NCBI GenBank assembly: GCA_963675595.2
Contig: CAXXLZ010000001.1
Location: 32,001 to 96,000 of the forward strand
From: Thermodesulfobacteriota bacterium
GTDB lineage: Bacteria; Desulfobacterota; Desulfarculia; JACQYL01
Length of the DNA: 64,000 nt
Direction: 5' to 3'
The position numbers and the translations under genes are program-made. Below are positions 1 to 64,000 of the stretch, one piece after another. Below the pieces are notes generated by a model. It was given only the letters and a program-made list of their open reading frames with translations. It had not been told where the DNA came from and did no database searches. Each line of letters opens with the position of its first letter. Position 1 is the first letter of the stretch.

Positions 1-8
1 GGAACGAG

Positions 9-485
9 ATGTCTGACATGAGGCGGCCAAGAAATGGGATTACTGCCGGCAAGCAACTCGTCGTGCCCGATTCGGACGAGCATTTCGCCTATATCGCCGG
101 CTACACTGAAGGTGGTTTTCCTTACGGAATCACCTGGGAGGAGATGCGAACGATGGCGGAAGAGAAACCCGAAATTGGCAAAGCGCCGAAGGAGCCATCG
201 GATCTCCAACCCGAACCTATCGTCGCATTTTTCGCCGGGTTTGGCCTCGTTGTCGAGGTAAAGCGCAACCGGGGTGGGTTGTCGATCTTTACCTTGCCCG
301 ACAGAACTCCCCTGGCCCGACTGATGTCGGCCGGAAAGGGCGATCTGGTAGAGGTTCTGTGGTGGAGCCACCGTGACCGGTGGGAATCGATCGGTGATCT
401 CGGCGGAGTGGTAATGTCGCTGCGAAAGGCATTGCAGTATGTCGTCGACGACAAGCCGGGCTGTTTCGGTTTTCGGATCTTCTGA
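9..485 (+). CDS. Hypothetical protein; true start may lie outside the window
   Basis: 158-aa ORF with a protein-like motif DSDEHFAYIAGYTEGGFPYGITWEE, followed by a Trp-rich second half. Confidence 0.55.
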   Translation: MSDMRRPRNGITAGKQLVVPDSDEHFAYIAGYTEGGFPYGITWEEMRTMAEEKPEIGKAPKEPSDLQPEPIVAFFAGFGLVVEVKRNRGGLSIFTLPDRTPLARLMSAGKGDLVEVLWWSHRDRWESIGDLGGVVMSLRKALQYVVDDKPGCFGFRIF

Positions 486-657
486 GAGAATGGTGTAGGA
501 GAAAACCATCGCAGGCCAATTCCACGCTTCTTGCTTGACTTCAGCAAAAGGCGAGAACAACCCCGTTTTCGTTTCGCACCGGGCGGGACGGATGTGGAAT
601 GTGTCCGAAAGCTTTCCCATAACCACAGCCGGTTTACACTTCCGGGGCGTTTCCGAA

Positions 658-1689
658 TCAGATGTTGACTTGGGGAGGCCTTTGGATGACCACCCCAAAC
701 CAGCCAAGTCCCTTGTAGGTTTCATATCCGGGGGTCAGGGCGAAACCCACCATGCGGCCCGCATCGTCCACATAGGTTCCCTTCACCTGGTTTTCCCTGC
801 GTAAGTTGACTATTTCCTGCAGGAAACCCTGGTGGTCCGAAGAAGCGATGACCCGAAAGCGCGAATCCAACAGCAGGCACCGGGTGCGCGAGGCTTCCTC
901 CTTGTCCAGGCGTACGCCGTCCACCACCGCCCGGGCCTGGGGCTCCCAATCGAAGAAGATGCCCAACACTCCCACCGGGCGCCCGTGGGTTTCGCCGCTC
1001 TCCCGAATGGCCGTGGCGTAGGTGGCCACGGCCCTGTTGCCCAGTTCGGGGCGCAGGCCCACGTCGGCCACGGAGAACTCGGCGCCGTCCCGAGTGGCCA
1101 GGGCGTTCTTGAACCAGACCTCTCCGGCCATATTGTGGCCCGCCACCCGATAACGGTCCGGCCGGCCGTTGGCCAGGACATCGCCCTTGGTGTCCAGCAC
1201 CCAAAGGTCGAGGTAAACCGTGTAGGAATCCAGGATCACCGCCAGTCGCTTGGAGGCGAAGCGCCGGTTTTCCGGCGAAGGGTCCGAGGCGCAGGCCACC
1301 ATCGCGGCGTCGGTGGCCCACCAGCGCACATCACAGGAACGTTCGTAGAGGTTGCGGTCGATGATGTCGATCATGTTGAGAGCCAGGTCCGACAGTCTGG
1401 TTCCCCGCACATTGGCCACCATTTGTTGGCCCAGACGATCCAGCTTGCTCACTCTTTCGTCCAGTGCGGCGGTCAGTTCATTGGTGATTCCTTTGATGGA
1501 ATCGGATACCCGGCCCACCTCCTCGGCCACGATGGCGAATCCCCGCCCGGCCTCCCCGGCCCGAGCGGCTTCCACTGCGGCGTTAATGGCCAATATTTTG
1601 GTGGAACGGGTGATCCCCATAATTCGCTTTACATTATCGGTGATCAGCTTGGATACATCCTTGGAAAGGGCAAGTATTCTTTCCGGCAT
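658..1689 (-). CDS. Soluble methyl-accepting chemotaxis-like protein (N-terminal MCP signalling hairpin, C-terminal Cache-like domain)
   Basis: Motif [27 protein letters not shown] near the N-terminus; Cache-like segments ([26 protein letters not shown]); no transmembrane helix. GAGGGAG RBS precedes the ATG at 1689. Confidence 0.85.
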
Positions 1690-1784
1690 GAAGCATTCTC
1701 CCTCATATTGTAGCCACAACGTCCGGCTACTTGGCGCCCCACGGCCGATGCCGGGAGCGTAACTCATCATAATTTAACAAAGGG

Positions 1785-1800
1785 GCAAGAAATGGGCCAA
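1785..1800 (-). promoter_or_regulatory. Sigma54 (-24/-12) promoter for the soluble MCP gene
   Basis: Minus strand reads TTGGCCCATTTCTTGC, giving GG-N10-GC and matching TGGCAC-N5-TTGC, about 95 bp upstream of the start. Confidence 0.65.
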
Positions 1801-2069
1801 ACCGAAACTGAAAGGGGACAAAGGAGACCGCCCTGAATTGCATGACATTTTATTATGTCGAAAAGAACCGACCCGCCGGTATGCGTACCGTCAGGTAGCA
1901 AAAGACGACGAAACCTACCAAAAGGAAGGGAAGGTTGGACGCATGGACCGGCTGAGGCATCGGAGGGCGGCGCTTCCGGTATCGAGGGGGGCCGGAGAAT
2001 CAGGGGGGAAAGGCGAATCGGGCCCCTTCCCTGGTCGGGACATCACCTCCTCAAGCCGTTTTCTCGTAC

Positions 2070-2246
2070 CTATTCACGGGGTGTGCCTCCGGGGGACCAA
2101 TGGCCCCCCCGGACCCCCGTCGTGCTTTTGCGAATCGCATACGCGATTGGCAAAACGAGCAGCATGTACCGTACAACATATTAAAATAATGAAGTTTATT
2201 AGGAAAAGGCCCGAGGGAACCTTTCTTTCAAAGAGCGTTCCCGCGG
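2070..2246 (+). repeat. REP-like intergenic repeat, family A (copy 1)
   Basis: Closely similar to 7702-7882 (CCGGGGGACCAATGGCCCCCC..GGACCCCCG..GCTTTTGCGAATCGC..ACGCGATT..ACGAGCAGCATGT). Ends in a GGGAAC..GTTCCC hairpin. Confidence 0.8.
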
Positions 2247-2429
2247 ATACCCTTCTGAATGCGCACCAAGAACGATCACACGCAAGGCGTGCGAATTCCA
2301 AGCAATGAAGCGTACGTGGAGTACTGCTCAGTGACAAGAGGCCAAGCGCGACGCCGCAGGTTGCGTACTTGATCGGCCCGCCAGGATGGCGCATTTCTTG
2401 CACTTTCAGAGGATATTTGATCTTAAGGC

Positions 2430-2849
2430 GTGGAGTTTTCGGTGAATATTTCGAATATAGGGCAAATATTTCCTCCATCAGGCGTCCAAAACGGTGAAGA
2501 TGTTTCACAGAAAGCTGATTTCAAGGCAAATGATTCTATTGATGAACCAGGGTCGGCATCTAAAACCGTCGATATGAGGAACGTGTCACTAAACGAAGTT
2601 AATCAACTCATCAGATCTGGCACGGACGAGCTTCTGCAGATAGTGCCGTTTGTCCCTCCTCACATCATCAATAAATACGGGCCGGAGTACGCTGCCGGCG
2701 TTAAAGTGGATTTCCTAGGACAAGTAGAGACAAGCCTTGAATTTCATAGAAGTCGCGGTGAGGAAACGGGAATATTGGAAAAAGTATTAGAAAAGCTAAT
2801 AGATATTGATGGAACTGTTATATCTACTAAAGTAGACGTCATGGCTTGA
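2430..2849 (+). CDS. Hypothetical protein
   Basis: 139-aa ORF, AT-richer than its flanks. The start may instead be the GTG at 2442, after GGAG. Confidence 0.6.
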   Translation: MEFSVNISNIGQIFPPSGVQNGEDVSQKADFKANDSIDEPGSASKTVDMRNVSLNEVNQLIRSGTDELLQIVPFVPPHIINKYGPEYAAGVKVDFLGQVETSLEFHRSRGEETGILEKVLEKLIDIDGTVISTKVDVMA

Positions 2850-2864
2850 CCTATCGTCAAGGGC

Positions 2865-3282
2865 TCAAATCGGTTCTCGACTTTCAGTCAAAATAGGTAC
2901 TCGACTTTCACTCAACCGGAGGATCAACTCCTCAACCCGTTTTCCAAGATCGGGGTCCGCTGCAATTACGGATTTCAGCCTCTTAATCACGCTGCTCACC
3001 GAACTGTATTTTTGCATCCCGAACTGCGTGCGATGCCACTTCATTGGAGAAGTCTCGCCAATCGTGCTCCCTTGAGTCGCCTTGTCGGGTATATGGCCAC
3101 ATTTCTCGGTTCGTTAATTACGCCTCTCCGTGATGACATGAGTTCACCTTCGTTCACTCTATACGGGTTCTCCAAAATGCACACTTCTCCGTCCGGTCGA
3201 CAAAAACGGGCTCGCCTCTCCTGCCGGGGTTCATCAGGTGATACCAGGTACGCGGATACTCTATGCGCAGCGGCCTTGACGT
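2865..3282 (-). pseudogene. Internally deleted REP-associated tyrosine transposase (RAYT / Y1_Tnp) remnant
   Basis: Reads (T)SRPLRIEYPRTWYHLMNPGRRGEPVF, a RAYT N-terminus with the start codon as ACG, joined directly to a C-terminal HTH (SRRGVINEPRNVAIY...FGMQKYSSVSSVIKRL). The HUH core is missing and there are frameshifts. Confidence 0.8.
2867..2914. repeat. 24-bp tandem duplication at the 3' end of the RAYT remnant
   Basis: AAATCGGTTCTCGACTTTCAGTCA followed by AAATAGGTACTCGACTTTCACTCA (3 mismatches). Confidence 0.85.
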
Positions 3283-3361
3283 GGTGAGGCGGTTACAATC
3301 AATATAACCAAGATTGAAGAGGAGACTTGACCTCTTTACACATCCCAACGCAGGAAACCCA

Positions 3362-4225
3362 ATGTTTCAAGCAGTTGCAGCAAATCAACCGACCGTCCCG
3401 CCCCGTTCGAGCACTATACGGCCGCGGGTCTTTGGACGGACGAGCACACATCGTCCAAAATGCTTTCTTTTCACCTCGAGGGGTCCGTGGACGTCTCCTC
3501 CAGGAACACGGAGTTCATTGATCGGTCCGTTCGCTGGATCGTTTCCCGCTTCGATTTGAACGAGAACAAGAGTGTGGCTGATTTCGGGTGCGGACCGGGC
3601 CTGTACACGACTCGTCTCGCCGCATCCGGGAGCGGAGGTGACCGGCATCGACTTTTCCGGGGGTTCCATCGAATATGCCCGCCGAGAATCAAAGCGCCGG
3701 GGCCTTTCCATCGACCACGTGCACGCCGACTACCTGGAATATGATACGAACCGGCGTTTCGATGTGATCCTGATGATCATGTGCGACTTCTGCGCACTCA
3801 GCCCGGAGCAGAGGGCAAGGATGCTGAACAAGTTCTCCGAGTTCCTCAAGCCCGGAGGAGCGGTGCTGCTCGACGTCTATTCCCTGCGCGCCTTCGAGGA
3901 ACGGGAGGAGACCGCCGTGTACGCCCCTGATTTGCTGGACGGGTTCTGGTCCGCAGAACCGTATTTCGGGTTTCTGAATACGTTCAAGTACGAAGCCGAA
4001 CAGGTGGTGCTCGACAAATACACCATTGTCGAGGAGGCTCGAACCCGCGAGGTCTACAATTGGCTTCAGTACTTCGACCCGGAGGGCCTGGGGAGAGAGG
4101 TCCGGGCCGCCGGCTTGGAGGTTGAGGCATTCCCGGGGGACGTGGCCGGTGGAGATTTCGACGCGCAGGGCGACGAATTCGCCGTTTTGGCGCGAAAGCG
4201 GCTTCCCGGTGAATCCGTTCGGTGA
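3362..4225 (+). CDS. Class I SAM-dependent methyltransferase with three apparent +1 frameshifts (sequencing error or pseudogene)
   Basis: Removing one base each at about 3366, 3393 and 3629 gives MFKQLQQINRRPAPFEHYTA..LWTDEH..VADFGCGPGLYTTRLAASGAEVTGIDFS..LKPGG. Confidence 0.8.
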
Positions 4226-4373
4226 TCCTTCGGAGCGGGATTTCCTCTTTTCGAGCGCGTCGGCGAGGGATTACAGCCCATGACGCGAAAGAGGCTTGCC
4301 GCAAGAGAATCGGCCTGTTTGACGGTAGGCGGGATGGACTGAGGACGGGGGATTCTTTCCCCCGGGAAACTTC

Positions 4374-4402
4374 TTGACACAATAGTTAAGTTGCTGTACT
4401 AT
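4374..4402 (+). promoter_or_regulatory. Sigma70 promoter of the MarR gene, overlapping operator O1
   Basis: TTGACA (4374-4379), 17 bp, TACTAT (4397-4402). Operator ATAGTTAAGttgCTGTACTAT at 4382-4402. Confidence 0.85.
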
Positions 4403-4409
4403 TCGGATC

Positions 4410-4886
4410 ATGGAAACCAAGGAAGAACTCATCATATCCACCATCCGGGCGCTGCTGCGCGTGGCCAAGAAATACGCACGCATCGAGCAGTTGCCCGTTC
4501 CGGTGGAAAAGGGTGTGGAAATCACCACGGCGGAAGCCCATACCATCCAGGCCGTGGGAGAAGACGAAGGAATGAGGGTTTTGGATGTGGCGACGTTCTT
4601 CGGCGTGACCAAGAGCGCCGCTTCTCAGATGGTCGCCAGACTGGTGCGGAAAGGCTTTTTGGAGAAGAGGACCTCCGATCACAACAACAAGGAATTCCAG
4701 TTGTTCCTCACCCAATCGGGTTGGCGGGCCTTCCAGGCTCACGAGCGGTTTCACGGGAAGGATCTGGCCGGTTTGGTGAATCGTCTGAGCGCCTTTTCTC
4801 TGTCGCAGATCGCGACCATATCGGTTTTGCTGGAGGCCCTCGGAGCCGTCATGGACGAAAGATTGTCGGAAAAAGAACGGGAGTGA
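4410..4886 (+). CDS. MarR-family transcriptional regulator
   Basis: Winged HTH: VLDVATFFGVTKSAASQMVARLVRKGFLEK..LFLTQSG. Confidence 0.92.
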   Translation: METKEELIISTIRALLRVAKKYARIEQLPVPVEKGVEITTAEAHTIQAVGEDEGMRVLDVATFFGVTKSAASQMVARLVRKGFLEKRTSDHNNKEFQLFLTQSGWRAFQAHERFHGKDLAGLVNRLSAFSLSQIATISVLLEALGAVMDERLSEKERE

Positions 4887-4903
4887 TTCTTTTTTTTGGG
4901 TTA

Positions 4904-4924
4904 ATAGTTAAGCTGCTTAACTAT
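4904..4924. promoter_or_regulatory. Palindromic operator O2, probable MarR site
   Basis: Perfect ATAGTTAAG-CTG-CTTAACTAT, 13 bp before the RND start; a near copy lies at 4382. Confidence 0.8.
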
Positions 4925-4937
4925 ATGGGGCGCAGAC

Positions 4938-7649
4938 ATGTGGAATCCGAAAAGAGCCGTCATTGAATTTTCCATTAAACGCTACAAGCTCATCGCCGTA
5001 GCCGCGGTTTTGTTCACACTGGCGACCGGCGCTTTCTTCCCGTTGATCACCATTGATACGGACCCGGAAAGCATGCTCGAGAAAACCGAGCCCGTCCGGG
5101 TCTTCCACAATGAGAGTAAGAAGCGGTTCGATCTGAGCGATACCATTGTGCTGGGCGTTATCAACGAGCACGATCCGAACGGCGTTTTCAATCCGGAGAC
5201 TTTGAGGCGCGTTTATGAGTTGACCGAATACGCGAAGAGCCTCCGCTGGGAGGATGAAGCACATCCCGGTCGATTATCCGGTGTCATAGAAGCCGACATG
5301 ATCGCTCCGTCCATGGTCGATCACATCAGCCGGCAGGGACCCGGAACGATCAAGTTCGAGTGGCTCATGGCCCGGCCGCCGGAAACGAAGGCGGAAGCTC
5401 TGGCCGTTCGCGACAGGGCCCTCTCGAACCCCCTCTTCAAGGGCCGGATGATATCGGAAGACGGCAAGGCCCTCTGCATCTATCTGCCTTTGACGGATAA
5501 GCTCCTAAGCTATCGAATATACGAAGACCTCAACAGGAAGATCGCCCTGATGGGCGGCGAGGAAGAATACCACATCGCCGGTCTTCCGGTTGCGGAAAGC
5601 GCCATCGGGGTGGAGATGTTCAAGCAGATGACGGTGGCGGCTCCCTTGACGATGCTGGTGATCATGGGACTCCTGTTCCTCTTCTTTCGAAGATGGACGT
5701 TGATTGTCCTTCCCATGGTCGTTGCCACGGTTTCGGTGGTATCGGCATTGGGGCTGATGATCGCTTTCGGCTACCCGGTCCACATCCTCAGTTCCATGCT
5801 TCCGATCTTCGTGATGCCCATCGCCATCTGCGACACGGTTCATATTCTTTCGGATTTCTTTCAATCCTACACCAGAGAGAAGGGGCGCAGGCAAACCATC
5901 CGGGAAGTGATGCACTCGCTGTTCGCGCCCGTTCTATATACCTCGTTAACAACGGCCGCCGGCTTTCTGTCGTTCTTGACGACATCGATTCCGCCGGCGA
6001 GGGTTTTCGGTGTTTTTGTCGCCGTGGGGGTCTTGATTGCCTGGATCACCACCATATTGCTCGTGCCCGCATACATCATGATGATCCCGGATCGGGTGCT
6101 GGAAAACTTCGGCAAGTCGTCCAAGAAGCGAGAAGGACACACGTGGATCGAGGGGTTCCTGCAATTCCTGGGAAGGTTGACCTACACACGCGCAAAGTTG
6201 GTTCTGGCAATCATACCCTTGCTGCTCATCCCGGCGGTATGGGGTATTTCTCAGATCAGAATCAACGACAATTACGCGAAACGATTCAGTACAAACCATC
6301 CGATTCGCCAAGCAGATATCGCACTCAATAGGCATTTTGATGGGACCTATGTCGCGTACTTGGTCATGGAAGGGACCGAGACCGGAAAGCCGTCGCAGCG
6401 GGATATCCTGAGAACGGAATTGGACCTTGCCGACTTTGTCCAGGGCATGGGGGATCGCGGCGCAGCCGCCGCCGGAATCGTCGCGGATGTGGGGGGCGGA
6501 CTTGCCGGGTTCGCGCGAAAAGCGGGCTCGTTCGAGGCGTTCATGGATACGGCGACCCGTTATGTGGATGAGAAATCGGCCTCCGCCTCGGACGAGGATT
6601 ATGATGTCCTGCAGGAGCTAAGGAGCTTCTTCGGCATGGAAAAGGAGAAACGCAAGCCTTTCAAGCGGCCGGAGGTGCTCGAATATATGGCCGGACTGCA
6701 GACGTACCTGGTGAAGAAAGGATTGGTGGGTAAATGCACGTCCGTTGCAGACGTGGTTCGCAAAGTCAACCAGGAATTGACCGACGGTACCAAGGAGAGT
6801 TTTCGTATCCCGGACAAACTGCAAGGGGTGTCGGAATGCTACATGCAATACCAACAAAGCCATCGGCCCAACGATCTTTGGCATATGGTAACGCCGGATT
6901 TCATGAACGCCAATGTCTGGACCCAGTTCACACGAGGAGACAGCGAACAAACGCATAGAACCGTCAAGGCGGTGGAGCGATATGTCGCGACTCACGAGCC
7001 GCCGGTTGCTTTGTCCTTCCGGTGGGCGGGCCTGCATTACGTCAATTTCGTATTTCAGGACATCCTGTTCAGGCAGATGTTGCAATCGTTTGCCGGAACA
7101 TTGGGCATTGTCTTCATCATGATGGTCTTTCTATTTCGCTCTCTGCTTTGGGCCGTGGCGTCCATGATTCCTTTGACGCTCACCATCACCACCATCTACG
7201 GAGTCACCGGAATCGTGGGCAAGGACTACGACATGCCGGTTGCGGTCCTGAGCGCCATCTCACTTGGGATAGCCGTTGATTTCGCCGTCCACTTTCTGGA
7301 GCGGAGCCGTGAAATGTACGCACAAACAGGCTCCTGGGCGCAGACCGTGCCGAAAATGTTCGAAGAACCGGCAATAGCGATCAGCCGAAACGTCCTGGTG
7401 GTGGCGTTCGGATTCATGCCCCTCATGGTGGCTCAGTTGATTCCCTATAAGACGACCGCGGTACTGCTTTTCGGAATTCTCTTCTTTTCCGGTCTGATGA
7501 CCTTGCTCCTCCTTCCATCGTTGCTGATGGTCGCGGAAAAGTGGTTTTTCGGAAAACAAGCCGGAAGCAATCGGACGGCTGAATCAACGGAACAGGGGAG
7601 ACCCCTCGAAACCATGGAGAGCGAAATGAAGGCCGAGTCCTCCAAATGA
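4938..7649 (+). CDS. MMPL / RND-family transporter
   Basis: 903 aa with two repeats of TM bundle plus periplasmic domain; motifs IAICDTVH, TSLTTAAGFLS and GIAVDFAVHF. Confidence 0.92.
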   Translation: MWNPKRAVIEFSIKRYKLIAVAAVLFTLATGAFFPLITIDTDPESMLEKTEPVRVFHNESKKRFDLSDTIVLGVINEHDPNGVFNPETLRRVYELTEYAKSLRWEDEAHPGRLSGVIEADMIAPSMVDHISRQGPGTIKFEWLMARPPETKAEALAVRDRALSNPLFKGRMISEDGKALCIYLPLTDKLLSYRIYEDLNRKIALMGGEEEYHIAGLPVAESAIGVEMFKQMTVAAPLTMLVIMGLLFLFFRRWTLIVLPMVVATVSVVSALGLMIAFGYPVHILSSMLPIFVMPIAICDTVHILSDFFQSYTREKGRRQTIREVMHSLFAPVLYTSLTTAAGFLSFLTTSIPPARVFGVFVAVGVLIAWITTILLVPAYIMMIPDRVLENFGKSSKKREGHTWIEGFLQFLGRLTYTRAKLVLAIIPLLLIPAVWGISQIRINDNYAKRFSTNHPIRQADIALNRHFDGTYVAYLVMEGTETGKPSQRDILRTELDLADFVQGMGDRGAAAAGIVADVGGGLAGFARKAGSFEAFMDTATRYVDEKSASASDEDYDVLQELRSFFGMEKEKRKPFKRPEVLEYMAGLQTYLVKKGLVGKCTSVADVVRKVNQELTDGTKESFRIPDKLQGVSECYMQYQQSHRPNDLWHMVTPDFMNANVWTQFTRGDSEQTHRTVKAVERYVATHEPPVALSFRWAGLHYVNFVFQDILFRQMLQSFAGTLGIVFIMMVFLFRSLLWAVASMIPLTLTITTIYGVTGIVGKDYDMPVAVLSAISLGIAVDFAVHFLERSREMYAQTGSWAQTVPKMFEEPAIAISRNVLVVAFGFMPLMVAQLIPYKTTAVLLFGILFFSGLMTLLLLPSLLMVAEKWFFGKQAGSNRTAESTEQGRPLETMESEMKAESSK

Positions 7650-7701
7650 GATTCCGTCTTGTGACAGGGCCGATCGGTGAGAGGGTGGAGAACAAAGGCA
7701 T

Positions 7702-7882
7702 CTATTCACGGCGTGTGCCGCAGGGGGACGCCGTCCCCCTGCGCCCCCTGCCGGGGGACCAATGGCCCCCCGGACCCCCGCTGCGCTTTTGCGAATCGCG
7801 CACGCGATTCACAAGACGAGCAGCATGTGCCGTCCAACGTCGTAAAATACTGAAAGGTTTTTGGGGAGGAGCCCGTGGGAAC
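7702..7882 (+). repeat. REP-like repeat, family A (copy 2), inside the RND operon
   Basis: Aligns with 2070-2246, carries an extra CAGGGGGACGCCGTCCCCCTG hairpin, and is truncated at GGGAAC. Confidence 0.8.
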
Positions 7883-7977
7883 ATGGGGCTCCCGGCGACC
7901 CTGCGAATCATTACGGTCGCCAATGTTGGGAGCATGAAGAAGTACATCGGTCAAAGACAAGGAAAGCGGGAGGGATT

Positions 7978-8812
7978 ATGAAAGCGATAACGATTTCCAC
8001 GGTAACAGCCGTGGGGCTTCTGTTGGTGCTGGGCGTTTGCTGCGCATGGTCCGGAGATGTGAACGTCGACGACATCATTCGGAAGGCGAACCACATGGCC
8101 TTGTACCAGGGGGCGGACGCAAAAGGAAGAGTCGGCCTGGTGATCACCGACAAGCAGGGGCGTATCCGCAAGAGGGAATTCAACATTCTCCGAAAAGACG
8201 AAGGCGAGTCCGACGGGGATCAGAAATACTTCGTTTTCTTTCATGAACCCGCCGACGTTCGGAAAATGGTGTTCATGGTTCACAAGCATGCGGACCCGGG
8301 CAGAGACGACGACAGGTGGCTCTATATGCCGAGCCTTGATCTGGTAAAACGCATCGCGGCCGGTGACAAACGCACCAGTTTCTTGGGGTCCGATTTTCTT
8401 TACGAAGATATTTCGGGCCGAAGGCCGTTTGAAGATACCCATGAGCTGATAGAGACAACAAGTATGCATTATATCATCAAAAACATACCCATATATAAAG
8501 AGAAAGTTGAATTTGAACACTATATCGCATACATTGATAAAAATACTTTTATTCCTATGAAATTGGAGTTTTTTAAAAAAAGATGACAGACTATATCGTG
8601 TGGTTGAGTCAATAAGCGTGCTCGATATCGAAGCGTATGAAGACGGAAACAAGGTAACTTATCCTACCGTAATCGTATCGGTCGCCAAAGACCTGGAGAA
8701 TGGGAGCATGTCCGAAATGAAATATGCCAATACCCGGTACAATATGGGTTTGAAGTCGGATATTTTTACTGAACGTTATCTGATAAGGCCTCCAAGAGAT
8801 GCCGTTCGATAA
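7978..8812 (+). CDS. LolA-like outer-membrane lipoprotein-sorting family protein, frameshifted at about 8580
   Basis: Signal peptide; FHEPADVRKMVF..DDRWLYMPSLDLVKRIA..SFLGSDFLYEDI. Deleting one A from the T6A7 run gives FFKKDDRLYRVVES..IFTERYL. Confidence 0.85.
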
Positions 8813-10088
8813 GAACCAAGGTCTGTTATTCAAGCTGTTGATTCCATTTGTGTTGTTTGTGGACATGACCATTCGGGCATCGACCGGCCATTGCGGTTCA
8901 CTATTTGAGGATTTGCCGGTTGTGGAAATCCATGGGTTTTTCGAAACAAGAGCCGGCTTTCGTATGCAGAACGATCCCCATGAACGGGATCTGTCCATAT
9001 TGGATGCCCGACTTCAGGGTGAGCTCCTTGTTGATACCGATTGGGCGGAATTCAAGTACAAAGGGGACTTGTGGTACGACGGAGTAACGGAACAGGGGGA
9101 GTACGACACGCGTGAGACCTGGTTCTTCGTGCGTCCTACGGACTTTCTGGACGTGAAGATCGGCCGTCAGGTTCTGACGTGGGGAACGGGGGAATTGGTT
9201 TTTTTGAACGACCTTTTTCCAAAGGACTGGCAGTCCTTTTTCATCGGGAGAGATTCCGAATATCTGAAGGCGCCTTCCGATGCGGCGAAATTCAGCTTTT
9301 TCACGGACATCGCGAATCTTGACGTGGTGTATACGCCTCAATTTGATCCCGACCGCCTTGTTACGGGCGAGTATCTTTCCTATTGGAATGCCTCACTCGG
9401 AAAATTGGCCGGACGCGACGCGATCGTCAAAGCGGAAAAACCGGAGCGATGGTTTCAGGATGATGAAGTCTCGGTGCGCCTCTACAAGAACATCAACAAT
9501 TACGAGGCGGGGCTGTACGGATACCGAGGTTATTGGAAAAAGCCCGCCGGTCGGACGGAGTCGGGCAGGCCCGCATTTCCTGAACTGGATGTTTTCGGCG
9601 CCTCGGTTCGTGGGCGGATCGGACCCGGGATCGGGAACATTGAGATCGCCTATTATCATTCGGCGGACGACGAGAGTGGTTCCAATCCCCTGGTGGATAA
9701 TTCGGAGATGCGGTATCTGGCCGGTTACACGCAGGATATGGGAAGAGACTTCAATGCCGGTCTCCAATACTATGTGGAACAGATTCTTGATTATGATGAT
9801 TACGTTTCGAGCCTGACCGAGGGGCCGGTCAGGGATCGTTTCAGACATGTCCTGACGTTCCGGTTCACCAAATTGCTGATGAGTCAGAATCTTGAACTGT
9901 CCCTGGAGGGCTATTACTCACACAGTGATCATGACGCCTACCTGCGCCCCAAAGTCCACTACAAGTATACGGATCATATCGCGATTGAAACCGGAGCCAA
10001 TCTCTTTGTCGGGGCGGACCGGAATACATTTTTCGGCCAATTTGAAAAAAACACAAATACATACATGGCGGTTAGGTATAGCTTCTAA
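8799..10088 (+). CDS. Putative outer-membrane beta-barrel protein (DUF1302-like)
   Basis: DVKIGRQVLTWGTG motif, alternating beta-strand pattern and C-terminal YSF; usual neighbour of MMPL + LolA-like genes. Confidence 0.75.
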   Translation: MPFDKNQGLLFKLLIPFVLFVDMTIRASTGHCGSLFEDLPVVEIHGFFETRAGFRMQNDPHERDLSILDARLQGELLVDTDWAEFKYKGDLWYDGVTEQGEYDTRETWFFVRPTDFLDVKIGRQVLTWGTGELVFLNDLFPKDWQSFFIGRDSEYLKAPSDAAKFSFFTDIANLDVVYTPQFDPDRLVTGEYLSYWNASLGKLAGRDAIVKAEKPERWFQDDEVSVRLYKNINNYEAGLYGYRGYWKKPAGRTESGRPAFPELDVFGASVRGRIGPGIGNIEIAYYHSADDESGSNPLVDNSEMRYLAGYTQDMGRDFNAGLQYYVEQILDYDDYVSSLTEGPVRDRFRHVLTFRFTKLLMSQNLELSLEGYYSHSDHDAYLRPKVHYKYTDHIAIETGANLFVGADRNTFFGQFEKNTNTYMAVRYSF

Positions 10089-10593
10089 AAGGCGGTTCCA
10101 CATTCCAAAATATGGGGGAATTCAATGAGCACTGAAACCGGAATGAAGAACCATGCTCATGAGGGAGGCGGACACAAGCGAGGCCCCACCAGCTTCCAAA
10201 TACACGACCCGGACCGGGTCTTCGACGCACTTCCTCTCAAGAAAGGAGACCATTTCCTGGACGCCGGCTGCGGGCCCGGGGATTATTCAATTCGGGCTTC
10301 GGAATGCGTCGGTGATGCCGGTCTGGTGTTTGCGCTGGACAAGGACAAGCAAATGATTGAGGAGCTGAGACGGAAAGCGCGGAAGAAAGGAATCACCAAT
10401 ATCAGGGCCGTGACCTCGGACTTTACCGCATCGTTGCCCCTGCGGGACCACTCCGTTGACGTGTGTCTCGCGGCAACGGTACTGCACATACCGGCCGTGT
10501 TCAAACATGCGAATGCCTTTGGAATGCCCCCCGATAATTGGTCCATGTATAATGAGAGTCTGAATGCCCAAAGAACGGAAGGAGACTTTTTGC

Positions 10594-10875
10594 ATGGCCA
10601 AGAGAAAGAGACACAGCGCGGAGCAAATCATCCGGAAACTTGAAGACGCGGACCGTCGTCTGACGGCAGGGCAGACGATAGCGCAGGTTTGCCAATCCCT
10701 GGAGGTGAGCGAGGCGACGTACCACCGGTGGCGAAACCAGTATGGCGGGATGAAGGCTGAGGAGGCCAAGCGGCTAAAAGAACTGGAAAAGGAAAATGCA
10801 CGCTTAAAAAAGCTGGTCGCCGATCTGATGTTGGACAAGGCAATGCTGAAGGATCTTGCGGAGGGAAACTTCTAA
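10594..10875 (+). CDS. IS3 transposase OrfA
   Basis: RHSAEQIIRKL..VSEATYHRWRNQYGGM..RLKELEKENARLKKLVADL; GGAG RBS; GGGAAAC -1 slippery site at the 3' end. Confidence 0.95.
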   Translation: MAKRKRHSAEQIIRKLEDADRRLTAGQTIAQVCQSLEVSEATYHRWRNQYGGMKAEEAKRLKELEKENARLKKLVADLMLDKAMLKDLAEGNF

Positions 10876-11774
10876 GCCCGGCGCGTCGTAGGAAAGCGGT
10901 TGATTATGTTCGAAGTGAACATGCCGCTTCAGAGCGTCGGGCCTGCCGCGTAGCCGGTCAACACCGATCCACCCAACGTTATGAGCCGAAGGAACGGGAC
11001 GATGAGGTGGAACTGATCAAGGCTCTTCACCGGTTGGTTGGAGAACATCCCCGTTTTGGATGCCGTAGGATCACTCGGCTGCTGCGTGATGCGGGGTGGG
11101 CGGTAAACTACAAGCGAATTCATAGACTTTGGAAAGAGGAGGGATTCAAGGTACCTCGAAAAGCCAAGAAGAAACGCTTCCTGGGAGTTGATGCCAATGC
11201 GTGCAACAAGCGTAAGGCGGCTTTTGCAAATGATGTCTGGACGTTGGATTTCATTCATGACCGCTTGGTCGACGGCCGTCAGTTCAAGTGCTTGGCCATT
11301 GTCGACGAGTTTACTCGGGAAAACCTGGCCCTGAGGATCAACCGCTCCATTACGGGTGAAGACGTTTTGAACGAGCTGAGCCGATTGATGGGCGAGCGGG
11401 GAGTTCCAACGGGCATTCGATCGGATAACGGTCCCGAATTTATAGCCCAAAAGGTGAGAAATTGGCTGAAAGACCTGGGAGTGGGAACCTTTTTCGTCGA
11501 GCCGGGAGCCCCTTGGCAGAACGGGTACGTGGAAAGTTTCAACAGCCGTTTTCGGGATGAATTCTTGAACATGGAAATTTTCAACAACATCAAGGAAGCG
11601 CAGACTCTGGCCGCCAAATGGCGGAAAGTCTATAACGAGGAAAGACCGCACAGTGCATTGAATTACATGACCCCGGCCCAGTTCGCGGCGAGCCCTTGGG
11701 GCCTCGACTCCGCCTCGCTCAGCTCGGCTTCGCCGTGGCCCCAAGGGCCGGGGATGGAAAACCGCGAGTCATGA
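10872..11774 (+). CDS. IS3 transposase OrfB (DDE), expressed by -1 frameshift
   Basis: WTLDF, IVDEFTRE, IRSDNGPEF, PWQNGYVESFNSRFRDE, YNEERPHSAL. Confidence 0.95.
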   Translation, partial: LSPARRRKAVDYVRSEHAASERRACRVAGQHRSTQRYEPKERDDEVELIKALHRLVGEHPRFGCRRITRLLRDAGWAVNYKRIHRLWKEEGFKVPRKAKKKRFLGVDANACNKRKAAFANDVWTLDFIHDRLVDGRQFKCLAIVDEFTRENLALRINRSITGEDVLNELSRLMGERGVPTGIRSDNGPEFIAQKVRNWLKDLGVGTFFVEPGAPWQNGYVESFNSRFRDEFLNMEIFNNIKEAQTLAAKWRKVYNEERPHSALNYMTPAQFAASPWGLDSASLSSASPWPQGPGMENRES

Positions 11775-12025
11775 TAAAACTCTCATAACTCCTGGACCAA
11801 AAACTGGGGGCTTGACACCTTGTTTCGGGAAATCCATCGTGTTCTCAAGCAAGGCGGATTTCTCGCGGTTATCGAGTGCAAGAAGGAAGAAACGCCCTTC
11901 GGCCCACCAATGGAACTGAGACGCTCTGCCCAAGACATAGAGGGGGCGATGACTCCGGGAGATTTCCTCAAAATCCGCTATGTGGACCTGGGAGTCACGT
12001 ATCTGATCCTGTTTGCCGCCGCCTA

Positions 12026-12178
12026 GACCGTTGAAAAGCACGATCTGCGGCGTTGCGCTTCATCCCTCGTCACTGCGACGTACTTCTATGTATGCCTTTC
12101 CTCGGGACTTGCCCCTCGCATCTCATCGTTTTTCGCCGGCCCTCGGCAACCGGCCCTTTTCATCGGACCGTCGGCGGA
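12026..12178 (+). repeat. MITE-like repeat, family B (copy 1)
   Basis: CCGTTGAAAAGCACGATCTGCGGCGTTGCGCTTCATCC..CGTTTTTCGCCGGCC..AACCGGCCC; colinear with the reverse complement of 15445-15615. Confidence 0.7.
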
Positions 12179-12327
12179 ATCTCGGACCCGGCGGCCGGGT
12201 GGGCTTACCAAGGATGGTTCGTCCATCTCTCCTTCCTTTCGGTCGTTTCCGCCGGATTCGGATTGCGCTTTCCGGCGCCCCGTACAATATTTCCGGGCGT
12301 ATGTGTTTCCCTGTGTGTCTTTCATAG

Positions 12328-12356
12328 TTGATGATATGTATAATTCAGGCTACATT
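12328..12356 (+). promoter_or_regulatory. Putative sigma70 promoter with overlapping ATGTA-N10-TACAT inverted repeat
   Basis: TTGATG, 17 bp, TACATT, upstream of a GGAGG RBS and the XRE gene. Confidence 0.5.
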
Positions 12357-12382
12357 GAGTCATATCCGCCCGGGAGGACCTG

Positions 12383-12901
12383 ATGGGCAAATTCGATTTC
12401 TCCGTCATTCGGAATCTCCGCAAGAAGTGGGGATTAACCGCAGAGGAACTGGCAAAGCGTTCGGGCCTGACGCGAGGGACCATCGCGAAGATTGAAGGAA
12501 AAGACGGCAATCCGACCATCGAAACCATTGAAGCGTTGAGTGCCGTCTTCCAGTTGTCGTCCAGCGAATTGATCCGCCTTGCGGAGACCGCTCAGTGCGA
12601 GGCCGGCGCGACTCAGCCTTTTAAAGGACAAGGGATCGACGGCGCTCACATCTGGTTTCCCAATTTCGAGGTCTATCACCTCCGTGGGGGGCGCGGTGTG
12701 CGGAAGGAATCGGATCCCAGGCATCACGAGAATACGGCCGAAGTGTGCCTGGTGCTTTCCGGCAAGGTGAGAGTCGTCGTCGGCGAACAAAGCCATGAAT
12801 TGGGACCCGGTATGGCGCTACGGTTCAAGGCCCTGCATGAGCACCACTTCGATTTTATTGAAGAATCCGAGATGCTGCTCATTCACCATGTCTCGGTTTG
12901 A
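12383..12901 (+). CDS. XRE-family HTH regulator with C-terminal cupin domain
   Basis: LRKKWGLTAEELAKRSGLTRGTIAKIE..NPTI; cupin motifs HHENTAEVCLVLSG and LGPGMALRF..HEH. Confidence 0.9.
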   Translation: MGKFDFSVIRNLRKKWGLTAEELAKRSGLTRGTIAKIEGKDGNPTIETIEALSAVFQLSSSELIRLAETAQCEAGATQPFKGQGIDGAHIWFPNFEVYHLRGGRGVRKESDPRHHENTAEVCLVLSGKVRVVVGEQSHELGPGMALRFKALHEHHFDFIEESEMLLIHHVSV

Positions 12902-13038
12902 TCCGGGACGCGAGGAGACGGAACCAACCACGATTTCTCTGCGTATTCATTGAAAAGCCGAAGCGCCCGCGTGCCGGAACGGAGAACCTTTGTCGCAGGC
13001 TCGGCAACCAAACGAGGACCACGAGGGTCGGCAGCCGC

Positions 13039-13068
13039 CAAGGCCCTGATCCGGGGGTCTTTTTTTTT
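13039..13068 (+). terminator. Putative intrinsic terminator or attenuator before the DUF3786 gene
   Basis: AAGGCCCT-loop-GGGGTCTT stem followed by a long T run. Confidence 0.45.
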
Positions 13069-13092
13069 ATCCTTCTCGGGAAGGAGGGCGAA

Positions 13093-13761
13093 ATGGTCGA
13101 TAATCGAGAAGTGTTCGAAAGAATCTACAGGGACTATTTGGTGGAAGTGTCCGCCCTTGATTTGAATCGCATCAAGGAACGGCTCGGCGTGGAGCTGGAT
13201 GGGGAAACGGCGATTATCCCGTTCTACGGTGCGCCGTACCGGGTTTCTCCTGGAGGCATTGTCGATGATCAGGGGCGTCGACCGAATCATGCCGTGAGCG
13301 TGATCCTGTGCAAGTATCTGCTTCTGTGCCCGGAAAACGAACCGGTGGAGGGGGAGTGGGTGACTTACAGAGAGTTCAAGGATGCGCTTCCATTTGTCGG
13401 CGGGTTTGCTCAGAACACGGAGAGGCCCATCGGCCAAGGTTTTTCCGGCCGCATGGAACTGCTGAAGACAGCGTCGGAAGCCTTGTCGGGGCGACCGGCG
13501 GAAGAGGAAATCAGCGCCGACCTCGTTTTGAAATTCGAGGTCCTGCCCAAAATCCCCTTGTTGATGCTGTTCAACGATCGTGACGAGGATTTCCCGTCCA
13601 ATTGTTCGTTGTTGTTCCGGAGAAGCGCGGCGGAGTACCTGGACATGGAATGCCTCGCCATGGTCGGTTGGGTACTGTCCGACCGATTGAAAGTATGGCT
13701 GCCGGACCGATCGTCGGCGCCATCCGATTTGGCGATGTCCGTGGGCGCCGAGGATTCTTGA
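13093..13761 (+). CDS. DUF3786-domain protein
   Basis: VILCKYLL, WVTYREFKD, VLPKIPLL..DEDFPSNCSLLF..YLDMECLA; AGGAGG RBS before ATG 13093. Confidence 0.8.
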   Translation: MVDNREVFERIYRDYLVEVSALDLNRIKERLGVELDGETAIIPFYGAPYRVSPGGIVDDQGRRPNHAVSVILCKYLLLCPENEPVEGEWVTYREFKDALPFVGGFAQNTERPIGQGFSGRMELLKTASEALSGRPAEEEISADLVLKFEVLPKIPLLMLFNDRDEDFPSNCSLLFRRSAAEYLDMECLAMVGWVLSDRLKVWLPDRSSAPSDLAMSVGAEDS

Positions 13762-13820
13762 CGAAACCCTGAGACTCCTCGGCGGAGAGGGCCTCCCTGA
13801 AGATGCCCGACCGGGCGCCG

Positions 13821-14615
13821 CTAACCGTTACGGTTTTTCAGTCTGAATGCCGCCAAGAGGATATACAGGCCGATCCATACGGCATAAGAGACCAAGAACA
13901 AGGTGGTTACCGGGTTTGCGGCGAGGGAAAAGGCTCCCCCGACCCGGGCGTCCGGCCCCTCTCCCTCCCGGTAGAAATCCGTCAGGGTCAAACGAACGTT
14001 TTGTCCCACCAAGGGTTCCAGCATGCGGATCGTGCCGGCCAGAACTTGTTCTTCTCCGAGGAACACCGAAACTTCGGCGTGGTCTTCTTTGGGGTGGAAT
14101 GTATCTCGCGTCAGAATTCTTCTTGAGGGCCGGTAGGGATAGTTGAGCAGGGCCGGATCATCTTTGAATTCAAGACCGCGGAGTTCGATCCGGTATTCGC
14201 CGGCTTGTCCGTTGGATCCTGGAAGAAGCCGGACGTTTTCCGCTTTGGTTCCAAAAGCCATTTGCGAGAGGTGCCCCAAAAGAACGAGCACCATGATGAG
14301 ATGAATGAGCACGAGGAGCCGCCCCGAACCTCGCCGGGTCCCGGTCATTCTCGGGATCAACCGTGTCCACGTGCAGCAGATCAAGTTCACCACCATGATT
14401 CCCGCCGCAGCGCAAAGTCCGAGGAACCAAGTCGCGGCCACCGGAGTTTTCCAGGCCGAGTTCATGATCCAATCTCTGACCAGTTCTCCATTCATGGCGT
14501 CGAGCCCCGGCCGAAGGGCCGGAATGTAACTGGTTATTGCGCCCAACCCGAACCAAACGGCCAGGAAAGTCAAAGCCCAAAAGGACAGCGTCAACGAAGA
14601 GAGGCGGTTGATCAT
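13821..14615 (-). CDS. Short ResB/CcsB-like membrane protein
   Basis: NLICCTWTRL and LIHLIMVLVLLGHL (TM His), a small periplasmic domain and a final TM. ATGA overlap with the upstream stop; GGAG RBS. Confidence 0.65.
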   Translation of the reverse strand: MINRLSSLTLSFWALTFLAVWFGLGAITSYIPALRPGLDAMNGELVRDWIMNSAWKTPVAATWFLGLCAAAGIMVVNLICCTWTRLIPRMTGTRRGSGRLLVLIHLIMVLVLLGHLSQMAFGTKAENVRLLPGSNGQAGEYRIELRGLEFKDDPALLNYPYRPSRRILTRDTFHPKEDHAEVSVFLGEEQVLAGTIRMLEPLVGQNVRLTLTDFYREGEGPDARVGGAFSLAANPVTTLFLVSYAVWIGLYILLAAFRLKNRNG

Positions 14616-15361
14616 AAGTTCTCCAAAAGGTGCGCCGCGTAAAGAATGGCTGGAAAGCAGCCCGCGATTGCGATGGCCCATGCCCTGGCTCGGGGGTTGG
14701 ACGACCAACGGACCGGCAGATGAAGTACGACGGTGATTCCCAGAAATACCGTGGTGGCCTCCAGGAAGTTTCGCCCCCAGCGCCAGTAGTCGCCCAACCA
14801 GTTGAGAGCCCAAGTGAACCCGCAGAACTCGCCGGCCAGGAAAAGCCCCGTACCGGCTACCAAGTGGTTCACGGCCCGTTTGCGTGCGCACCGCGCCGCC
14901 GCTTCATCAACGGCAGGCAACAGAGAGCCGCCGGCCGTGAGACCGGAAAAGAGGATGACCGCCACCGAAGCCCTTCTCAACAAGAAGAAGCATCGAGCCC
15001 AGGTGTAGTCGTACATGAACCAGGCCGGATATGGGGTACGATCAGCGAACAGCAGGAGGCTCAGGAGCAAGGAAACGGCGGTCCATACGAGCCGATCCAG
15101 TCGGACCGTTTTGAGGGCGCCGCCCGACCGCAACATGCCCAGAAGACCCAAAATGAAGGCCATGAACATCATGGGTTCGATGGCTCCGGCCACAGGCGGG
15201 CGTTTGGTCTTCGCATACAGAAGGACCAGGGTAAGGAAGATGCTTGTGAGCGCAGCTAAACCCAACCAGGGCGTGAGTCGCTTCAAGCGCATCCAACCTG
15301 ATGCCGCGGCGGCTATGCTGAGCACAAGCGCTGCAAAATAGGCAACTTCGAGAAAAGGCAA
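14612..15361 (-). CDS. Divergent CcsA/ResC-like (cytochrome c assembly family) membrane protein
   Basis: RPPVAGAIE segment, WWD-like GFTWALNWLGDYWRWG, and VVLHL. Start is a TTG at 15361 after AAGGAG. Confidence 0.75.
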   Translation of the reverse strand: MPFLEVAYFAALVLSIAAAASGWMRLKRLTPWLGLAALTSIFLTLVLLYAKTKRPPVAGAIEPMMFMAFILGLLGMLRSGGALKTVRLDRLVWTAVSLLLSLLLFADRTPYPAWFMYDYTWARCFFLLRRASVAVILFSGLTAGGSLLPAVDEAAARCARKRAVNHLVAGTGLFLAGEFCGFTWALNWLGDYWRWGRNFLEATTVFLGITVVLHLPVRWSSNPRARAWAIAIAGCFPAILYAAHLLENL

Positions 15362-15444
15362 GATGAAGACTCCTTCCGGAAGATAGAAGAAAGGAGGAGG
15401 GTTGCGTGACGCGCCCTTCCACCATTGTTTGGGGGGAGCGAAAC

Positions 15445-15615
15445 CCGTGCCGACGGCCCGTTCAAACGGGCCGGTTTCGGAAGGCCGGAGAAAAACGACG
15501 ACGCTCAAAACGCGGCGGCCTTGAGCAATGCATCGTTTGGAAAGCATGTTGCAGCAGCGATGGATGAAGCGCAATTCGCTTGGCTAGGGCGGATTGCGCC
15601 TTTCAACAGCCTGTT
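15445..15615 (-). repeat. MITE-like repeat, family B (copy 2), between the TBDR and ccsA-like genes
   Basis: Reverse complement begins CAGGCTGTTGAAAAGGCGCAATC..TTGCGCTTCATCC..CGTTTTTCTCCGGCC..AACCGGCCC..CCGTCGGC. Confidence 0.7.
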
Positions 15616-15648
15616 GGACGGGTTATGCTCGTTGAACGGCGACGTTGG

Positions 15649-17730
15649 TCAGAATCGCGCGATCAGACCGATCCGCCATTCCCGTCCGGGTCCGGGAAAG
15701 TCCACTTCGGACTCGTAGTCTTTGTCAAAGATGTTGTTCACGCCTGCATAGGCTTCGAAGTATTCGAAGAACTCCCTGGACACACGCGCGTTAAGAATAA
15801 AGTAACCGTCGGTCTTCTCCCCTTCGAGGTCGGGATTCGCCGGCGTGGGCAGTTGATCGTAGCGTTCTCCCACGGCGAGGCCTTGGAGGTCCAGCTTGGT
15901 CAAGACTAGGGGGATGAGGTAGCTTGCCCCAACGTCCAGCTTGTGCTCCGGAACGCGTAGGACTTTGTCCGTGGCCCGATCGTCGCTTTCATCGCGGGCT
16001 ACGGTGTAGGTGTAATCCAATCGGAAGATCAGTTCCTTGAGAGGACTCCAGACGAGCCCGGCTTCCATTCCATAAAGGTGGACCTTTCCATAATTCTGGA
16101 ATTGGGACGTGGGATTATTGGGGCCGTCGCGACTGATCCAGTCACTGATATCCATGTAGAAGCCGGCCAACCGGATGTCGATTTGATCGAAGAAACGCCT
16201 GCCGACGCCGAGGTTATAATTGATGCTCGTCTCCGCTTCCAGCTCCGGGTTCCCTCCCTTGGTGCTGTAAAGCTCCTGCAAGGTGGGAAATCGGGTCTTC
16301 CGTCCAACGGATCCGAAAATTCGCGTCGTATCGGAGAACGTGTAACTCGCCCCGACCATGGGGTTCCATTCCGATTTGGTTCCCGGAGTATCAAGGTCTT
16401 GCTGCTTCGTGAGGTTGCCGTCCTTGTCCGTGAGATTTTCTTCAGCCCTGTCCACCTGATACCAATCGTACCCCATTCCCGCGACCACCATCAGGCCCGG
16501 AACGGCGGTGAATCGGTACTCGATCCCCGAGGAACCCGTGTAGGAGAATGATTCGGCATAGGGCAGGTACTCGTCGTCCCGTTCCTTGTGGGAGTCCCCT
16601 TTGAAGTGGAAGGCCGCGGCCAGCATGTGGCCGTCCAGCACGTTGTATTCCGCCGTGAGGTTGCCTCCGGCGAAATAGTCCTTGTAACGGCTGTGTGCGA
16701 TGGCATCGGTGAAGTTTGCGTCCGAGTAGGAAACGTACAAGTCCTCGTGGTTGTGGTAGAAGAGTTTGCCTTTGAGGGTGAGCTTTTCGCTCAAAGCCCG
16801 ACGGCCGCTCAGGTCCACTCCCATGTCGTCATAGTCTTCCCAGCGGGACAGCCTGGAGAAGGCGGGTCGACTTGTGAACACCATTTCGCTGCTGATGTTC
16901 GGCGGCATGCCCCGATCGGCGTTGATCCAGTGGAAGTTGGCAAAGTACTCGCCGTCGTCGGATTCGTATCCCACCCGAGACCATATGCTGTCCACGCGGT
17001 AATCCGAGTTGTTTCTGTAACCCCCGTCTTCCAGGAGCGCTTCCTCGGTACCCCCGGGTTTGTATACGATGCCGCCCATTTCCGGTGCGTAGTCGCCGGA
17101 CATCCGCCACCCGTCGCTTGCTCTTCGGGTGTAATTGAGAAAGTAGTTCCAGTTTCCGATCTTCATGCCGTGGGAAACGCCGGCACGATAGGTGCCGTGC
17201 TCGCCCGCTTCGCCGATGAGCATAAAGGAGGGCTTTTCGCTCGCGGCCTTTTTGGTTACGACATTGATCACGCCGGCGAGGGCGTTGGGACCATAGAGGA
17301 CGGAAGAGGCGCCTTTAATGATTTCGATTCTGGAAATGATGTCGGCTGGAATCTGGTCCAGGTTCAGCCGGTGGTACTTGGTTTCGTAATAAGGAACGCC
17401 GTCGATGAGAATCGCGGCTTTTTCCTGCGCCAAGCCGTAAATTTGCACCTGAGGTTCATTACGTCGGTTGGTGGTGACCAGAACACCCGGGGCGAACGCC
17501 AGGGCCTCGGCTACGGTGGTGCTGTTTGTGGCACGTACTTGTTCCTCGGTGACGATGTCGTGGATCACCACTTCTCTATCGTCGGGTCGATCTGCTGAAA
17601 CCAGGAGTTCTCCGAGGTAATAGGGTTCGAAACCCGCCTTCTCGGTATCCTGGGCGGAAGCCGGTCCTACGGCCGATAAAAGGATGATGAGCAGACTGAG
17701 GAGGAGGATCTTGGGGCATTCGGGGCGCAT
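15649..17730 (-). CDS. TonB-dependent outer-membrane receptor
   Basis: Signal peptide, TonB box-like ELLVSA, plug motif ISRIEIIKGASSVLYGPNALAGVINVVTK, NPELEAE, and C-terminal GVNNIFDKDY..PGREWRIGLIARF. Confidence 0.95.
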   Translation of the reverse strand: MRPECPKILLLSLLIILLSAVGPASAQDTEKAGFEPYYLGELLVSADRPDDREVVIHDIVTEEQVRATNSTTVAEALAFAPGVLVTTNRRNEPQVQIYGLAQEKAAILIDGVPYYETKYHRLNLDQIPADIISRIEIIKGASSVLYGPNALAGVINVVTKKAASEKPSFMLIGEAGEHGTYRAGVSHGMKIGNWNYFLNYTRRASDGWRMSGDYAPEMGGIVYKPGGTEEALLEDGGYRNNSDYRVDSIWSRVGYESDDGEYFANFHWINADRGMPPNISSEMVFTSRPAFSRLSRWEDYDDMGVDLSGRRALSEKLTLKGKLFYHNHEDLYVSYSDANFTDAIAHSRYKDYFAGGNLTAEYNVLDGHMLAAAFHFKGDSHKERDDEYLPYAESFSYTGSSGIEYRFTAVPGLMVVAGMGYDWYQVDRAEENLTDKDGNLTKQQDLDTPGTKSEWNPMVGASYTFSDTTRIFGSVGRKTRFPTLQELYSTKGGNPELEAETSINYNLGVGRRFFDQIDIRLAGFYMDISDWISRDGPNNPTSQFQNYGKVHLYGMEAGLVWSPLKELIFRLDYTYTVARDESDDRATDKVLRVPEHKLDVGASYLIPLVLTKLDLQGLAVGERYDQLPTPANPDLEGEKTDGYFILNARVSREFFEYFEAYAGVNNIFDKDYESEVDFPGPGREWRIGLIARF

Positions 17731-17762
17731 TATGAGTTCTCCTTGCCGGTGGGAATCCGGAC

Positions 17763-17786
17763 TGATATATTTTTAAAAATATACCG
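17763..17786. promoter_or_regulatory. Operator 1 (ModE-box-like), core TATATTTTTAAAAATATA
   Basis: Perfect 18-bp palindrome at 17766-17783; minus strand reads CGGTATAT-N8-ATATATCA. Confidence 0.7.
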
Positions 17787-17830
17787 ACGGTGCGGAAAAA
17801 GCCGCTGAAAAGCGGCCGACGACATGGTTA

Positions 17831-17859
17831 TTTATATTTTTAAAAATATATCGAGTCAA
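17831..17859 (-). promoter_or_regulatory. Sigma70 promoter of the TBDR operon, overlapped by operator 2
   Basis: Minus strand TTGACT, 17 bp, TATAAA. An identical 18-bp palindrome at 17833-17850 covers the spacer and -10. Confidence 0.75.
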
Positions 17860-18148
17860 GGAAAACCGTGTCGCGGATTTCCCTCGGAGGAAGGACTCGG
17901 GCAACTTCCCGTGTTTATTAAGTATAACCTTTCCTCCCTCTTCATTACCGATCTCTTTTGAGCATGCCCTTGCGGAACCGGGAAAAACGCGATATATTTA
18001 AATCTAACGTAATGAAATGCTCATTTCCGGGATCTCTTGCCGGTAGTCTTCCGCAGCGATTTTTAGCTTGTCTGTCGGTCGAAGCATCTGAAGGTCGTTT
18101 CTCCATCCCCGGGATATCGTCGACGGTTTCTCCCGTCAAAGGTGAGCC

Positions 18149-21100
18149 GTGATGAACCCAACGAACACAAGACGTGTCGCCTTGGCGGTTCGAACCACAC
18201 GTGTCTGCGGCGCCCTCGCGGTAGTCTCGGGGGTCGCGGCCTTTCTGTGGCGGCTCGCCGGGCTTCCTCCTTTGGGCACCTTCGGGCCCGACAGGATGCC
18301 CATGGCTTCCGGCACGACCCTGCTTTTCGTGCTGTTCGGCGGTGTGGCGTTTTTCCTTCCTCTCATGAGGAAAAGCCGGCGCCTGCGAAGAATCGGCGCC
18401 GCATGCGCGGTGGTGGGAGTCACGGCCGCGCTGGTGCTGCTGGTCTGCTACTTCCTGGACATTCATCCCGAATTCGAGCATTGGGCATTTTCCCCTACGG
18501 AGGCGACGGGCGCTTCGCCCAAGGGACTCATGTCTCCGCTGACGGCCTTCTGCTTTTTGATTGCGGGAGGGGCGTTCCTATCCCATCTAATTTCCTCCGG
18601 GCGAAGTCCGACCGCAAAGATCTCTTTTCTGCTTTCCTGTTTTCTGCTTCTATTGAGCATGACGTTTATCGCCGCTTACGTCATGGGGAGCCCCCTTTTG
18701 TACGGCAGCGGCGTTCTCCCGCCGGCTTTGCCCACGTCTTTGACTTTCCTGTTTCTTGGGGCGGCTCTCCTTCCGCCCACCGTGGAACGACTCCGGTCGT
18801 CGGAGCCGAAGGGGGACGTTTCGAGAAGGCGGGTCGCCTATGGCCTCATTCTGATTTTTGTCATGTCTGCCGCGGGGATTGTCCTTGCGGGCGATCTCTA
18901 CTTTCGGAGTTACACCGCACGGTTCCGAGCCGAAGTGGAAGGGGCGCTGGCTGCGGTGGCGGACATGAAGGTCCGAGAACTGGTGCATTGGCGAAAAGAG
19001 CGAATGGGAGACGCCGCCGTATTTTTCGACAACCCGGATTTTTCCGAATTGGTGCGGCGCTACCTCGACGATCCAAAAAACTCGGACGCGAAAGGCCGAA
19101 TTCAGGTCTGGTTGGACGCCGTTCGGGATTCCGGCCGCTACGACAGGGTTTCCCTGCTGGATGTGGTCGGCCATGATCGCATCAATTCTCCGGCCACGCC
19201 CGACTCGGTAATCCCGCACCCGGCCCACGACGTGTCCGCGGTGCTGCATTCCGACCGAGTCTCCTTCCTGGACTTCCACCGACATACTCCCAATGGACCC
19301 ATTTGCCTGGCCGTTATGGCCCCCATAATCGACGTTTCTGAAAACAGGCGGCCCTTGGGCGTTCTTGTCTTCCGCATCGATCCGGGGGAATACCTGTATC
19401 CCTTGATTCGTCGCTGGCCCACGCCGGCCAAGACTGCGGAAACCCTTTTGGTCCGCCGCGAGGGAGATGACGTCCTTTTTCTCAACGACTTGAAGTTCAG
19501 AGACAACGCCGCCTTCAATCTGCGCTTCTCCGTTGATTTGCCCGATCTGCCGGCGGCGAGGGCGGTCCGCGGTGAAGAAGGTGCGGTAGAGGGCAAAGAC
19601 TACCGAGATGTGCCCGTAGTGGCGGCCATACGAGCGATTCCGGGCTCCCCGTGGTTCTTGGTGGCCCGTATGGATCGGTCGGAAGTGTATGCTCCCGCCA
19701 GGGAGCGTTTGTGGATCGTCATCGTGATCGTCGGTCTTCTGTTGCTCGCGTCGGGGGTCAGTGTAGGCGCCCTGTGGCGCTATCAAAGTACGCGGTTCGA
19801 GCGGGAACGTATGGAGTCGGCGGAGGCTCTGGAACGCTCGGAAACGACCATCAGAGCGATCTTCGACGGCGCCAGAGACGGCATCTTGACGGCGGACGCA
19901 AAGACCGGGAAGTTCATTGCGGCCAACGAGGCGATTTGCCGAATGCTCGGTTATTCGCGAGAAGAACTGTTCGCGCTCGGTGTGGAGGACATCCATCCCG
20001 TGGAACAAATTCCATATGTTCTCGATCAGTTCCGGAGGCTGATGGAAGGGGAGATCACTTTTGCCGCCGACATTCCGGTGCAACGCGAGGATGGCTCCCT
20101 ATTCTTTGCCGAAGTCGGCGCAACGCCTGTGGAACTCGACGGACGCCTGTGCCTGATCGGGATATTCAGAGACGCCACGGATCGCAGGCTCGCCGAATCC
20201 CGCATTTTGCATCTCAACGCGGTGCTGCGAGGTGTCAGGAGCGTGAACCGACTGATCACGCGGGAAAAGGATCGGGAGGGTCTGATCAGGCAAGCCTGTG
20301 ATCTGCTTGTGGAAGCCAGGGGATTTCACTCCGTGGTGATCGGCTTGACGGAAGACGACGGCGATGGAATTTCAGCTTACGCAGCGGCGGGAGACGTACC
20401 GGAGTCGCTCCGGGAGCTGCTCGAACGTGGGGAAAAGCCGGAGCTGCCCCTGGAAGCCATGGCGGGCGGGGAGGTAGCGCCTTTCAGAAGTCGAAGGGAT
20501 CCCTTTTCCGAGACGGACGATTCGGATTGCGGAGAGGATGACGCGGTGGCCGTTGGTCTTGAGCAAGGCGGCAAGATTTTGGGCTTTATGTTGGCGTATC
20601 TTCCCGAGGGCATCAAAGATGATCCGGAGGAGCAGTACCTTCTGCGGGAAGCGGCCGGTGACATTGCCTTCGCATTGCGCGGAATAGAGATTGAGGCCGA
20701 ACGAGACCATTCGGCCGCGGCACTGGCGGACCGAGAAGAACAGCTTCGGCAGGCACAAAAACTGGAGGCCGTCGGCCGTTTGGCCGGAGGCGTGGCCCAC
20801 GATTTCAACAATCTCCTCACGTTGATCCTGGGCTATGCGGATGCCGTGATGCAGGAACTCCACACCGACGATACGCTACGAGAGGATGTCGAACAGATAC
20901 TGCACGCTGCGCGGCGCGCTACGAGTCTGACCACTCGGCTTCTGGCGTTCAGCAGGAAGCAGACTCTGCAACCGGAGATTCTCGATCTGAATGAAGTTGT
21001 GGCGAATGTGGAGAAGATGCTCCGGCGGCTCATCGGTGAAGACATCGAGTTGCGCACGGTTCACGCCGAGGGTTTGGGCAAAGTGAAAGCCGATCCGGGT

Positions 21101-21880
21101 CAGATTGAACAAGTCATCATGAATCTGGCGGTGAATGCCCGCGACGCCATGCCCCAAGGGGGAATCCTCACGATAGAGACGGCGGAAGTGCAACTTGATG
21201 AGGAATATATGCAGCTGCACGTGGATGTGACTCCCGGTCCTCACGTCATGCTCGCGTTGTCGGACAACGGTTGCGGCATGGACGAGAAGACGAAACGTAG
21301 GCTTTTCGAACCCTTTTTCACCACAAAGGGCAAGGGAAAAGGAACAGGGCTGGGGCTGGCCATGGTTTATGGTATCGTCAAACAATCCGGCGGCAGCATT
21401 CGAGTCTATAGCGAACCGGGAGAAGGCACCACTTTCAAGATTTATCTCCCCCGCGTGGAAGCCGAGGCGCTCTCGAAGCCTAAGTCGCCGTCCCGCGCGG
21501 GGCGAGGAGGAGGCGAGCTGGTGATGGTGGTGGAGGACGAAGATTCCTTACGGGATCTCTTCGGTAAAATGTTGGAGAACCTCGGTTATCGCGTGATTGC
21601 GGCCGCCAACGGAGCCGAGGCGTTGTCACTTTTTGAAGAGCGCGAAGTTCGCCCCGACCTGCTTCTGACGGACGTGGTCATGCCCGGCATGAGCGGATCC
21701 CTCCTGGCCGAACGCCTCCAAAGCATGCAACCCGAGTTGAGAGTGATTTATATGTCCGGCTACACGGACGATACCATCGTTCACCACGGCGTACTGGATC
21801 CGGGTACTCCTTTTCTGCAGAAGCCCTTTGCCGGCAGCGACCTTGCCGCCAAGATCAAGGAGTTGATGAGCGAGAAGTAG
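18149..21880 (+). CDS. Membrane hybrid sensor kinase (TMs-Cache-PAS-GAF-HisKA-HATPase-REC)
   Basis: LAGGVAHDFNNLL, NLAVNARDAM, FEPFFTTK..GTGLGL, and receiver LLTDVVMP. Confidence 0.93.
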   Translation: MMNPTNTRRVALAVRTTRVCGALAVVSGVAAFLWRLAGLPPLGTFGPDRMPMASGTTLLFVLFGGVAFFLPLMRKSRRLRRIGAACAVVGVTAALVLLVCYFLDIHPEFEHWAFSPTEATGASPKGLMSPLTAFCFLIAGGAFLSHLISSGRSPTAKISFLLSCFLLLLSMTFIAAYVMGSPLLYGSGVLPPALPTSLTFLFLGAALLPPTVERLRSSEPKGDVSRRRVAYGLILIFVMSAAGIVLAGDLYFRSYTARFRAEVEGALAAVADMKVRELVHWRKERMGDAAVFFDNPDFSELVRRYLDDPKNSDAKGRIQVWLDAVRDSGRYDRVSLLDVVGHDRINSPATPDSVIPHPAHDVSAVLHSDRVSFLDFHRHTPNGPICLAVMAPIIDVSENRRPLGVLVFRIDPGEYLYPLIRRWPTPAKTAETLLVRREGDDVLFLNDLKFRDNAAFNLRFSVDLPDLPAARAVRGEEGAVEGKDYRDVPVVAAIRAIPGSPWFLVARMDRSEVYAPARERLWIVIVIVGLLLLASGVSVGALWRYQSTRFERERMESAEALERSETTIRAIFDGARDGILTADAKTGKFIAANEAICRMLGYSREELFALGVEDIHPVEQIPYVLDQFRRLMEGEITFAADIPVQREDGSLFFAEVGATPVELDGRLCLIGIFRDATDRRLAESRILHLNAVLRGVRSVNRLITREKDREGLIRQACDLLVEARGFHSVVIGLTEDDGDGISAYAAAGDVPESLRELLERGEKPELPLEAMAGGEVAPFRSRRDPFSETDDSDCGEDDAVAVGLEQGGKILGFMLAYLPEGIKDDPEEQYLLREAAGDIAFALRGIEIEAERDHSAAALADREEQLRQAQKLEAVGRLAGGVAHDFNNLLTLILGYADAVMQELHTDDTLREDVEQILHAARRATSLTTRLLAFSRKQTLQPEILDLNEVVANVEKMLRRLIGEDIELRTVHAEGLGKVKADPGQIEQVIMNLAVNARDAMPQGGILTIETAEVQLDEEYMQLHVDVTPGPHVMLALSDNGCGMDEKTKRRLFEPFFTTKGKGKGTGLGLAMVYGIVKQSGGSIRVYSEPGEGTTFKIYLPRVEAEALSKPKSPSRAGRGGGELVMVVEDEDSLRDLFGKMLENLGYRVIAAANGAEALSLFEEREVRPDLLLTDVVMPGMSGSLLAERLQSMQPELRVIYMSGYTDDTIVHHGVLDPGTPFLQKPFAGSDLAAKIKELMSEK

Positions 21881-22153
21881 TGACTCCCGCCTGTGCCCGA
21901 GTTTCCGATCGGCACCGGCTGTAGGATTGTATGAGGCCGAAGGGAGTCGGCGGACGGCCAAAACCACGATATTTCGAACGGATTTTCCGAATTTCAGGGA
22001 GATGGAACCACCCTGAATCCCGCCACAAGCCGGAAAGAGAAAATCAGATAAGGCTTCGCTTACAACCGCTTGCGCATGTTTCGTGTGATCCCCGATAATT
22101 ATCTAGTTCATATACTGGCCGCTATACGTTCGATCCTATTCAAAGGAGTCGTC

Positions 22154-23383
22154 ATGCAAAAAAGACTCGGATTGTTTGGTTCGGTGGTGGTTGTGTTCTT
22201 CTTTAGCGTGTTGTTCGGTCCGGTTTGTGCCGGCGCCGAAACCGCAAACATGCTCTCGTTGCAGCAGGGCGCCCTTACCGTGAGCGTTCCTGCCTCTTAC
22301 GGTGGCTGGTATGCGGAGAGCATGCTGGATGAGAGTGCGCACACGGGGTGGGCTTGTGAATCGGGTCATATTCGGGACAACGTATTTGTGTTCGAGCTTG
22401 TGCGGGAGACCGTGCTTGACCGTTTCGAGTTCGACAATGCCTCCGTGGACGCGGAGGGCGCCGGAGCCAAAGACGTCTTGGTGGAGGTTTCAAATACTTC
22501 CCCCGAGTCCGGGTTTGTACCCGTGGTCCAGGCCACCCTGGCCGACCTGACCGACGGACAGAGCTTTGAGGCGACAAGAAAGTCTCCGGCTCGATGGATA
22601 AGACTCACGATCCGGAATAACCATGGGAATCCGGAATGGACGGAGCTCTTCTCTTTCAGAGGATTCGGCGAAAAGCCGGCTCCCGGTGCTCAAGGGGACA
22701 TCTCAGGGACCTACGAGAGCAGCTATGCCCTGTTTCATGTTCGCCAACAGGGGACCGCGTTGACCGGCTGCTACGAGTATGACGAGGGACTTCTGGACGG
22801 GGCGGTGGAGGGCCGGATCATGAAGATCACCTGGCATGAAAACGGAGGCCCCGATGATCTGGGACCGGCCGTCATGGTGTTCGCGCCGGACGGGAAATCA
22901 TTTAGAGGGTTCTGGTGGTACCGAGGCCAGGAAAAGGGCGCTCCCAACGGGACTTGGGATGGAAAGAAGGTCTCCGGCGAGGTAGGGTCCTGTCCCCATT
23001 GGTCCGGTTCCGTGGGCGGTGAAATCGAGAAGCAACTGGTCGCCGAGAAGAGGGCCAGGATTTACGGAATTCTCTTCGACTTCAACTCCGCGGAAATCCG
23101 GCCGGAATCGAAACCTGTTCTGGACGAGGTGCTTGAACTCCTGAAGAAAGAACCAGACTGGAGTTTGACCATTGAAGGACATACCGACTCAATCGGCTCC
23201 GACACGGATAACCTGGTTCTCTCTCGGCGACGCGCCGAGTCGGTGAAAGCCTATCTGACTGCCTCGGGTGTGAATGAAAACCGACTCAAATCCGTGGGAA
23301 AAGGAGAATCCGAACCCGTGGCCGATAATGACACGGAACTGGGACGCGCCCGGAACCGAAGGGTCGAGTTGGTCCGGGAATAG
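22154..23383 (+). CDS. OmpA-family protein with N-terminal discoidin/F5-8-like domain
   Basis: AAAGGAG RBS and signal peptide; ARWIRLTIRNNHG; OmpA C-domain IEGHTDS..NLVLSRRRAESV..NRRVEL. Confidence 0.88.
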   Translation: MQKRLGLFGSVVVVFFFSVLFGPVCAGAETANMLSLQQGALTVSVPASYGGWYAESMLDESAHTGWACESGHIRDNVFVFELVRETVLDRFEFDNASVDAEGAGAKDVLVEVSNTSPESGFVPVVQATLADLTDGQSFEATRKSPARWIRLTIRNNHGNPEWTELFSFRGFGEKPAPGAQGDISGTYESSYALFHVRQQGTALTGCYEYDEGLLDGAVEGRIMKITWHENGGPDDLGPAVMVFAPDGKSFRGFWWYRGQEKGAPNGTWDGKKVSGEVGSCPHWSGSVGGEIEKQLVAEKRARIYGILFDFNSAEIRPESKPVLDEVLELLKKEPDWSLTIEGHTDSIGSDTDNLVLSRRRAESVKAYLTASGVNENRLKSVGKGESEPVADNDTELGRARNRRVELVRE

Positions 23384-23621
23384 CTCCGACAACCGGGCGG
23401 GGCCGTGCGGAAGCGGGTGCGGTCGTTCGGCGCCGGACCTGTATGAAGTCAATAGCCTCTTCATGGACGACTCCATTCGTGGGTGGAATCGAGACGTTAA
23501 TGGCTTGCCCGCATCGGAGAGGACATGGACCTTGATCTTCAGCTTTCGGTGGACGGTTGGGAACAGGCGACGTTAATTCAAGCCTTCTTCCAAACATAGC
23601 GCCGACGGATAGAGACAAAAC

Positions 23622-24464
23622 ATGGAGAAAAATTCCAACGTGTTGTATCGAGAAGAGTTTCCCCGATCCAATGCCTACGACCTCTCTTGGATCATGGAAC
23701 ATCAGATGGGACCCAATCCCCTGTGGCTTGTGGAATGGCTCAGCCAAAAAATGGATCTGCAGCCCGGAATGCGGGTGCTGGATCTGGGGTGCGGCACGGC
23801 GCTAACCAGTATTTTTCTGGCCCGTGAATTCGCCGTCGACGTGTGGGCTGCGGATCTTTGGGTGCACCAGGACGACAACTGGACGCGCATTCGGGAGGCA
23901 GGACAAGGCCGGCGGGTTTATCCCATGAGGGCCGAAGCGCACTCCTTGCCTTTTGCGGAGGCTTTCTTTGACGCCGTCATCAGTATTGACGCGTATCAAT
24001 ATTTCGGCACCGACGAACTCTACCTGTCATATGTGAGCCGTTTCCTCCGGCCCGAAGGAAGAATCGGCGTGGTGATACCCGGACTCATGAGGCCCATGGA
24101 AGACGGAGTTCCTCAGCACCTGTGCCGTAAGCAATCCAACGGGGCGGTGTTCTGGGAGGAGTCCTGCAACTGTTTCCTGACGTCCGACCGGTGGCGGGCC
24201 CTTTGGAGCCGGTGCGGAAGCGTTCGGCTGGAAACGGTGGACGAACTTGCGGAGGGGTGGAGGCACTGGCGCGATTTCGAGATCGAGCTGGAACGGTCCG
24301 GAAAGAACCGATTTCCCTCTCCGGCGGAAACCCTTGATGAAGACCGGGGGAGATATGTGGGATTTATTCGCCTTACGGCCCGGAAGCAAGCCGAAAGCGA
24401 ACTCCTCAATCTGTATGATCCGGACATCATATCCAGGCTGAATAAACCGACGACTCCTTCCTGA
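23622..24464 (+). CDS. SAM-dependent methyltransferase
   Basis: MGPNPLWL, VLDLGCG, LPFAEAFFDAVISIDAYQYFG. Confidence 0.9.
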   Translation: MEKNSNVLYREEFPRSNAYDLSWIMEHQMGPNPLWLVEWLSQKMDLQPGMRVLDLGCGTALTSIFLAREFAVDVWAADLWVHQDDNWTRIREAGQGRRVYPMRAEAHSLPFAEAFFDAVISIDAYQYFGTDELYLSYVSRFLRPEGRIGVVIPGLMRPMEDGVPQHLCRKQSNGAVFWEESCNCFLTSDRWRALWSRCGSVRLETVDELAEGWRHWRDFEIELERSGKNRFPSPAETLDEDRGRYVGFIRLTARKQAESELLNLYDPDIISRLNKPTTPS

Positions 24465-24799
24465 CGCCCGGTGCCGATACGGACGCGACCATTACCGGGG
24501 GTAGGGTTCAAAGGACCCGTGCCCCCGTTGCCGTTTCGTTCTCTTCTCCTCCGGAAAGTCGATCCTGCCGGGGCGGCAACCGAATTACGCGAGTTTCCCA
24601 GTGATCCGGAAGTCTGCTGTATGCCCTCACTCCGGCCGCTGCGCGGCGATTAGCCGAGGGTGTTCCATGCACGCTTCATTTTTGACAAGCCGACCGAAAC
24701 ATTTCAAAATCACAAAGACAACGACGGTGGGCAACCCCGCAAGTTCGTACTCGAATATCCGGACGTTATCCGTCAGGCAGTGGAACAGCTTTGTTGCTG

Positions 24800-24836
24800 C
24801 AGGCTGTTGAGAAACGCGATCTGCGGCGTTGCGCTC
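24800..24836 (+). repeat. Partial family B repeat end
   Basis: CAGGCTGTTGAGAAACGCGATCTGCGGCGTTGCGCT shares CGATCTGCGGCGTTGCGCT with position ~12041. Confidence 0.65.
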
Positions 24837-24898
24837 GCGGATCGATGATATCGCAACTTCAAGGCAGGAATCGGATTTGTGATATTTGTGGAGAAAAG

Positions 24899-27800
24899 AT
24901 GAAGCGTACAACAAAATCCATAATAAAAAATAGAATAGCTGCCAAGTTCCAGCCTAATGACATTTATCAATGGAGGTCATGGCTGGTAAATACAATGCTT
25001 CTGATCGGGATTGTTGGGTTTCCCTTATCATTTATTTTTACATTTCCAGTATTCATAAGTGAAGGTCTGTATTGGCTTATTGTAATTGATTCTGTTGTAT
25101 ATGGAGCAATATTAATACATTATTTTGCAGAGGGGTTATCGTACTGGGGAAGAGGGCTCCTTTCGATGGCCGTCGTCTACATGATGGCGATCTCCTTTCA
25201 TGTGGCGCTCGGCCCACATTATGCCAGACCGGTATGGTTGGTCTTGGGCGCCGTAATGGCGGCCCTGCTCTTTGGTGTTCGGGCCGCCGTATCGGCGGTC
25301 GTGTTCAATATGATGATTCTCATGGGTCTTTACTGGGCGATGGGGCCGGAACGCATCGGCTGGGAGGATGTTTACCGGGCACCTTTCGCCCAGTGGATTA
25401 TGTTTGTTGTGAATTCAGCCATTATTACCTTGGCGTGCGCGTTGCCCGTCGGTTTTCTGCTTAACAAACTCGACATTTCGATGAGGCGGCAGCGAATCGC
25501 GGCGGAAGGTTTGTTGGGCGAGGCGGAGAAGCTCCGAGCGGCCCACGAGGCCCTGCAGAGGGAAACCGTGGGGCGAGAGGGGGCGGAGCTGAAATTAAGG
25601 GACAGTGAGCGAAAATTCAGGAACCTGGTGGAGAATCTCAATGAAGGGATCTACTCACTGGATGAAGAGGGGGTTTTCCGTTACATCAACCCTGCCGTCA
25701 AGAGGATTCTGGGGTACGGGGAATCGGAGATTGTCGGACGGCGATTCTCCGATTTCGTACCTGCCGAGGTCATGGATTCCCAAAAAGACCTTACGCAAGG
25801 GACGGCCTTCCCTCCCATCGGAAGCCGGGAATTCAGGATTTTGCACGAAGACGGGACAACGCGTTGGGTTCGGAACTCCACGCGCACGGTCTCCGAAGGT
25901 AATGCGATCGTCGGTCGAGAGGGGGTCATTTTTGACATCACCGAACGAAAACAGGCCGAGGGAGCCATTCAGGGCGCCAACGAAAAGTACGCCATATTGT
26001 TTGAAAATGCGGGTGACGGGATCTTTATCGTCCAGGATGACAGGATCAGATTTCCCAATCCGAGAGCTCTCGAACTAACGGAATACTCAAGAGAAGAATT
26101 GAGGGAGAAGACCCTGTCCGAGATTCTTCGTCCCATGGAACGGGAGACGGACTTCACCGAGCAAGAGACGGAATCCGCGGCGGGCATCGGTCCTCCGACC
26201 TTCACGCACAGGCTGATCGGGAAAAGCGGGAGAGAAATTTGGGTTGAGCGGAGTTCGATCAACATTACTTGGGACGGGCGACCGGCGAGCTTGAATTTCA
26301 TTCGCGACATCACACTGAGGAAAGCGGCGGAGGAACGATTGAAAGTCAGCGAGAGGCTGTTCAGAGACATATTCGATGCCTCGTTCGACGGCATTTTCAT
26401 TCATGATGCGGGCAAGATTATCGACATGAACGTCAAGGCATCGCTGGAATTGGGGTTCACAAAAGAGGAACTGCTCGACGAACCCATTGTCAATCTTGTC
26501 GCCAGGGAGGATCTGGAGGCGACCCTGGAACGCCTCAGAATGGTCACTGAACGTCCGGAGCTCGAATATGGCGGGGCGGAAGCCAGACTCCTGAGAAAGG
26601 ACGGCACCAAGGTTCACGTCGAATATTTCAGCAGATCGACGTTCTATGAAGGTAGAGACGCGCGAATCATCGCCTTCAGAGACATTAGTGATCGTAAACG
26701 GACGGAGAACGCTCTCAGGCAGAGTGAGTCGCGCTATCGCAGCCTGTTCGAGTCGGCCCATGACGCCATCTTCATTTTGAAGGGCGATCGATTCGTCGAC
26801 TGCAATCCCAAAACGTTGGACGTATTCGGAGTCTCCTTGCAGGAGATCATCGGCCGTTCTCCGTATGATTTTTCTCCCCCTCGCCAACCGGACGGGAAGC
26901 CCTCCAAAGAGGCGGCACTGGAAAGAATCCGAGCGGCGTACGCCGGCGAACCCCAGTTCTTTGAGTGGAAGCACACGAAGCGGGACGGTGTCGCCTTCGA
27001 TGCGGAGGTGACTCTACACATGATTGATCAAGCCGAGGGGGTTGTTCTCCAATGCATGCTGCGCGACATTTCGGAGCGAAAGAAAGCGGAACAAGCACTC
27101 AGGGAAAGTGAAGAGAGATACAGGAATATATTCGAACGGGCCGCGGTGGGCATTGTTAATGTGAATTTGCAGGGGAGACTGACCTTCGTTAATCAGAAGT
27201 TCTGTGATATGTTGGGGTATACTGCTGAAGAACTATTGGCCTTGGACTTGCGGCATGTTACTCACTCGGAAGATTTGCCGGAATCGCATCGTAGAGTGGC
27301 TGATCTGCTTTCCGGAAAGAGTCGGGATGCTTTTCAGCAAAAACGTTATGTGCGGAAAGACGGCTCCATTGTTTGGGCGAACACATCCGGAAGCATGCTC
27401 ACCGACGAGTCGGGTAAGCCGAAGTTCCTGGTCGGAATTATAGAAGACATCACGGATCAGAAACAATTGGAGTCAAGAGTTCGGCAGAGCCAGAAGATGG
27501 AGGCCATCGGCACGCTGGCGGGAGGCATTGCTCATGATTTTAACAACATCTTGACCTCGGTATTGGGCTTCACGGAACTCGCAAAGATGAAACTCGGCAT
27601 GGGAAAGAACTTGGACAACGAGCTGGACGAAGTCATGAATGCCGGTTTCAGGGCGAGAGACCTGGTCAAGCAGATATTGGCGTTCAGTCGTCGAACCGAT
27701 ATTGAAAAGGGACCCATCGCAATTCGTTCCTTGATCAAGGAGTCGGTAAAGTTCCTTAAATCTTCTTTGCCTTCCACCATTGAGATCAGGTATGACATGG

Positions 27801-28618
27801 GGGGATCCGACGCGACCGTTATGGCGGACCCCACGCAGCTTCATCAAATTCTCATGAATCTCTGCACCAATGCCGCACACGCCATGAAGGACGAGGGCGG
27901 AGTGCTCGACTTGCGATTGGAGGAAGTCGAAATAGGGGGACTGGAAAGCCTCCAACACAAAAAATTGAAAAGTGGAAAGTATTTCCGGCTTACCGTATCC
28001 GATACCGGCCATGGTATCCGAGAAGAGTTCATTGAAAAGGTTTTTGATCCGTTCTTCACCACAAAACCACGTGGGGAAGGGACCGGACTCGGACTTTCCG
28101 TGGTCCACGGCATCGTAACGGATATGGGGGGCGCCGTCTCCGTGGAAAGCACTCCGGGGCAGGGCGCCGTATTCACCGTCCTGCTTCCTTTCAATGAAGC
28201 CGCGGCCCTCGAACAGGTATCCGCACATCCGGCCCCCCCAAAAGGCAAGGGCGGGGTTCTTCTTGTCGACGATGAGAAGGCGATCCTCGAGTCGGGGCGC
28301 GGCGTACTTGAGCATCTCGGATATGAGGTGACCACGGCAAACGGCAGCCTCGAAGCCTTGGATATTTTCCGGGCAAAACCGGATGCATTCGATCTTGTTC
28401 TGACCGATATGACCATGCCCAAAATGACCGGTCTCGAATTGGCCAAGCAACTGCTGAGCACCAGGCCGGACATTCCCATCGTGCTGTGCACCGGTTTCAG
28501 CGAGGGGCTGACTCCGGATTCGATCCGGGATATAGGTATCCGGGATATGATCATGAAACCGATGATCGGCGACGAGCTGGCGGTAACCCTTGCAAGAGCC
28601 CTGAAGGACCGCGAGTAA
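24899..28618 (+). CDS. Membrane hybrid sensor kinase with about five PAS domains and a receiver
   Basis: N-terminal TMs, repeated DITERK/DISDRK PAS ends, LAGGIAHDFNNIL, NLCTNAAHAM, LTDMTMPKMTG. Confidence 0.93.
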   Translation: MKRTTKSIIKNRIAAKFQPNDIYQWRSWLVNTMLLIGIVGFPLSFIFTFPVFISEGLYWLIVIDSVVYGAILIHYFAEGLSYWGRGLLSMAVVYMMAISFHVALGPHYARPVWLVLGAVMAALLFGVRAAVSAVVFNMMILMGLYWAMGPERIGWEDVYRAPFAQWIMFVVNSAIITLACALPVGFLLNKLDISMRRQRIAAEGLLGEAEKLRAAHEALQRETVGREGAELKLRDSERKFRNLVENLNEGIYSLDEEGVFRYINPAVKRILGYGESEIVGRRFSDFVPAEVMDSQKDLTQGTAFPPIGSREFRILHEDGTTRWVRNSTRTVSEGNAIVGREGVIFDITERKQAEGAIQGANEKYAILFENAGDGIFIVQDDRIRFPNPRALELTEYSREELREKTLSEILRPMERETDFTEQETESAAGIGPPTFTHRLIGKSGREIWVERSSINITWDGRPASLNFIRDITLRKAAEERLKVSERLFRDIFDASFDGIFIHDAGKIIDMNVKASLELGFTKEELLDEPIVNLVAREDLEATLERLRMVTERPELEYGGAEARLLRKDGTKVHVEYFSRSTFYEGRDARIIAFRDISDRKRTENALRQSESRYRSLFESAHDAIFILKGDRFVDCNPKTLDVFGVSLQEIIGRSPYDFSPPRQPDGKPSKEAALERIRAAYAGEPQFFEWKHTKRDGVAFDAEVTLHMIDQAEGVVLQCMLRDISERKKAEQALRESEERYRNIFERAAVGIVNVNLQGRLTFVNQKFCDMLGYTAEELLALDLRHVTHSEDLPESHRRVADLLSGKSRDAFQQKRYVRKDGSIVWANTSGSMLTDESGKPKFLVGIIEDITDQKQLESRVRQSQKMEAIGTLAGGIAHDFNNILTSVLGFTELAKMKLGMGKNLDNELDEVMNAGFRARDLVKQILAFSRRTDIEKGPIAIRSLIKESVKFLKSSLPSTIEIRYDMGGSDATVMADPTQLHQILMNLCTNAAHAMKDEGGVLDLRLEEVEIGGLESLQHKKLKSGKYFRLTVSDTGHGIREEFIEKVFDPFFTTKPRGEGTGLGLSVVHGIVTDMGGAVSVESTPGQGAVFTVLLPFNEAAALEQVSAHPAPPKGKGGVLLVDDEKAILESGRGVLEHLGYEVTTANGSLEALDIFRAKPDAFDLVLTDMTMPKMTGLELAKQLLSTRPDIPIVLCTGFSEGLTPDSIRDIGIRDMIMKPMIGDELAVTLARALKDRE

Positions 28619-28767
28619 TCGGTTGCTCGATCAGACGGCCCACGGCGCTGTGTTTGAAACCCGTACCCTATGCGAATCGGGCTCTTCGGCATTGGGGCGC
28701 CCGGCATGCCCCGCTTTTTAGCGGTCTGTCCCAACAGGACTTATTCAACGTGCCGATAAGATAAGAT

Positions 28768-30183
28768 ATGGCCAAGATACTGATTCTGGACGATGATTCG
28801 AAGATTTGCCTGTTTCTTTCCCAGATGAGCGAGAGTCTGGGATATGAAGCCTGCACCGCCAATACCCTGAAAGACGGCCTGAGACTGGCCAATGAAGGCG
28901 ACTACGATCTGATTCTTCTGGACCTGGAATTTCCGGAGGGAAACGGACTTCAGATTCTACCGGAGCTCCTGGCCGCGGCTTCCAGGCCGGAGGTGATCAT
29001 CATTACGGGAACCGGAGGTGTCGGGGGCGCGGAATTGGCTTTCAAATGCGGGGCCTGGGATTATGTGCAGAAACCTTTCGTCCTGCACGAAGTATCCTTG
29101 CCCATGACGCGGGCGCTGCAATACCGTCGCGAGAAGGAGATCGCACGGAAACCGTTGACATTCGATCGAATGGGGATTATCGGGAGTTCCCCCGCCCTTA
29201 ACAGCTGTCTGGAACTGGCTGCCAAAGCCTCGGTAACCGATGTCAGCGTCCTGATTACGGGAGAGACCGGTACCGGGAAAGAGCTCTTAGCCAGGGCCAT
29301 ACACGAGAACAGCAGGCGAGGGGCCGGAAATTTCATTACGGTGGATTGCGGGGCCTTGCCCGAAACACTCGTCGAGAGCATTCTATTCGGTCACGAAAGA
29401 GGCGCTTTTACCGGCGCCGATAAGAGGAGAGAAGGGCTCATCGTTCAAGCCGACGGGGGAACCCTTTTTTTCGACGAGATCGGCGAGCTTCCGCTGAATA
29501 CTCAGAGGACTCTCCTTCGTTGCCTCCAGGAAAGGCGGATTCTCCCGCTGGGCGCCAAGCAAGAGGTTGCCGTGGATTTCAGGTTGGTGGCGGCCACGAA
29601 CCGTAACCTCGAGAAACTGGTTGAGGCGGGAAGGTTTCGTGAAGACCTTCTGTATCGCATACGGGCTGTGGAGATCGAACTTCCGCCGCTTCGAACTCGG
29701 GCGGACGATATTCAGGAAATAGCGATCGGCAAAATCCACCAACTTGCCAAGCGATACGGCACCGCTACGAAGGGGATCTCACCCGAATTCCTGGAGCTTC
29801 TGACGGCTCACAAATGGCCCGGAAACATCCGGGAGTTGATCAACATTATAGAATACGCGTTGGCTCTGGCGGGTGAGGATCCCACGCTCCATCCCAAACA
29901 TCTGCCCCCCGAATATCGTACGGTCAAACTGGACGGCGCCTCACACGGAAGGACGTCGCAAGAAACGCACGTCGGGGACCCCACATGTGAGGAATCGGAC
30001 TTTCCGACCCTCACCGAATACCGCGACAGAATCGAGAAGACGTACCTTCAGATGCTCCTGGAAAAGAGCCGAGGCGACAGAAAAGAAGCTTGTCGACTGT
30101 CCGGTGTTTCTCAATCCCGCCTTTACGATCTGCTGAAAAAACATCAGCTGACCGGCTTTAGACTCCAGCCCATCCTCGACTAA
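28768..30183 (+). CDS. Sigma54-dependent response regulator (NtrC family)
   Basis: REC domain, GETGTGKE, GAFTGA, FFDEIGE, WPGNIREL, Fis-type HTH. Confidence 0.95.
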   Translation: MAKILILDDDSKICLFLSQMSESLGYEACTANTLKDGLRLANEGDYDLILLDLEFPEGNGLQILPELLAAASRPEVIIITGTGGVGGAELAFKCGAWDYVQKPFVLHEVSLPMTRALQYRREKEIARKPLTFDRMGIIGSSPALNSCLELAAKASVTDVSVLITGETGTGKELLARAIHENSRRGAGNFITVDCGALPETLVESILFGHERGAFTGADKRREGLIVQADGGTLFFDEIGELPLNTQRTLLRCLQERRILPLGAKQEVAVDFRLVAATNRNLEKLVEAGRFREDLLYRIRAVEIELPPLRTRADDIQEIAIGKIHQLAKRYGTATKGISPEFLELLTAHKWPGNIRELINIIEYALALAGEDPTLHPKHLPPEYRTVKLDGASHGRTSQETHVGDPTCEESDFPTLTEYRDRIEKTYLQMLLEKSRGDRKEACRLSGVSQSRLYDLLKKHQLTGFRLQPILD

Positions 30184-30263
30184 GCTCCCTGCAAAAGCCC
30201 CCCCGGGGGCGGACCCAACCATCTTGTGAACGGGCGCAGCCCTTCACTCTCCAAAAAGAATGA

Positions 30264-30409
30264 TTCCGAATTCCAGGAAATCGGAAAAAAAGCCTTCCGA
30301 TTTTCCGGGAAAGAGGAGGATCGGGTTTTGTTATGCACTTGAGAAAATCGATCAATATGCTGAAATGAGATCGGATTTTCAAATACGTCCTGCTCGGCAC
30401 GCTAAATGC
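30264..30409 (+). promoter_or_regulatory. Putative enhancer sites plus sigma54 promoter
   Basis: TTCCG-N13-CGGAA (30264-30286) and TTCCGATTTTCCGGGAA (~30295); CGGCACGCTAAATGC with GG at 30396 and GC at 30408. Confidence 0.65.
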
Positions 30410-30482
30410 TTAGGTGAGAATATGGGTGCGAAGTGCCCTGTCCAGACAATCCGATGGTCTGAAAGCGAGAGGTGGAGAAGGA

Positions 30483-30866
30483 ATGCAGGTATTGCTTTGT
30501 ACGGGAAACGGCGTTTGCAGAGCCTCCGAGCTGCTGAAGAAGGAAATCGAGACTCTGGTGCCCGCCGGTATGCTCGAAACAGTCAGCGGTGTAACGGACC
30601 TAATGGAGTATTTGAAGCGCCCGAGGCCGGGAAACAAGATCGTGATCCTTCTGGCGAGGGATGGTGAAGAACTTGAGCAGTACCTGTCCATTAAAAGCAT
30701 GATCATCGATCTTCCATTGGTGCTGATCCTTCCCGATTTGGGAAAGAATACAATAAGTAGGGCGTGCAGGCTGTACCCTAGATTCATGAGTTATATTGAG
30801 AGCAATTTTATGGACGTGGCCACCGTTGTGAGACAAATGTTAATTAAGACCAGAGTAATCTGCTGA
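30483..30866 (+). CDS. Hypothetical protein, possibly a degenerate receiver-like fold
   Basis: GGAG/AAGG RBS, alternating beta/alpha pattern, ending LILPD..ACRLYPRFMSY; lies downstream of the sigma54 promoter. Confidence 0.65.
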   Translation: MQVLLCTGNGVCRASELLKKEIETLVPAGMLETVSGVTDLMEYLKRPRPGNKIVILLARDGEELEQYLSIKSMIIDLPLVLILPDLGKNTISRACRLYPRFMSYIESNFMDVATVVRQMLIKTRVIC

Positions 30867-31152
30867 CATATGGAAAACGCATGAATATGTCCCGATGAGT
30901 ACTTGCGGAGCAAGAACTATGCATGCCTTCAATGCGTTAATGTGGAATGTTGGTTATCCGAAAGTAAGAGAGGGTGACGCATTAAGCTTCGAAATTTTGG
31001 GTGGAAGACATACGGTATATATGGCTGGACAGAGAGTCTGGTAGTAATTTAGTGAAAAATGATCTTTCAGAATTATAGTCTGTTATCGTGGCGATTTAGT
31101 CGAATAAATAGATATCCATGCGACGTAACGGGTGGAAAGGAGAAACATAGAG

Positions 31153-33081
31153 ATGAAAAAACGATCACTCAATTGCAAGCTGATTGTTTTTGGAGTCTTA
31201 ATTGTTGTTGTCCCTATGTCGGTCATAGGAGTCTTTTCGATCGTTAGAACTTCCGATTCTCTCGAAACGTTGGCAAAGGGGGGGGCCGTCAACGTAGCCG
31301 TAAACCTGGCCGATATGACTCAGTTGGTTCTGGAGGAGGAACTGAAGATCGCAACAGAACTGAGCCTAACGAATACCACGCTTGCCGCCGCACGCAAAGT
31401 TGCTGAGGTCGGGGTCGACGGTTCCAAGTCCGAGATTGCCGAATTGAGTGGAATGCTGGGCAAGATGTTGAGTAATCGAAGCGAAGGTTATGAAGCCATA
31501 TTGGTAACCGACGCGAATGGTACCGTGTATGCCGATGGGAACAATGGAAAATTTGTAGGTGTTTCTCTTGCGGATCGGAAGTATTTCCAGACGGCCAAGC
31601 AAGGAAAGGCGAACGTGTCGACTCCGGTGAAGTCGAAGCTCACAGGGGGTAATATCGCTCCTGTAAGCGCACCGATCATGTCCGACGACAATCGAGTGCT
31701 CGGGACGTTGACCAACGTTATGCGGATGAAGTTTCTATCGGACAAGATCGTGTCCGTCAAAGTGGGCGAAACGGGGTATCCGTTTATGGTCGACGCCGGC
31801 GGCATGGCCATCGTTCATCCGAACGACAAACATGTTTTGAAAACGAATTTTGCGCAATTGGAAGGGATGAAGGGCATTACCTCGAAGATGCTGGCGCTCG
31901 AAACCGGAGTAGCTTCCTATGCTTTTGAAGGAATCAACAAGATCGCTGCGTTCGCACCGGTACCGCTTACGGGATGGAGCGTCGGTGTGACGCAACCCGT
32001 GCATGAGTTCCTCGCCGCGGCTCGGGCGATTCGGAATTTCATCATTCTATTCGGTGGCATCTTTCTGGTTTTGACCGTGACGGGCGTCCTGTTCTTCGCA
32101 CGGGGCATCAGTAAGCCCATCATGCGCGCAGTGCACCTGATGAATGAGGGAGCCGAGCAAGTCGCCGGAGCTTCCGGAGAGGTGGCCACCGCCGGGCAGT
32201 CGCTTGCGGAAGGAGCGTCCGAACAGGCGGCGTCCATTGAGGAAACTTCGTCCTCCTTGGAGCAGATGGCCGCGATGACCAAGCGGAACGCCGAGCATGC
32301 GGATCAGGCCAATAGACTCATGCATGAGGTCAGACAGGTGGTTGGTGAGGCTAATGAAAGAATGGCCGGAATGAACGAATCCATGGGGGAAATTTCAAAA
32401 TCCAGTTCCGAGATGTCGAAGATCATTAAAACCATTGAAGAAATCGCCTTTCAAACCAACCTGTTGGCTCTGAATGCCGCAGTGGAGGCCGCGCGAGCGG
32501 GAGAGGCGGGGGCCGGCTTCGCCGTGGTGGCGGACGAAGTTCGGAACCTGGCCATGCGTGCCGCGGAAGCCGCCAAGAGCACAGGCACCTTGATTGAGGA
32601 TACGGGCAGGAAAGTCAACGAGGGCGCGGCACTGGTGAACGAAACCAACGAAGCTTTCTCAAAGGTGGTGGAGAGTTCCAACAAAGTGGGGAGTTTGATC
32701 GGAGAGATCGCGGCCGCTTCCACCGAGCAGGCGCAGGGAATTGACCAGGTGAACATAGCGGTTGCCGAGATGGATAAGGTGGTCCAGCAAAATGCGGCCA
32801 ATGCGGAGGAGTCGGCGAGCGCTTCGGAGGAGTTGAGCGCTCAGGCCGAGCAGATGAAACGCGTGGTTGCCGATCTGGTGACCGTAGTGGTCGGGGCCGC
32901 CAAAGAATCCTCGTCAACGTATGGAGCGTCGAGGCGCTTGGACTCCGGAAAAAGAAGAGGGGCGGCCCGTCCTTTGCGCTTCTCCAAGAGAACAGTCCCG
33001 TCCTTGCGGGACTCCGAGGGAGAGAAATCGGCGCAGGCGCGGCTCATTCCGTTGGATGATGCGGAACTCGGCGAGTTCTGA
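31153..33081 (+). CDS. Methyl-accepting chemotaxis protein with dCache sensor
   Basis: Two TMs, DRKYFQ/GETGYPF Cache motifs, [34 protein letters not shown]. Confidence 0.95.
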
Positions 33082-33253
33082 GCAGGTGAAGGTATCCGGC
33101 CTGAAAAGACGGTTGGGGCTTTGGACAAGGATTATACGCGTTGAGTCATTGGGAATGCCGAACAAATAGACGTTGGAGTGCGTCGGATGAGCGCGTTGGA
33201 AAGCGGACGGGCCGGCATCGGGATGGTGTCGGTCACCTGGGAGAGAGCCGAGC

Positions 33254-33901
33254 ATGCTGAACATATTTGAACAAAGAGTGCATGAGTTGGAAAACAGGTA
33301 TCAGCTTCTTGCGGACAATCTGTTTGACGCGATCTGGGTCGTGGATGTGGAGACGATGACCTATGACTATATTACTCCCTCCGTTCAACGAATCAGCGGT
33401 TTGAAATCCGAGGAACTTATCGGTTCGCCCATCAGTGCTCGGATGCCCAAAGAATCGGTTGAGGAAATGTACAGGGTGTTGAATGAGGCTCGGCTGCAGA
33501 CGGAAAAAGGGGCCAACCCCATTCGGACCCTCGAACTTGAACTGATCCATAAGGACGGACATCCCTATTGGGTCGAAATAAAGGCAAAGTTTCTGAAAGA
33601 AGAAGGGAAACCGCTTAAGATCGTCGGAGTGACACGAGATATTACGCTGCGCAAGAATGCCGAGTTGAAACAAAATGAACTGATCCGGAAACTGAATGAG
33701 GCGCTTGCCGAGAAACAGCGCTTGCTCAGAGAAAACAAGATGCTTCGTGATATCCTACCCATATGCAGCGGGTGCAAACGGATCAGAGATGAAAACAATC
33801 GCTGGTGGCCGTTGGATGTGTTTGTGGAGCGTCACACGAAATCCAAATTCAGCCACACGATCTGTCCGGATTGCAGGTCCGTCATCTACGACGAAAGCTG
33901 A
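33254..33901 (+). CDS. PAS-domain protein with C-terminal Cys-rich metal-binding tail
   Basis: PAS ending RDIT, a coiled coil, then LPICSGCKRIRD..W..SHTICPDC. Confidence 0.85.
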   Translation: MLNIFEQRVHELENRYQLLADNLFDAIWVVDVETMTYDYITPSVQRISGLKSEELIGSPISARMPKESVEEMYRVLNEARLQTEKGANPIRTLELELIHKDGHPYWVEIKAKFLKEEGKPLKIVGVTRDITLRKNAELKQNELIRKLNEALAEKQRLLRENKMLRDILPICSGCKRIRDENNRWWPLDVFVERHTKSKFSHTICPDCRSVIYDES

Positions 33902-33978
33902 ACCAAGTGGGGGAGTCGGCCGGGGTCCGGTATCCTCGGTGAAAAGGATTCATTGGAACGTAATCCGAGAGGCCGTCT

Positions 33979-36900
33979 GTGGAAACACGTGGGAGCAAAG
34001 CGGTGAAAAGTGCGACCGGGGTATCTTCAAGACCACGATCTTTACAAGTCATGTCGGCTGCGGCCTTTTTTGTCGTAATCGCCGCAGCGCTCCTGGTTTA
34101 TGCAGCCCTGGAAGCGCTGCTCGATGGGGCGAGCCTCCTTGTGATTCCCGCGTTGGCTCTGACGGCGGGCATTATCGGATGGGTCTTGGCTGGGAGAGCG
34201 GTCGAGCCCGTGCGCCGTCTGACGGCGATCGCGTCCAGGATCGCGGCGGGCGAGAGAGGTTTGCGGACCGTGGTCGGCGGCCCTCGAGAGTTGGCGGAAT
34301 TTTCCGCGGCCTTCGACGGAATGACGGCTCAACTCCAGGATAGCCTCAGAGAGATGGAGCGGCGTTTCGCCGGAGTGAAGCAAACGGAAGAGGCCTTGCG
34401 AATCAGTGAAGAACGACTTCGGCTGGCGCTCGACGGGACTTCCGACGGGATCTGGGATTGGGATGTCCGAACCGGACAAACATACTTCAGCCCTCGCTAC
34501 TACACCATGCTGGGTTACGTACCCGATGAGTTTCCACCATCATACGAAAGTTGGCTGGAACGATTGCATCCGGATGACGCACAAGCCGCCGAGGAGGCGG
34601 TCCGGCGCAGCGTGGAAGCCCACGTGCCCTTTGTGATAGAGTTCCGGTTCAAAAAGAAAAACGGAGAGTGGTGCTGGCTCTTGGGGCGCGGCAAAGTCGT
34701 GGAGTCGGACGAGAATGGGAATGCCGTTCGGGTGGCCGGTTCTCACACGGACATAACGGAGCGCAAGCAGGCGGAAGTCGACTTGCTTCAGGAGAAGCTC
34801 TTCTCGGATACGCTCATTCACGCCATGCCCGGAATTCTCTGTGTCTTCGATGAACAACAGAGGTTCGTGAGATGGAACAGAAGGTTCGAGGAAATCGGCG
34901 GTTACACGGGGGAGGAGATTCGCGGCATGGGGCCGACGGACTTCTTCGTCGGGGAGGATTCGCCACGTGTCGTTGGGAAGATCAAGGAAGCGTTAACCCA
35001 AGGGCAAGCGGAAACAGAAGCCGACTTTGTCACCAAAGACCGGAGGAGCATCCCATACCACTTTAAAGGGGTACGGTTCTCCATCGACGGGAAACCTCAC
35101 CTTCTCGGCATCGGTGTCGACATCACCGAGCGGAGACGGTCCGAGGAGGCGCTTGAACGACGCATTGCCGCATTGACTCGGCCGTTGGATGCCGAGGAAG
35201 GGATTGCTTTTGAAGACCTTTACGACCTGTCCGAGATTCAGCGTTTGCAGGACCTGTACGCGGAAGCCTTCGGGGTGGCGGCCCTGATTACCCGTCCGGA
35301 TGGAACGCCCATCACGCAACCCAGTAATTTCTGTGAACTCTGCGGTCGGTTCATTCGCACCAGTCCGGTGGGACTCAAGAACTGCATGCATTCCGACGCC
35401 ATGATCGGGATGCACAATCCCGCGGGCCCCAACATCATGCCGTGCCTTAGCGCCGGTTTGTGCAATGCCGGCGTCAGCATTACGGTGGGCGGACATCATG
35501 TGGCCAACTGGCTGATCGGCCAAGTGCGCAATGAAAACCAAAAAGAAGAAGAGATCATGGAATACGCCCGCGAACTCGGCGCGGACGAAGATGCGTTTCG
35601 TGCCGCCTATCGAGAAGTGCCCGTCATGTCTCAGGAGCAGTTCGACAAACTGGCTCACGTGCTTTTCGAGTTGGCCAATCAGATATCCAGGGCCGCCTAT
35701 CAAAACGTCCAACAAGCGAGGTTCATTGCCGAATACACCCGATCGGAGGAGCAACGGAAGGAGATTTCCGAGCGATTCCAGACGGTTTTTCAGGAAGCGC
35801 CCATGGGCATCAACATAGTATTCCCGGACGGTCGCTATGTCGATGCGAACGACTACCTGCTGAAAGCTCTTGGTTACTCGCTGGAAGAGATCAGGACCAA
35901 AACCGTTTTCGACATTACGCATCCCGATGATCGCTCGGACACGGACGAACTCGCGGACCAGCTCCGCTCGGGACGGATGGAATCGTACGAAATGAGGAAG
36001 CGCTACCTGAAAAAGGACGGCGGCATATTGTGGGGTCGACTACGCACAAGGGCCCTTCGCAACGAAGACGGGGAGCTCAGGTATTGCATCGGCATTATCG
36101 AAGACATCACGGAGCAACACCAAGCGCAGCAGCATACCGCCAGGCTGCTTCAAGCAATCGAAAGCACGGTGGACGGCATCGGGATTGCCGACATGGAAAG
36201 AGACGTCATCTATATGAATCATTCATTGGAAATTATGAGCGGCTACGGCATTGAGGAATTGAACGAAAAAGGCGGGCCCCCGGCTTTGTACGCCGAACAT
36301 GACCTTGCCGAGCAAGCCATATCCGGGGCGTTCGAGGGACGTGCCTGGCGCGGGGAATTGACCTTGGTACGCAAAGACGGGAAGACCGTGCCCATCGAAA
36401 TTTCCACTGATCCCATTTTCGACGAAGCCGGCAACTTGATCGGCGCCATCGGCACGCACCGGGATATTTCGGAACGAAAGGCGTACGAGGGCCGGTTAAG
36501 GAAATACGAGCAAATGGTTTCGGCCTCCAGCGACCAAATGGTGATGGTGGGACGAGGTCTGTTCTATGAAGCGGCGAACAAAAAGGCTCTTGAGTACGTG
36601 GGATGGTCCAGGGAAGATCTTGTCGGTCGAGCCGTCGGCAGCGCGTTCACTGATGAGAGCCTACGCGCCCAAGGACTGGCCGCCCTGGAACAAGCATTCG
36701 CCGGTGAGACTGTGAATTATCAGCGCTATATCGACTATCCTCACCTCGGCCGTCGGTATATAGACGTATGGTATTCCCCCGTGCTTGATGAGCAGGGGGG
36801 TGTGGAAAGCGTGGTCATCAACGCGCGGGACCTGACGGAGAACAAGAAGCTGGAAGAACAGCTGATGCAGTCCCAAAGGATCGAATCCCTGGGAACACTC

Positions 36901-37587
36901 GCGGGGGGCGTGGCCCATGAGATCAACAACCCCATCAACGGCATCATGAATTACGCACAGCTCATCATGGATCGTGCGGAAGAGGGAAGCCCTTCGAAGG
37001 AATTCGCCGGTGAAATCATCCATGAGACCCAACGCGTGGCCGGCATCGTGCGCAACCTGCTCACTTTTGCCCGACACGAAAAACAGGCCCACAGCCCGGG
37101 CCGGATGGAAGACATCGTGGCTTCCGTGCTTTCCCTGATTCAGACGGTCATGCGTCACGATCAGATCGATCTTCACATCGAAATTCAGGAAGGGTTGCCC
37201 AAGTTCAAGTGCCGGAGTCAGCAGATTCAGCAGGTGCTCATGAATCTGATGACCAACGCACGGGATGCGCTCAATGAGCGCTATCCGGAATACAGCCCGG
37301 AAAAGCGGTTGAGCGTCTCCGCGCGATTGCTCGACAAGGCGGGGAAAAGATTCATTCGAACCACGGTGGAGGATACGGGTATGGGGATCGCACCGGAAAT
37401 CCGGGACCGGATCTTCGATCCCTTTTTCACCACCAAGCCTAAAGAAACCGGCACGGGTCTGGGGCTTTCCATCAGCTACGGCATTGTGAGGGATCACCAC
37501 GGAGAATTAACCATTGAGAGTGAAGCCGGGCGCTACACGCGTTTTCACATGGACCTGCCCGTGGATAACGGCTGGACGCTTTCATAG
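33979..37587 (+). CDS. Sensor histidine kinase (HAMP-PAS-PAS-PocR-PAS-PAS-PAS-HisKA-HATPase); start may be 34051
   Basis: HAMP; PAS repeats; PocR-like [34 protein letters not shown]; [13 protein letters not shown]. Confidence 0.92.
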
Positions 37588-37604
37588 ACGCTGGGACGAA
37601 AAAG

Positions 37605-39788
37605 ATGGCTAGTATCCTGATTGTTGATGACGAACGGAGCATTCGCATAACACTCAAGGCCTTCTTGGAAGACGAGGGATACCGAGTGGAAACCGCGGAA
37701 GAGGCCGAGTCCGCCATGGCGATCCTGAAAGAAAGACCGGTGGATGTGGTCTTGACGGACATCATCCTGCCGAAAGTGTCCGGAGTCCAGCTACTCCGAC
37801 GGATCCGGGGGGCGTTGCCCGACGTCCCGGTCATCATGATGACCGGGGAGCCTTCCCTGGAGACGGCTTCGGAATCGTTACGACATGGGGCTGTGGATTA
37901 TCTACAGAAACCCGTGGGAAAGATCGACATTGTCAAGACCGTTCGGAATGTTCTCCGAGTCAAACAGCTGAACGACGAGAAGAGACGTCTTGAGGAAGAG
38001 AACAAACAATATCTCAACCACTTGGAGGAATTGGTCGCCAAACGAACCCGGGCGCTCACATCGAGCGAAGCCGCCCTCCGTCGCCGGGCGGAAGAACTCG
38101 ACGTCCTGAACCATCTGGCACGTGGGGTGGGGGAGAGCATAACGGTGGATGCAACCATTCGGACGGGAATGCGACATATCGTTGAAGCCGTTTCACCGGA
38201 CTTGGCGGTGGTGTTTCTCCTGGACGGCGACAGCCTGGTTACCAGGGGCCTGTATCCCGAAGAGGTGGGAAAACTGTGGCAACCTGAAACGGATCGTCGC
38301 GTCGGGGAATGCCTTTGCGGCCTCTGCATCTCGGAGGACAAGCCCGCCTATTCCCTGGATGTTCATTCCGACGATCGTTGCACGCTGGACGAGTGTGAGA
38401 AGGCAGGCTTCTCTTCCTTCGTGGCCCTCAATCTGAAAAGCGGGTCAGAGACGCTCGGGGTACTCGGGCTTGGATCGGAACGGCCGAGAGATTTCGCTCA
38501 GGACGGTCCGTTCTTGGAGGCTCTTGCCAACGAGTTGGCGGTGGGCCTCAAAAAGAGCTTGCTCTATGAGCAATTGGAGCAGCGGGCCAAAGAAATCCAG
38601 GAGAGTCTCACCCGAATACGGGAGGGCGAAGCCGAACGGCTTCGCTTGGAGGCCCAACTGCACCAGTCTCAGAAAATGGAGGCCATTGGGACCCTTGCCG
38701 GCGGCATTGCGCACGATTTCAACAACATCCTTTCCGCGTTGCTCGGGTATACACAGCTGGCTCTCAGTGTGTTGGAAGGAAACGACCGCGTTCAACGTTA
38801 CTTGAACGAAGTGTTGACGGCCGGAGCCCGTGCCAAAGACCTGGTTCAGCAGATTATGACCTTCAGCCGCCAGGGCGACCAGACGGTGAAGCCGATTCAC
38901 CTCAAGCCCATCGCGGGGGAGGTGATCAAACTGCTTCGTGCCTCCCTGCCGTCCACTATCGAGATTCGCGAGAGCATGCAAAGCCGGTCGGCGATCATGG
39001 GGGATGCCACCAGGATTCATCAGGTACTCATGAATCTGTGTACCAATGCCGCTCATGCCATGCGGAACAAGGGCGGCCTATTGGAGGTACGAATCGACGA
39101 CATGGTTATGTCTTCCGAGGACAAGAAGCCATACACCGACCTTCTGCCCGGTTCCTATGTGCATCTGATGGTGAGTGATACGGGGCACGGGATGTCGAAG
39201 CACGTTCTGGATCGAATCTTCGATCCCTTTTTCACCACGAAGGAAAAAGAGGAAGGGACCGGTTTGGGCCTTTCGGTGGTGCACGGCATCGTGGGCCGCT
39301 TGGGGGGCGTCATCAAGGTTCGAAGCGTGGAGGGACAGGGGTCCACCTTTGATGTCTTTCTTCCCGCCGTCACCCATGAAGAACAAACGGCGATCCCGAC
39401 GGATGGATCACCCACGCGTGGAAAGGAGAGCGTCCTTTTCGTCGACGATGAGCCCATGTTGGTGGATATCGCCAAAAACATGCTTCAATCCCTGGGATAT
39501 AACGTAACCATCAGAACCAGTCCCATAGAAGCGCTGGAATTGTTTCGGTCGCATCCCGGCGATTTCGATGTGCTCATCACCGACCTGACCATGCCCAAAA
39601 TGACCGGAGATCAGCTGGCTCGAGAAATCAGAAAGTTGAACTCAAATATACCGATCATACTGTGCACCGGTTTCAGTTCCATGATGTCTCATGAACAGAT
39701 CGAGGAAATGGGGATTCAAGCCCTGCTCATGAAGCCCGTCCTCAGTCAGAAGCTCGTCGAAACGATCAGGGAGGTTTGTTCCCACTAG
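37605..39788 (+). CDS. Hybrid REC-GAF-HisKA-HATPase-REC protein
   Basis: N-terminal REC (LTDIILP), Cys-rich GAF (GECLCG..DDRC), AHDFNNIL, C-terminal REC. Confidence 0.93.
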   Translation: MASILIVDDERSIRITLKAFLEDEGYRVETAEEAESAMAILKERPVDVVLTDIILPKVSGVQLLRRIRGALPDVPVIMMTGEPSLETASESLRHGAVDYLQKPVGKIDIVKTVRNVLRVKQLNDEKRRLEEENKQYLNHLEELVAKRTRALTSSEAALRRRAEELDVLNHLARGVGESITVDATIRTGMRHIVEAVSPDLAVVFLLDGDSLVTRGLYPEEVGKLWQPETDRRVGECLCGLCISEDKPAYSLDVHSDDRCTLDECEKAGFSSFVALNLKSGSETLGVLGLGSERPRDFAQDGPFLEALANELAVGLKKSLLYEQLEQRAKEIQESLTRIREGEAERLRLEAQLHQSQKMEAIGTLAGGIAHDFNNILSALLGYTQLALSVLEGNDRVQRYLNEVLTAGARAKDLVQQIMTFSRQGDQTVKPIHLKPIAGEVIKLLRASLPSTIEIRESMQSRSAIMGDATRIHQVLMNLCTNAAHAMRNKGGLLEVRIDDMVMSSEDKKPYTDLLPGSYVHLMVSDTGHGMSKHVLDRIFDPFFTTKEKEEGTGLGLSVVHGIVGRLGGVIKVRSVEGQGSTFDVFLPAVTHEEQTAIPTDGSPTRGKESVLFVDDEPMLVDIAKNMLQSLGYNVTIRTSPIEALELFRSHPGDFDVLITDLTMPKMTGDQLAREIRKLNSNIPIILCTGFSSMMSHEQIEEMGIQALLMKPVLSQKLVETIREVCSH

Positions 39789-40083
39789 AGGCGGAGTGCC
39801 GGCCGGAACGGAATCGGCCGTCCCTCGCCCGATTCGCCCTCTCCATCCCTCGCCCCGTTGCTTTGCAGGGCGATCATGCCCGTCCCCCGTTCACGAAACT
39901 TGCCGTGAAAAATCATGAAATCCATGAGATAAAACCATGGTTTGGTGAATTGTGCCGATCCGCCAAGGAATGTAGAATGATTTCATGGGAAGCGAAAGCC
40001 GGTCGTCCCAAACAGCCGGCGATTCTTATACCGATTCCGGCGAAAACCGCTGAACCATCCGCCCCACGGGCCTACGGAAGACC

Positions 40084-41295
40084 ATGCTCAAAAGACTCAA
40101 ACATCGCTTGGAGCGGCGGGGACTCCCCGTGAGTCTGTTGGGCAGAGTCCTGCCCGTGCGCGACATGTTGTCGGCCTCATCGACCCGGCACGCGTTTCTC
40201 GAATTCACCACTCGATGCAATCTCAATTGCGTGTATTGCGCCTCCAACTTGCCTCATTACTTGCGTACGGATATGGACCTGACCCATTTCTCACAACTGG
40301 CGGACACGCTTCGCCGACGAAAAGTGGCTCGGGCGGCTGTCCACGGACACGGAGAAACCACCATTGTCGACGGCTGGTATCGCTATTGCCGCATCCTCCT
40401 GGACCGGGGGATGGACCTGTCCATCATCACCAACATGGCAAAACCGTTGAACGACGACGAAGTCGGCGTATTGGCGCGATTTGAGCGGATCGAGGTGAGT
40501 TGCGACACCGCGAACCCGGAATTGTTCCGTCGGCTCAGGCGGGGGGCGACGCTCCCAACGTTGAGCGCCAATTGCAGAAAGGTCGCCGCCGCAGCGGCGA
40601 CGGAGAGGATTGTCCGGCCCGAACTGGGAATCAGTGCGGTGGTTTCGGATCGTACCGTGTTTGAATTACCGGACTTGGTATCCTTCGGTCTGGAATTGGG
40701 GGTTCGACGTTTCGCCTTCTCAGACCTGGTGGAATATCCCCATGTGAAGAACGCCGACCGGGTACGGCCGGTTTCAAGCCTTGGGGCGGAAGAAGTGCGT
40801 CGGATTCCATCGGTGATTCAACAGGTTCTGAAAATGGCCGGAAAACGAGGAGCGGTTTGCGAGTTTCAGCCGAGCCTGCTCGACATCCGGGAAAGAGAGC
40901 GTGGGGTCGTCCGGGAGGAACGTTCCGAAACGGTTTCGGCGCAAGCCCCAAACCCCGCGTCGCGCCGACCGTCGCCGGGGCAAACCCGCGATTGTCTGGA
41001 TCCTTGGGACGTGGTGTTTTTCGCCGCCGACGGGTCCATCCGTCCCTGTTGCGGCACCATCGACCCGGTGGGAAACACGGCCGAGGATTCGGCGTGCGAC
41101 TCCGTGTGGAACGACGAACCCTTTCGCGCGTACCGTCGGGGATTACTTACCGGCGATCTGAAACCCGCGTGCCGAAACTGCTCCATGCGCGGCTGGACCA
41201 CCGTGGAGAACCTATGCGACAAGGTTCGCCTGCTGAAATTCCTTCGCGGAATGCAGGATGCGCTTCCAAAGCGATGGCGGGCAAAGGGGGGTTGA
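40084..41295 (+). CDS. Radical SAM protein with SPASM/twitch domain
   Basis: CNLNCVYC, HGHGET, and CLDPW..DGSIRPCC..GN..WN..CRNC. Confidence 0.88.
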   Translation: MLKRLKHRLERRGLPVSLLGRVLPVRDMLSASSTRHAFLEFTTRCNLNCVYCASNLPHYLRTDMDLTHFSQLADTLRRRKVARAAVHGHGETTIVDGWYRYCRILLDRGMDLSIITNMAKPLNDDEVGVLARFERIEVSCDTANPELFRRLRRGATLPTLSANCRKVAAAAATERIVRPELGISAVVSDRTVFELPDLVSFGLELGVRRFAFSDLVEYPHVKNADRVRPVSSLGAEEVRRIPSVIQQVLKMAGKRGAVCEFQPSLLDIRERERGVVREERSETVSAQAPNPASRRPSPGQTRDCLDPWDVVFFAADGSIRPCCGTIDPVGNTAEDSACDSVWNDEPFRAYRRGLLTGDLKPACRNCSMRGWTTVENLCDKVRLLKFLRGMQDALPKRWRAKGG

Positions 41296-41462
41296 TCAAA
41301 CGGAAGCGAAATCGACTGTTTGTTTAGTGGGGCGGGGTGCCGTTGCATGGACGGAATATTGGAACGAGGCTGTCGGGTGTCTTGATCAAGAAACCTCAAC
41401 CGCCTGAAAATAGGATCGAGGGAGGACTCCTTCGAGAGTTCTCCCCCGCGAGGATTTGAATC

Positions 41463-42650
41463 CTATCCTACCTTCACCACCAACGCAGCCGCCGTATCCC
41501 CCGCGGCGCAGCCCGTGAACAGGCCGTAGCCGCCGCCCAGCATAGCCAGTTCCTCAATGAGCTCGATGGTGCAACGCGCGCCCGTGGGTCCCTGAGGATG
41601 CCCGAAAATCAGGGACGAGCCGTAGTTGTTCACAATCTCCGGATTCATGTCCATCTGTCGCATCATGTTGAGGTCGTTCAGGGCAAAGGGGTTGTGGGTC
41701 TTCACCGCTTTGAGGTCCGCAACTTTGACGCCGGCGCGGTCCAGGGCCATCTGTGCCGCCGGTACCACGGCCAGGGCCATGAAGCCCTTTTTGGCGCGAG
41801 CGAAGCCGTAGGACAGGAGCTGGATCGTAACGTTCCTGTCTTGGGAAAGACTCGCGGCCTTGTCCTTGCCGGCTACGATCACAGCGGCGTTTCCGTCGGC
41901 GGGATGCGTCTGGGAGCCGAATGTGTGAATTCCGCCGGGGAGCACGGGTTTCAGCTTGGCGAGACCGTCCTGAGTGGTTTCGTAGATGCCTTCGTCCTGC
42001 TCAATGGTCTTGACCGCTTTTCCCATTCGGATATCGGCGCCGACCATGTACCGTTTCTGGAAGGCTCGGCCGTTCTTCAGACTCTCGAGATACTGCCCGT
42101 AGCGCCTCAACGTCAGTTCGTCACATTCTTCCCGCGTGAAGCTCGTTTCCTGAGCCACGTTTTCCGCCGTCTGAATCATGGCGTTCATGGCCCAGGGATC
42201 GTGGTTGAAGTTGTTCATGACCCAATCGTCGCTCACGGGCATGCCGCCGGGTCCCATGGGATTGGGGTATACCAGGTGGGGACCGTTGGAACAGCGATCC
42301 GCCGTCACGGCCAACACCGCTTGGTTGACGTCCGATTCCACGGCCATGCCGGCATGAGCGATTTCCGTGGCCGCGGTGGCGCAGGCTTGGCTGAAAATCG
42401 GCCCGCTGATTCCTTCCGCTCCGATTATGCCGGCAAGCCAGGGGGCACCATAGAAACAACTCACCTGGGGAATCGTGTACCCCAGAAACAGGGCATCGAA
42501 TGCCTTGGGGTCGATGTTTCTTTCGGTCAGAAACTTCCGGGTCACCGTTCCCGCCAGCTCAATGGCGTTTTCCGACTGGAAGCTTCCCTGCCAGCGACAA
42601 AAAGGAGAACTGAAATACCCCCCGTAAGGAATGAACGCCTTGGTAAACAT
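41463..42650 (-). CDS. Thiolase-family protein
   Basis: QACATAA, ADGNAA, HNPFA, GHPQGPTG, GCAAGD; GGAGG RBS before ATG 42650. Confidence 0.9.
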   Translation of the reverse strand: MFTKAFIPYGGYFSSPFCRWQGSFQSENAIELAGTVTRKFLTERNIDPKAFDALFLGYTIPQVSCFYGAPWLAGIIGAEGISGPIFSQACATAATEIAHAGMAVESDVNQAVLAVTADRCSNGPHLVYPNPMGPGGMPVSDDWVMNNFNHDPWAMNAMIQTAENVAQETSFTREECDELTLRRYGQYLESLKNGRAFQKRYMVGADIRMGKAVKTIEQDEGIYETTQDGLAKLKPVLPGGIHTFGSQTHPADGNAAVIVAGKDKAASLSQDRNVTIQLLSYGFARAKKGFMALAVVPAAQMALDRAGVKVADLKAVKTHNPFALNDLNMMRQMDMNPEIVNNYGSSLIFGHPQGPTGARCTIELIEELAMLGGGYGLFTGCAAGDTAAALVVKVG

Positions 42651-42715
42651 GGAACCTCCTTGTACTCGTGAAATTGAGGGAATACCGATACTCAATATAG
42701 GGGACTCTATTTTTT

Positions 42716-42931
42716 TTGGGAAACCCTTCTGAAGAAGGGTTTCCCAAGCCCTTCCCAAGACTTTTCAAGTGGGGGTTACCCGCCTTCGGCGTGAAACCTT
42801 GCAGTGAACCTGAGTCAATTTGATCTCCCACACGGAGGTGCCTCCGAAGCCCCTCCGCCGGAGGCGGCGGGGCCTACTTGAAAGGCTTTGGAAGGGGGAG
42901 TGGGGGAAGACTTTCTCGAAAGTCTTCCCCC
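42716..42931. repeat. Inverted pair of REP-like hairpins (family A-related)
   Basis: TTGGGAAACCCTTCTGAAGAAGGGTTTCCCAA plus CCCTTCCCAAGACTTTT at the left end; AAAGGCTTTGGAAGGGG plus GGGGGAAGACTTTCTCGAAAGTCTTCCCCC at the right end. Confidence 0.8.
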
Positions 42932-42946
42932 ACACACCGTAGAAAT

Positions 42947-44527
42947 CTACCGTTGCTCGCTCCAATTGCCGTAGCGGTCTCTCAGAACGCGATGGAGAAT
43001 CTTGCCCGTGCCGGTTCGGGGCATGTCTTCTTCCTTGATGAAGTCGATGGACTTGGGCTTCTTGTATCCGGCGATCTTGTCCTTGCAGAAGTCCAGGATT
43101 TCTTTTTCCAAATCCTTCCCGGGTTCAACGCCTCCGTGCAGAATGATAACGGCTTTGACCGCTTCCCCCCATTTGGGGTCGGGAATTCCGATGACGGCCA
43201 CGTCCTTGACCTTGGGATGTGAGCCTACCACATCCTCCACTTCCGAGGGGTAGACGTTTTCGCCTCCGGAGATGATCATGTTTTTCTTGCGGTCCACCAG
43301 CGTGTAGAAACCTTCTTCGTCTTTTCGGGCCATGTCGCCCGCGCTGAACCATTCGCCGTGGAACGCCTCTTTGGTCACTTCGGGAAGTTTCCAGTATTCG
43401 TCGAAGACCATGGGGGTCCGAGAATACAATTCTCCCACCTCGCCCACGGGGACCTCATTCCCTTCGGGATCGAGCAGCTTGATACGATCGGTTCCCAGGA
43501 TTTCTTTTCCGATGGAACCCAGTTTGCGCATCTGATCCTCGGGCCTCAACAGGGTGACCAAGCCCGCCTCGGTGGAACCGTATGCTTCGAAGAGTTCCGA
43601 ATTCTTGAAGTAATCCATAATGGCCAGCTTGGTGTCCTTGCGCACCGGTGCGCTGGAACACATGAGCTTGCGTACACGGCTTACGTCGTATTTGTTTTTC
43701 ACTTCCTCAGGGAGGGAGAGCATCATGATGTAATGGGTGGGCACCAGGGAAGTGAAGGTGATCCGCTCTTCGGACAGTGTCTTGAGCAGGTGTTCCGGAT
43801 CGAAACTCACCATGTTGTAGACGCAAACGGCGCAGTAGGTATAAGTGAAAACAAAAGAATAGAAGATGGAATTGATGTGGCACATGGGCATAACCATGAG
43901 GCCGATGTCGTCACGACCGAAACCCAGCTCGCCGATGTTGGTAAGGTACTGAGCGATGAGGCCTTCGTGGGATCGTACCGCGCCTTTGGGCCGCCCGGTG
44001 GTTCCCGATGTGTACATGATGACCCAGGGGTCTTTGTGGTGGACTTCCACCCCGGGTTCTTCGGAGGAAGCCCGGGCGATGAGGTCCTCGTAGTGTACAT
44101 AGCCTTGAGGCGCCTGGTCCGCTCCGAAAAATACATAGTTGGAAGCCGGGATACCGGGTAGTTGATCGCGGACGCCGTCCACGCCCTGGGTGAACTCGCT
44201 CGCCACGATGAAGGCTTTGGCCTCCGAATTCTCCAGGATGTACTGATATTCCCGAGGGGTCAGACGGAACATGATGGGGACGGCCACGAGACCGGCCTTG
44301 GCCATGGCTCCGTAGAATTCCATCCATTCCAGGGAGTTGTAAGCGATCATGGCTACTTTGTCGCCCTTTTTCAGACCCAGGCCCAGCAACCCATCGGCCA
44401 ACCGACAACACCGCTCATTCCATTCGGAAAACGTGAGACTCCGCCTGAGGTCTTTGGCCCCCATCCTGTCCGGATAGAGATAGGCGGCCATGCGAATCAC
44501 TTCACCCACGTGCATCCAGCGGCTCAT
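42947..44527 (-). CDS. Acyl-CoA synthetase (AMP-forming, FadD-like)
   Basis: MYTSGTTGRPKG, AYGSTEAG, SAGDMA, DRKKNMIISGGENVYP, PRTGTGKI. Confidence 0.95.
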   Translation of the reverse strand: MSRWMHVGEVIRMAAYLYPDRMGAKDLRRSLTFSEWNERCCRLADGLLGLGLKKGDKVAMIAYNSLEWMEFYGAMAKAGLVAVPIMFRLTPREYQYILENSEAKAFIVASEFTQGVDGVRDQLPGIPASNYVFFGADQAPQGYVHYEDLIARASSEEPGVEVHHKDPWVIMYTSGTTGRPKGAVRSHEGLIAQYLTNIGELGFGRDDIGLMVMPMCHINSIFYSFVFTYTYCAVCVYNMVSFDPEHLLKTLSEERITFTSLVPTHYIMMLSLPEEVKNKYDVSRVRKLMCSSAPVRKDTKLAIMDYFKNSELFEAYGSTEAGLVTLLRPEDQMRKLGSIGKEILGTDRIKLLDPEGNEVPVGEVGELYSRTPMVFDEYWKLPEVTKEAFHGEWFSAGDMARKDEEGFYTLVDRKKNMIISGGENVYPSEVEDVVGSHPKVKDVAVIGIPDPKWGEAVKAVIILHGGVEPGKDLEKEILDFCKDKIAGYKKPKSIDFIKEEDMPRTGTGKILHRVLRDRYGNWSEQR

Positions 44528-44708
44528 GCCGATCCTCCTTGTTTAAAGCGACTCTTGAGAGTATCCGTTCACGGGAAGACCGGAAAAGCCTAGAAAGACT
44601 TTTCCGGACCCTTGTTCAAACCGCTTGCGTGGGGTGCTCTCCGGCGCGCGGCAACCGAGGCCGCAGACTCTTCTCCGAAAAGCGTTCCCGAAACCACAAG
44701 TCGAATCG

Positions 44709-45515
44709 TCAAACAGCCTTGCCCGGCATTCCGTGCGCTTCCGCAGATTCGAGGGCGAACAGCGCGGCCCCAAGTGCTCCGGTGCATTGCGGGTCGGGAG
44801 GGACCGACACCGAGGCTCCGATTTCCTCTTCCAGTAGAGACACGATCACCGGATTATGCGCCACCACGCCGCCCGTGGCCACCACGGTGCCGGTGAGAGT
44901 TTCCATTTCCATGACCCGTTTCACCACGGATCGGAAAATGCCTTTGACCAAGTCGGGCAGCGGGGCTCCGGCCCGGATCTTTTCGAGGACCTCCGTGGCG
45001 GAGAACACGGTGCAGTAGCTTCCGAGCACGACTTCCCCGGAGGCTTGTTCCGCGAGGTCGTTCAACTCCTCAAGAGGCACCGACAAGCGGTTGGCCATTT
45101 CCTCGATGAAGGCGCCGGTGCCGGCGGCGCACTTACGATTCATCTTGAAGTTGATCCGATGTCCCCGCTCGTCGAGTTTCACCACTTTGTTGTCCTGGCC
45201 CCCGATGTCCACCAGGGTGATGGCGCGGGGAAAGGCGTGAAAACAGCCTTTGGCGTGACATCCGATTTCCGTGCGATCTTCCCGGGCGAAAGGGACGGTC
45301 TTTCGCCCATATCCCGTGGAGATGGTCCAGGCCGGAGCATCTTCCTCCAGGCCGGCCTGTCGGCAAATCTCCCGATAGGCGGTACGGGCCGCAGATTGGA
45401 AGTCGTGTCCCGACCGAGTCACATACCGACCCACGACCTTATGATTTGAATCGATGAGCACGGCTTTGGTCGCCGAGGCTCCAATGTCGATGCCGGCGTA
45501 TACGGGTAGCGTCAT
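44709..45515 (-). CDS. 2-hydroxyacyl-CoA dehydratase activator (HgdC / BcrAD-family ATPase)
   Basis: GIDIGASATK, STGYGR, EIGCH, DIGGQDNK, MNRKCAAGTG, CTVFSATE. Confidence 0.92.
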   Translation of the reverse strand: MTLPVYAGIDIGASATKAVLIDSNHKVVGRYVTRSGHDFQSAARTAYREICRQAGLEEDAPAWTISTGYGRKTVPFAREDRTEIGCHAKGCFHAFPRAITLVDIGGQDNKVVKLDERGHRINFKMNRKCAAGTGAFIEEMANRLSVPLEELNDLAEQASGEVVLGSYCTVFSATEVLEKIRAGAPLPDLVKGIFRSVVKRVMEMETLTGTVVATGGVVAHNPVIVSLLEEEIGASVSVPPDPQCTGALGAALFALESAEAHGMPGKAV

Positions 45516-45785
45516 ATCGAAAATCGGATTCGTCAGGGTCTTAAGGGAGAAGCCCGATTGGAGCCGGGCTTCCTCCTGGCCCTTTTGCAGGGTTGTCGGC
45601 TTATTCGGTGGAGCTTCATTGTGTGCGCCTGTCCTCAGGAGGCATCCGAAGAATGTTGTCCCAAATGCCTCCTTCAGCCCATTCCGGGGTCACCGAAGGC
45701 GAGATGAGCACCAACAAGTCTTGGAAGGATTCGGGGAGTCCGCAGTCGGAGAATATCCCCAAGTCGTCTCCGGAAAAACGCCTTT

Positions 45786-47048
45786 CTATCGAGCGGCGGA
45801 CTTGGCGGGCCGCCTCTCCTCAATCTGTTCCACGAATGCTTCTACGTTGGTGATGGTCTGCTCTTCCGAAAAGCATCGTAAGTCGTTGAGGTCGCCGTTG
45901 ATCGTCAGATAGGGGATGCCCAGACGGCGGGAGAGGCGTTCGGGCATGCCGTATCGGTTGTTGGAGTTGTTGGGACAGGTCTTGGCGTCGTGGTAGACGA
46001 TACCGTCCAATCTATACTGCTCCAAACGCTGCGCGATGTAGCGTTCCTTAAATTCTTCGTCCCGGACAATGAACAGTTCCAGGTAGGCTCGCGCCATACT
46101 GTCGAAAGGGTCCTCCGGGTCCAGGGTTTCGAACACCCAACTGTTGCAGTAGGTGGAGGCCGCCACGCAGGTGCGCAGGCGCGCGAAAAGTTCGCTCAGA
46201 TTCCTGAGCTTGCCCCATATGGGCATGCCCTCCCAGTAGAGCCGGAATGATTCTCCTTCTACTGCGGCGATGCCTTGGTTCATGCGTTCTTGGAGCTCGT
46301 GGAGGAGCGTTTCGTAGTAGTCCAAAGCAGTCTGAGTGCCTCGCGCCACTACGGCGGGAGCCATATGGATCGTTGCGTCGAAAAAGGTGAGGGGGGCGGG
46401 GATATGGGCTCCGCAATCCAACACCTGTTTCCAGAGATCGGAACATCGTTTGGAGAGCCCCACGGCCTCGGCCAACCGAGCGGGATCCAAAGACGATCCG
46501 GTGATCCGTTCGAGCGTGGGCACCAGGTCCCGAAGCTGTCTTGAAACGGATGCCACGTGATGCTCCCGAATCTCGCCGATTTCCCGGTGGGTCTCCACGC
46601 CCACGCAGGGGACGTTGAATTCCCGACCGTAAAAGGAGAACCAGTCCTTCACGTCGCGACACTGGTTGGTGTTGTATACCAGTACGTCGGGCCGGGGCGG
46701 GGACGAAATCCCGTAGGCCTTGGTCAGCGGGGTTTGTTTTTTGAGGTAGGAACCCACATCCGCGGTGAGATAGGAGCAGATGTCGGGAGAATAGCCCACC
46801 GCATTGGCGGCGGGGATCATGTCCGTGGCCATGCGCACCGCGCCGAGCAGAGCCCCGTGGTTCTCGGGAAAATAGACCAGAAACCCCATGCCTCTAAGGA
46901 GTTCCGCCGGTCCCACGCTGGTGCACCAGGCCACTTTGGGATGCCCTTCCGCCGCGGCCCGATCCAGCTCGGCGAAATGGTCGGCCATAATTTTCTTGAG
47001 AAGCCCCAAGCTCTTGAATTCCTTGCGTGGGGGTGCTTGGTTCGTCAT
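45786..47048 (-). CDS. 2-hydroxyacyl-CoA dehydratase subunit (HGD-D family)
   Basis: WCTSVGPAELL, PENHGA, GYSPDICSY, NQC, DGIVYHDAKTC, GDLND..VEAFVE. Confidence 0.9.
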   Translation of the reverse strand: MTNQAPPRKEFKSLGLLKKIMADHFAELDRAAAEGHPKVAWCTSVGPAELLRGMGFLVYFPENHGALLGAVRMATDMIPAANAVGYSPDICSYLTADVGSYLKKQTPLTKAYGISSPPRPDVLVYNTNQCRDVKDWFSFYGREFNVPCVGVETHREIGEIREHHVASVSRQLRDLVPTLERITGSSLDPARLAEAVGLSKRCSDLWKQVLDCGAHIPAPLTFFDATIHMAPAVVARGTQTALDYYETLLHELQERMNQGIAAVEGESFRLYWEGMPIWGKLRNLSELFARLRTCVAASTYCNSWVFETLDPEDPFDSMARAYLELFIVRDEEFKERYIAQRLEQYRLDGIVYHDAKTCPNNSNNRYGMPERLSRRLGIPYLTINGDLNDLRCFSEEQTITNVEAFVEQIEERRPAKSAAR

Positions 47049-47161
47049 GGAACGCTCCCGATGAAGTCCCTGCGGTTGTGTGTGCGTATCCGCCGCCGCG
47101 AGCCGGCTTCAAAGAAAATAGTCCCCCGGTATCGCGGAGCTGTGCGGTCGAACACCGGAGA

Positions 47162-49759
47162 CTACTTACCGACGGCCTTGTTTACGATCTCATTGATATC
47201 CATGACCTTGAGCCGTTTCCGTGTTTCCTTGGGGAATTCGTTCAGACCCTTTCGCAGGTTGTCCTTGCAGGACGCACAGGCGGAAACCAGAAGTGTGGCG
47301 CCCACGTCCAGGGCATCCTGAACCCGCTCCTTGGCCATGGACAGGCTCATTTCCGGATCCACGGCGGAAACGCCGCCCCCGGCCCCGCAGCATCTGGACT
47401 TGAGATGAGTTCTGGCCATTTCCACCAGGTCGACTCCGGGAATCTTCCGAAGGATGTTTCTGGGCGGCTCAAAGATTCCAAGTCTGCGTCCCAGGTCACA
47501 AGGGTCATGGTAGGTAACCCGTTCCTGTATCTCCGTGGTGAATTGGAGTTTTCCTTCACTGACCAGTTCATCGAGATACTCGACTGCGTGCCGCAATTCG
47601 GGCTTGAGATTGCCCGCTTTGGGGTAGAGGTCCTTGAAGCTGTGATAGCAGCCCGCGCAAGGAGTGACCAGGGTGCGCGCGCCCGTTTGGTTCACGCGAT
47701 CAAGCTGTTCCCGAGCGTGGCTTTCGAAAGTATCGGATCCGGACAGATAGAGCGGGAGCCCACAGCAGACTTCGTTGACCGCGAAGGAGGTGAAATCCTC
47801 GCCGGCCTTCTCCATGTTCTTCATGAGGCTCGGGACGATTTTCATGTCCACGTAACTGGGGACGCATCCCAGGAACAGGAGGGTCTCCGCGGTTTGCGGG
47901 AGGCGGTTTTCCTCGGCGGCCTTCTTGAATGGAGAAGGGTACACGGAAATACGTTCTTCGCGAGCCGAGGCAAAGGGATTGCCCGACTTGGCGATATTGT
48001 CCAGTACGGACTGGTAGGAAGGCGGAAGGAAGCCCGATTGAGCCAAGCGATCCCTGCATTTCTTCACGATTTCCGGGACCTTGATTTGGGCCGGGCAGTA
48101 ATAGGTGCAGGTGCCGCAGGTGGTGCAGCGATAAAAGGTATCCGCCAGTTCGCGATCCGGTTCGATCTGTCCGGTGAGCATCTGGTAGGCGAGAATGTTT
48201 CGTCCTCGGGCGTTCCTTGACTCCCTTTTGGAGACGCTGAAGGTGGGACACCCGTTTCGACAGAATCCGCATTGCACGCAGGCCAGAATCTCGTTGTCCT
48301 CCAACTCTCCCAGGGTCTTCAGCGCGGATCGTCCTTGGAGGAGGGTATGGAAGGCGAAATGGTCGTACACGTCGGTGACGGTTTCATCGAGCCCCATTTT
48401 GCCCGGATTCAGGATGTTTTTGGGATCGAGGGTATTCTTGAGGGCTTTCATGGTTTCGAAGCCCTTGCCCATCTCCCGGGCGATAAAAGGCGCACGCGTC
48501 AGGCCGGTGCCGTGTTCCGCGCTGATGGTGCCGTCCATTTCAAAGGAGAGTTCCACCAGGTCCAGCGCCGCGGCCTTGAGCCGCTTCCAGTAGTCCGGGT
48601 CGGTGAGGTCCCCCACGAACGTGGTGTGGATGTTTCCGTCGCCCACATGACCGAATGTGGCGATCATCACGTTGTGTTTTCTGGAAATCTGCTGGGCGCC
48701 CCGGACCATGTCGGGAATTCGATCAATGGGAATGCCGAAGTCTTCGCAAATGGGAACCAGACGATAGCCGGGTTTGATGCGGGACAACGCCGTGACCAGC
48801 CCCGCCCGGCCCCGCCACATGGCTCCCCGTTCCCGTGGGTTGTCCGACCAGCGGACCTGAAGGCCTCCGTGTTTGCCGCAAATGTTCCGGATGCGCTCCA
48901 TTTGATCGGTGACCGCCTCCCGATGGCCGTCCACCTCCATGATGAGCATGGCTTCCACGTCGGGAATGGCCAGGTTCATGGCTTCACGGACCACGTCGAT
49001 GCTCACCTTGTCCATGATTTCTCCGGCACAGAGCGGAATGCCGGAGGTGAGGATTTCAGTCACGGCGGCGCCCGCTTCGTCCAGGTTGTGAAACATGGCC
49101 ATGGCGAAGGCTACATATTCGGGCAAGGGGAGCACCTTGACCTTCACTTGGGTGACGATGCCCAAAGTGCCTTCGGAATTGATGAACAAATGGGTCAGAT
49201 CGTATCCGGTGGCGGTCTTGGGGGCTCGGGTCCCGGTTTGGACAACCGAACCGTCGGCTAGAACGACTTCCAGACCCTTGACGTAATCTTTGGTCATCCC
49301 GTATTTGACGGCTCTCAGACCGCTGGCGTTGGTGGAGACCATGCCTCCCAGGGTGGCGATGGCGGAACTGCCGGGGTCCGGAGGGAAAAAGACCCCGTGT
49401 TTGGACAGTACTTCGTTCAGGCGGCCACAGATGACTCCGGGTTCCACACGAACGTAGAAATTTTCGGGAGAAATTTCGAGAATGCGATTCATCCGGCTGA
49501 GGTCCAACAAGATGCCCCCGTGAGTGGGAAGAACCGCGCCGGTGACGCTGCTTCCGGAGCCTCGGGCGGTGACGGGAACGGATTGGGCATGGGCCGCTTT
49601 CATGATCCGGGAAACCTGGTCCGTGCCGTCCGCATAGACGATCAGGTCGGGAACTCCTTCGTGCACCGACATGTCTCTCGAATAGCAGAGACGTTCAACA
49701 CGTTCCGTGACGACATTGGACGCTCCAACGATTTCCCGTATCGTTTCGGCCAGTTCCAT
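47162..49759 (-). CDS. FAD-linked 2-hydroxyacid dehydrogenase (GlcD-like) fused to a GlcF-like Fe-S/CCG domain
   Basis: FPPDPGS, SEGTLGIVT, GHVGDGNIH, SAEHGTG, LNPGK; two CxxCxxCxxxCP motifs; CCG, YHDPC, CCGAGGG. Confidence 0.92.
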   Translation of the reverse strand: MELAETIREIVGASNVVTERVERLCYSRDMSVHEGVPDLIVYADGTDQVSRIMKAAHAQSVPVTARGSGSSVTGAVLPTHGGILLDLSRMNRILEISPENFYVRVEPGVICGRLNEVLSKHGVFFPPDPGSSAIATLGGMVSTNASGLRAVKYGMTKDYVKGLEVVLADGSVVQTGTRAPKTATGYDLTHLFINSEGTLGIVTQVKVKVLPLPEYVAFAMAMFHNLDEAGAAVTEILTSGIPLCAGEIMDKVSIDVVREAMNLAIPDVEAMLIMEVDGHREAVTDQMERIRNICGKHGGLQVRWSDNPRERGAMWRGRAGLVTALSRIKPGYRLVPICEDFGIPIDRIPDMVRGAQQISRKHNVMIATFGHVGDGNIHTTFVGDLTDPDYWKRLKAAALDLVELSFEMDGTISAEHGTGLTRAPFIAREMGKGFETMKALKNTLDPKNILNPGKMGLDETVTDVYDHFAFHTLLQGRSALKTLGELEDNEILACVQCGFCRNGCPTFSVSKRESRNARGRNILAYQMLTGQIEPDRELADTFYRCTTCGTCTYYCPAQIKVPEIVKKCRDRLAQSGFLPPSYQSVLDNIAKSGNPFASAREERISVYPSPFKKAAEENRLPQTAETLLFLGCVPSYVDMKIVPSLMKNMEKAGEDFTSFAVNEVCCGLPLYLSGSDTFESHAREQLDRVNQTGARTLVTPCAGCYHSFKDLYPKAGNLKPELRHAVEYLDELVSEGKLQFTTEIQERVTYHDPCDLGRRLGIFEPPRNILRKIPGVDLVEMARTHLKSRCCGAGGGVSAVDPEMSLSMAKERVQDALDVGATLLVSACASCKDNLRKGLNEFPKETRKRLKVMDINEIVNKAVGK

Positions 49760-50152
49760 GAGCTCTCCTAAAAAAGATGAGAAATGCTTGGAAAAAAAGA
49801 GACATCAAAAGTGAAAATCGGGGTTTTTCACTGCGAAACCTCCAATGAACTCTTGACTATTCATGGACAAGAAAGCCGGCTTTCATCTTTTTACACTGTG
49901 CACGCGGGAAAATGGACCGGAGTGTAACTACAATTTAGCTATAAAATAACTGTAAGGGAGCGGTCGGCCGGTTGTCAAGAGATTTCACCCCGCCCTCAAG
50001 CTCGGCATGCCTTGAACCGAGCGGATTTGCGGAATCCGATACTTCTATCAGTCAATGACTTTTGCCCTTGCTGTATGGTTAAATCGGAATGACATGAAGC
50101 TGAGTACCAGGACGCGAAAATTCGCGACGGTTTTCTCGGAGGGGGCTCCTTA

Positions 50153-51880
50153 ATGAGCCGTAGGCGTTACGCGGACCTATACATGTTGCCCGTTTCCATG
50201 GGCATCGGATTTCTTGCGGCGGCCGGGGCGGTCTTCTTTCGCGGCCTGGTCGAGGCGGCCCAGCTCGTGTTCTGGAATTCCGGAACGGGCTTTCTGGATC
50301 AGGTGATGCTGTCCCCTTGGTGGCTGAGGCTTCTGCTGCCCACAGCCGCGGGCCTGGTGGTGGGTCCGGTGATCGTCTACCTCGTTCCCGAGGTCCGAGG
50401 ATCGGGTATACCGGAAGTCATCCTGTCCGTGTCCACCCGGCAAAGCACGATTCGACATCGGGTGACTTTGGTGAAAGCCGCGGTGACCGGTCTTCTTATC
50501 GGAGCCGGGGCTTCGGTGGGACGAGAAGGTCCCATTGTTCAGATCGGCGCCTCCATCGGTTCTTCCATCGCGCGCTTGTTCAGGCTGAACCCTGCTTTGA
50601 GACGGGTTTGCCTGGCCGCGGGGGCCGCCGCCGGCATCTCGGCCACCTTCAATGCGCCCATTGCCGGGACTCTGTTCGCGGTGGAAATCATTCTTATGGA
50701 CGTGGAGGTCGAATACGTCGGCCACATTATGATCGCCTCCATCACGGGGACCGTACTGTCTCGGATATTCTGGGGAGAATTTCCCCGGTTCGAAATTGTC
50801 GGATTCGAACTGACCCATCACTGGGAGCTTGGATTCTACCTGCTTCTGGGGATTCTTGCGGGCCTGACCGCCTTGGTGTTCAGCCGGGCCGTGATGACCA
50901 CGGACGAACTCTTTTCTCGTGTGAGAATTCCGGCCTGGATCAAGCCCGCTCTGGGCGGCCTGCTGTTGGGGCTCATCGGACTCAAGCTTCCTCACGTCAT
51001 GGGCGTGGGGTATGAGGCGGTGAACCTTTCATTGTCCAACAGCCTGCCGCTGCAATTGGCGCTGTTGATCCTGGCCGGAAAGATACTGGCCACCTCCTGC
51101 TGTATCGGATCCGGCATGAGCGGGGGAATCCTGGCACCTTCCATGGTGGTGGGTTCGGTGGTCGGCGCCGCATTGGGCCTCGCCGCGGACCGGTTCTTTC
51201 CCGGGCTCGGACTGAACCCGAGCGACTACGCCCTGGCCGGCATGGGGGCCGTTGTGGCGGGAACCACACTGGCGCCTATGACTGCGATCCTGACCATTTT
51301 CGAACTGACATACTCCTATCAGATCATCGTGCCTCTCATGGTGGTCTGCATTTCGAGTACTCTGGTGGTGAAACTGCTGTCCGGGTATTCGATTTACGAA
51401 ATGAAGCTCATCAAGAGCGGGGCCAACGTGGTGAGAGGGCACGATGCCGCCGTGCTTAGGGACCTGCAGGTTGGAAGTTTCATGCAGCGGGGGTTCGATT
51501 CCTTGCTCGATGCCTCCTGCCTGCGAGAGGTGGTGGACCGAACAATCAAGTCCCCCTATCCGCATTTTGTGGTCGTGGACAGGGAAGAGAGCATGGTGGG
51601 CGTGCTGAGTTTGAGAGATCTCAGGTCCTCTCTCGACAAGTATGAGGAACTGCAGGACATTGTGGTAGCGGCGGATCTCATGACCCGCGAAGTGGTAACC
51701 ATTGCCGGGGGGGACTCTCTGGAAAAGGCGTTCGACCTCTTCGAAAGGCATCGAGTTTCTTTTCTCCCGGTGGTGGATCCCGACGACCCCCGCAAAGTCT
51801 TGGGCGTGCTGAAGAAGGACGACGTAATTCAGGCCTACGAGGAACGGGTCCTTAAAGACCGGATACTATCCTCCTCGTGA
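50153..51880 (+). CDS. CLC chloride channel / antiporter with CBS pair
   Basis: GSGIPE, GREGP, FNAPIAG, GGILAP, and C-terminal CBS domains. Confidence 0.95.
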   Translation: MSRRRYADLYMLPVSMGIGFLAAAGAVFFRGLVEAAQLVFWNSGTGFLDQVMLSPWWLRLLLPTAAGLVVGPVIVYLVPEVRGSGIPEVILSVSTRQSTIRHRVTLVKAAVTGLLIGAGASVGREGPIVQIGASIGSSIARLFRLNPALRRVCLAAGAAAGISATFNAPIAGTLFAVEIILMDVEVEYVGHIMIASITGTVLSRIFWGEFPRFEIVGFELTHHWELGFYLLLGILAGLTALVFSRAVMTTDELFSRVRIPAWIKPALGGLLLGLIGLKLPHVMGVGYEAVNLSLSNSLPLQLALLILAGKILATSCCIGSGMSGGILAPSMVVGSVVGAALGLAADRFFPGLGLNPSDYALAGMGAVVAGTTLAPMTAILTIFELTYSYQIIVPLMVVCISSTLVVKLLSGYSIYEMKLIKSGANVVRGHDAAVLRDLQVGSFMQRGFDSLLDASCLREVVDRTIKSPYPHFVVVDREESMVGVLSLRDLRSSLDKYEELQDIVVAADLMTREVVTIAGGDSLEKAFDLFERHRVSFLPVVDPDDPRKVLGVLKKDDVIQAYEERVLKDRILSSS

Positions 51881-52160
51881 AACCGAACGTCTCGCTCACT
51901 TTTCTTAACAATCCGTTAAACCGAGGCGCCTTGAGGAAGGTCGAGATTACCGACGCCGCGATCCCTTGACAACTCGTCCCGTAAAGGCATATCAAAGGCC
52001 GTTGAAAAGGGCGGGACGTCCGTCGGCTGCCTTTCCCATCGTCCTCAGGGACGGATCCTTTCCTGCGACCCGGGACCGGAACAGGTTCGGCGAGAGCCGA
52101 CGGGCTCGGGCGTTCTGATTTCCCAGATTTCGGACAAACTGTGAATTGGAGGTATGGCTC

Positions 52161-53102
52161 GTGATACACGTGGAGCATCTCACCAAAGATTACGGTGGAA
52201 TTGAAGCGATCCGGGACGTGGACTTCGATGTGGAAAAAGGGGAGATCGTAGGATTCCTCGGTCCCAACGGTGCCGGCAAAACCACGACCATGAAGATTCT
52301 TACGGGATTTATGCCGCCCACGTCCGGCAAAGCCGTCATTGACGGTTTCAATGTGCTGGAGCAATCCATAGAGACCAGGCAACGGATTGGATATCTAGCC
52401 GAAAGTGTACCTCTGTATGGAGTGATGACCGTGGAGCGGTTCCTCGGTTTCGTGGCGGAGGCCAAGGGGGTCGAAAGCAAGGAGCGGTCTCGGGAAGTCG
52501 GCCGGGTTTGTGAAGCCTGCGGCTTGGAAGGAGTGCGTAAACGGATCATTTCGCACCTGTCCAAAGGTTACCGGCAGCGTGTGGGATTGGCACAGGCACT
52601 CATCAGCAATCCACCGTTGCTTATTCTGGATGAGCCCACCATCGGTCTCGACCCCACGCAGATCGTTGAAATCCGAAATCTGATCCTGGGGCTTCGGGAG
52701 AGCCACACCGTGTTGCTTTCCTCTCATATTTTGCCTGAGGTGAGTCAGGTCTGCGAACGAGTCATCATCATCAACAAGGGCCGTATCGTGGCCACGGACA
52801 GCCCGCGCAGCCTTCAGAGCGGGCGAAAAGGAGGGGACCTCATCCGGTTGGAGGTTCGGGGACCCCAAAGTGAAATCGCTCGGGTACTCACAGAGGTACC
52901 GGGAATCACCAACGTAGCGCAGGATCGGGGACCCGGCGAATTCGAGGTTCGAGTCGAGCCCGGCAAGGACGTCCGGCCCGTCATTGCCCAACAAGTCGTG
53001 AACAATGGCTGGGAATTACTGGAAATTCACCGCGTGGCCTTGAGTCTCGAGGACGTTTTCGTGCAACTGGTGACCGAGGAGGAAGAGGGGGAACAGTCAT
53101 GA
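52161..53102 (+). CDS. ABC transporter ATP-binding protein (GldA-like)
   Basis: GPNGAGKT, LSKGYRQR, ILDEPT, SSH; GGAGGT RBS before the GTG. Confidence 0.93.
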   Translation: MIHVEHLTKDYGGIEAIRDVDFDVEKGEIVGFLGPNGAGKTTTMKILTGFMPPTSGKAVIDGFNVLEQSIETRQRIGYLAESVPLYGVMTVERFLGFVAEAKGVESKERSREVGRVCEACGLEGVRKRIISHLSKGYRQRVGLAQALISNPPLLILDEPTIGLDPTQIVEIRNLILGLRESHTVLLSSHILPEVSQVCERVIIINKGRIVATDSPRSLQSGRKGGDLIRLEVRGPQSEIARVLTEVPGITNVAQDRGPGEFEVRVEPGKDVRPVIAQQVVNNGWELLEIHRVALSLEDVFVQLVTEEEEGEQS

Positions 53103-53869
53103 AAGGTTTTCTCGCGGTCTACAAGAAGGAAATGTACTCGTCCATGGCATCACCCATCTTCTACGTAACGACCTTCATCTTCGTAGGCCTGATGGGCTAC
53201 TTCTTCTACGCTTCGGTCGCCTATTACAGCCTGGTGAGCTACCAGGCGGCCCAAAATCCCTACATGGTTTCCGAGCTGAACTTGACGGCGGCCGTGGTTC
53301 GTCCCTTTTTCGGGGACATGGCCATCGTCATGCTTTTTCTGCTGCCCCTTTTCACCATGAGGCTCTTCGCCGAAGAGAAGAAGTCGGGTACGGTGGAGCT
53401 GCTGTTCACCCTTCCCATTCGGAGCGGCGGCCTGACGTTGGGTAAATACGCTTCGGCCGTGTCGGTATTCTGTATTATGCTCCTGGGGACGGTTCCCATG
53501 ATCGTGCTCTTGGGAAGTTTCGGAAATCCGGATTGGGGAGTGGTGGTCTCCTGCTATTTGGGGGTCCTGTTGCTGGCATCGGCGTTCATTTCGCTGGGAA
53601 TGTTCGTTTCCTCTTTGACGGAAAACCAGATCGTGGCTGCGGCCGTTTCATTCGGTACGCTGCTGTTTTTCTGGCTGATTGGGTGGGTCAAATCCTACAT
53701 CCAGGGAGTGCCGGGAGACGTAGCGGAATATCTTGCGATCCTCGGGCACCTGGACGACTTGCTGAAAGGTCTGATCGACAGCCGGGACGTGCTCTATTAC
53801 GTTTTGTTCAGCCTGTTCTTCTGCTTTTGCACCCTGAGAACCCTGGATTCCCGGAGATGGAGGTCATAG
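53099..53869 (+). CDS. ABC-2 permease (GldF-like)
   Basis: TMRLFAEEKKSGTVELLFTLP, GKY, SSLTENQIVAA. Confidence 0.9.
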   Translation: MKGFLAVYKKEMYSSMASPIFYVTTFIFVGLMGYFFYASVAYYSLVSYQAAQNPYMVSELNLTAAVVRPFFGDMAIVMLFLLPLFTMRLFAEEKKSGTVELLFTLPIRSGGLTLGKYASAVSVFCIMLLGTVPMIVLLGSFGNPDWGVVVSCYLGVLLLASAFISLGMFVSSLTENQIVAAAVSFGTLLFFWLIGWVKSYIQGVPGDVAEYLAILGHLDDLLKGLIDSRDVLYYVLFSLFFCFCTLRTLDSRRWRS

Positions 53870-55375
53870 ATGAGCGGACTTTCTCTGAAACTCAGATTCG
53901 GAGTCAACGCCGGACTGGCCACAGCGCTCTTTCTGGGGATTCTGGTCGTGGCGGCCTTGATTGCGAACAATCACCCGTATCGGGTCGATCTTACGGACAA
54001 AGGAACACACACTTTGTCCCCTCAAACAAAAAAGATCGTCCGGGGACTGACCGGAGAGGTGAAACTCTGGGCCTTTTATTTCGAGGGAGAGCAGGAGCGC
54101 TCCAAGACCCGTGACCTTCTGAACGCCTATGCGTACCAGTCTCCGAAGATCGTCTATGAATTCGTGGACCCCGAGCTGAAACCCGCCATTGTGCGAAAGT
54201 ATGACGTGAAGTCCGCGGGCACCGTGGTACTTGAAGGGTACGGTAAGACCCAGACGGTGACCCTGCCTTCGGAGCAGTCCATTACCAACGCCCTGATCAA
54301 GCTCACCTCGTCTCTGGAAAAGAAAGTGTATTTCCTGACCGGACACGGTGAACGGGAACTGGATGATTCCGAGCGCGCAGGATATCAGCAGCTCAAGCAG
54401 GCATTGGAAAAGGAAAACTACCGAGCCGAGAAGCTGAACCTTCTGCGCGAGTCGGCCGTGCCCGAAGATGCCGCGGTTGTTGTGGCAGCCGCCCCTCAGA
54501 AGCGCTTTCTCGACGCGGAGATCGAGAGCCTCAAGGGTTACCTGGCCAAGGGCGGGCGTATCCTGGTCATGCTTCAGCCTTTCTCCGACGGCGGCTTGAA
54601 AGACTTACTGGCAGGCTACGGAATCGTCATCTCGGAGGACATCGTGGTGGATCCCCTGAGCAGGGCCATGGGGGGAGACTTTCTGGTTCCTATCGTGGCC
54701 ACCTCGGGTAACCATCCCATCGCGGCCAATACTCGGTCCAACATGATCTTTCCTCAAGCCAGATCCACGTCGAAAGCGGATGAGCTTCCGCCCGGGGTGT
54801 CCATTGAAGAACTTGTGGTCACGTCCCCCGGAAGCTGGGCCGAAACGGGCATGGATGAATTGGATAAGGGCGAGGTCCGCTTCACCGAGGGCAAAGACAC
54901 TCCCGGCCCGCTGACCGTGGGACTCATCGCCGACATCAAGGAGCCGAAGAAGGACACCGACGGAGCCGTATCCGGCGAAGAATCGGAAGAAGCGTCCGTG
55001 GGCGCCGAGGGCGAGGAATCCATAACGCCGAAAGACGGCGACGCGGAGGCCGGGTCGGAAAAGACGGCCGACACGGAAGCCTCGGAAGACGTTCCGGACC
55101 CGGAGGGCGTACTAGTGGTCTACGGCAATGCGGATTTCGCCAACAATACTTTTCTGAGCATGTTGGGCAACCGTGATCTTATTTTGAACACCGTGAGCTA
55201 CTTGTCCGAAGACCGAGATCAGGTCTCCATTCGCCCCAAGGAAGCGGACTTTCAGCCTTTGACCCTCTCCAGGAATCAGAGCCTCGTCCTGTTCTGGATT
55301 TCCATCGTGTTGATGCCCTTGATCGTTCTGATCCTTGGGATTGCCGTGTATCGAATCAGGAGGCAACACCGATGA
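53870..55375 (+). CDS. GldG-family ABC auxiliary protein
   Basis: DLTDKGTHTLS, VYFLTGHGE, GNRDLILNTVSYL; N- and C-terminal TMs. Confidence 0.88.
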   Translation: MSGLSLKLRFGVNAGLATALFLGILVVAALIANNHPYRVDLTDKGTHTLSPQTKKIVRGLTGEVKLWAFYFEGEQERSKTRDLLNAYAYQSPKIVYEFVDPELKPAIVRKYDVKSAGTVVLEGYGKTQTVTLPSEQSITNALIKLTSSLEKKVYFLTGHGERELDDSERAGYQQLKQALEKENYRAEKLNLLRESAVPEDAAVVVAAAPQKRFLDAEIESLKGYLAKGGRILVMLQPFSDGGLKDLLAGYGIVISEDIVVDPLSRAMGGDFLVPIVATSGNHPIAANTRSNMIFPQARSTSKADELPPGVSIEELVVTSPGSWAETGMDELDKGEVRFTEGKDTPGPLTVGLIADIKEPKKDTDGAVSGEESEEASVGAEGEESITPKDGDAEAGSEKTADTEASEDVPDPEGVLVVYGNADFANNTFLSMLGNRDLILNTVSYLSEDRDQVSIRPKEADFQPLTLSRNQSLVLFWISIVLMPLIVLILGIAVYRIRRQHR

Positions 55376-56729
55376 GATACCGCAAACACATGGTATACGC
55401 CGCCGTCCTGATCATTCTGCTGGGGTATTATGCCTATTTCGAAGTATTTCGAGCCGAGCAGCGGGAACAGAAGGAAGAAGCGGACAAGAAGGTCTTCGCA
55501 CTGGAACCGGATACGGTGGACCATGTGGCGCTTTCCGGGAAAGACCGGCCTAAGATCGTTCTGACTCGCGGAGAAGAGAAATCCTGGCGCCTTCAGTCGC
55601 CTGTGGAATCCGAGCGGACGGAATGGAAGTCGAAGAGCTTTTAGGCCGTCTCAAGAACCTGAGCCGGGTAAAAAAGGTGGCGGACAAGGCTGAGAATCTC
55701 GCCCAATTCGGCTTGGACCAACCTGAGTTGAGCATACGGTATCGCACGCCGTCGGGTTGGCGCGAGCTCCTACTGGGAGCCAAGAGTCCCGTGGGGCAGG
55801 AAATTTACGCGAAGGTGGGGGACAACGACGAGGTGTTCCTGGTCGCTGCCATGGACAAGAACGTGCTGGGCAAGAGTCTGTTTGATCTGAGGGAGAAGCG
55901 GTTGTTTCCCTTCGGAACGGACGAGGTTGACGCCGTTGAATGGAAGAACGGGAATCTTCATGTCGCACTGTCCCGAGACGAAGACGGGCGATGGGTCCTC
56001 AAAGGCAACGAGGATTTCAAAGTAGACCGGAAGCGAGTGGACGAGGTCGTCCGCAATTTCTGTTGGGCTCGAGTCCGTGAGTTCGTTCAGGAAGACGACG
56101 TAGCGTTGGACAAATACGGCTTGGTTGAGCCGTCGGCCGAGGCGACTTTGGCCAAAGGCGGAAACTCTCAAACACTGTATTTGGGAGCGAAAACCAAAGA
56201 CGGTAAGGTCTATGCCAAGCTCAAAGGCCGTTTGGGGGTGGTGGCCCTGGAGGATCGTGTAATCGCCGACTTGCCCGCTTCCCTGTCGGACATCGAGGAT
56301 CGTTCCATCCTTTCCTTGGACGAAGACCAAGTGGGTGGTCTATCCTGGAAACGGGGGGACGAAGAGTACGTCCTGAAAAAGAGCAAGGAAGACTTCCGCT
56401 GGGCCTTTGAACGGCCTGAAAAACTGAAGAAGAAAGCGCTCGAATCCTGGAAGGCGGACGCCGTTGTTTCCTCTCTCGTTCGTCTGGAGCGCCTGGAAGA
56501 ACCGGACTCCGTACCCGAAGACTTGCGGGAACCCCGACTTGAACTTACAGTAAGTGATAAGGACAATAACAGCTTGGTGAGTCTGATCTTCGGCAAATCG
56601 GGGGACGAAAGCGAAATCGTGTCCGTGGGAATCCGCACCGGGGATACGATCAGACCGTTCCTGGTTTCCGGAGAAAAGGTGAGAGAAGTCGAGGCGAAAC
56701 TCAAAGATCTGGAGGGGGACGCTTCATGA
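55372..56729 (+). CDS. DUF4340-domain protein, frameshifted at about 55614
   Basis: Adding one G gives WRLQSPVESEADGMEVEELL; repeated FGLDQP/YGLVEP motifs; usual partner of GldG. Confidence 0.8.
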
Positions 56730-56926
56730 CGTTCGAACAGTATAAAGATCTGGAAGCCAGCGAACTATATTGCCCGAAATGCAAAGCCGCCATGCCCGTG
56801 AGAAAACGGCTCTTGCTGGTCCTGCCCACAGGGGAGAAATATGATTATTACTGTGTCCGCTGCGGTACGTCGGTGGGAGACAAGACAAGCCGGAACCCGG
56901 ATGCGTTTCGTATTCTCAAGCCGTAG
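56726..56926 (+). CDS. Small zinc-ribbon protein
   Basis: CPKC..CVRCG; ATGA overlap with the DUF4340 stop. Confidence 0.75.
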   Translation: MTFEQYKDLEASELYCPKCKAAMPVRKRLLLVLPTGEKYDYYCVRCGTSVGDKTSRNPDAFRILKP

Positions 56927-56946
56927 GCCGCCAAAGTGAGGAAATC

Positions 56947-58104
56947 ATGAATGCCGCCGACTTGAGTTACGAGGTGGGGCCCATCCGTCCGCCCAACGAG
57001 TCCAAGAGCCTTCTTCTTCGTCTCACCCGGAACTGCCCATGGAACCAATGCTTGTTTTGTCCCATCTACAAACGCAAGAAATTTTCTCTCAGGGCGGTGG
57101 ACGACATCAAAAAGGACATCCGGACCGCGAGGGATATCTACGACGAGATCAAGACATTCTCTTTTCGGTCGGGTTTCGGCGGACAAGTGAACGACGCGGT
57201 CCTGAGCGGCATTATGACGGCAACCGCCCTGAACGACAGCTTCCGTCAGGTGGCCGTTTGGATGTATTACGACACACGCGCCTGTTTCCTCCAGGATGCG
57301 GACAATCTGGTCATGCGGACCGACGACCTTGAGGAAGTCCTTCTGTTCCTGAGAGAGAAGTTTCCCGATTTGGCGAGAGTGACCACCTATTCGCGATCCC
57401 GAACCGTTGTTCGAAAGTCCTTGGAAGCGTTGAGGCGTTTACGCGAAGCCGGGCTGAATCGGATTCATATCGGCCTCGAAACCGGATACGATCCTCTGCT
57501 CAAGCTCATGAAGAAGGGGGTAACCCAGGCGCAACACATCGAGGCGGGTCAAAGAGCCATCGAGGCGGGCATGGAAGTCAGCGAGTATGTCATGCCGGGT
57601 TTGGGCGGCAGAGCCATGTGGCGTGAACACGCCGTTGAGACGGCTAAGACGCTCAACGCGATTAATCCTCACTTCATCCGCTTGCGGAGTCTTAGAATTC
57701 CCAAAAGAATTCCTTTGTTCGAGCTGGCCCAAAAAGGCGAATTCGAGCTCCCCGGCGACGATGAGGTTGCTCGTGAAATTCGGGTGTTCCTTGAGCACCT
57801 TGAGGGTATTACCAGTACTTTGACGAGCGACCACATCATGAACCTGCTCGAGGAAGTGGAAGGCAAACTGCCGGGGGACAAGGCTCACATGATCGCTGTG
57901 GTGGATCGGTACCTGAATCTACCGGAAAAGGAGAAGCTCATTTATCGGGTGGGGCGAAGGGGAGGCGTGTTCCGGAGCCTGGACGATCCGGACCGGAAGC
58001 CGGATACCTGTAAAAAGATCGAAAACCTCGTGACCGGCATGACGACGAACGGCCCTCAGGAACTGGAACGGTACATCAAAGAGATGGTGGATCAGTACAT
58101 CTGA
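56947..58104 (+). CDS. Radical SAM protein
   Basis: IRPPNE..TRNCPWNQCLFC, FLQDAD, HIGLETG, SDH; GAGG RBS. Confidence 0.9.
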   Translation: MNAADLSYEVGPIRPPNESKSLLLRLTRNCPWNQCLFCPIYKRKKFSLRAVDDIKKDIRTARDIYDEIKTFSFRSGFGGQVNDAVLSGIMTATALNDSFRQVAVWMYYDTRACFLQDADNLVMRTDDLEEVLLFLREKFPDLARVTTYSRSRTVVRKSLEALRRLREAGLNRIHIGLETGYDPLLKLMKKGVTQAQHIEAGQRAIEAGMEVSEYVMPGLGGRAMWREHAVETAKTLNAINPHFIRLRSLRIPKRIPLFELAQKGEFELPGDDEVAREIRVFLEHLEGITSTLTSDHIMNLLEEVEGKLPGDKAHMIAVVDRYLNLPEKEKLIYRVGRRGGVFRSLDDPDRKPDTCKKIENLVTGMTTNGPQELERYIKEMVDQYI

Positions 58105-58173
58105 GTTCACAATTACGGTTCCGCCTGTTGAGAAACGAGATCCGACCATCGGAGGCGGTGAGGCCCGTTAGAG

Positions 58174-58222
58174 AAGCTTTGGATGGGGTACGGGGGAAGA
58201 CTTCCTCGAAAGTCTTCCCCCG
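58174..58222 (+). repeat. REP-like hairpin between convergent genes
   Basis: GCTTTGGATGGGGTACGGGGGAAGACTTCCTCGAAAGTCTTCCCCCG; the hairpin differs by one base from 42902-42931. Confidence 0.8.
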
Positions 58223-58287
58223 TGAATGCATATGCTGGTTTTGCCCCGGTTGGGTGTGGGCTGAAAATGGCACGGGCGGGGCCCTCT

Positions 58288-58770
58288 TCAGCCGGAGGCC
58301 GCCGACACGGCGTTGGCGTCGAGAAAGTCCTGAAGCTTTCGTACGTGTTGTTTTTCTTCTTCAATGACTTGATTCAGCTGTAATCGGGTCTCCTCCTTCT
58401 CGACTACGGACGCGATCATCTCATAGAACAGCACCGTATCCCGCTCGAATTCCAGGGCTGTGTCGACCAGTTCACGGACTTGTTCCATAGCGGGTATGTC
58501 CTTGTCCTGCAGCGAAAAAGCGCTTTCTCCCACGGCGTCTCGCAGCATCCTTCTCCCCAGTTCTTCCAGGTCCGGATTCGTGTGCACGCCTTTGGTGAGC
58601 TGCCGCATCTCCTGGAACCAACGGATGTGTGCTTCCTCTTCTTCGGCAAGCCATTGGAGCATGGACATCAGATCAGGATCGGAAACCTGTTCCATGGCTT
58701 GGCGGTAGACTTTGCTCCCATTTTTTTCCAACTGCACGGCAACGTCCAATATGTCGGCGATGGTAAACAT
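58288..58770 (-). CDS. Ferritin-like / rubrerythrin-domain protein
   Basis: AVQLEKNG..Y, EEEAH, ALEFE..FY, EEKQH di-iron motifs; GGAG RBS. Confidence 0.88.
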   Translation of the reverse strand: MFTIADILDVAVQLEKNGSKVYRQAMEQVSDPDLMSMLQWLAEEEEAHIRWFQEMRQLTKGVHTNPDLEELGRRMLRDAVGESAFSLQDKDIPAMEQVRELVDTALEFERDTVLFYEMIASVVEKEETRLQLNQVIEEEKQHVRKLQDFLDANAVSAASG

Positions 58771-58987
58771 GACGGCTCTCCGATGCAAAGAAGACACATT
58801 TTGGACGGCTTCGGCCATAACCGGTCCGTCCCAGTTCCGACGGAATCAGCGATGAATTCATCCTGTCCCATTGACGGGAGCCGTGTCAACCCTCCGGGCG
58901 ATGTGAAAAAGGTCCGGCGTCGTCGGTTTGTTCGACTGTGCGATCCGAAGGCTTGAATCGTTGCGAAACCCTTTCATTGAGAAAGCA

Positions 58988-60928
58988 ATGAACCCATCAC
59001 ACGAAAGATTTATCCCCATGTCCCGACCGGAAATGGACCGGTTGGGTTGGGATGTCCTTGACGTCCTTTTGGTAAGCGGAGACGCTTATGTGGACCATCC
59101 CGCCTTCGGCACCGCTCTTCTGGCCAGGCTTCTGGAATCTCACGGATACCGCGTGGGCATTGTGGCTCAGCCGCGATGGGACGGCTTGGAGGACGTGACG
59201 CGATTGGGACGACCTCGGCTGTTCGCCGGTGTGGGAGCGGGCGCGCTGGATTCCATGTTGGCCCACTACACGGCGTTTCGAAAGAAACGGAAAGAGGACG
59301 CGTACTCACCCGGGGGGCGGGCGGGCCTCAGGCCCAATCGTGCCTGTATCGTTTACGCCAATCTGGTGAAGCGGGCTTTCCCCGGACTTCCCGTGGTCTT
59401 GGGGGGAATCGAGGCCTCTTTGCGGCGGGTGAGTCATTATGATTTCTGGTCCGACCGGGTTCGGCGTTCCATTCTTTTGGACAGTAAGGCCGATCTTCTG
59501 ATTTACGGCATGGCGGAGCGAGCCGTTGTGGAAACCGCGGACCGTCTCGCCGATGCGGCGGCCGAAGGACGAACCGATGAAACGGTCCTGAGAGGCATTC
59601 CGGGCACCGTATTCGCGGGTTCCGTGGAGGACGTGCCCGAGGGGGCTCCCCTGGTGGAACTGCCTTCTCATGAAGATATCCTGCGTTTGCCGGAGAAGCT
59701 CATGGAGGCGACGCCGGCCATGGAAATGCAGGTGCACGGCCGCGTCTCCTGGGCGTTCCAAAGAAGCGGGGATCGAACCGTGATGGTCGCTCCCCCGGCG
59801 GAACCGCTGAGCACTGAAGAAATGGACCAATTGTACGCATTGCCGTTTCAACGCCTGCCTCACCCCGACTACCGGGAACCCATCCCCGCGGCCGCCATGA
59901 TTCAATCAAGTATTACGAGCCACCGGGGTTGCGGTGGTGGATGCTCTTTCTGCTCCCTGGCGCTTCACCAGGGTCGACGGGTTCAGTCGAGGAGCCGCGA
60001 GTCGATTCTCTCGGAGGTGAAGCGGATGTCGGCGAGTCCGGAATTCAAAGGCGGTATCAGCGACGTAGGAGGTCCCACAGCGAATCTATGGGCCGCCCGG
60101 TGCGTGGAGGAAGGTCCCTGTAAGCGTCGGAGTTGCCTTTACCCGAGGGTCTGCCCCAAACTCGCCGTGGACTTGGAGGCCGGAGTGGAATTGCTGCGGG
60201 CCGTGGCCGGAGTGCCGGGCGTGAAACACGTCCGCGTGGCTTCGGGGCTTCGTTTCGACCTCGCCCTGCGGAATCCGCCTGCGCTTAGGGGGTTCATCCA
60301 TGAGTTCGTGGGCGGGCAATTGAAACTGGCGCCCGAACATGTCGTGGATTCGATTCTTGATCTCATGCGTAAACCGGGCGTCGCGCTTTTCGAGAAGTTT
60401 CTGGACCTTTTTTACGAAGAGTCCAAACGGGCCGGCAAGGAGCAGTATGTGGTGCCGTACTTCATGAGCGCCTTTCCGGGGTGCCGGGAGGAGGATATGA
60501 AGGAACTCGGCCATTGGCTGAGCCGTCGGAATTGGCGACCCAGACAGGTGCAATGCTTCATCCCAACGCCGGGAACCGTGGCTTCCGCCATGTATTATGC
60601 CGAGATCGACCCCAAGGGGCATCCCATCCACGTGGCGAAGAGCGACGCGGAACGATTGAGGCAGCACCATATCCTGCTCCCCAAAGAGTCGTCTTCCACA
60701 GAGGAACGAACATCCGACAAGGAAAGAACATCATCCAGGGGAAAGTCTCACTTTAGGAAGGAAACATCCGCGAGAACGGGAGCACCCGCACAAAAGAAGA
60801 CGTCGAGCGGGGAGAGGACGTTGAGAACGGCCGGCCCGGTCCGCGCGGTGCAAGGGAGAACAAAGAGTCGTTCCGAGAGTTCGAGGACTCCCCGACGCCG
60901 GGGAGGAGGTGGCGGAAGAACGAAATGA
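58988..60928 (+). CDS. ygiQ: YgiQ-family (UPF0313) radical SAM protein
   Basis: GDAYVDHPAFG, GGIEASLRR..HYDFWSD, HRGCGGGCSFC, DVGGPTAN, APEH, QVQCFIPTP. Confidence 0.92.
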   Translation: MNPSHERFIPMSRPEMDRLGWDVLDVLLVSGDAYVDHPAFGTALLARLLESHGYRVGIVAQPRWDGLEDVTRLGRPRLFAGVGAGALDSMLAHYTAFRKKRKEDAYSPGGRAGLRPNRACIVYANLVKRAFPGLPVVLGGIEASLRRVSHYDFWSDRVRRSILLDSKADLLIYGMAERAVVETADRLADAAAEGRTDETVLRGIPGTVFAGSVEDVPEGAPLVELPSHEDILRLPEKLMEATPAMEMQVHGRVSWAFQRSGDRTVMVAPPAEPLSTEEMDQLYALPFQRLPHPDYREPIPAAAMIQSSITSHRGCGGGCSFCSLALHQGRRVQSRSRESILSEVKRMSASPEFKGGISDVGGPTANLWAARCVEEGPCKRRSCLYPRVCPKLAVDLEAGVELLRAVAGVPGVKHVRVASGLRFDLALRNPPALRGFIHEFVGGQLKLAPEHVVDSILDLMRKPGVALFEKFLDLFYEESKRAGKEQYVVPYFMSAFPGCREEDMKELGHWLSRRNWRPRQVQCFIPTPGTVASAMYYAEIDPKGHPIHVAKSDAERLRQHHILLPKESSSTEERTSDKERTSSRGKSHFRKETSARTGAPAQKKTSSGERTLRTAGPVRAVQGRTKSRSESSRTPRRRGGGGGRTK

Positions 60929-60966
60929 GGGTGATGGGGAACCGGCTCTTTGGCTGTTTGCCGGTT

Positions 60967-63900
60967 TCATGAACGCGCTTTTGGGACGGCGCTTCGAAAA
61001 AGGGACACGTTCTTGTGGTCCGCCGATACGTCGAAGAGCGATCGAAGGACCCCTAAATAGGGGCTCAGCGCGGCCGGTTCTCCGTTGATGGTTTCAACGC
61101 GAATGTTTCGCAACGGCCGCACGGAACGCGTGAGCAGGTGTTCAAGGAAACCGGCGATCTCCGGTAGTCGGGGATCGTTGCAGGGAACGAAGAATTCAAG
61201 GACCGAACCGTTGCGTCGGGACACGCCGACCAGGTCCGTTCCGCAATACGCCAGGTGGTTCGAAGGCAATCTCTTGGCGCCCGACGACTTGCCGTGTCCA
61301 ATCGGGATTCCGCACAATGAGGCGGGATCGGCGGCATTGAACCAGAACACCCGTTCTTCGGGAATCCCTTTGACAAGGGCGCGGAACGCCTCATGGGAAA
61401 TGAACTGCGGACCGGGGATTTCCTGGAAGAACAGTCCCGACAACACTTCCCCGGATAATTCCATGAGGCGGAGGGTCCGGAAGAGGGCGTTCCAGCGCAA
61501 GGCCGGGACTTCATTGTCCAGGATCTGCCGGAACAGGATGCCGTAGCGGTCCAACAAGGTGCGCACCCGGTCCTTGTTTCGTTCCTCAGACGCGATCAGC
61601 CCCGTGGCCGTCTCGGCTCGAGGCAGCCGGTACCAGCTCCCCGGAAAGGGCGGTGCGTTTCTCAGCCGGGAGTAAATCCCGCGCCGTGACCGGCGTCTCG
61701 CCGCCGTTGTCGTTTGGCCCGCCTGCGGCGACGCAGGTATCTTGAAATTGGTTTCAATGCCTTTACGCAGGGCCGCAAACGTATCATTGGTGACTCTGCC
61801 GGACCAGACCGCCTTCCAGAGCTTCCGTGATCCCGTTTCGTCGTTCTTCAGCAAAGTGAGAAAATCATATCTGCCGTTAGGGTCCGGGAAAAGGCGGGAA
61901 AGGTCGTCCTTCCCTTCCTGGTCGGAAGCCGGCGCCGCATCCGTTTCCTCGTCTCCAGAGACCGGCCGCTTATTTTCTTCATCGAGCAACTCCATATCCG
62001 GTGAGAAGCAGAAGAGCACTCGTCGCTTCGGACGGCCGATCCAGTGAAGGACGGTTTGCTGAAATGCCTGATCCAGCATGAAAGGCCTATAGTCCGGAAT
62101 ACGCGCGGGAAGCACCTCCGTTTCCCACAAGTCCGCAGCCAGGGGAACGGCTTCGAGCTGTTCAATCGTTCGAAGCAAGGCTTCTTCGGCATTCGTATCG
62201 GAAACCGTCAGACCCTGGTGATGCGCCAGGAACGGTTGAAGAAGGCGGGATTCAAGGGGTTCGAATGCCGGAACGGACTCCGCCCGACCGAGTCGCAACA
62301 GGATTTCGAAGTTTTCCCCGTCGCAGATGAAATCATCGTCGGAATCGTCCAGCAGTCTCCCGCGAATCCATCTCTTCGAATCCACCAGATCATCTATGAC
62401 CGAAGCGCCCCAATCGGGGTCGATCCCGAGGGTCTCTTCGAGGAAGGTCGGAGGCTTTGGCCCGTAAAAGGACGCCCATTCCGCCGCAAGGGTTTCGCCG
62501 TGATTTTCGGAACCCTCCGGAACGGATTCGCGTCGAGGGAGACCAAGGGAGGCGGAGGAAGACTCAGGGCTGAACGGTTCGGAAATCAAGCCGTCATCGT
62601 CCGGGTACAAATATTGGGAAATCTCTCGGAAACTTTCCCGGGCGATGATCAACGGTTTTCCGGACCTGGATGGGACGAGTCTCACGAGTTTGCGCTCAAT
62701 CGGTTCGGTTAGGGTGCGGCTCGGCACTTCGTGGTCTCGTTCCGCTGCTTGGAGAAGCCGATTCCATTCGGGCAAAGGGATGAGAATTCTTTCTTTGACC
62801 CAGTCCAGCAGTTCCTCGGGACCGTCCGGGGGGTAACCCGAGGCCGTTCTCATGCGTTTGTCCTCGAACCGCCGGACCAATTCGGCGGAAACACGCGGGC
62901 GCAGGGCGTCGTCGAACACCGCCTCCCGGATAAGGTCGTCCCGAAGTCGGGAGGACCGGGCGGAAGCGGGCTCATCTCCCATGTACATGTATTGGTTCAC
63001 CAAACGCCAAGTCACACTGTGAGCCATGGGGCTGGGACCATTCAATCGGACATGGGACCAGGAAACGGCTCCCGACTCGATCTCCGCCAGGACTTGCTTC
63101 AGGCTTTCCAGGTCGAACTCGTCTTTGAGGCAGGTTCTCCAGGCCTCGAGCACCATGGGGAAATCTTCATAGCGGCCTACCGCATCCAGGAGTTTTCGGG
63201 CTCTGAGACGGTTCATCCACAGCGGTGTGCGCTCCTTGAACCTACCCTTGGGCAGAAGCAGAGCCCTCCCCGCGCACTCCCGGAACCTGGCGCCGAAAAA
63301 ACCCGAGCCCTCCAGGCGGGAGGCGAGCAGGCGTTCGACGGACGCCGATGTGACCATGGAAAGGAGCTCTTCCGGAGGTTCGTCGTGCGGGGACATGAGC
63401 ACGACGCAGTCGTTGCCGGTGAAGACCTCGACGTGCCGCCCGAAGGCCTCCTCCCAGGCGGCTTCGAGCGCCAGGGTAAAGGGCAGGTTGAGGCGTCCTC
63501 CCCAGAAGGTGTGGATTACGATCTGATTGCCGGAGCCCGTGCCCGCACCTTTTCTTATGGTCTCCACGAGAACGTGATGCCGGTGCGGAAGGGCGGTTCC
63601 GGTGGCTTCCTTCTGCTTTTTCAAATAATCGATGAGACGGTCGGCTGCGGCGGGTTCCATGCAGCACTCCCCTTCCAGGTGACGCCGAAAATCGGGGTCC
63701 CTCAAACGGCCGTCGGCGTCTTCCAGAAAGCACGCGATCTTGTCCGAAAAGTGAAAGTCCCTGTGGTATTCTTCTCCCCGCCAGAACGGGGCGGCCATGG
63801 CATTGGGATGTCCGGGAGCCACCAGCACGTCGTTGTGCGTGATCTTTTCGACGCGCCAATTCTGCGCTCCCAAGGTAAAGGTCTGCCCGACCCGTGTTTC

Positions 63901-64000
63901 CCACACGAATTCTTCGTCCAGTTCGCCGATACGGGTGTTGGGGCCCAACAGGCGGAGGTGGAAGTACCCCCGGTCCGGAATGGTGCCTCCCGAGCCGTAG
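60967..64000 (-). CDS. lhr: Lhr-family ATP-dependent helicase, 3' part (continues beyond the window)
   Basis: The frame is open to the window edge (GGTIPDRG), then IGELDEEFVWE, PFWRGE, FRECAGRALLLP, LLDRYGIL, AADPA. Confidence 0.9.
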   Translation of the reverse strand, partial: YGSGGTIPDRGYFHLRLLGPNTRIGELDEEFVWETRVGQTFTLGAQNWRVEKITHNDVLVAPGHPNAMAAPFWRGEEYHRDFHFSDKIACFLEDADGRLRDPDFRRHLEGECCMEPAAADRLIDYLKKQKEATGTALPHRHHVLVETIRKGAGTGSGNQIVIHTFWGGRLNLPFTLALEAAWEEAFGRHVEVFTGNDCVVLMSPHDEPPEELLSMVTSASVERLLASRLEGSGFFGARFRECAGRALLLPKGRFKERTPLWMNRLRARKLLDAVGRYEDFPMVLEAWRTCLKDEFDLESLKQVLAEIESGAVSWSHVRLNGPSPMAHSVTWRLVNQYMYMGDEPASARSSRLRDDLIREAVFDDALRPRVSAELVRRFEDKRMRTASGYPPDGPEELLDWVKERILIPLPEWNRLLQAAERDHEVPSRTLTEPIERKLVRLVPSRSGKPLIIARESFREISQYLYPDDDGLISEPFSPESSSASLGLPRRESVPEGSENHGETLAAEWASFYGPKPPTFLEETLGIDPDWGASVIDDLVDSKRWIRGRLLDDSDDDFICDGENFEILLRLGRAESVPAFEPLESRLLQPFLAHHQGLTVSDTNAEEALLRTIEQLEAVPLAADLWETEVLPARIPDYRPFMLDQAFQQTVLHWIGRPKRRVLFCFSPDMELLDEENKRPVSGDEETDAAPASDQEGKDDLSRLFPDPNGRYDFLTLLKNDETGSRKLWKAVWSGRVTNDTFAALRKGIETNFKIPASPQAGQTTTAARRRSRRGIYSRLRNAPPFPGSWYRLPRAETATGLIASEERNKDRVRTLLDRYGILFRQILDNEVPALRWNALFRTLRLMELSGEVLSGLFFQEIPGPQFISHEAFRALVKGIPEERVFWFNAADPASLCGIPIGHGKSSGAKRLPSNHLAYCGTDLVGVSRRNGSVLEFFVPCNDPRLPEIAGFLEHLLTRSVRPLRNIRVETINGEPAALSPYLGVLRSLFDVSADHKNVSLFRSAVPKARS

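Follow-up and report, generated by a model that had tools for sequence, protein, structure and literature searches.

A TonB-dependent receptor and a CcsBA-derived membrane pair as a candidate uptake module for molybdenum or tungsten starvation

A gene for a TonB-dependent outer-membrane receptor (TBDR) and two genes for small membrane proteins, here called A and B, lie together in a 64-kb stretch of Desulfobacterota DNA (the window) and appear, from their sequences, to be switched as a set by molybdenum supply. We read them as an uptake module for molybdenum or tungsten starvation, in which a ModE-type regulator would control expression and a membrane pair derived from CcsBA would carry out heme-b redox processing of the cargo. 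We assign this composite reading a probability of roughly 0.45. The module points to an undescribed step in molybdenum/tungsten acquisition by anaerobic bacteria. Literature searches returned no description of such a TBDR-A-B module, and its molybdenum link is new here.

The minus strand carries all three genes, which a preliminary description of this DNA had called co-oriented. The receptor gene (15649-17730) encodes 693 amino acids with a signal peptide, plug and barrel, and matches the Pfam models Plug (81.5 bits) and TonB_dep_Rec_b-barrel (143.3 bits). No NCBIfam equivalog was matched at its cut-off, and similarity to the nearest solved chains, BtuB and CirA, is limited to the plug region. 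Protein A (14612-15361) is a membrane protein resembling CcsA and other heme-handling proteins; it starts with a TTG codon 8 nt past GGAAGGAG, and its 249 residues equal the length of database cluster P0001. B (13821-14615; 264 aa), a ResB/CcsB-like membrane protein, is translationally coupled to A through an ATGA junction in which the ATG of B overlaps the TGA of A, as had been proposed. A further proposal, that one promoter serves all three genes, fared less well. Between the receptor gene and A lie 287 nt (15362-15648, minus strand) that are strongly structured (minimum free energy -105.8 kcal/mol, z = -4.25) and include a terminator-like hairpin at 15527-15502. Neither a ModE box nor a promoter-like site was found in this gap, which measures only 28 and 52 nt in L079 and L033, the two nearest relatives that share this gene order. 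Convergent with B is a plus-strand DUF3786 gene (12898-13761; Pfam DUF3786, 164.5 bits) that might conceivably belong with the module. L079 has two DUF3786 genes at 3-5 kb from its module, one of them a 47%-identical homologue; none was found near the module in the other loci.

Profiles, hhalign, AF2 models and fold matches agree that A and B form a divergent, minimal CcsA/ResB-like pair, as first described. Neither protein on its own matches a Pfam or NCBIfam model at E ≤ 1, a threshold at which 42 of the 78 members of family A match Cytochrom_C_asm. A search with the family A profile recovers CcsBA (7s9y; E 0.0027), and hhalign aligns the family with the genome's own CcsA (96.8%, E 2.5e-10). 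The AF2 model of A (pLDDT 93.5) recovers 7s9y in Foldseek (E 5.7e-4) and aligns with CcmF (6zmq_A) in VIA-align over 240 of its 249 residues (Z 20.6, rmsd 3.2 Å). Family B aligns with the genome's own ResB (92.5%, E 4.9e-7); the B profile found no PDB sequence at E ≤ 10, and the nearest ESM Atlas clusters are short ResB-like proteins (score 0.95). The model of B (pLDDT 92.0) again matches 7s9y (Foldseek E 5.4e-4, prob 1.00). B has four transmembrane (TM) helices and a beta-rich periplasmic domain of ∼120 aa, as short as had been remarked; the canonical ResB of the same genome has 451 aa in total.

The histidines that define CcsBA provide a finer comparison. The TM histidines of CcsBA are H858 and H83, and its P-His1 and P-His2 are H761 and H897, respectively (PMC11322641). 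The two membrane histidines noted earlier in A and B are both present and conserved. H214 of A, in a VVLHL motif, aligns with H858 and occurs in 78/78 relatives; H105 of B, in the LIHL motif of TM3, aligns with the TM histidine of ResB and occurs in 12/12 and 36/37 relatives in two sets. A also contains a Trp-rich, WWD-like loop (residues 184-199), its best-conserved part. The alteration of this motif is real: A reads WLGDYWRWG, the family consensus is GWGDxWxWS, and the DPKE part is missing. So is the histidine that should precede it, since family A has no conserved histidine where P-His1 aligns. At the C terminus, H244 of A may stand in for P-His2. A histidine falls within the last 14 residues in 30 of the 78 family members, and a P-His2-like C-terminal histidine is found in 18 of the 24 group-1 proteins from fetched loci.

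A is encoded directly upstream of B in 23 of 25 cases, with a stop-start overlap in 17 of those 23. Structure prediction of the heterodimer, as the preliminary description had suggested, gave a score of 0.86 (best control, 0.00), a pass at a mark that 58 of 80 solved complexes attain, as do 2 of 110 mismatched pairs; the pass may reflect resemblance to the solved CcsBA structure, and the run, which used custom alignments and a riding heme, departs from the tool's calibration. Agreement between runs is at least 91% of contacts, with partner pLDDT of at least 85. We are highly confident that A-B is an inner-membrane heterodimer derived from System II CcsA-CcsB that keeps both membrane histidines and the Trp-rich loop. 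Since it has lost P-His1, half of the WWD motif (DPKE) and the greater part of the periplasmic domain of CcsB, it is, with the same confidence, not a cytochrome c synthase.

Activity as a normal cytochrome c synthase is very unlikely. A specialised but genuine synthase, with a dedicated cytochrome encoded elsewhere, would fit the CcsBA fold and the two TM histidines, and yet we regard it as extremely improbable. According to an excerpt of PMC6299221, CcsBA variants in the P-His residues retain heme, whereas cytochrome c maturation requires all four histidines; A lacks P-His1 and has an altered WWD motif. The genome, moreover, already has a canonical ResB-CcsA pair at another place. No CxxCH motif occurs in ORFs of at least 60 aa across the entire window, and a scan of 23 window proteins gave no match to a thioredoxin or DsbD family, which bears out the earlier remark that such partners are not nearby. 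Among relatives, a multihaem cytochrome gene lies near the pair in only 1 of 26 loci (L030).

Upstream of the receptor gene, a putative minus-strand promoter (TTGACT, 17859-17854; TATAAA as the -10 element, 17836-17831) is accompanied by two ModE-box-like palindromes on the same strand. Predicted operator 1 (17830-17853) fills the spacer and -10 element, and predicted operator 2 (17763-17786) lies between the promoter and the receptor's start codon. Against the ModE consensus as quoted in PMC545781, operator 1, the weaker of the two window sites, agrees at 12 of 16 specified positions and operator 2 at 13 of 16; a matrix built only from relatives' sites scores them at 25.6 and 25.7 bits. Only eight sites in the 6.79-Mb genome reach 13/16, operator 2 among them. 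Another lies between modE-N and modA, and another upstream of an operon for a molybdenum enzyme of the xanthine dehydrogenase family (a Mo-hydroxylase). The matrix (12 relatives' sites) likewise puts these places, the window, modA and the Mo-enzyme operon, within the genome's top four. ModE in this genome consists of the N-terminal domain only (modE-N). Across relatives, 11 of 26 loci have a ModE box near the module and 15 have none at the threshold used. L026 has an extra box far from its module. We consider it quite likely that a ModE-type repressor controls TBDR-A-B through the two predicted operators at the promoter, and thus that the receptor and A-B would be made, together with ModABC, when molybdenum or tungsten is scarce.

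The neighbourhoods of relatives tie the pair to the same metals. The order modE-N, A, B, modA, modB(C) recurs in L023, L024, L025 and L031; L028 has A, B and modABC beside nif genes, and in L079 modEAB is divergent from TBDR-A-B. ModA matches at these loci score 291-306 bits against a cut-off of 253. Because of the ModE-type operators and this modE/modABC synteny, we take the metal to be molybdenum or tungsten. Receptor orthologues with 46-64% identity adjoin A-B pairs in relatives, and a TBDR homologue is present in 20 of 26 loci, including 9/9 from five other families of the phylum; the earlier suggestion of a metal uptake system is thereby upheld, in the form of a metal-related module that is conserved together with a TBDR. 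If the boxes belonged to another regulator, the cargo could instead be a corrinoid, heme or another metal chelate. Such a cargo would suit the receptor's kinship with BtuB and CirA, the BtuF/FecCD-type transporters found with the pair in five loci and the existence of a related, CobN-linked family of CcsA/ResB-like pairs; a 14/16 box also stands upstream of an Rrf2-rubrerythrin operon. We judge it improbable, given that modE-N and modABC share operons with the pair, that the genome-wide boxes include modA and a molybdenum enzyme, that genes for enzymes of tungsten or molybdenum (AFOR, FDH, nitrogenase) lie beside the pair in L029, L032 and L028, and that no riboswitch was found in the window.

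How the pair might serve molybdenum or tungsten uptake is a matter for tentative proposal. A-B probably binds one heme b. At somewhat short of even odds, we suggest that this heme would be held between His105 of B and His214 of A, making A-B a small membrane redox unit that acts on the periplasmic side. The receptor's Mo/W-bearing cargo would be processed at the WWD-like loop and the periplasmic domain of B, and the metal would then be handed on, either to ModABC or to whichever other transporters occur with the pair in relatives. Against this, one heme alone offers a slender path for electrons across a membrane, no quinone site or electron donor for A-B was identified, and a carrier may release molybdate with no redox step at all. 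A role in heme transfer would also be compatible with H244, which is semi-conserved, and with the WWD-like loop, whose conservation is strong. A-B could still export heme, to an acceptor other than a CxxCH cytochrome, such as a periplasmic partner of the uptake system. Retention of both TM histidines, the Trp-rich loop and, in many members, the C-terminal histidine agrees with export, and periplasmic Sec-signal proteins with a tetrapyrrole-methylase-fold domain adjoin the module in 7 of 26 loci. However, the window's genome has no such protein, P-His1 is missing, and molybdenum control would be odd for a heme exporter; we find this reading decidedly unlikely.

The pair might alternatively, as the preliminary description had proposed, be the inner-membrane translocator of the receptor's cargo, a former heme channel that would now import a different molecule, planar or chelated. 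In the window, L026 and L027, no transporter gene other than TBDR-A-B was found over annotated flanks of at least 6 kb, and 8 of 9 loci from other families keep the A-B-TBDR order. Conservation in A peaks at the WWD-like loop, and the model of A is nearer to open CcsBA (TMq 0.67) than to the closed form (0.45). Nonetheless, translocation seems to us rather unlikely. Heme movement by CcsBA is outward, as an excerpt of PMC6299221 has it, and two invariant membrane histidines make more sense as ligands that hold a heme than as elements of a channel for some other cargo. Nor does the earlier idea that the pair acts in place of the usual ABC transporter hold generally, since in relatives the pair is accompanied by ModABC (6 loci), a FecCD-type ABC transporter (5) or an APC-family permease (5).

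A close known counterpart of the pair is System II CcsBA/ResBC (7S9Y, 7S9Z), which A-B resembles in the folds of both chains, in gene pairing and predicted heterodimer, and in both membrane histidines (A-H214 as H858, B-H105 as the ResB TM histidine) and the Trp-rich periplasmic loop. A-B differs in the absence of P-His1, the replacement of DPKE, the CcsB periplasmic domain cut to ∼120 aa and the lack of a cytochrome or thiol-redox partner nearby. The module also runs A then B, as opposed to ResB then CcsA in the genome's canonical locus, and sits in operons with a TBDR or modABC under predicted molybdenum regulation. System I (CcmF/CcmC; 6ZMQ) supplies the structure that best matches A over its whole length, CcmF. 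P-His residues, which CcmF has, define the heme-handling protein family in the excerpt of PMC6299221; the solved chain of CcmF runs to 589 aa, whereas the 249 aa of A form a core that lacks P-His1. As described in part of PMC10434189, the iron-starvation locus BT2473-BT2482 of Bacteroides thetaiotaomicron likewise combines CcsA-annotated genes with an outer-membrane channel protein under metal starvation; compared by description, it differs in phylum, metal (iron) and partners (porin, peptidase M75, thiol oxidoreductase).

Closer to home are the CobN-linked short CcsA-like/ResB-like pairs of group 2, which include a paralogue, C2, in the window's own genome (locus L010). Literature searches found no description of their function. 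They share the size and architecture of A-B, match its profiles over their full length (A profile, E 5e-11 to 6e-6; B profile, E 7e-23 to 1e-12) and likewise adjoin TBDRs and binding-protein-dependent transporters. Unlike A-B, they pass the Pfam cut-offs (Cytochrom_C_asm, 37.5 bits; ResB, 29.9 bits), have the C-terminal histidine in 0/7 cases and show linkage to CbiZ, BtuF/FecCD genes and a chelatase of the CobN type in place of modE/modABC. Finally, FoxB-type siderophore reductases, encoded beside a TBDR gene, and MsrQ, which works with the Moco enzyme MsrP, are small inner-membrane heme-b proteins whose target is a substrate or partner, in the periplasm, of an uptake or repair system. Their folds are unrelated to those of A-B, and their heme was shown by experiment, whereas that of A-B is predicted; they serve as a working analogy for how a small heme-b unit could act on the cargo of an uptake system.

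The receptor gene and its two partners follow one another in the same orientation on the minus strand. The TonB-dependent receptor (TBDR; 15649-17730, 693 aa) carries the plug and 22-strand barrel of its class, with scores above the Pfam cut-offs for Plug (81.5 bits) and TonB_dep_Rec_b-barrel (143.3 bits); every NCBIfam match falls far under its cut-off, so that none assigns a substrate class. The CcsA-like protein A (14612-15361, 249 aa) has its start placed at a TTG 8 nt after GGAAGGAG, and its database counterpart is identical in length. The ResB-like protein B (13821-14615, 264 aa) begins at an ATG that overlaps the stop codon of A as ATGA. The co-orientation of the three genes and the coupling of A and B claimed in the preliminary description are thus both borne out.

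The spacer between TBDR and A (15362-15648, minus strand) is 287 nt long, against only 28 and 52 nt in the two closest relatives. Its predicted fold is much more stable than that of shuffled sequences (z = -4.25), and a terminator-like hairpin lies within it. This spacer may be an inserted repeat or an attenuator, and its hairpin and structure count against any firm reading of the TBDR-A-B module. On the other side of the module, a DUF3786 gene (12898-13761, plus strand) and an HTH_3-cupin regulator gene (12383-12901, plus strand) converge on B. At a related locus, L079, two DUF3786 genes lie 3-5 kb from TBDR-A-B, one of them 47% identical and the other with an N-terminal Fe-S motif domain. 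Further along the window, adjacent plus-strand ORFs at 7861-8586 and 8600-8812 match positions 1-123 and 131-183 of the LolA_like model. Because they cover separate parts of that model, the sequence suggests a single gene broken by a frameshift or stop codon.

Neither A nor B matches Pfam or NCBIfam at E ≤ 1, so the CcsA-like and ResB-like labels first given to them needed testing. Profiles, hhalign comparisons, AlphaFold models and fold searches support these labels: A and B are related to CcsA and ResB, remotely. Word-indexed protein searches yielded 2, 1 and 6 matches, and the family surfaced only by exhaustive HMMER and six-frame genome searches. An exhaustive profile built from A and its one word-search relative recovered 145 representative clusters among 1.84 billion proteins (E ≤ 1e-3), most of ~245 aa and including, near the threshold, a few canonical CcsA/CcsBA proteins. 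From this family, 78 full-length members were aligned, and 42 of them match Cytochrom_C_asm (PF01578) at E ≤ 1 (best 1.1e-8); the window's own A does not reach the curated threshold. The top two PDB sequences for the alignment profile are CcsBA (7s9y), in a nearly full-length match at E 0.0027, and a CcsA chain at E 0.022, and hhalign pairs the alignment with the genome's canonical CcsA at 96.8% probability (E 2.5e-10, 224 columns). In a Foldseek search with the AlphaFold model of A (pLDDT 93.5, pTM 0.92), CcsBA (7s9y, TMq 0.67) alone reaches E ≤ 1e-3, and CcmF is matched at probability 1.00. An independent all-against-all structure aligner ranks CcmF first (Z 20.6, 240 of 249 residues aligned) and CcsBA second (Z 13.1), with unrelated helix bundles at Z ≤ 11.5. 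Family A is small, and since standard domain models miss it, it is probably unnamed or loosely named in annotations.

For protein B, a profile of 12 relatives gave no match among PDB sequences at E ≤ 10. A 37-sequence alignment pairs with the genome's canonical ResB by hhalign (92.5%, E 4.9e-7), bringing TM1, TM2 and the His-bearing TM3 into register. The B profile also matches, full length, the short ResB-like proteins of a second group of pairs linked to CobN (E 7e-23 to 1e-12), and one ResB-like protein of that group passes the Pfam ResB (PF05140) cut-off at 29.9 bits. The ESM Atlas clusters nearest to B are short ResB-like proteins (score 0.95), with 28 of 30 matches in the same set. With the AlphaFold model of B (pLDDT 92.0), Foldseek at E ≤ 1e-3 returns CcsBA alone (7s9y, probability 1.00).

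The bacterium's own genome holds one such CobN-linked CcsA-like/ResB-like pair (C2:3286000-3301000; locus L010, ORFs at 6735-7526, 7238-7834, 7880-9589 and 9636-10211). Its ResB-like gene is broken by a 569-aa transposase ORF, and its flanks hold a 1284-aa ORF read as a candidate CobN and BtuF/FecCD/ATPase-like ORFs. By Pfam, the counterparts at loci L073-L075 are CobN-Mg_chel, Peripla_BP_2, FecCD and ABC_tran, with TBDRs and CbiZ nearby. Direct BLASTP against the CobN-linked paralogues of the bacterium's own genome gave A no significant match and B a weak one (E 0.007), and profiles were needed to establish the relationship.

According to PMC6299221, the heme-handling family is defined by two periplasmic histidines, P-His1 and P-His2, on either side of the WWD domain; CcsBA has two membrane histidines as well, cytochrome c maturation needs all four, and CcsBA P-His variants retain heme. 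In H. hepaticus CcsBA, Table 1 of PMC11322641 lists H858 and H83 as the membrane pair, H761 as P-His1 and H897 as P-His2. Both membrane positions are kept in A-B. H214 is the sole histidine conserved in all 78 family A relatives and aligns with H858 of CcsBA, and H105 of B, found in 36 of 37 sequences, aligns with the membrane histidine of the canonical ResB helix.

The periplasmic side is reduced. P-His1 is missing from A: in the profile alignment, H761 of CcsBA falls on the invariant F125, and hhalign puts the P-His1 of canonical CcsA four residues earlier, at W121. No histidine is conserved by column in this stretch, the best being position 126 (13 of 78). The Trp-rich, WWD-like loop is kept (W184, G190, W193, W195, F199), with canonical WDPKE replaced by WGRNF in the window's A and by WSxGF in the family consensus, so that DPKE is gone. 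The periplasmic domain of B (residues 123-233) is beta-rich and spans ~120 aa, short of the large domain of ResB/CcsB; the canonical ResB of this genome has 451 aa in total. The lack of a histidine before the WWD region (by either alignment), the altered WWD motif and the short ResB domain all agree with the preliminary description. Profile alignments of A end before H897, the P-His2 of CcsBA. The window's A has H244 at the end of its last helix, and a histidine falls among the last 14 residues of 30 of the 78 family members; for proteins of pairs like the window's at the fetched loci, the figure is 18 of 24. A P-His2-like ligand may therefore survive in this branch.

A System II synthase brings together four histidines, a cytochrome c substrate and thiol-redox partners. 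In addition to the loss of P-His1, no CxxCH ORF occurs in the whole 64-kb window, and the 23 window proteins scanned include no member of a thioredoxin or DsbD family, as the preliminary description had observed for CxxCH cytochromes and DsbD. The genome encodes a canonical ResB-CcsA pair elsewhere (C2:3807089-3809235), the CcsA of which has 281 aa. As judged from these sequence features, A-B would not function as a cytochrome c synthase.

In 23 of 25 pairs like the window's, A immediately precedes B in the same orientation; stop and start codons overlap in 17 of these 23, and the remaining six have gaps of no more than 6 nt. Predicted together with a heme, the A-B complex scored 0.86 in all three runs, and the best of three controls scored 0.00. 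This mark is attained by 58 of 80 solved complexes and 2 of 110 mismatched pairs, in a calibration from which the A-B prediction differs by its own alignments and ligand. At least 91% of contacts agree between runs, with partner pLDDT of at least 85, and the interface sets the WWD-like loop and H214 helix of A against TM1, TM4 and the periplasmic domain of B. As CcsBA, a like complex, is already solved, this result speaks for likeness and does not prove binding.

Two copies of a palindrome lie upstream of TBDR on the minus strand. The first (17830-17853) fills the spacer and -10 of a putative TTGACT-17-TATAAA promoter, and the second (17763-17786) follows it; the first agrees with the E. coli ModE consensus at 12 of its 16 specified positions and the second at 13, and they overlap the promoter. 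The 24-bp motif CGnTATat-N8-atATAnCG, usually in two copies, precedes the module at related loci L033, L026, L027, L023, L024, L025 and L031. It is the E. coli ModE consensus as quoted in PMC545781. A matrix made from the relatives' sites only finds ten sites of at least 14 bits in the bacterium's own genome, and the two window operators (25.7 and 25.6 bits) are within the top four. The top site (31.5 bits) is upstream of an operon for a GntR regulator and a xanthine-dehydrogenase-family Mo-hydroxylase, and the fourth (18.7 bits) lies between modA and modE-N, the gene for an N-terminal, DNA-binding ModE domain at C2:24594-25103. The literature consensus alone finds eight sites with at least 13 of 16 positions in the 6.79-Mb genome, three of which are the window, modE-N/modA and Mo-hydroxylase places. 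The operator motif at the TBDR promoter is therefore shared with modA in this genome. These predicted operators suggest ModE-type repression, under which the module would be expressed when Mo/W is scarce. The genome's ModE regulator consists of the DNA-binding domain only, which again counts against any firm reading of the module.

A strict core-palindrome search of the same genome found four places: the two window sites, an AT-rich stretch by a transposase gene, and a site upstream of an Rrf2-rubrerythrin operon. The strict core was insufficient on its own as a definition of the regulon; the relatives' 24-bp motif and the literature consensus did define it. A 14-of-16 match to the ModE consensus at C2:2728605-2728628 (L039, ~6606-6629) stands ~100 nt upstream of the Rrf2 operon, which encodes Rrf2, rubrerythrin, a peroxiredoxin-type (Redoxin/AhpC-TSA) protein, desulfoferrodoxin, ferritin and rubredoxin. 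For this site, an Rrf2-type operator is a more likely reading than a ModE site. Regulation by a cobalamin or Moco riboswitch was also considered, and was dropped because the whole window, scanned at Rfam gathering thresholds, has no match to a riboswitch or any other RNA family.

Gene neighbourhoods were compared at 26 loci with flanks: the window, 16 others of the same class and nine from five other families of the phylum, one of the 26 (L030) having an A-like gene only. Gene calls in the relatives come from our own codon-model calling in GC-rich loci and are approximate. The neighbourhoods uphold the link between the pair and TBDRs across homologues. A TBDR homologue occurs in 20 of the 26 loci, and in 14 it is the next gene on the same strand, including eight of the nine distant loci, with the order A-B-TBDR. 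Genes flanking the pair encode ModE-repressor-domain proteins, ModA (291-306 bits against a cut-off of 253) and ModB; modA adjoins the pair in six loci and modE-N in five. For example, the order is modE-N, A, B, modA, modB(C) in L023, L024, L025 and L031, and A, B, modABC beside nif genes in L028, and in L079 modB-modA-modE-N is divergent from TBDR-A-B. Neighbours include a tungsten-type aldehyde:ferredoxin oxidoreductase in L029, and a formate-dehydrogenase-like enzyme and a molybdopterin enzyme in L032. A ModE-like box with at least 13 of 16 positions lies near the module in 11 of 26 loci, the genome-wide density being eight sites per 6.79 Mb; a further box in L026 is far from the module. 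In several genomes of a single genus, modE-A-B-modABC has a second, more divergent A/B-like pair within a few kb (L023:4445-5239, plus strand; L024:12605-14130, minus strand), and in one B-like protein of these pairs the conserved histidine is replaced by Asn.

Other partners recur in the relatives, none of them near the window's module. Peripla_BP_2 with FecCD and/or an ABC-ATPase gene, often with an NTPase_1 protein, is found at five loci, and an APC-family permease is by the pair at five. Sulfite-oxidase-like domains are fused to a tetrapyrrole-methylase-fold domain at five loci, and either part occurs alone in four more. Such Oxidored_molyb and TP_methylase-fold proteins, fused or either alone, adjoin TBDR or the pair at L024:15651-17417, L030:4985-6823, L090:4392-6197, L091:11340-13205 and L095:4713-6491, with others at L078:5883-7064, L096:4756-5826, L032:5810-6697 and L034:208-1098; the fusion is absent from the whole of the bacterium's own genome. 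Three of these proteins (L024, L032 and L078), translated and read by eye, have a hydrophobic, signal-like start and no twin-arginine motif. Because such export would be odd for a Moco or SAM enzyme, they may be periplasmic binding proteins.

Folds, residues kept and lost, A-B pairing, operators and synteny are all results of computation, and the steps proposed from here on are conditional. Heme b would be held between H105 of B and H214 of A, as in the membrane site of CcsBA, and the Mo/W-bearing cargo of the receptor would be acted on by the pair at the periplasmic face. Two observations favour a redox or processing role: both membrane histidines are invariant, which suggests a bound heme, and the pair occurs alongside several different inner-membrane transporters, which argues against its being the transporter. 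The less probable reading, that A-B is itself the importer of the cargo, fits the window, L026 and L027, where TBDR-A-B stands alone. Less probable again is a more specific scheme in which the module salvages a preformed, Mo/W-bearing organic molecule, either a pterin- or tetrapyrrole-like cofactor or a complex with a metallophore. Uptake of this molecule would fall to the receptor, the pair's WWD-like platform and bound heme would translocate or unload it, and the Sec-exported proteins with two sulfite-oxidase-like domains and a tetrapyrrole-methylase-fold would be periplasmic carriers in some relatives. Preformed molecules of this kind could persist in anoxic, sulfidic habitats. If true, salvage would give bacteria a second way of acquiring Mo/W, TonB-dependent and additional to the oxyanion ABC transporters, and would be the first non-cytochrome job for a CcsBA-type machine.

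A survey of 95 genomes of the class for the module gave matches in 38 at E ≤ 1e-5, and one family contributes 26 of its 35 genomes; across a phylum sample, 20 of 401 match at E ≤ 1e-20. The class survey found no A-B copy in the two genomes of the window's own family or in the two others of its order, and in a FastTree of B proteins (support values not printed) the window's B falls within the clade of another family of the class. This nesting and the lack of copies among close kin raise the suspicion of horizontal gain. An IS3-type element (HTH_Tnp_1 and rve/rve_3 ORFs; 10564-11774, plus strand) lies ~2 kb from the module.

Bacterial uptake of Mo and W is known to proceed through the oxyanion ABC transporters ModABC, TupABC and WtpABC. 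This picture would gain a new layer from a route that depends on TonB, is regulated by Mo and has an inner-membrane partner of its own. Sulfide makes molybdate scarce for sulfate reducers and their kin, in which nitrogenase, formate dehydrogenases and aldehyde oxidoreductases need Mo/W, and an added route would matter most for these organisms. The A-B pair may be viewed as a natural 'minimal CcsBA' in which only the membrane heme site and the Trp-rich loop are kept, and thus as a compact model for testing what these two elements do alone. The pair would, moreover, clearly exemplify how a cytochrome c synthase scaffold can be reused for another purpose. Literature searches, judged from titles and abstracts, turned up no description of a TBDR-A-B module. 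The nearest precedent among the papers found is an iron-starvation locus of B. thetaiotaomicron, which contains two CcsA-annotated genes (PMC10434189).
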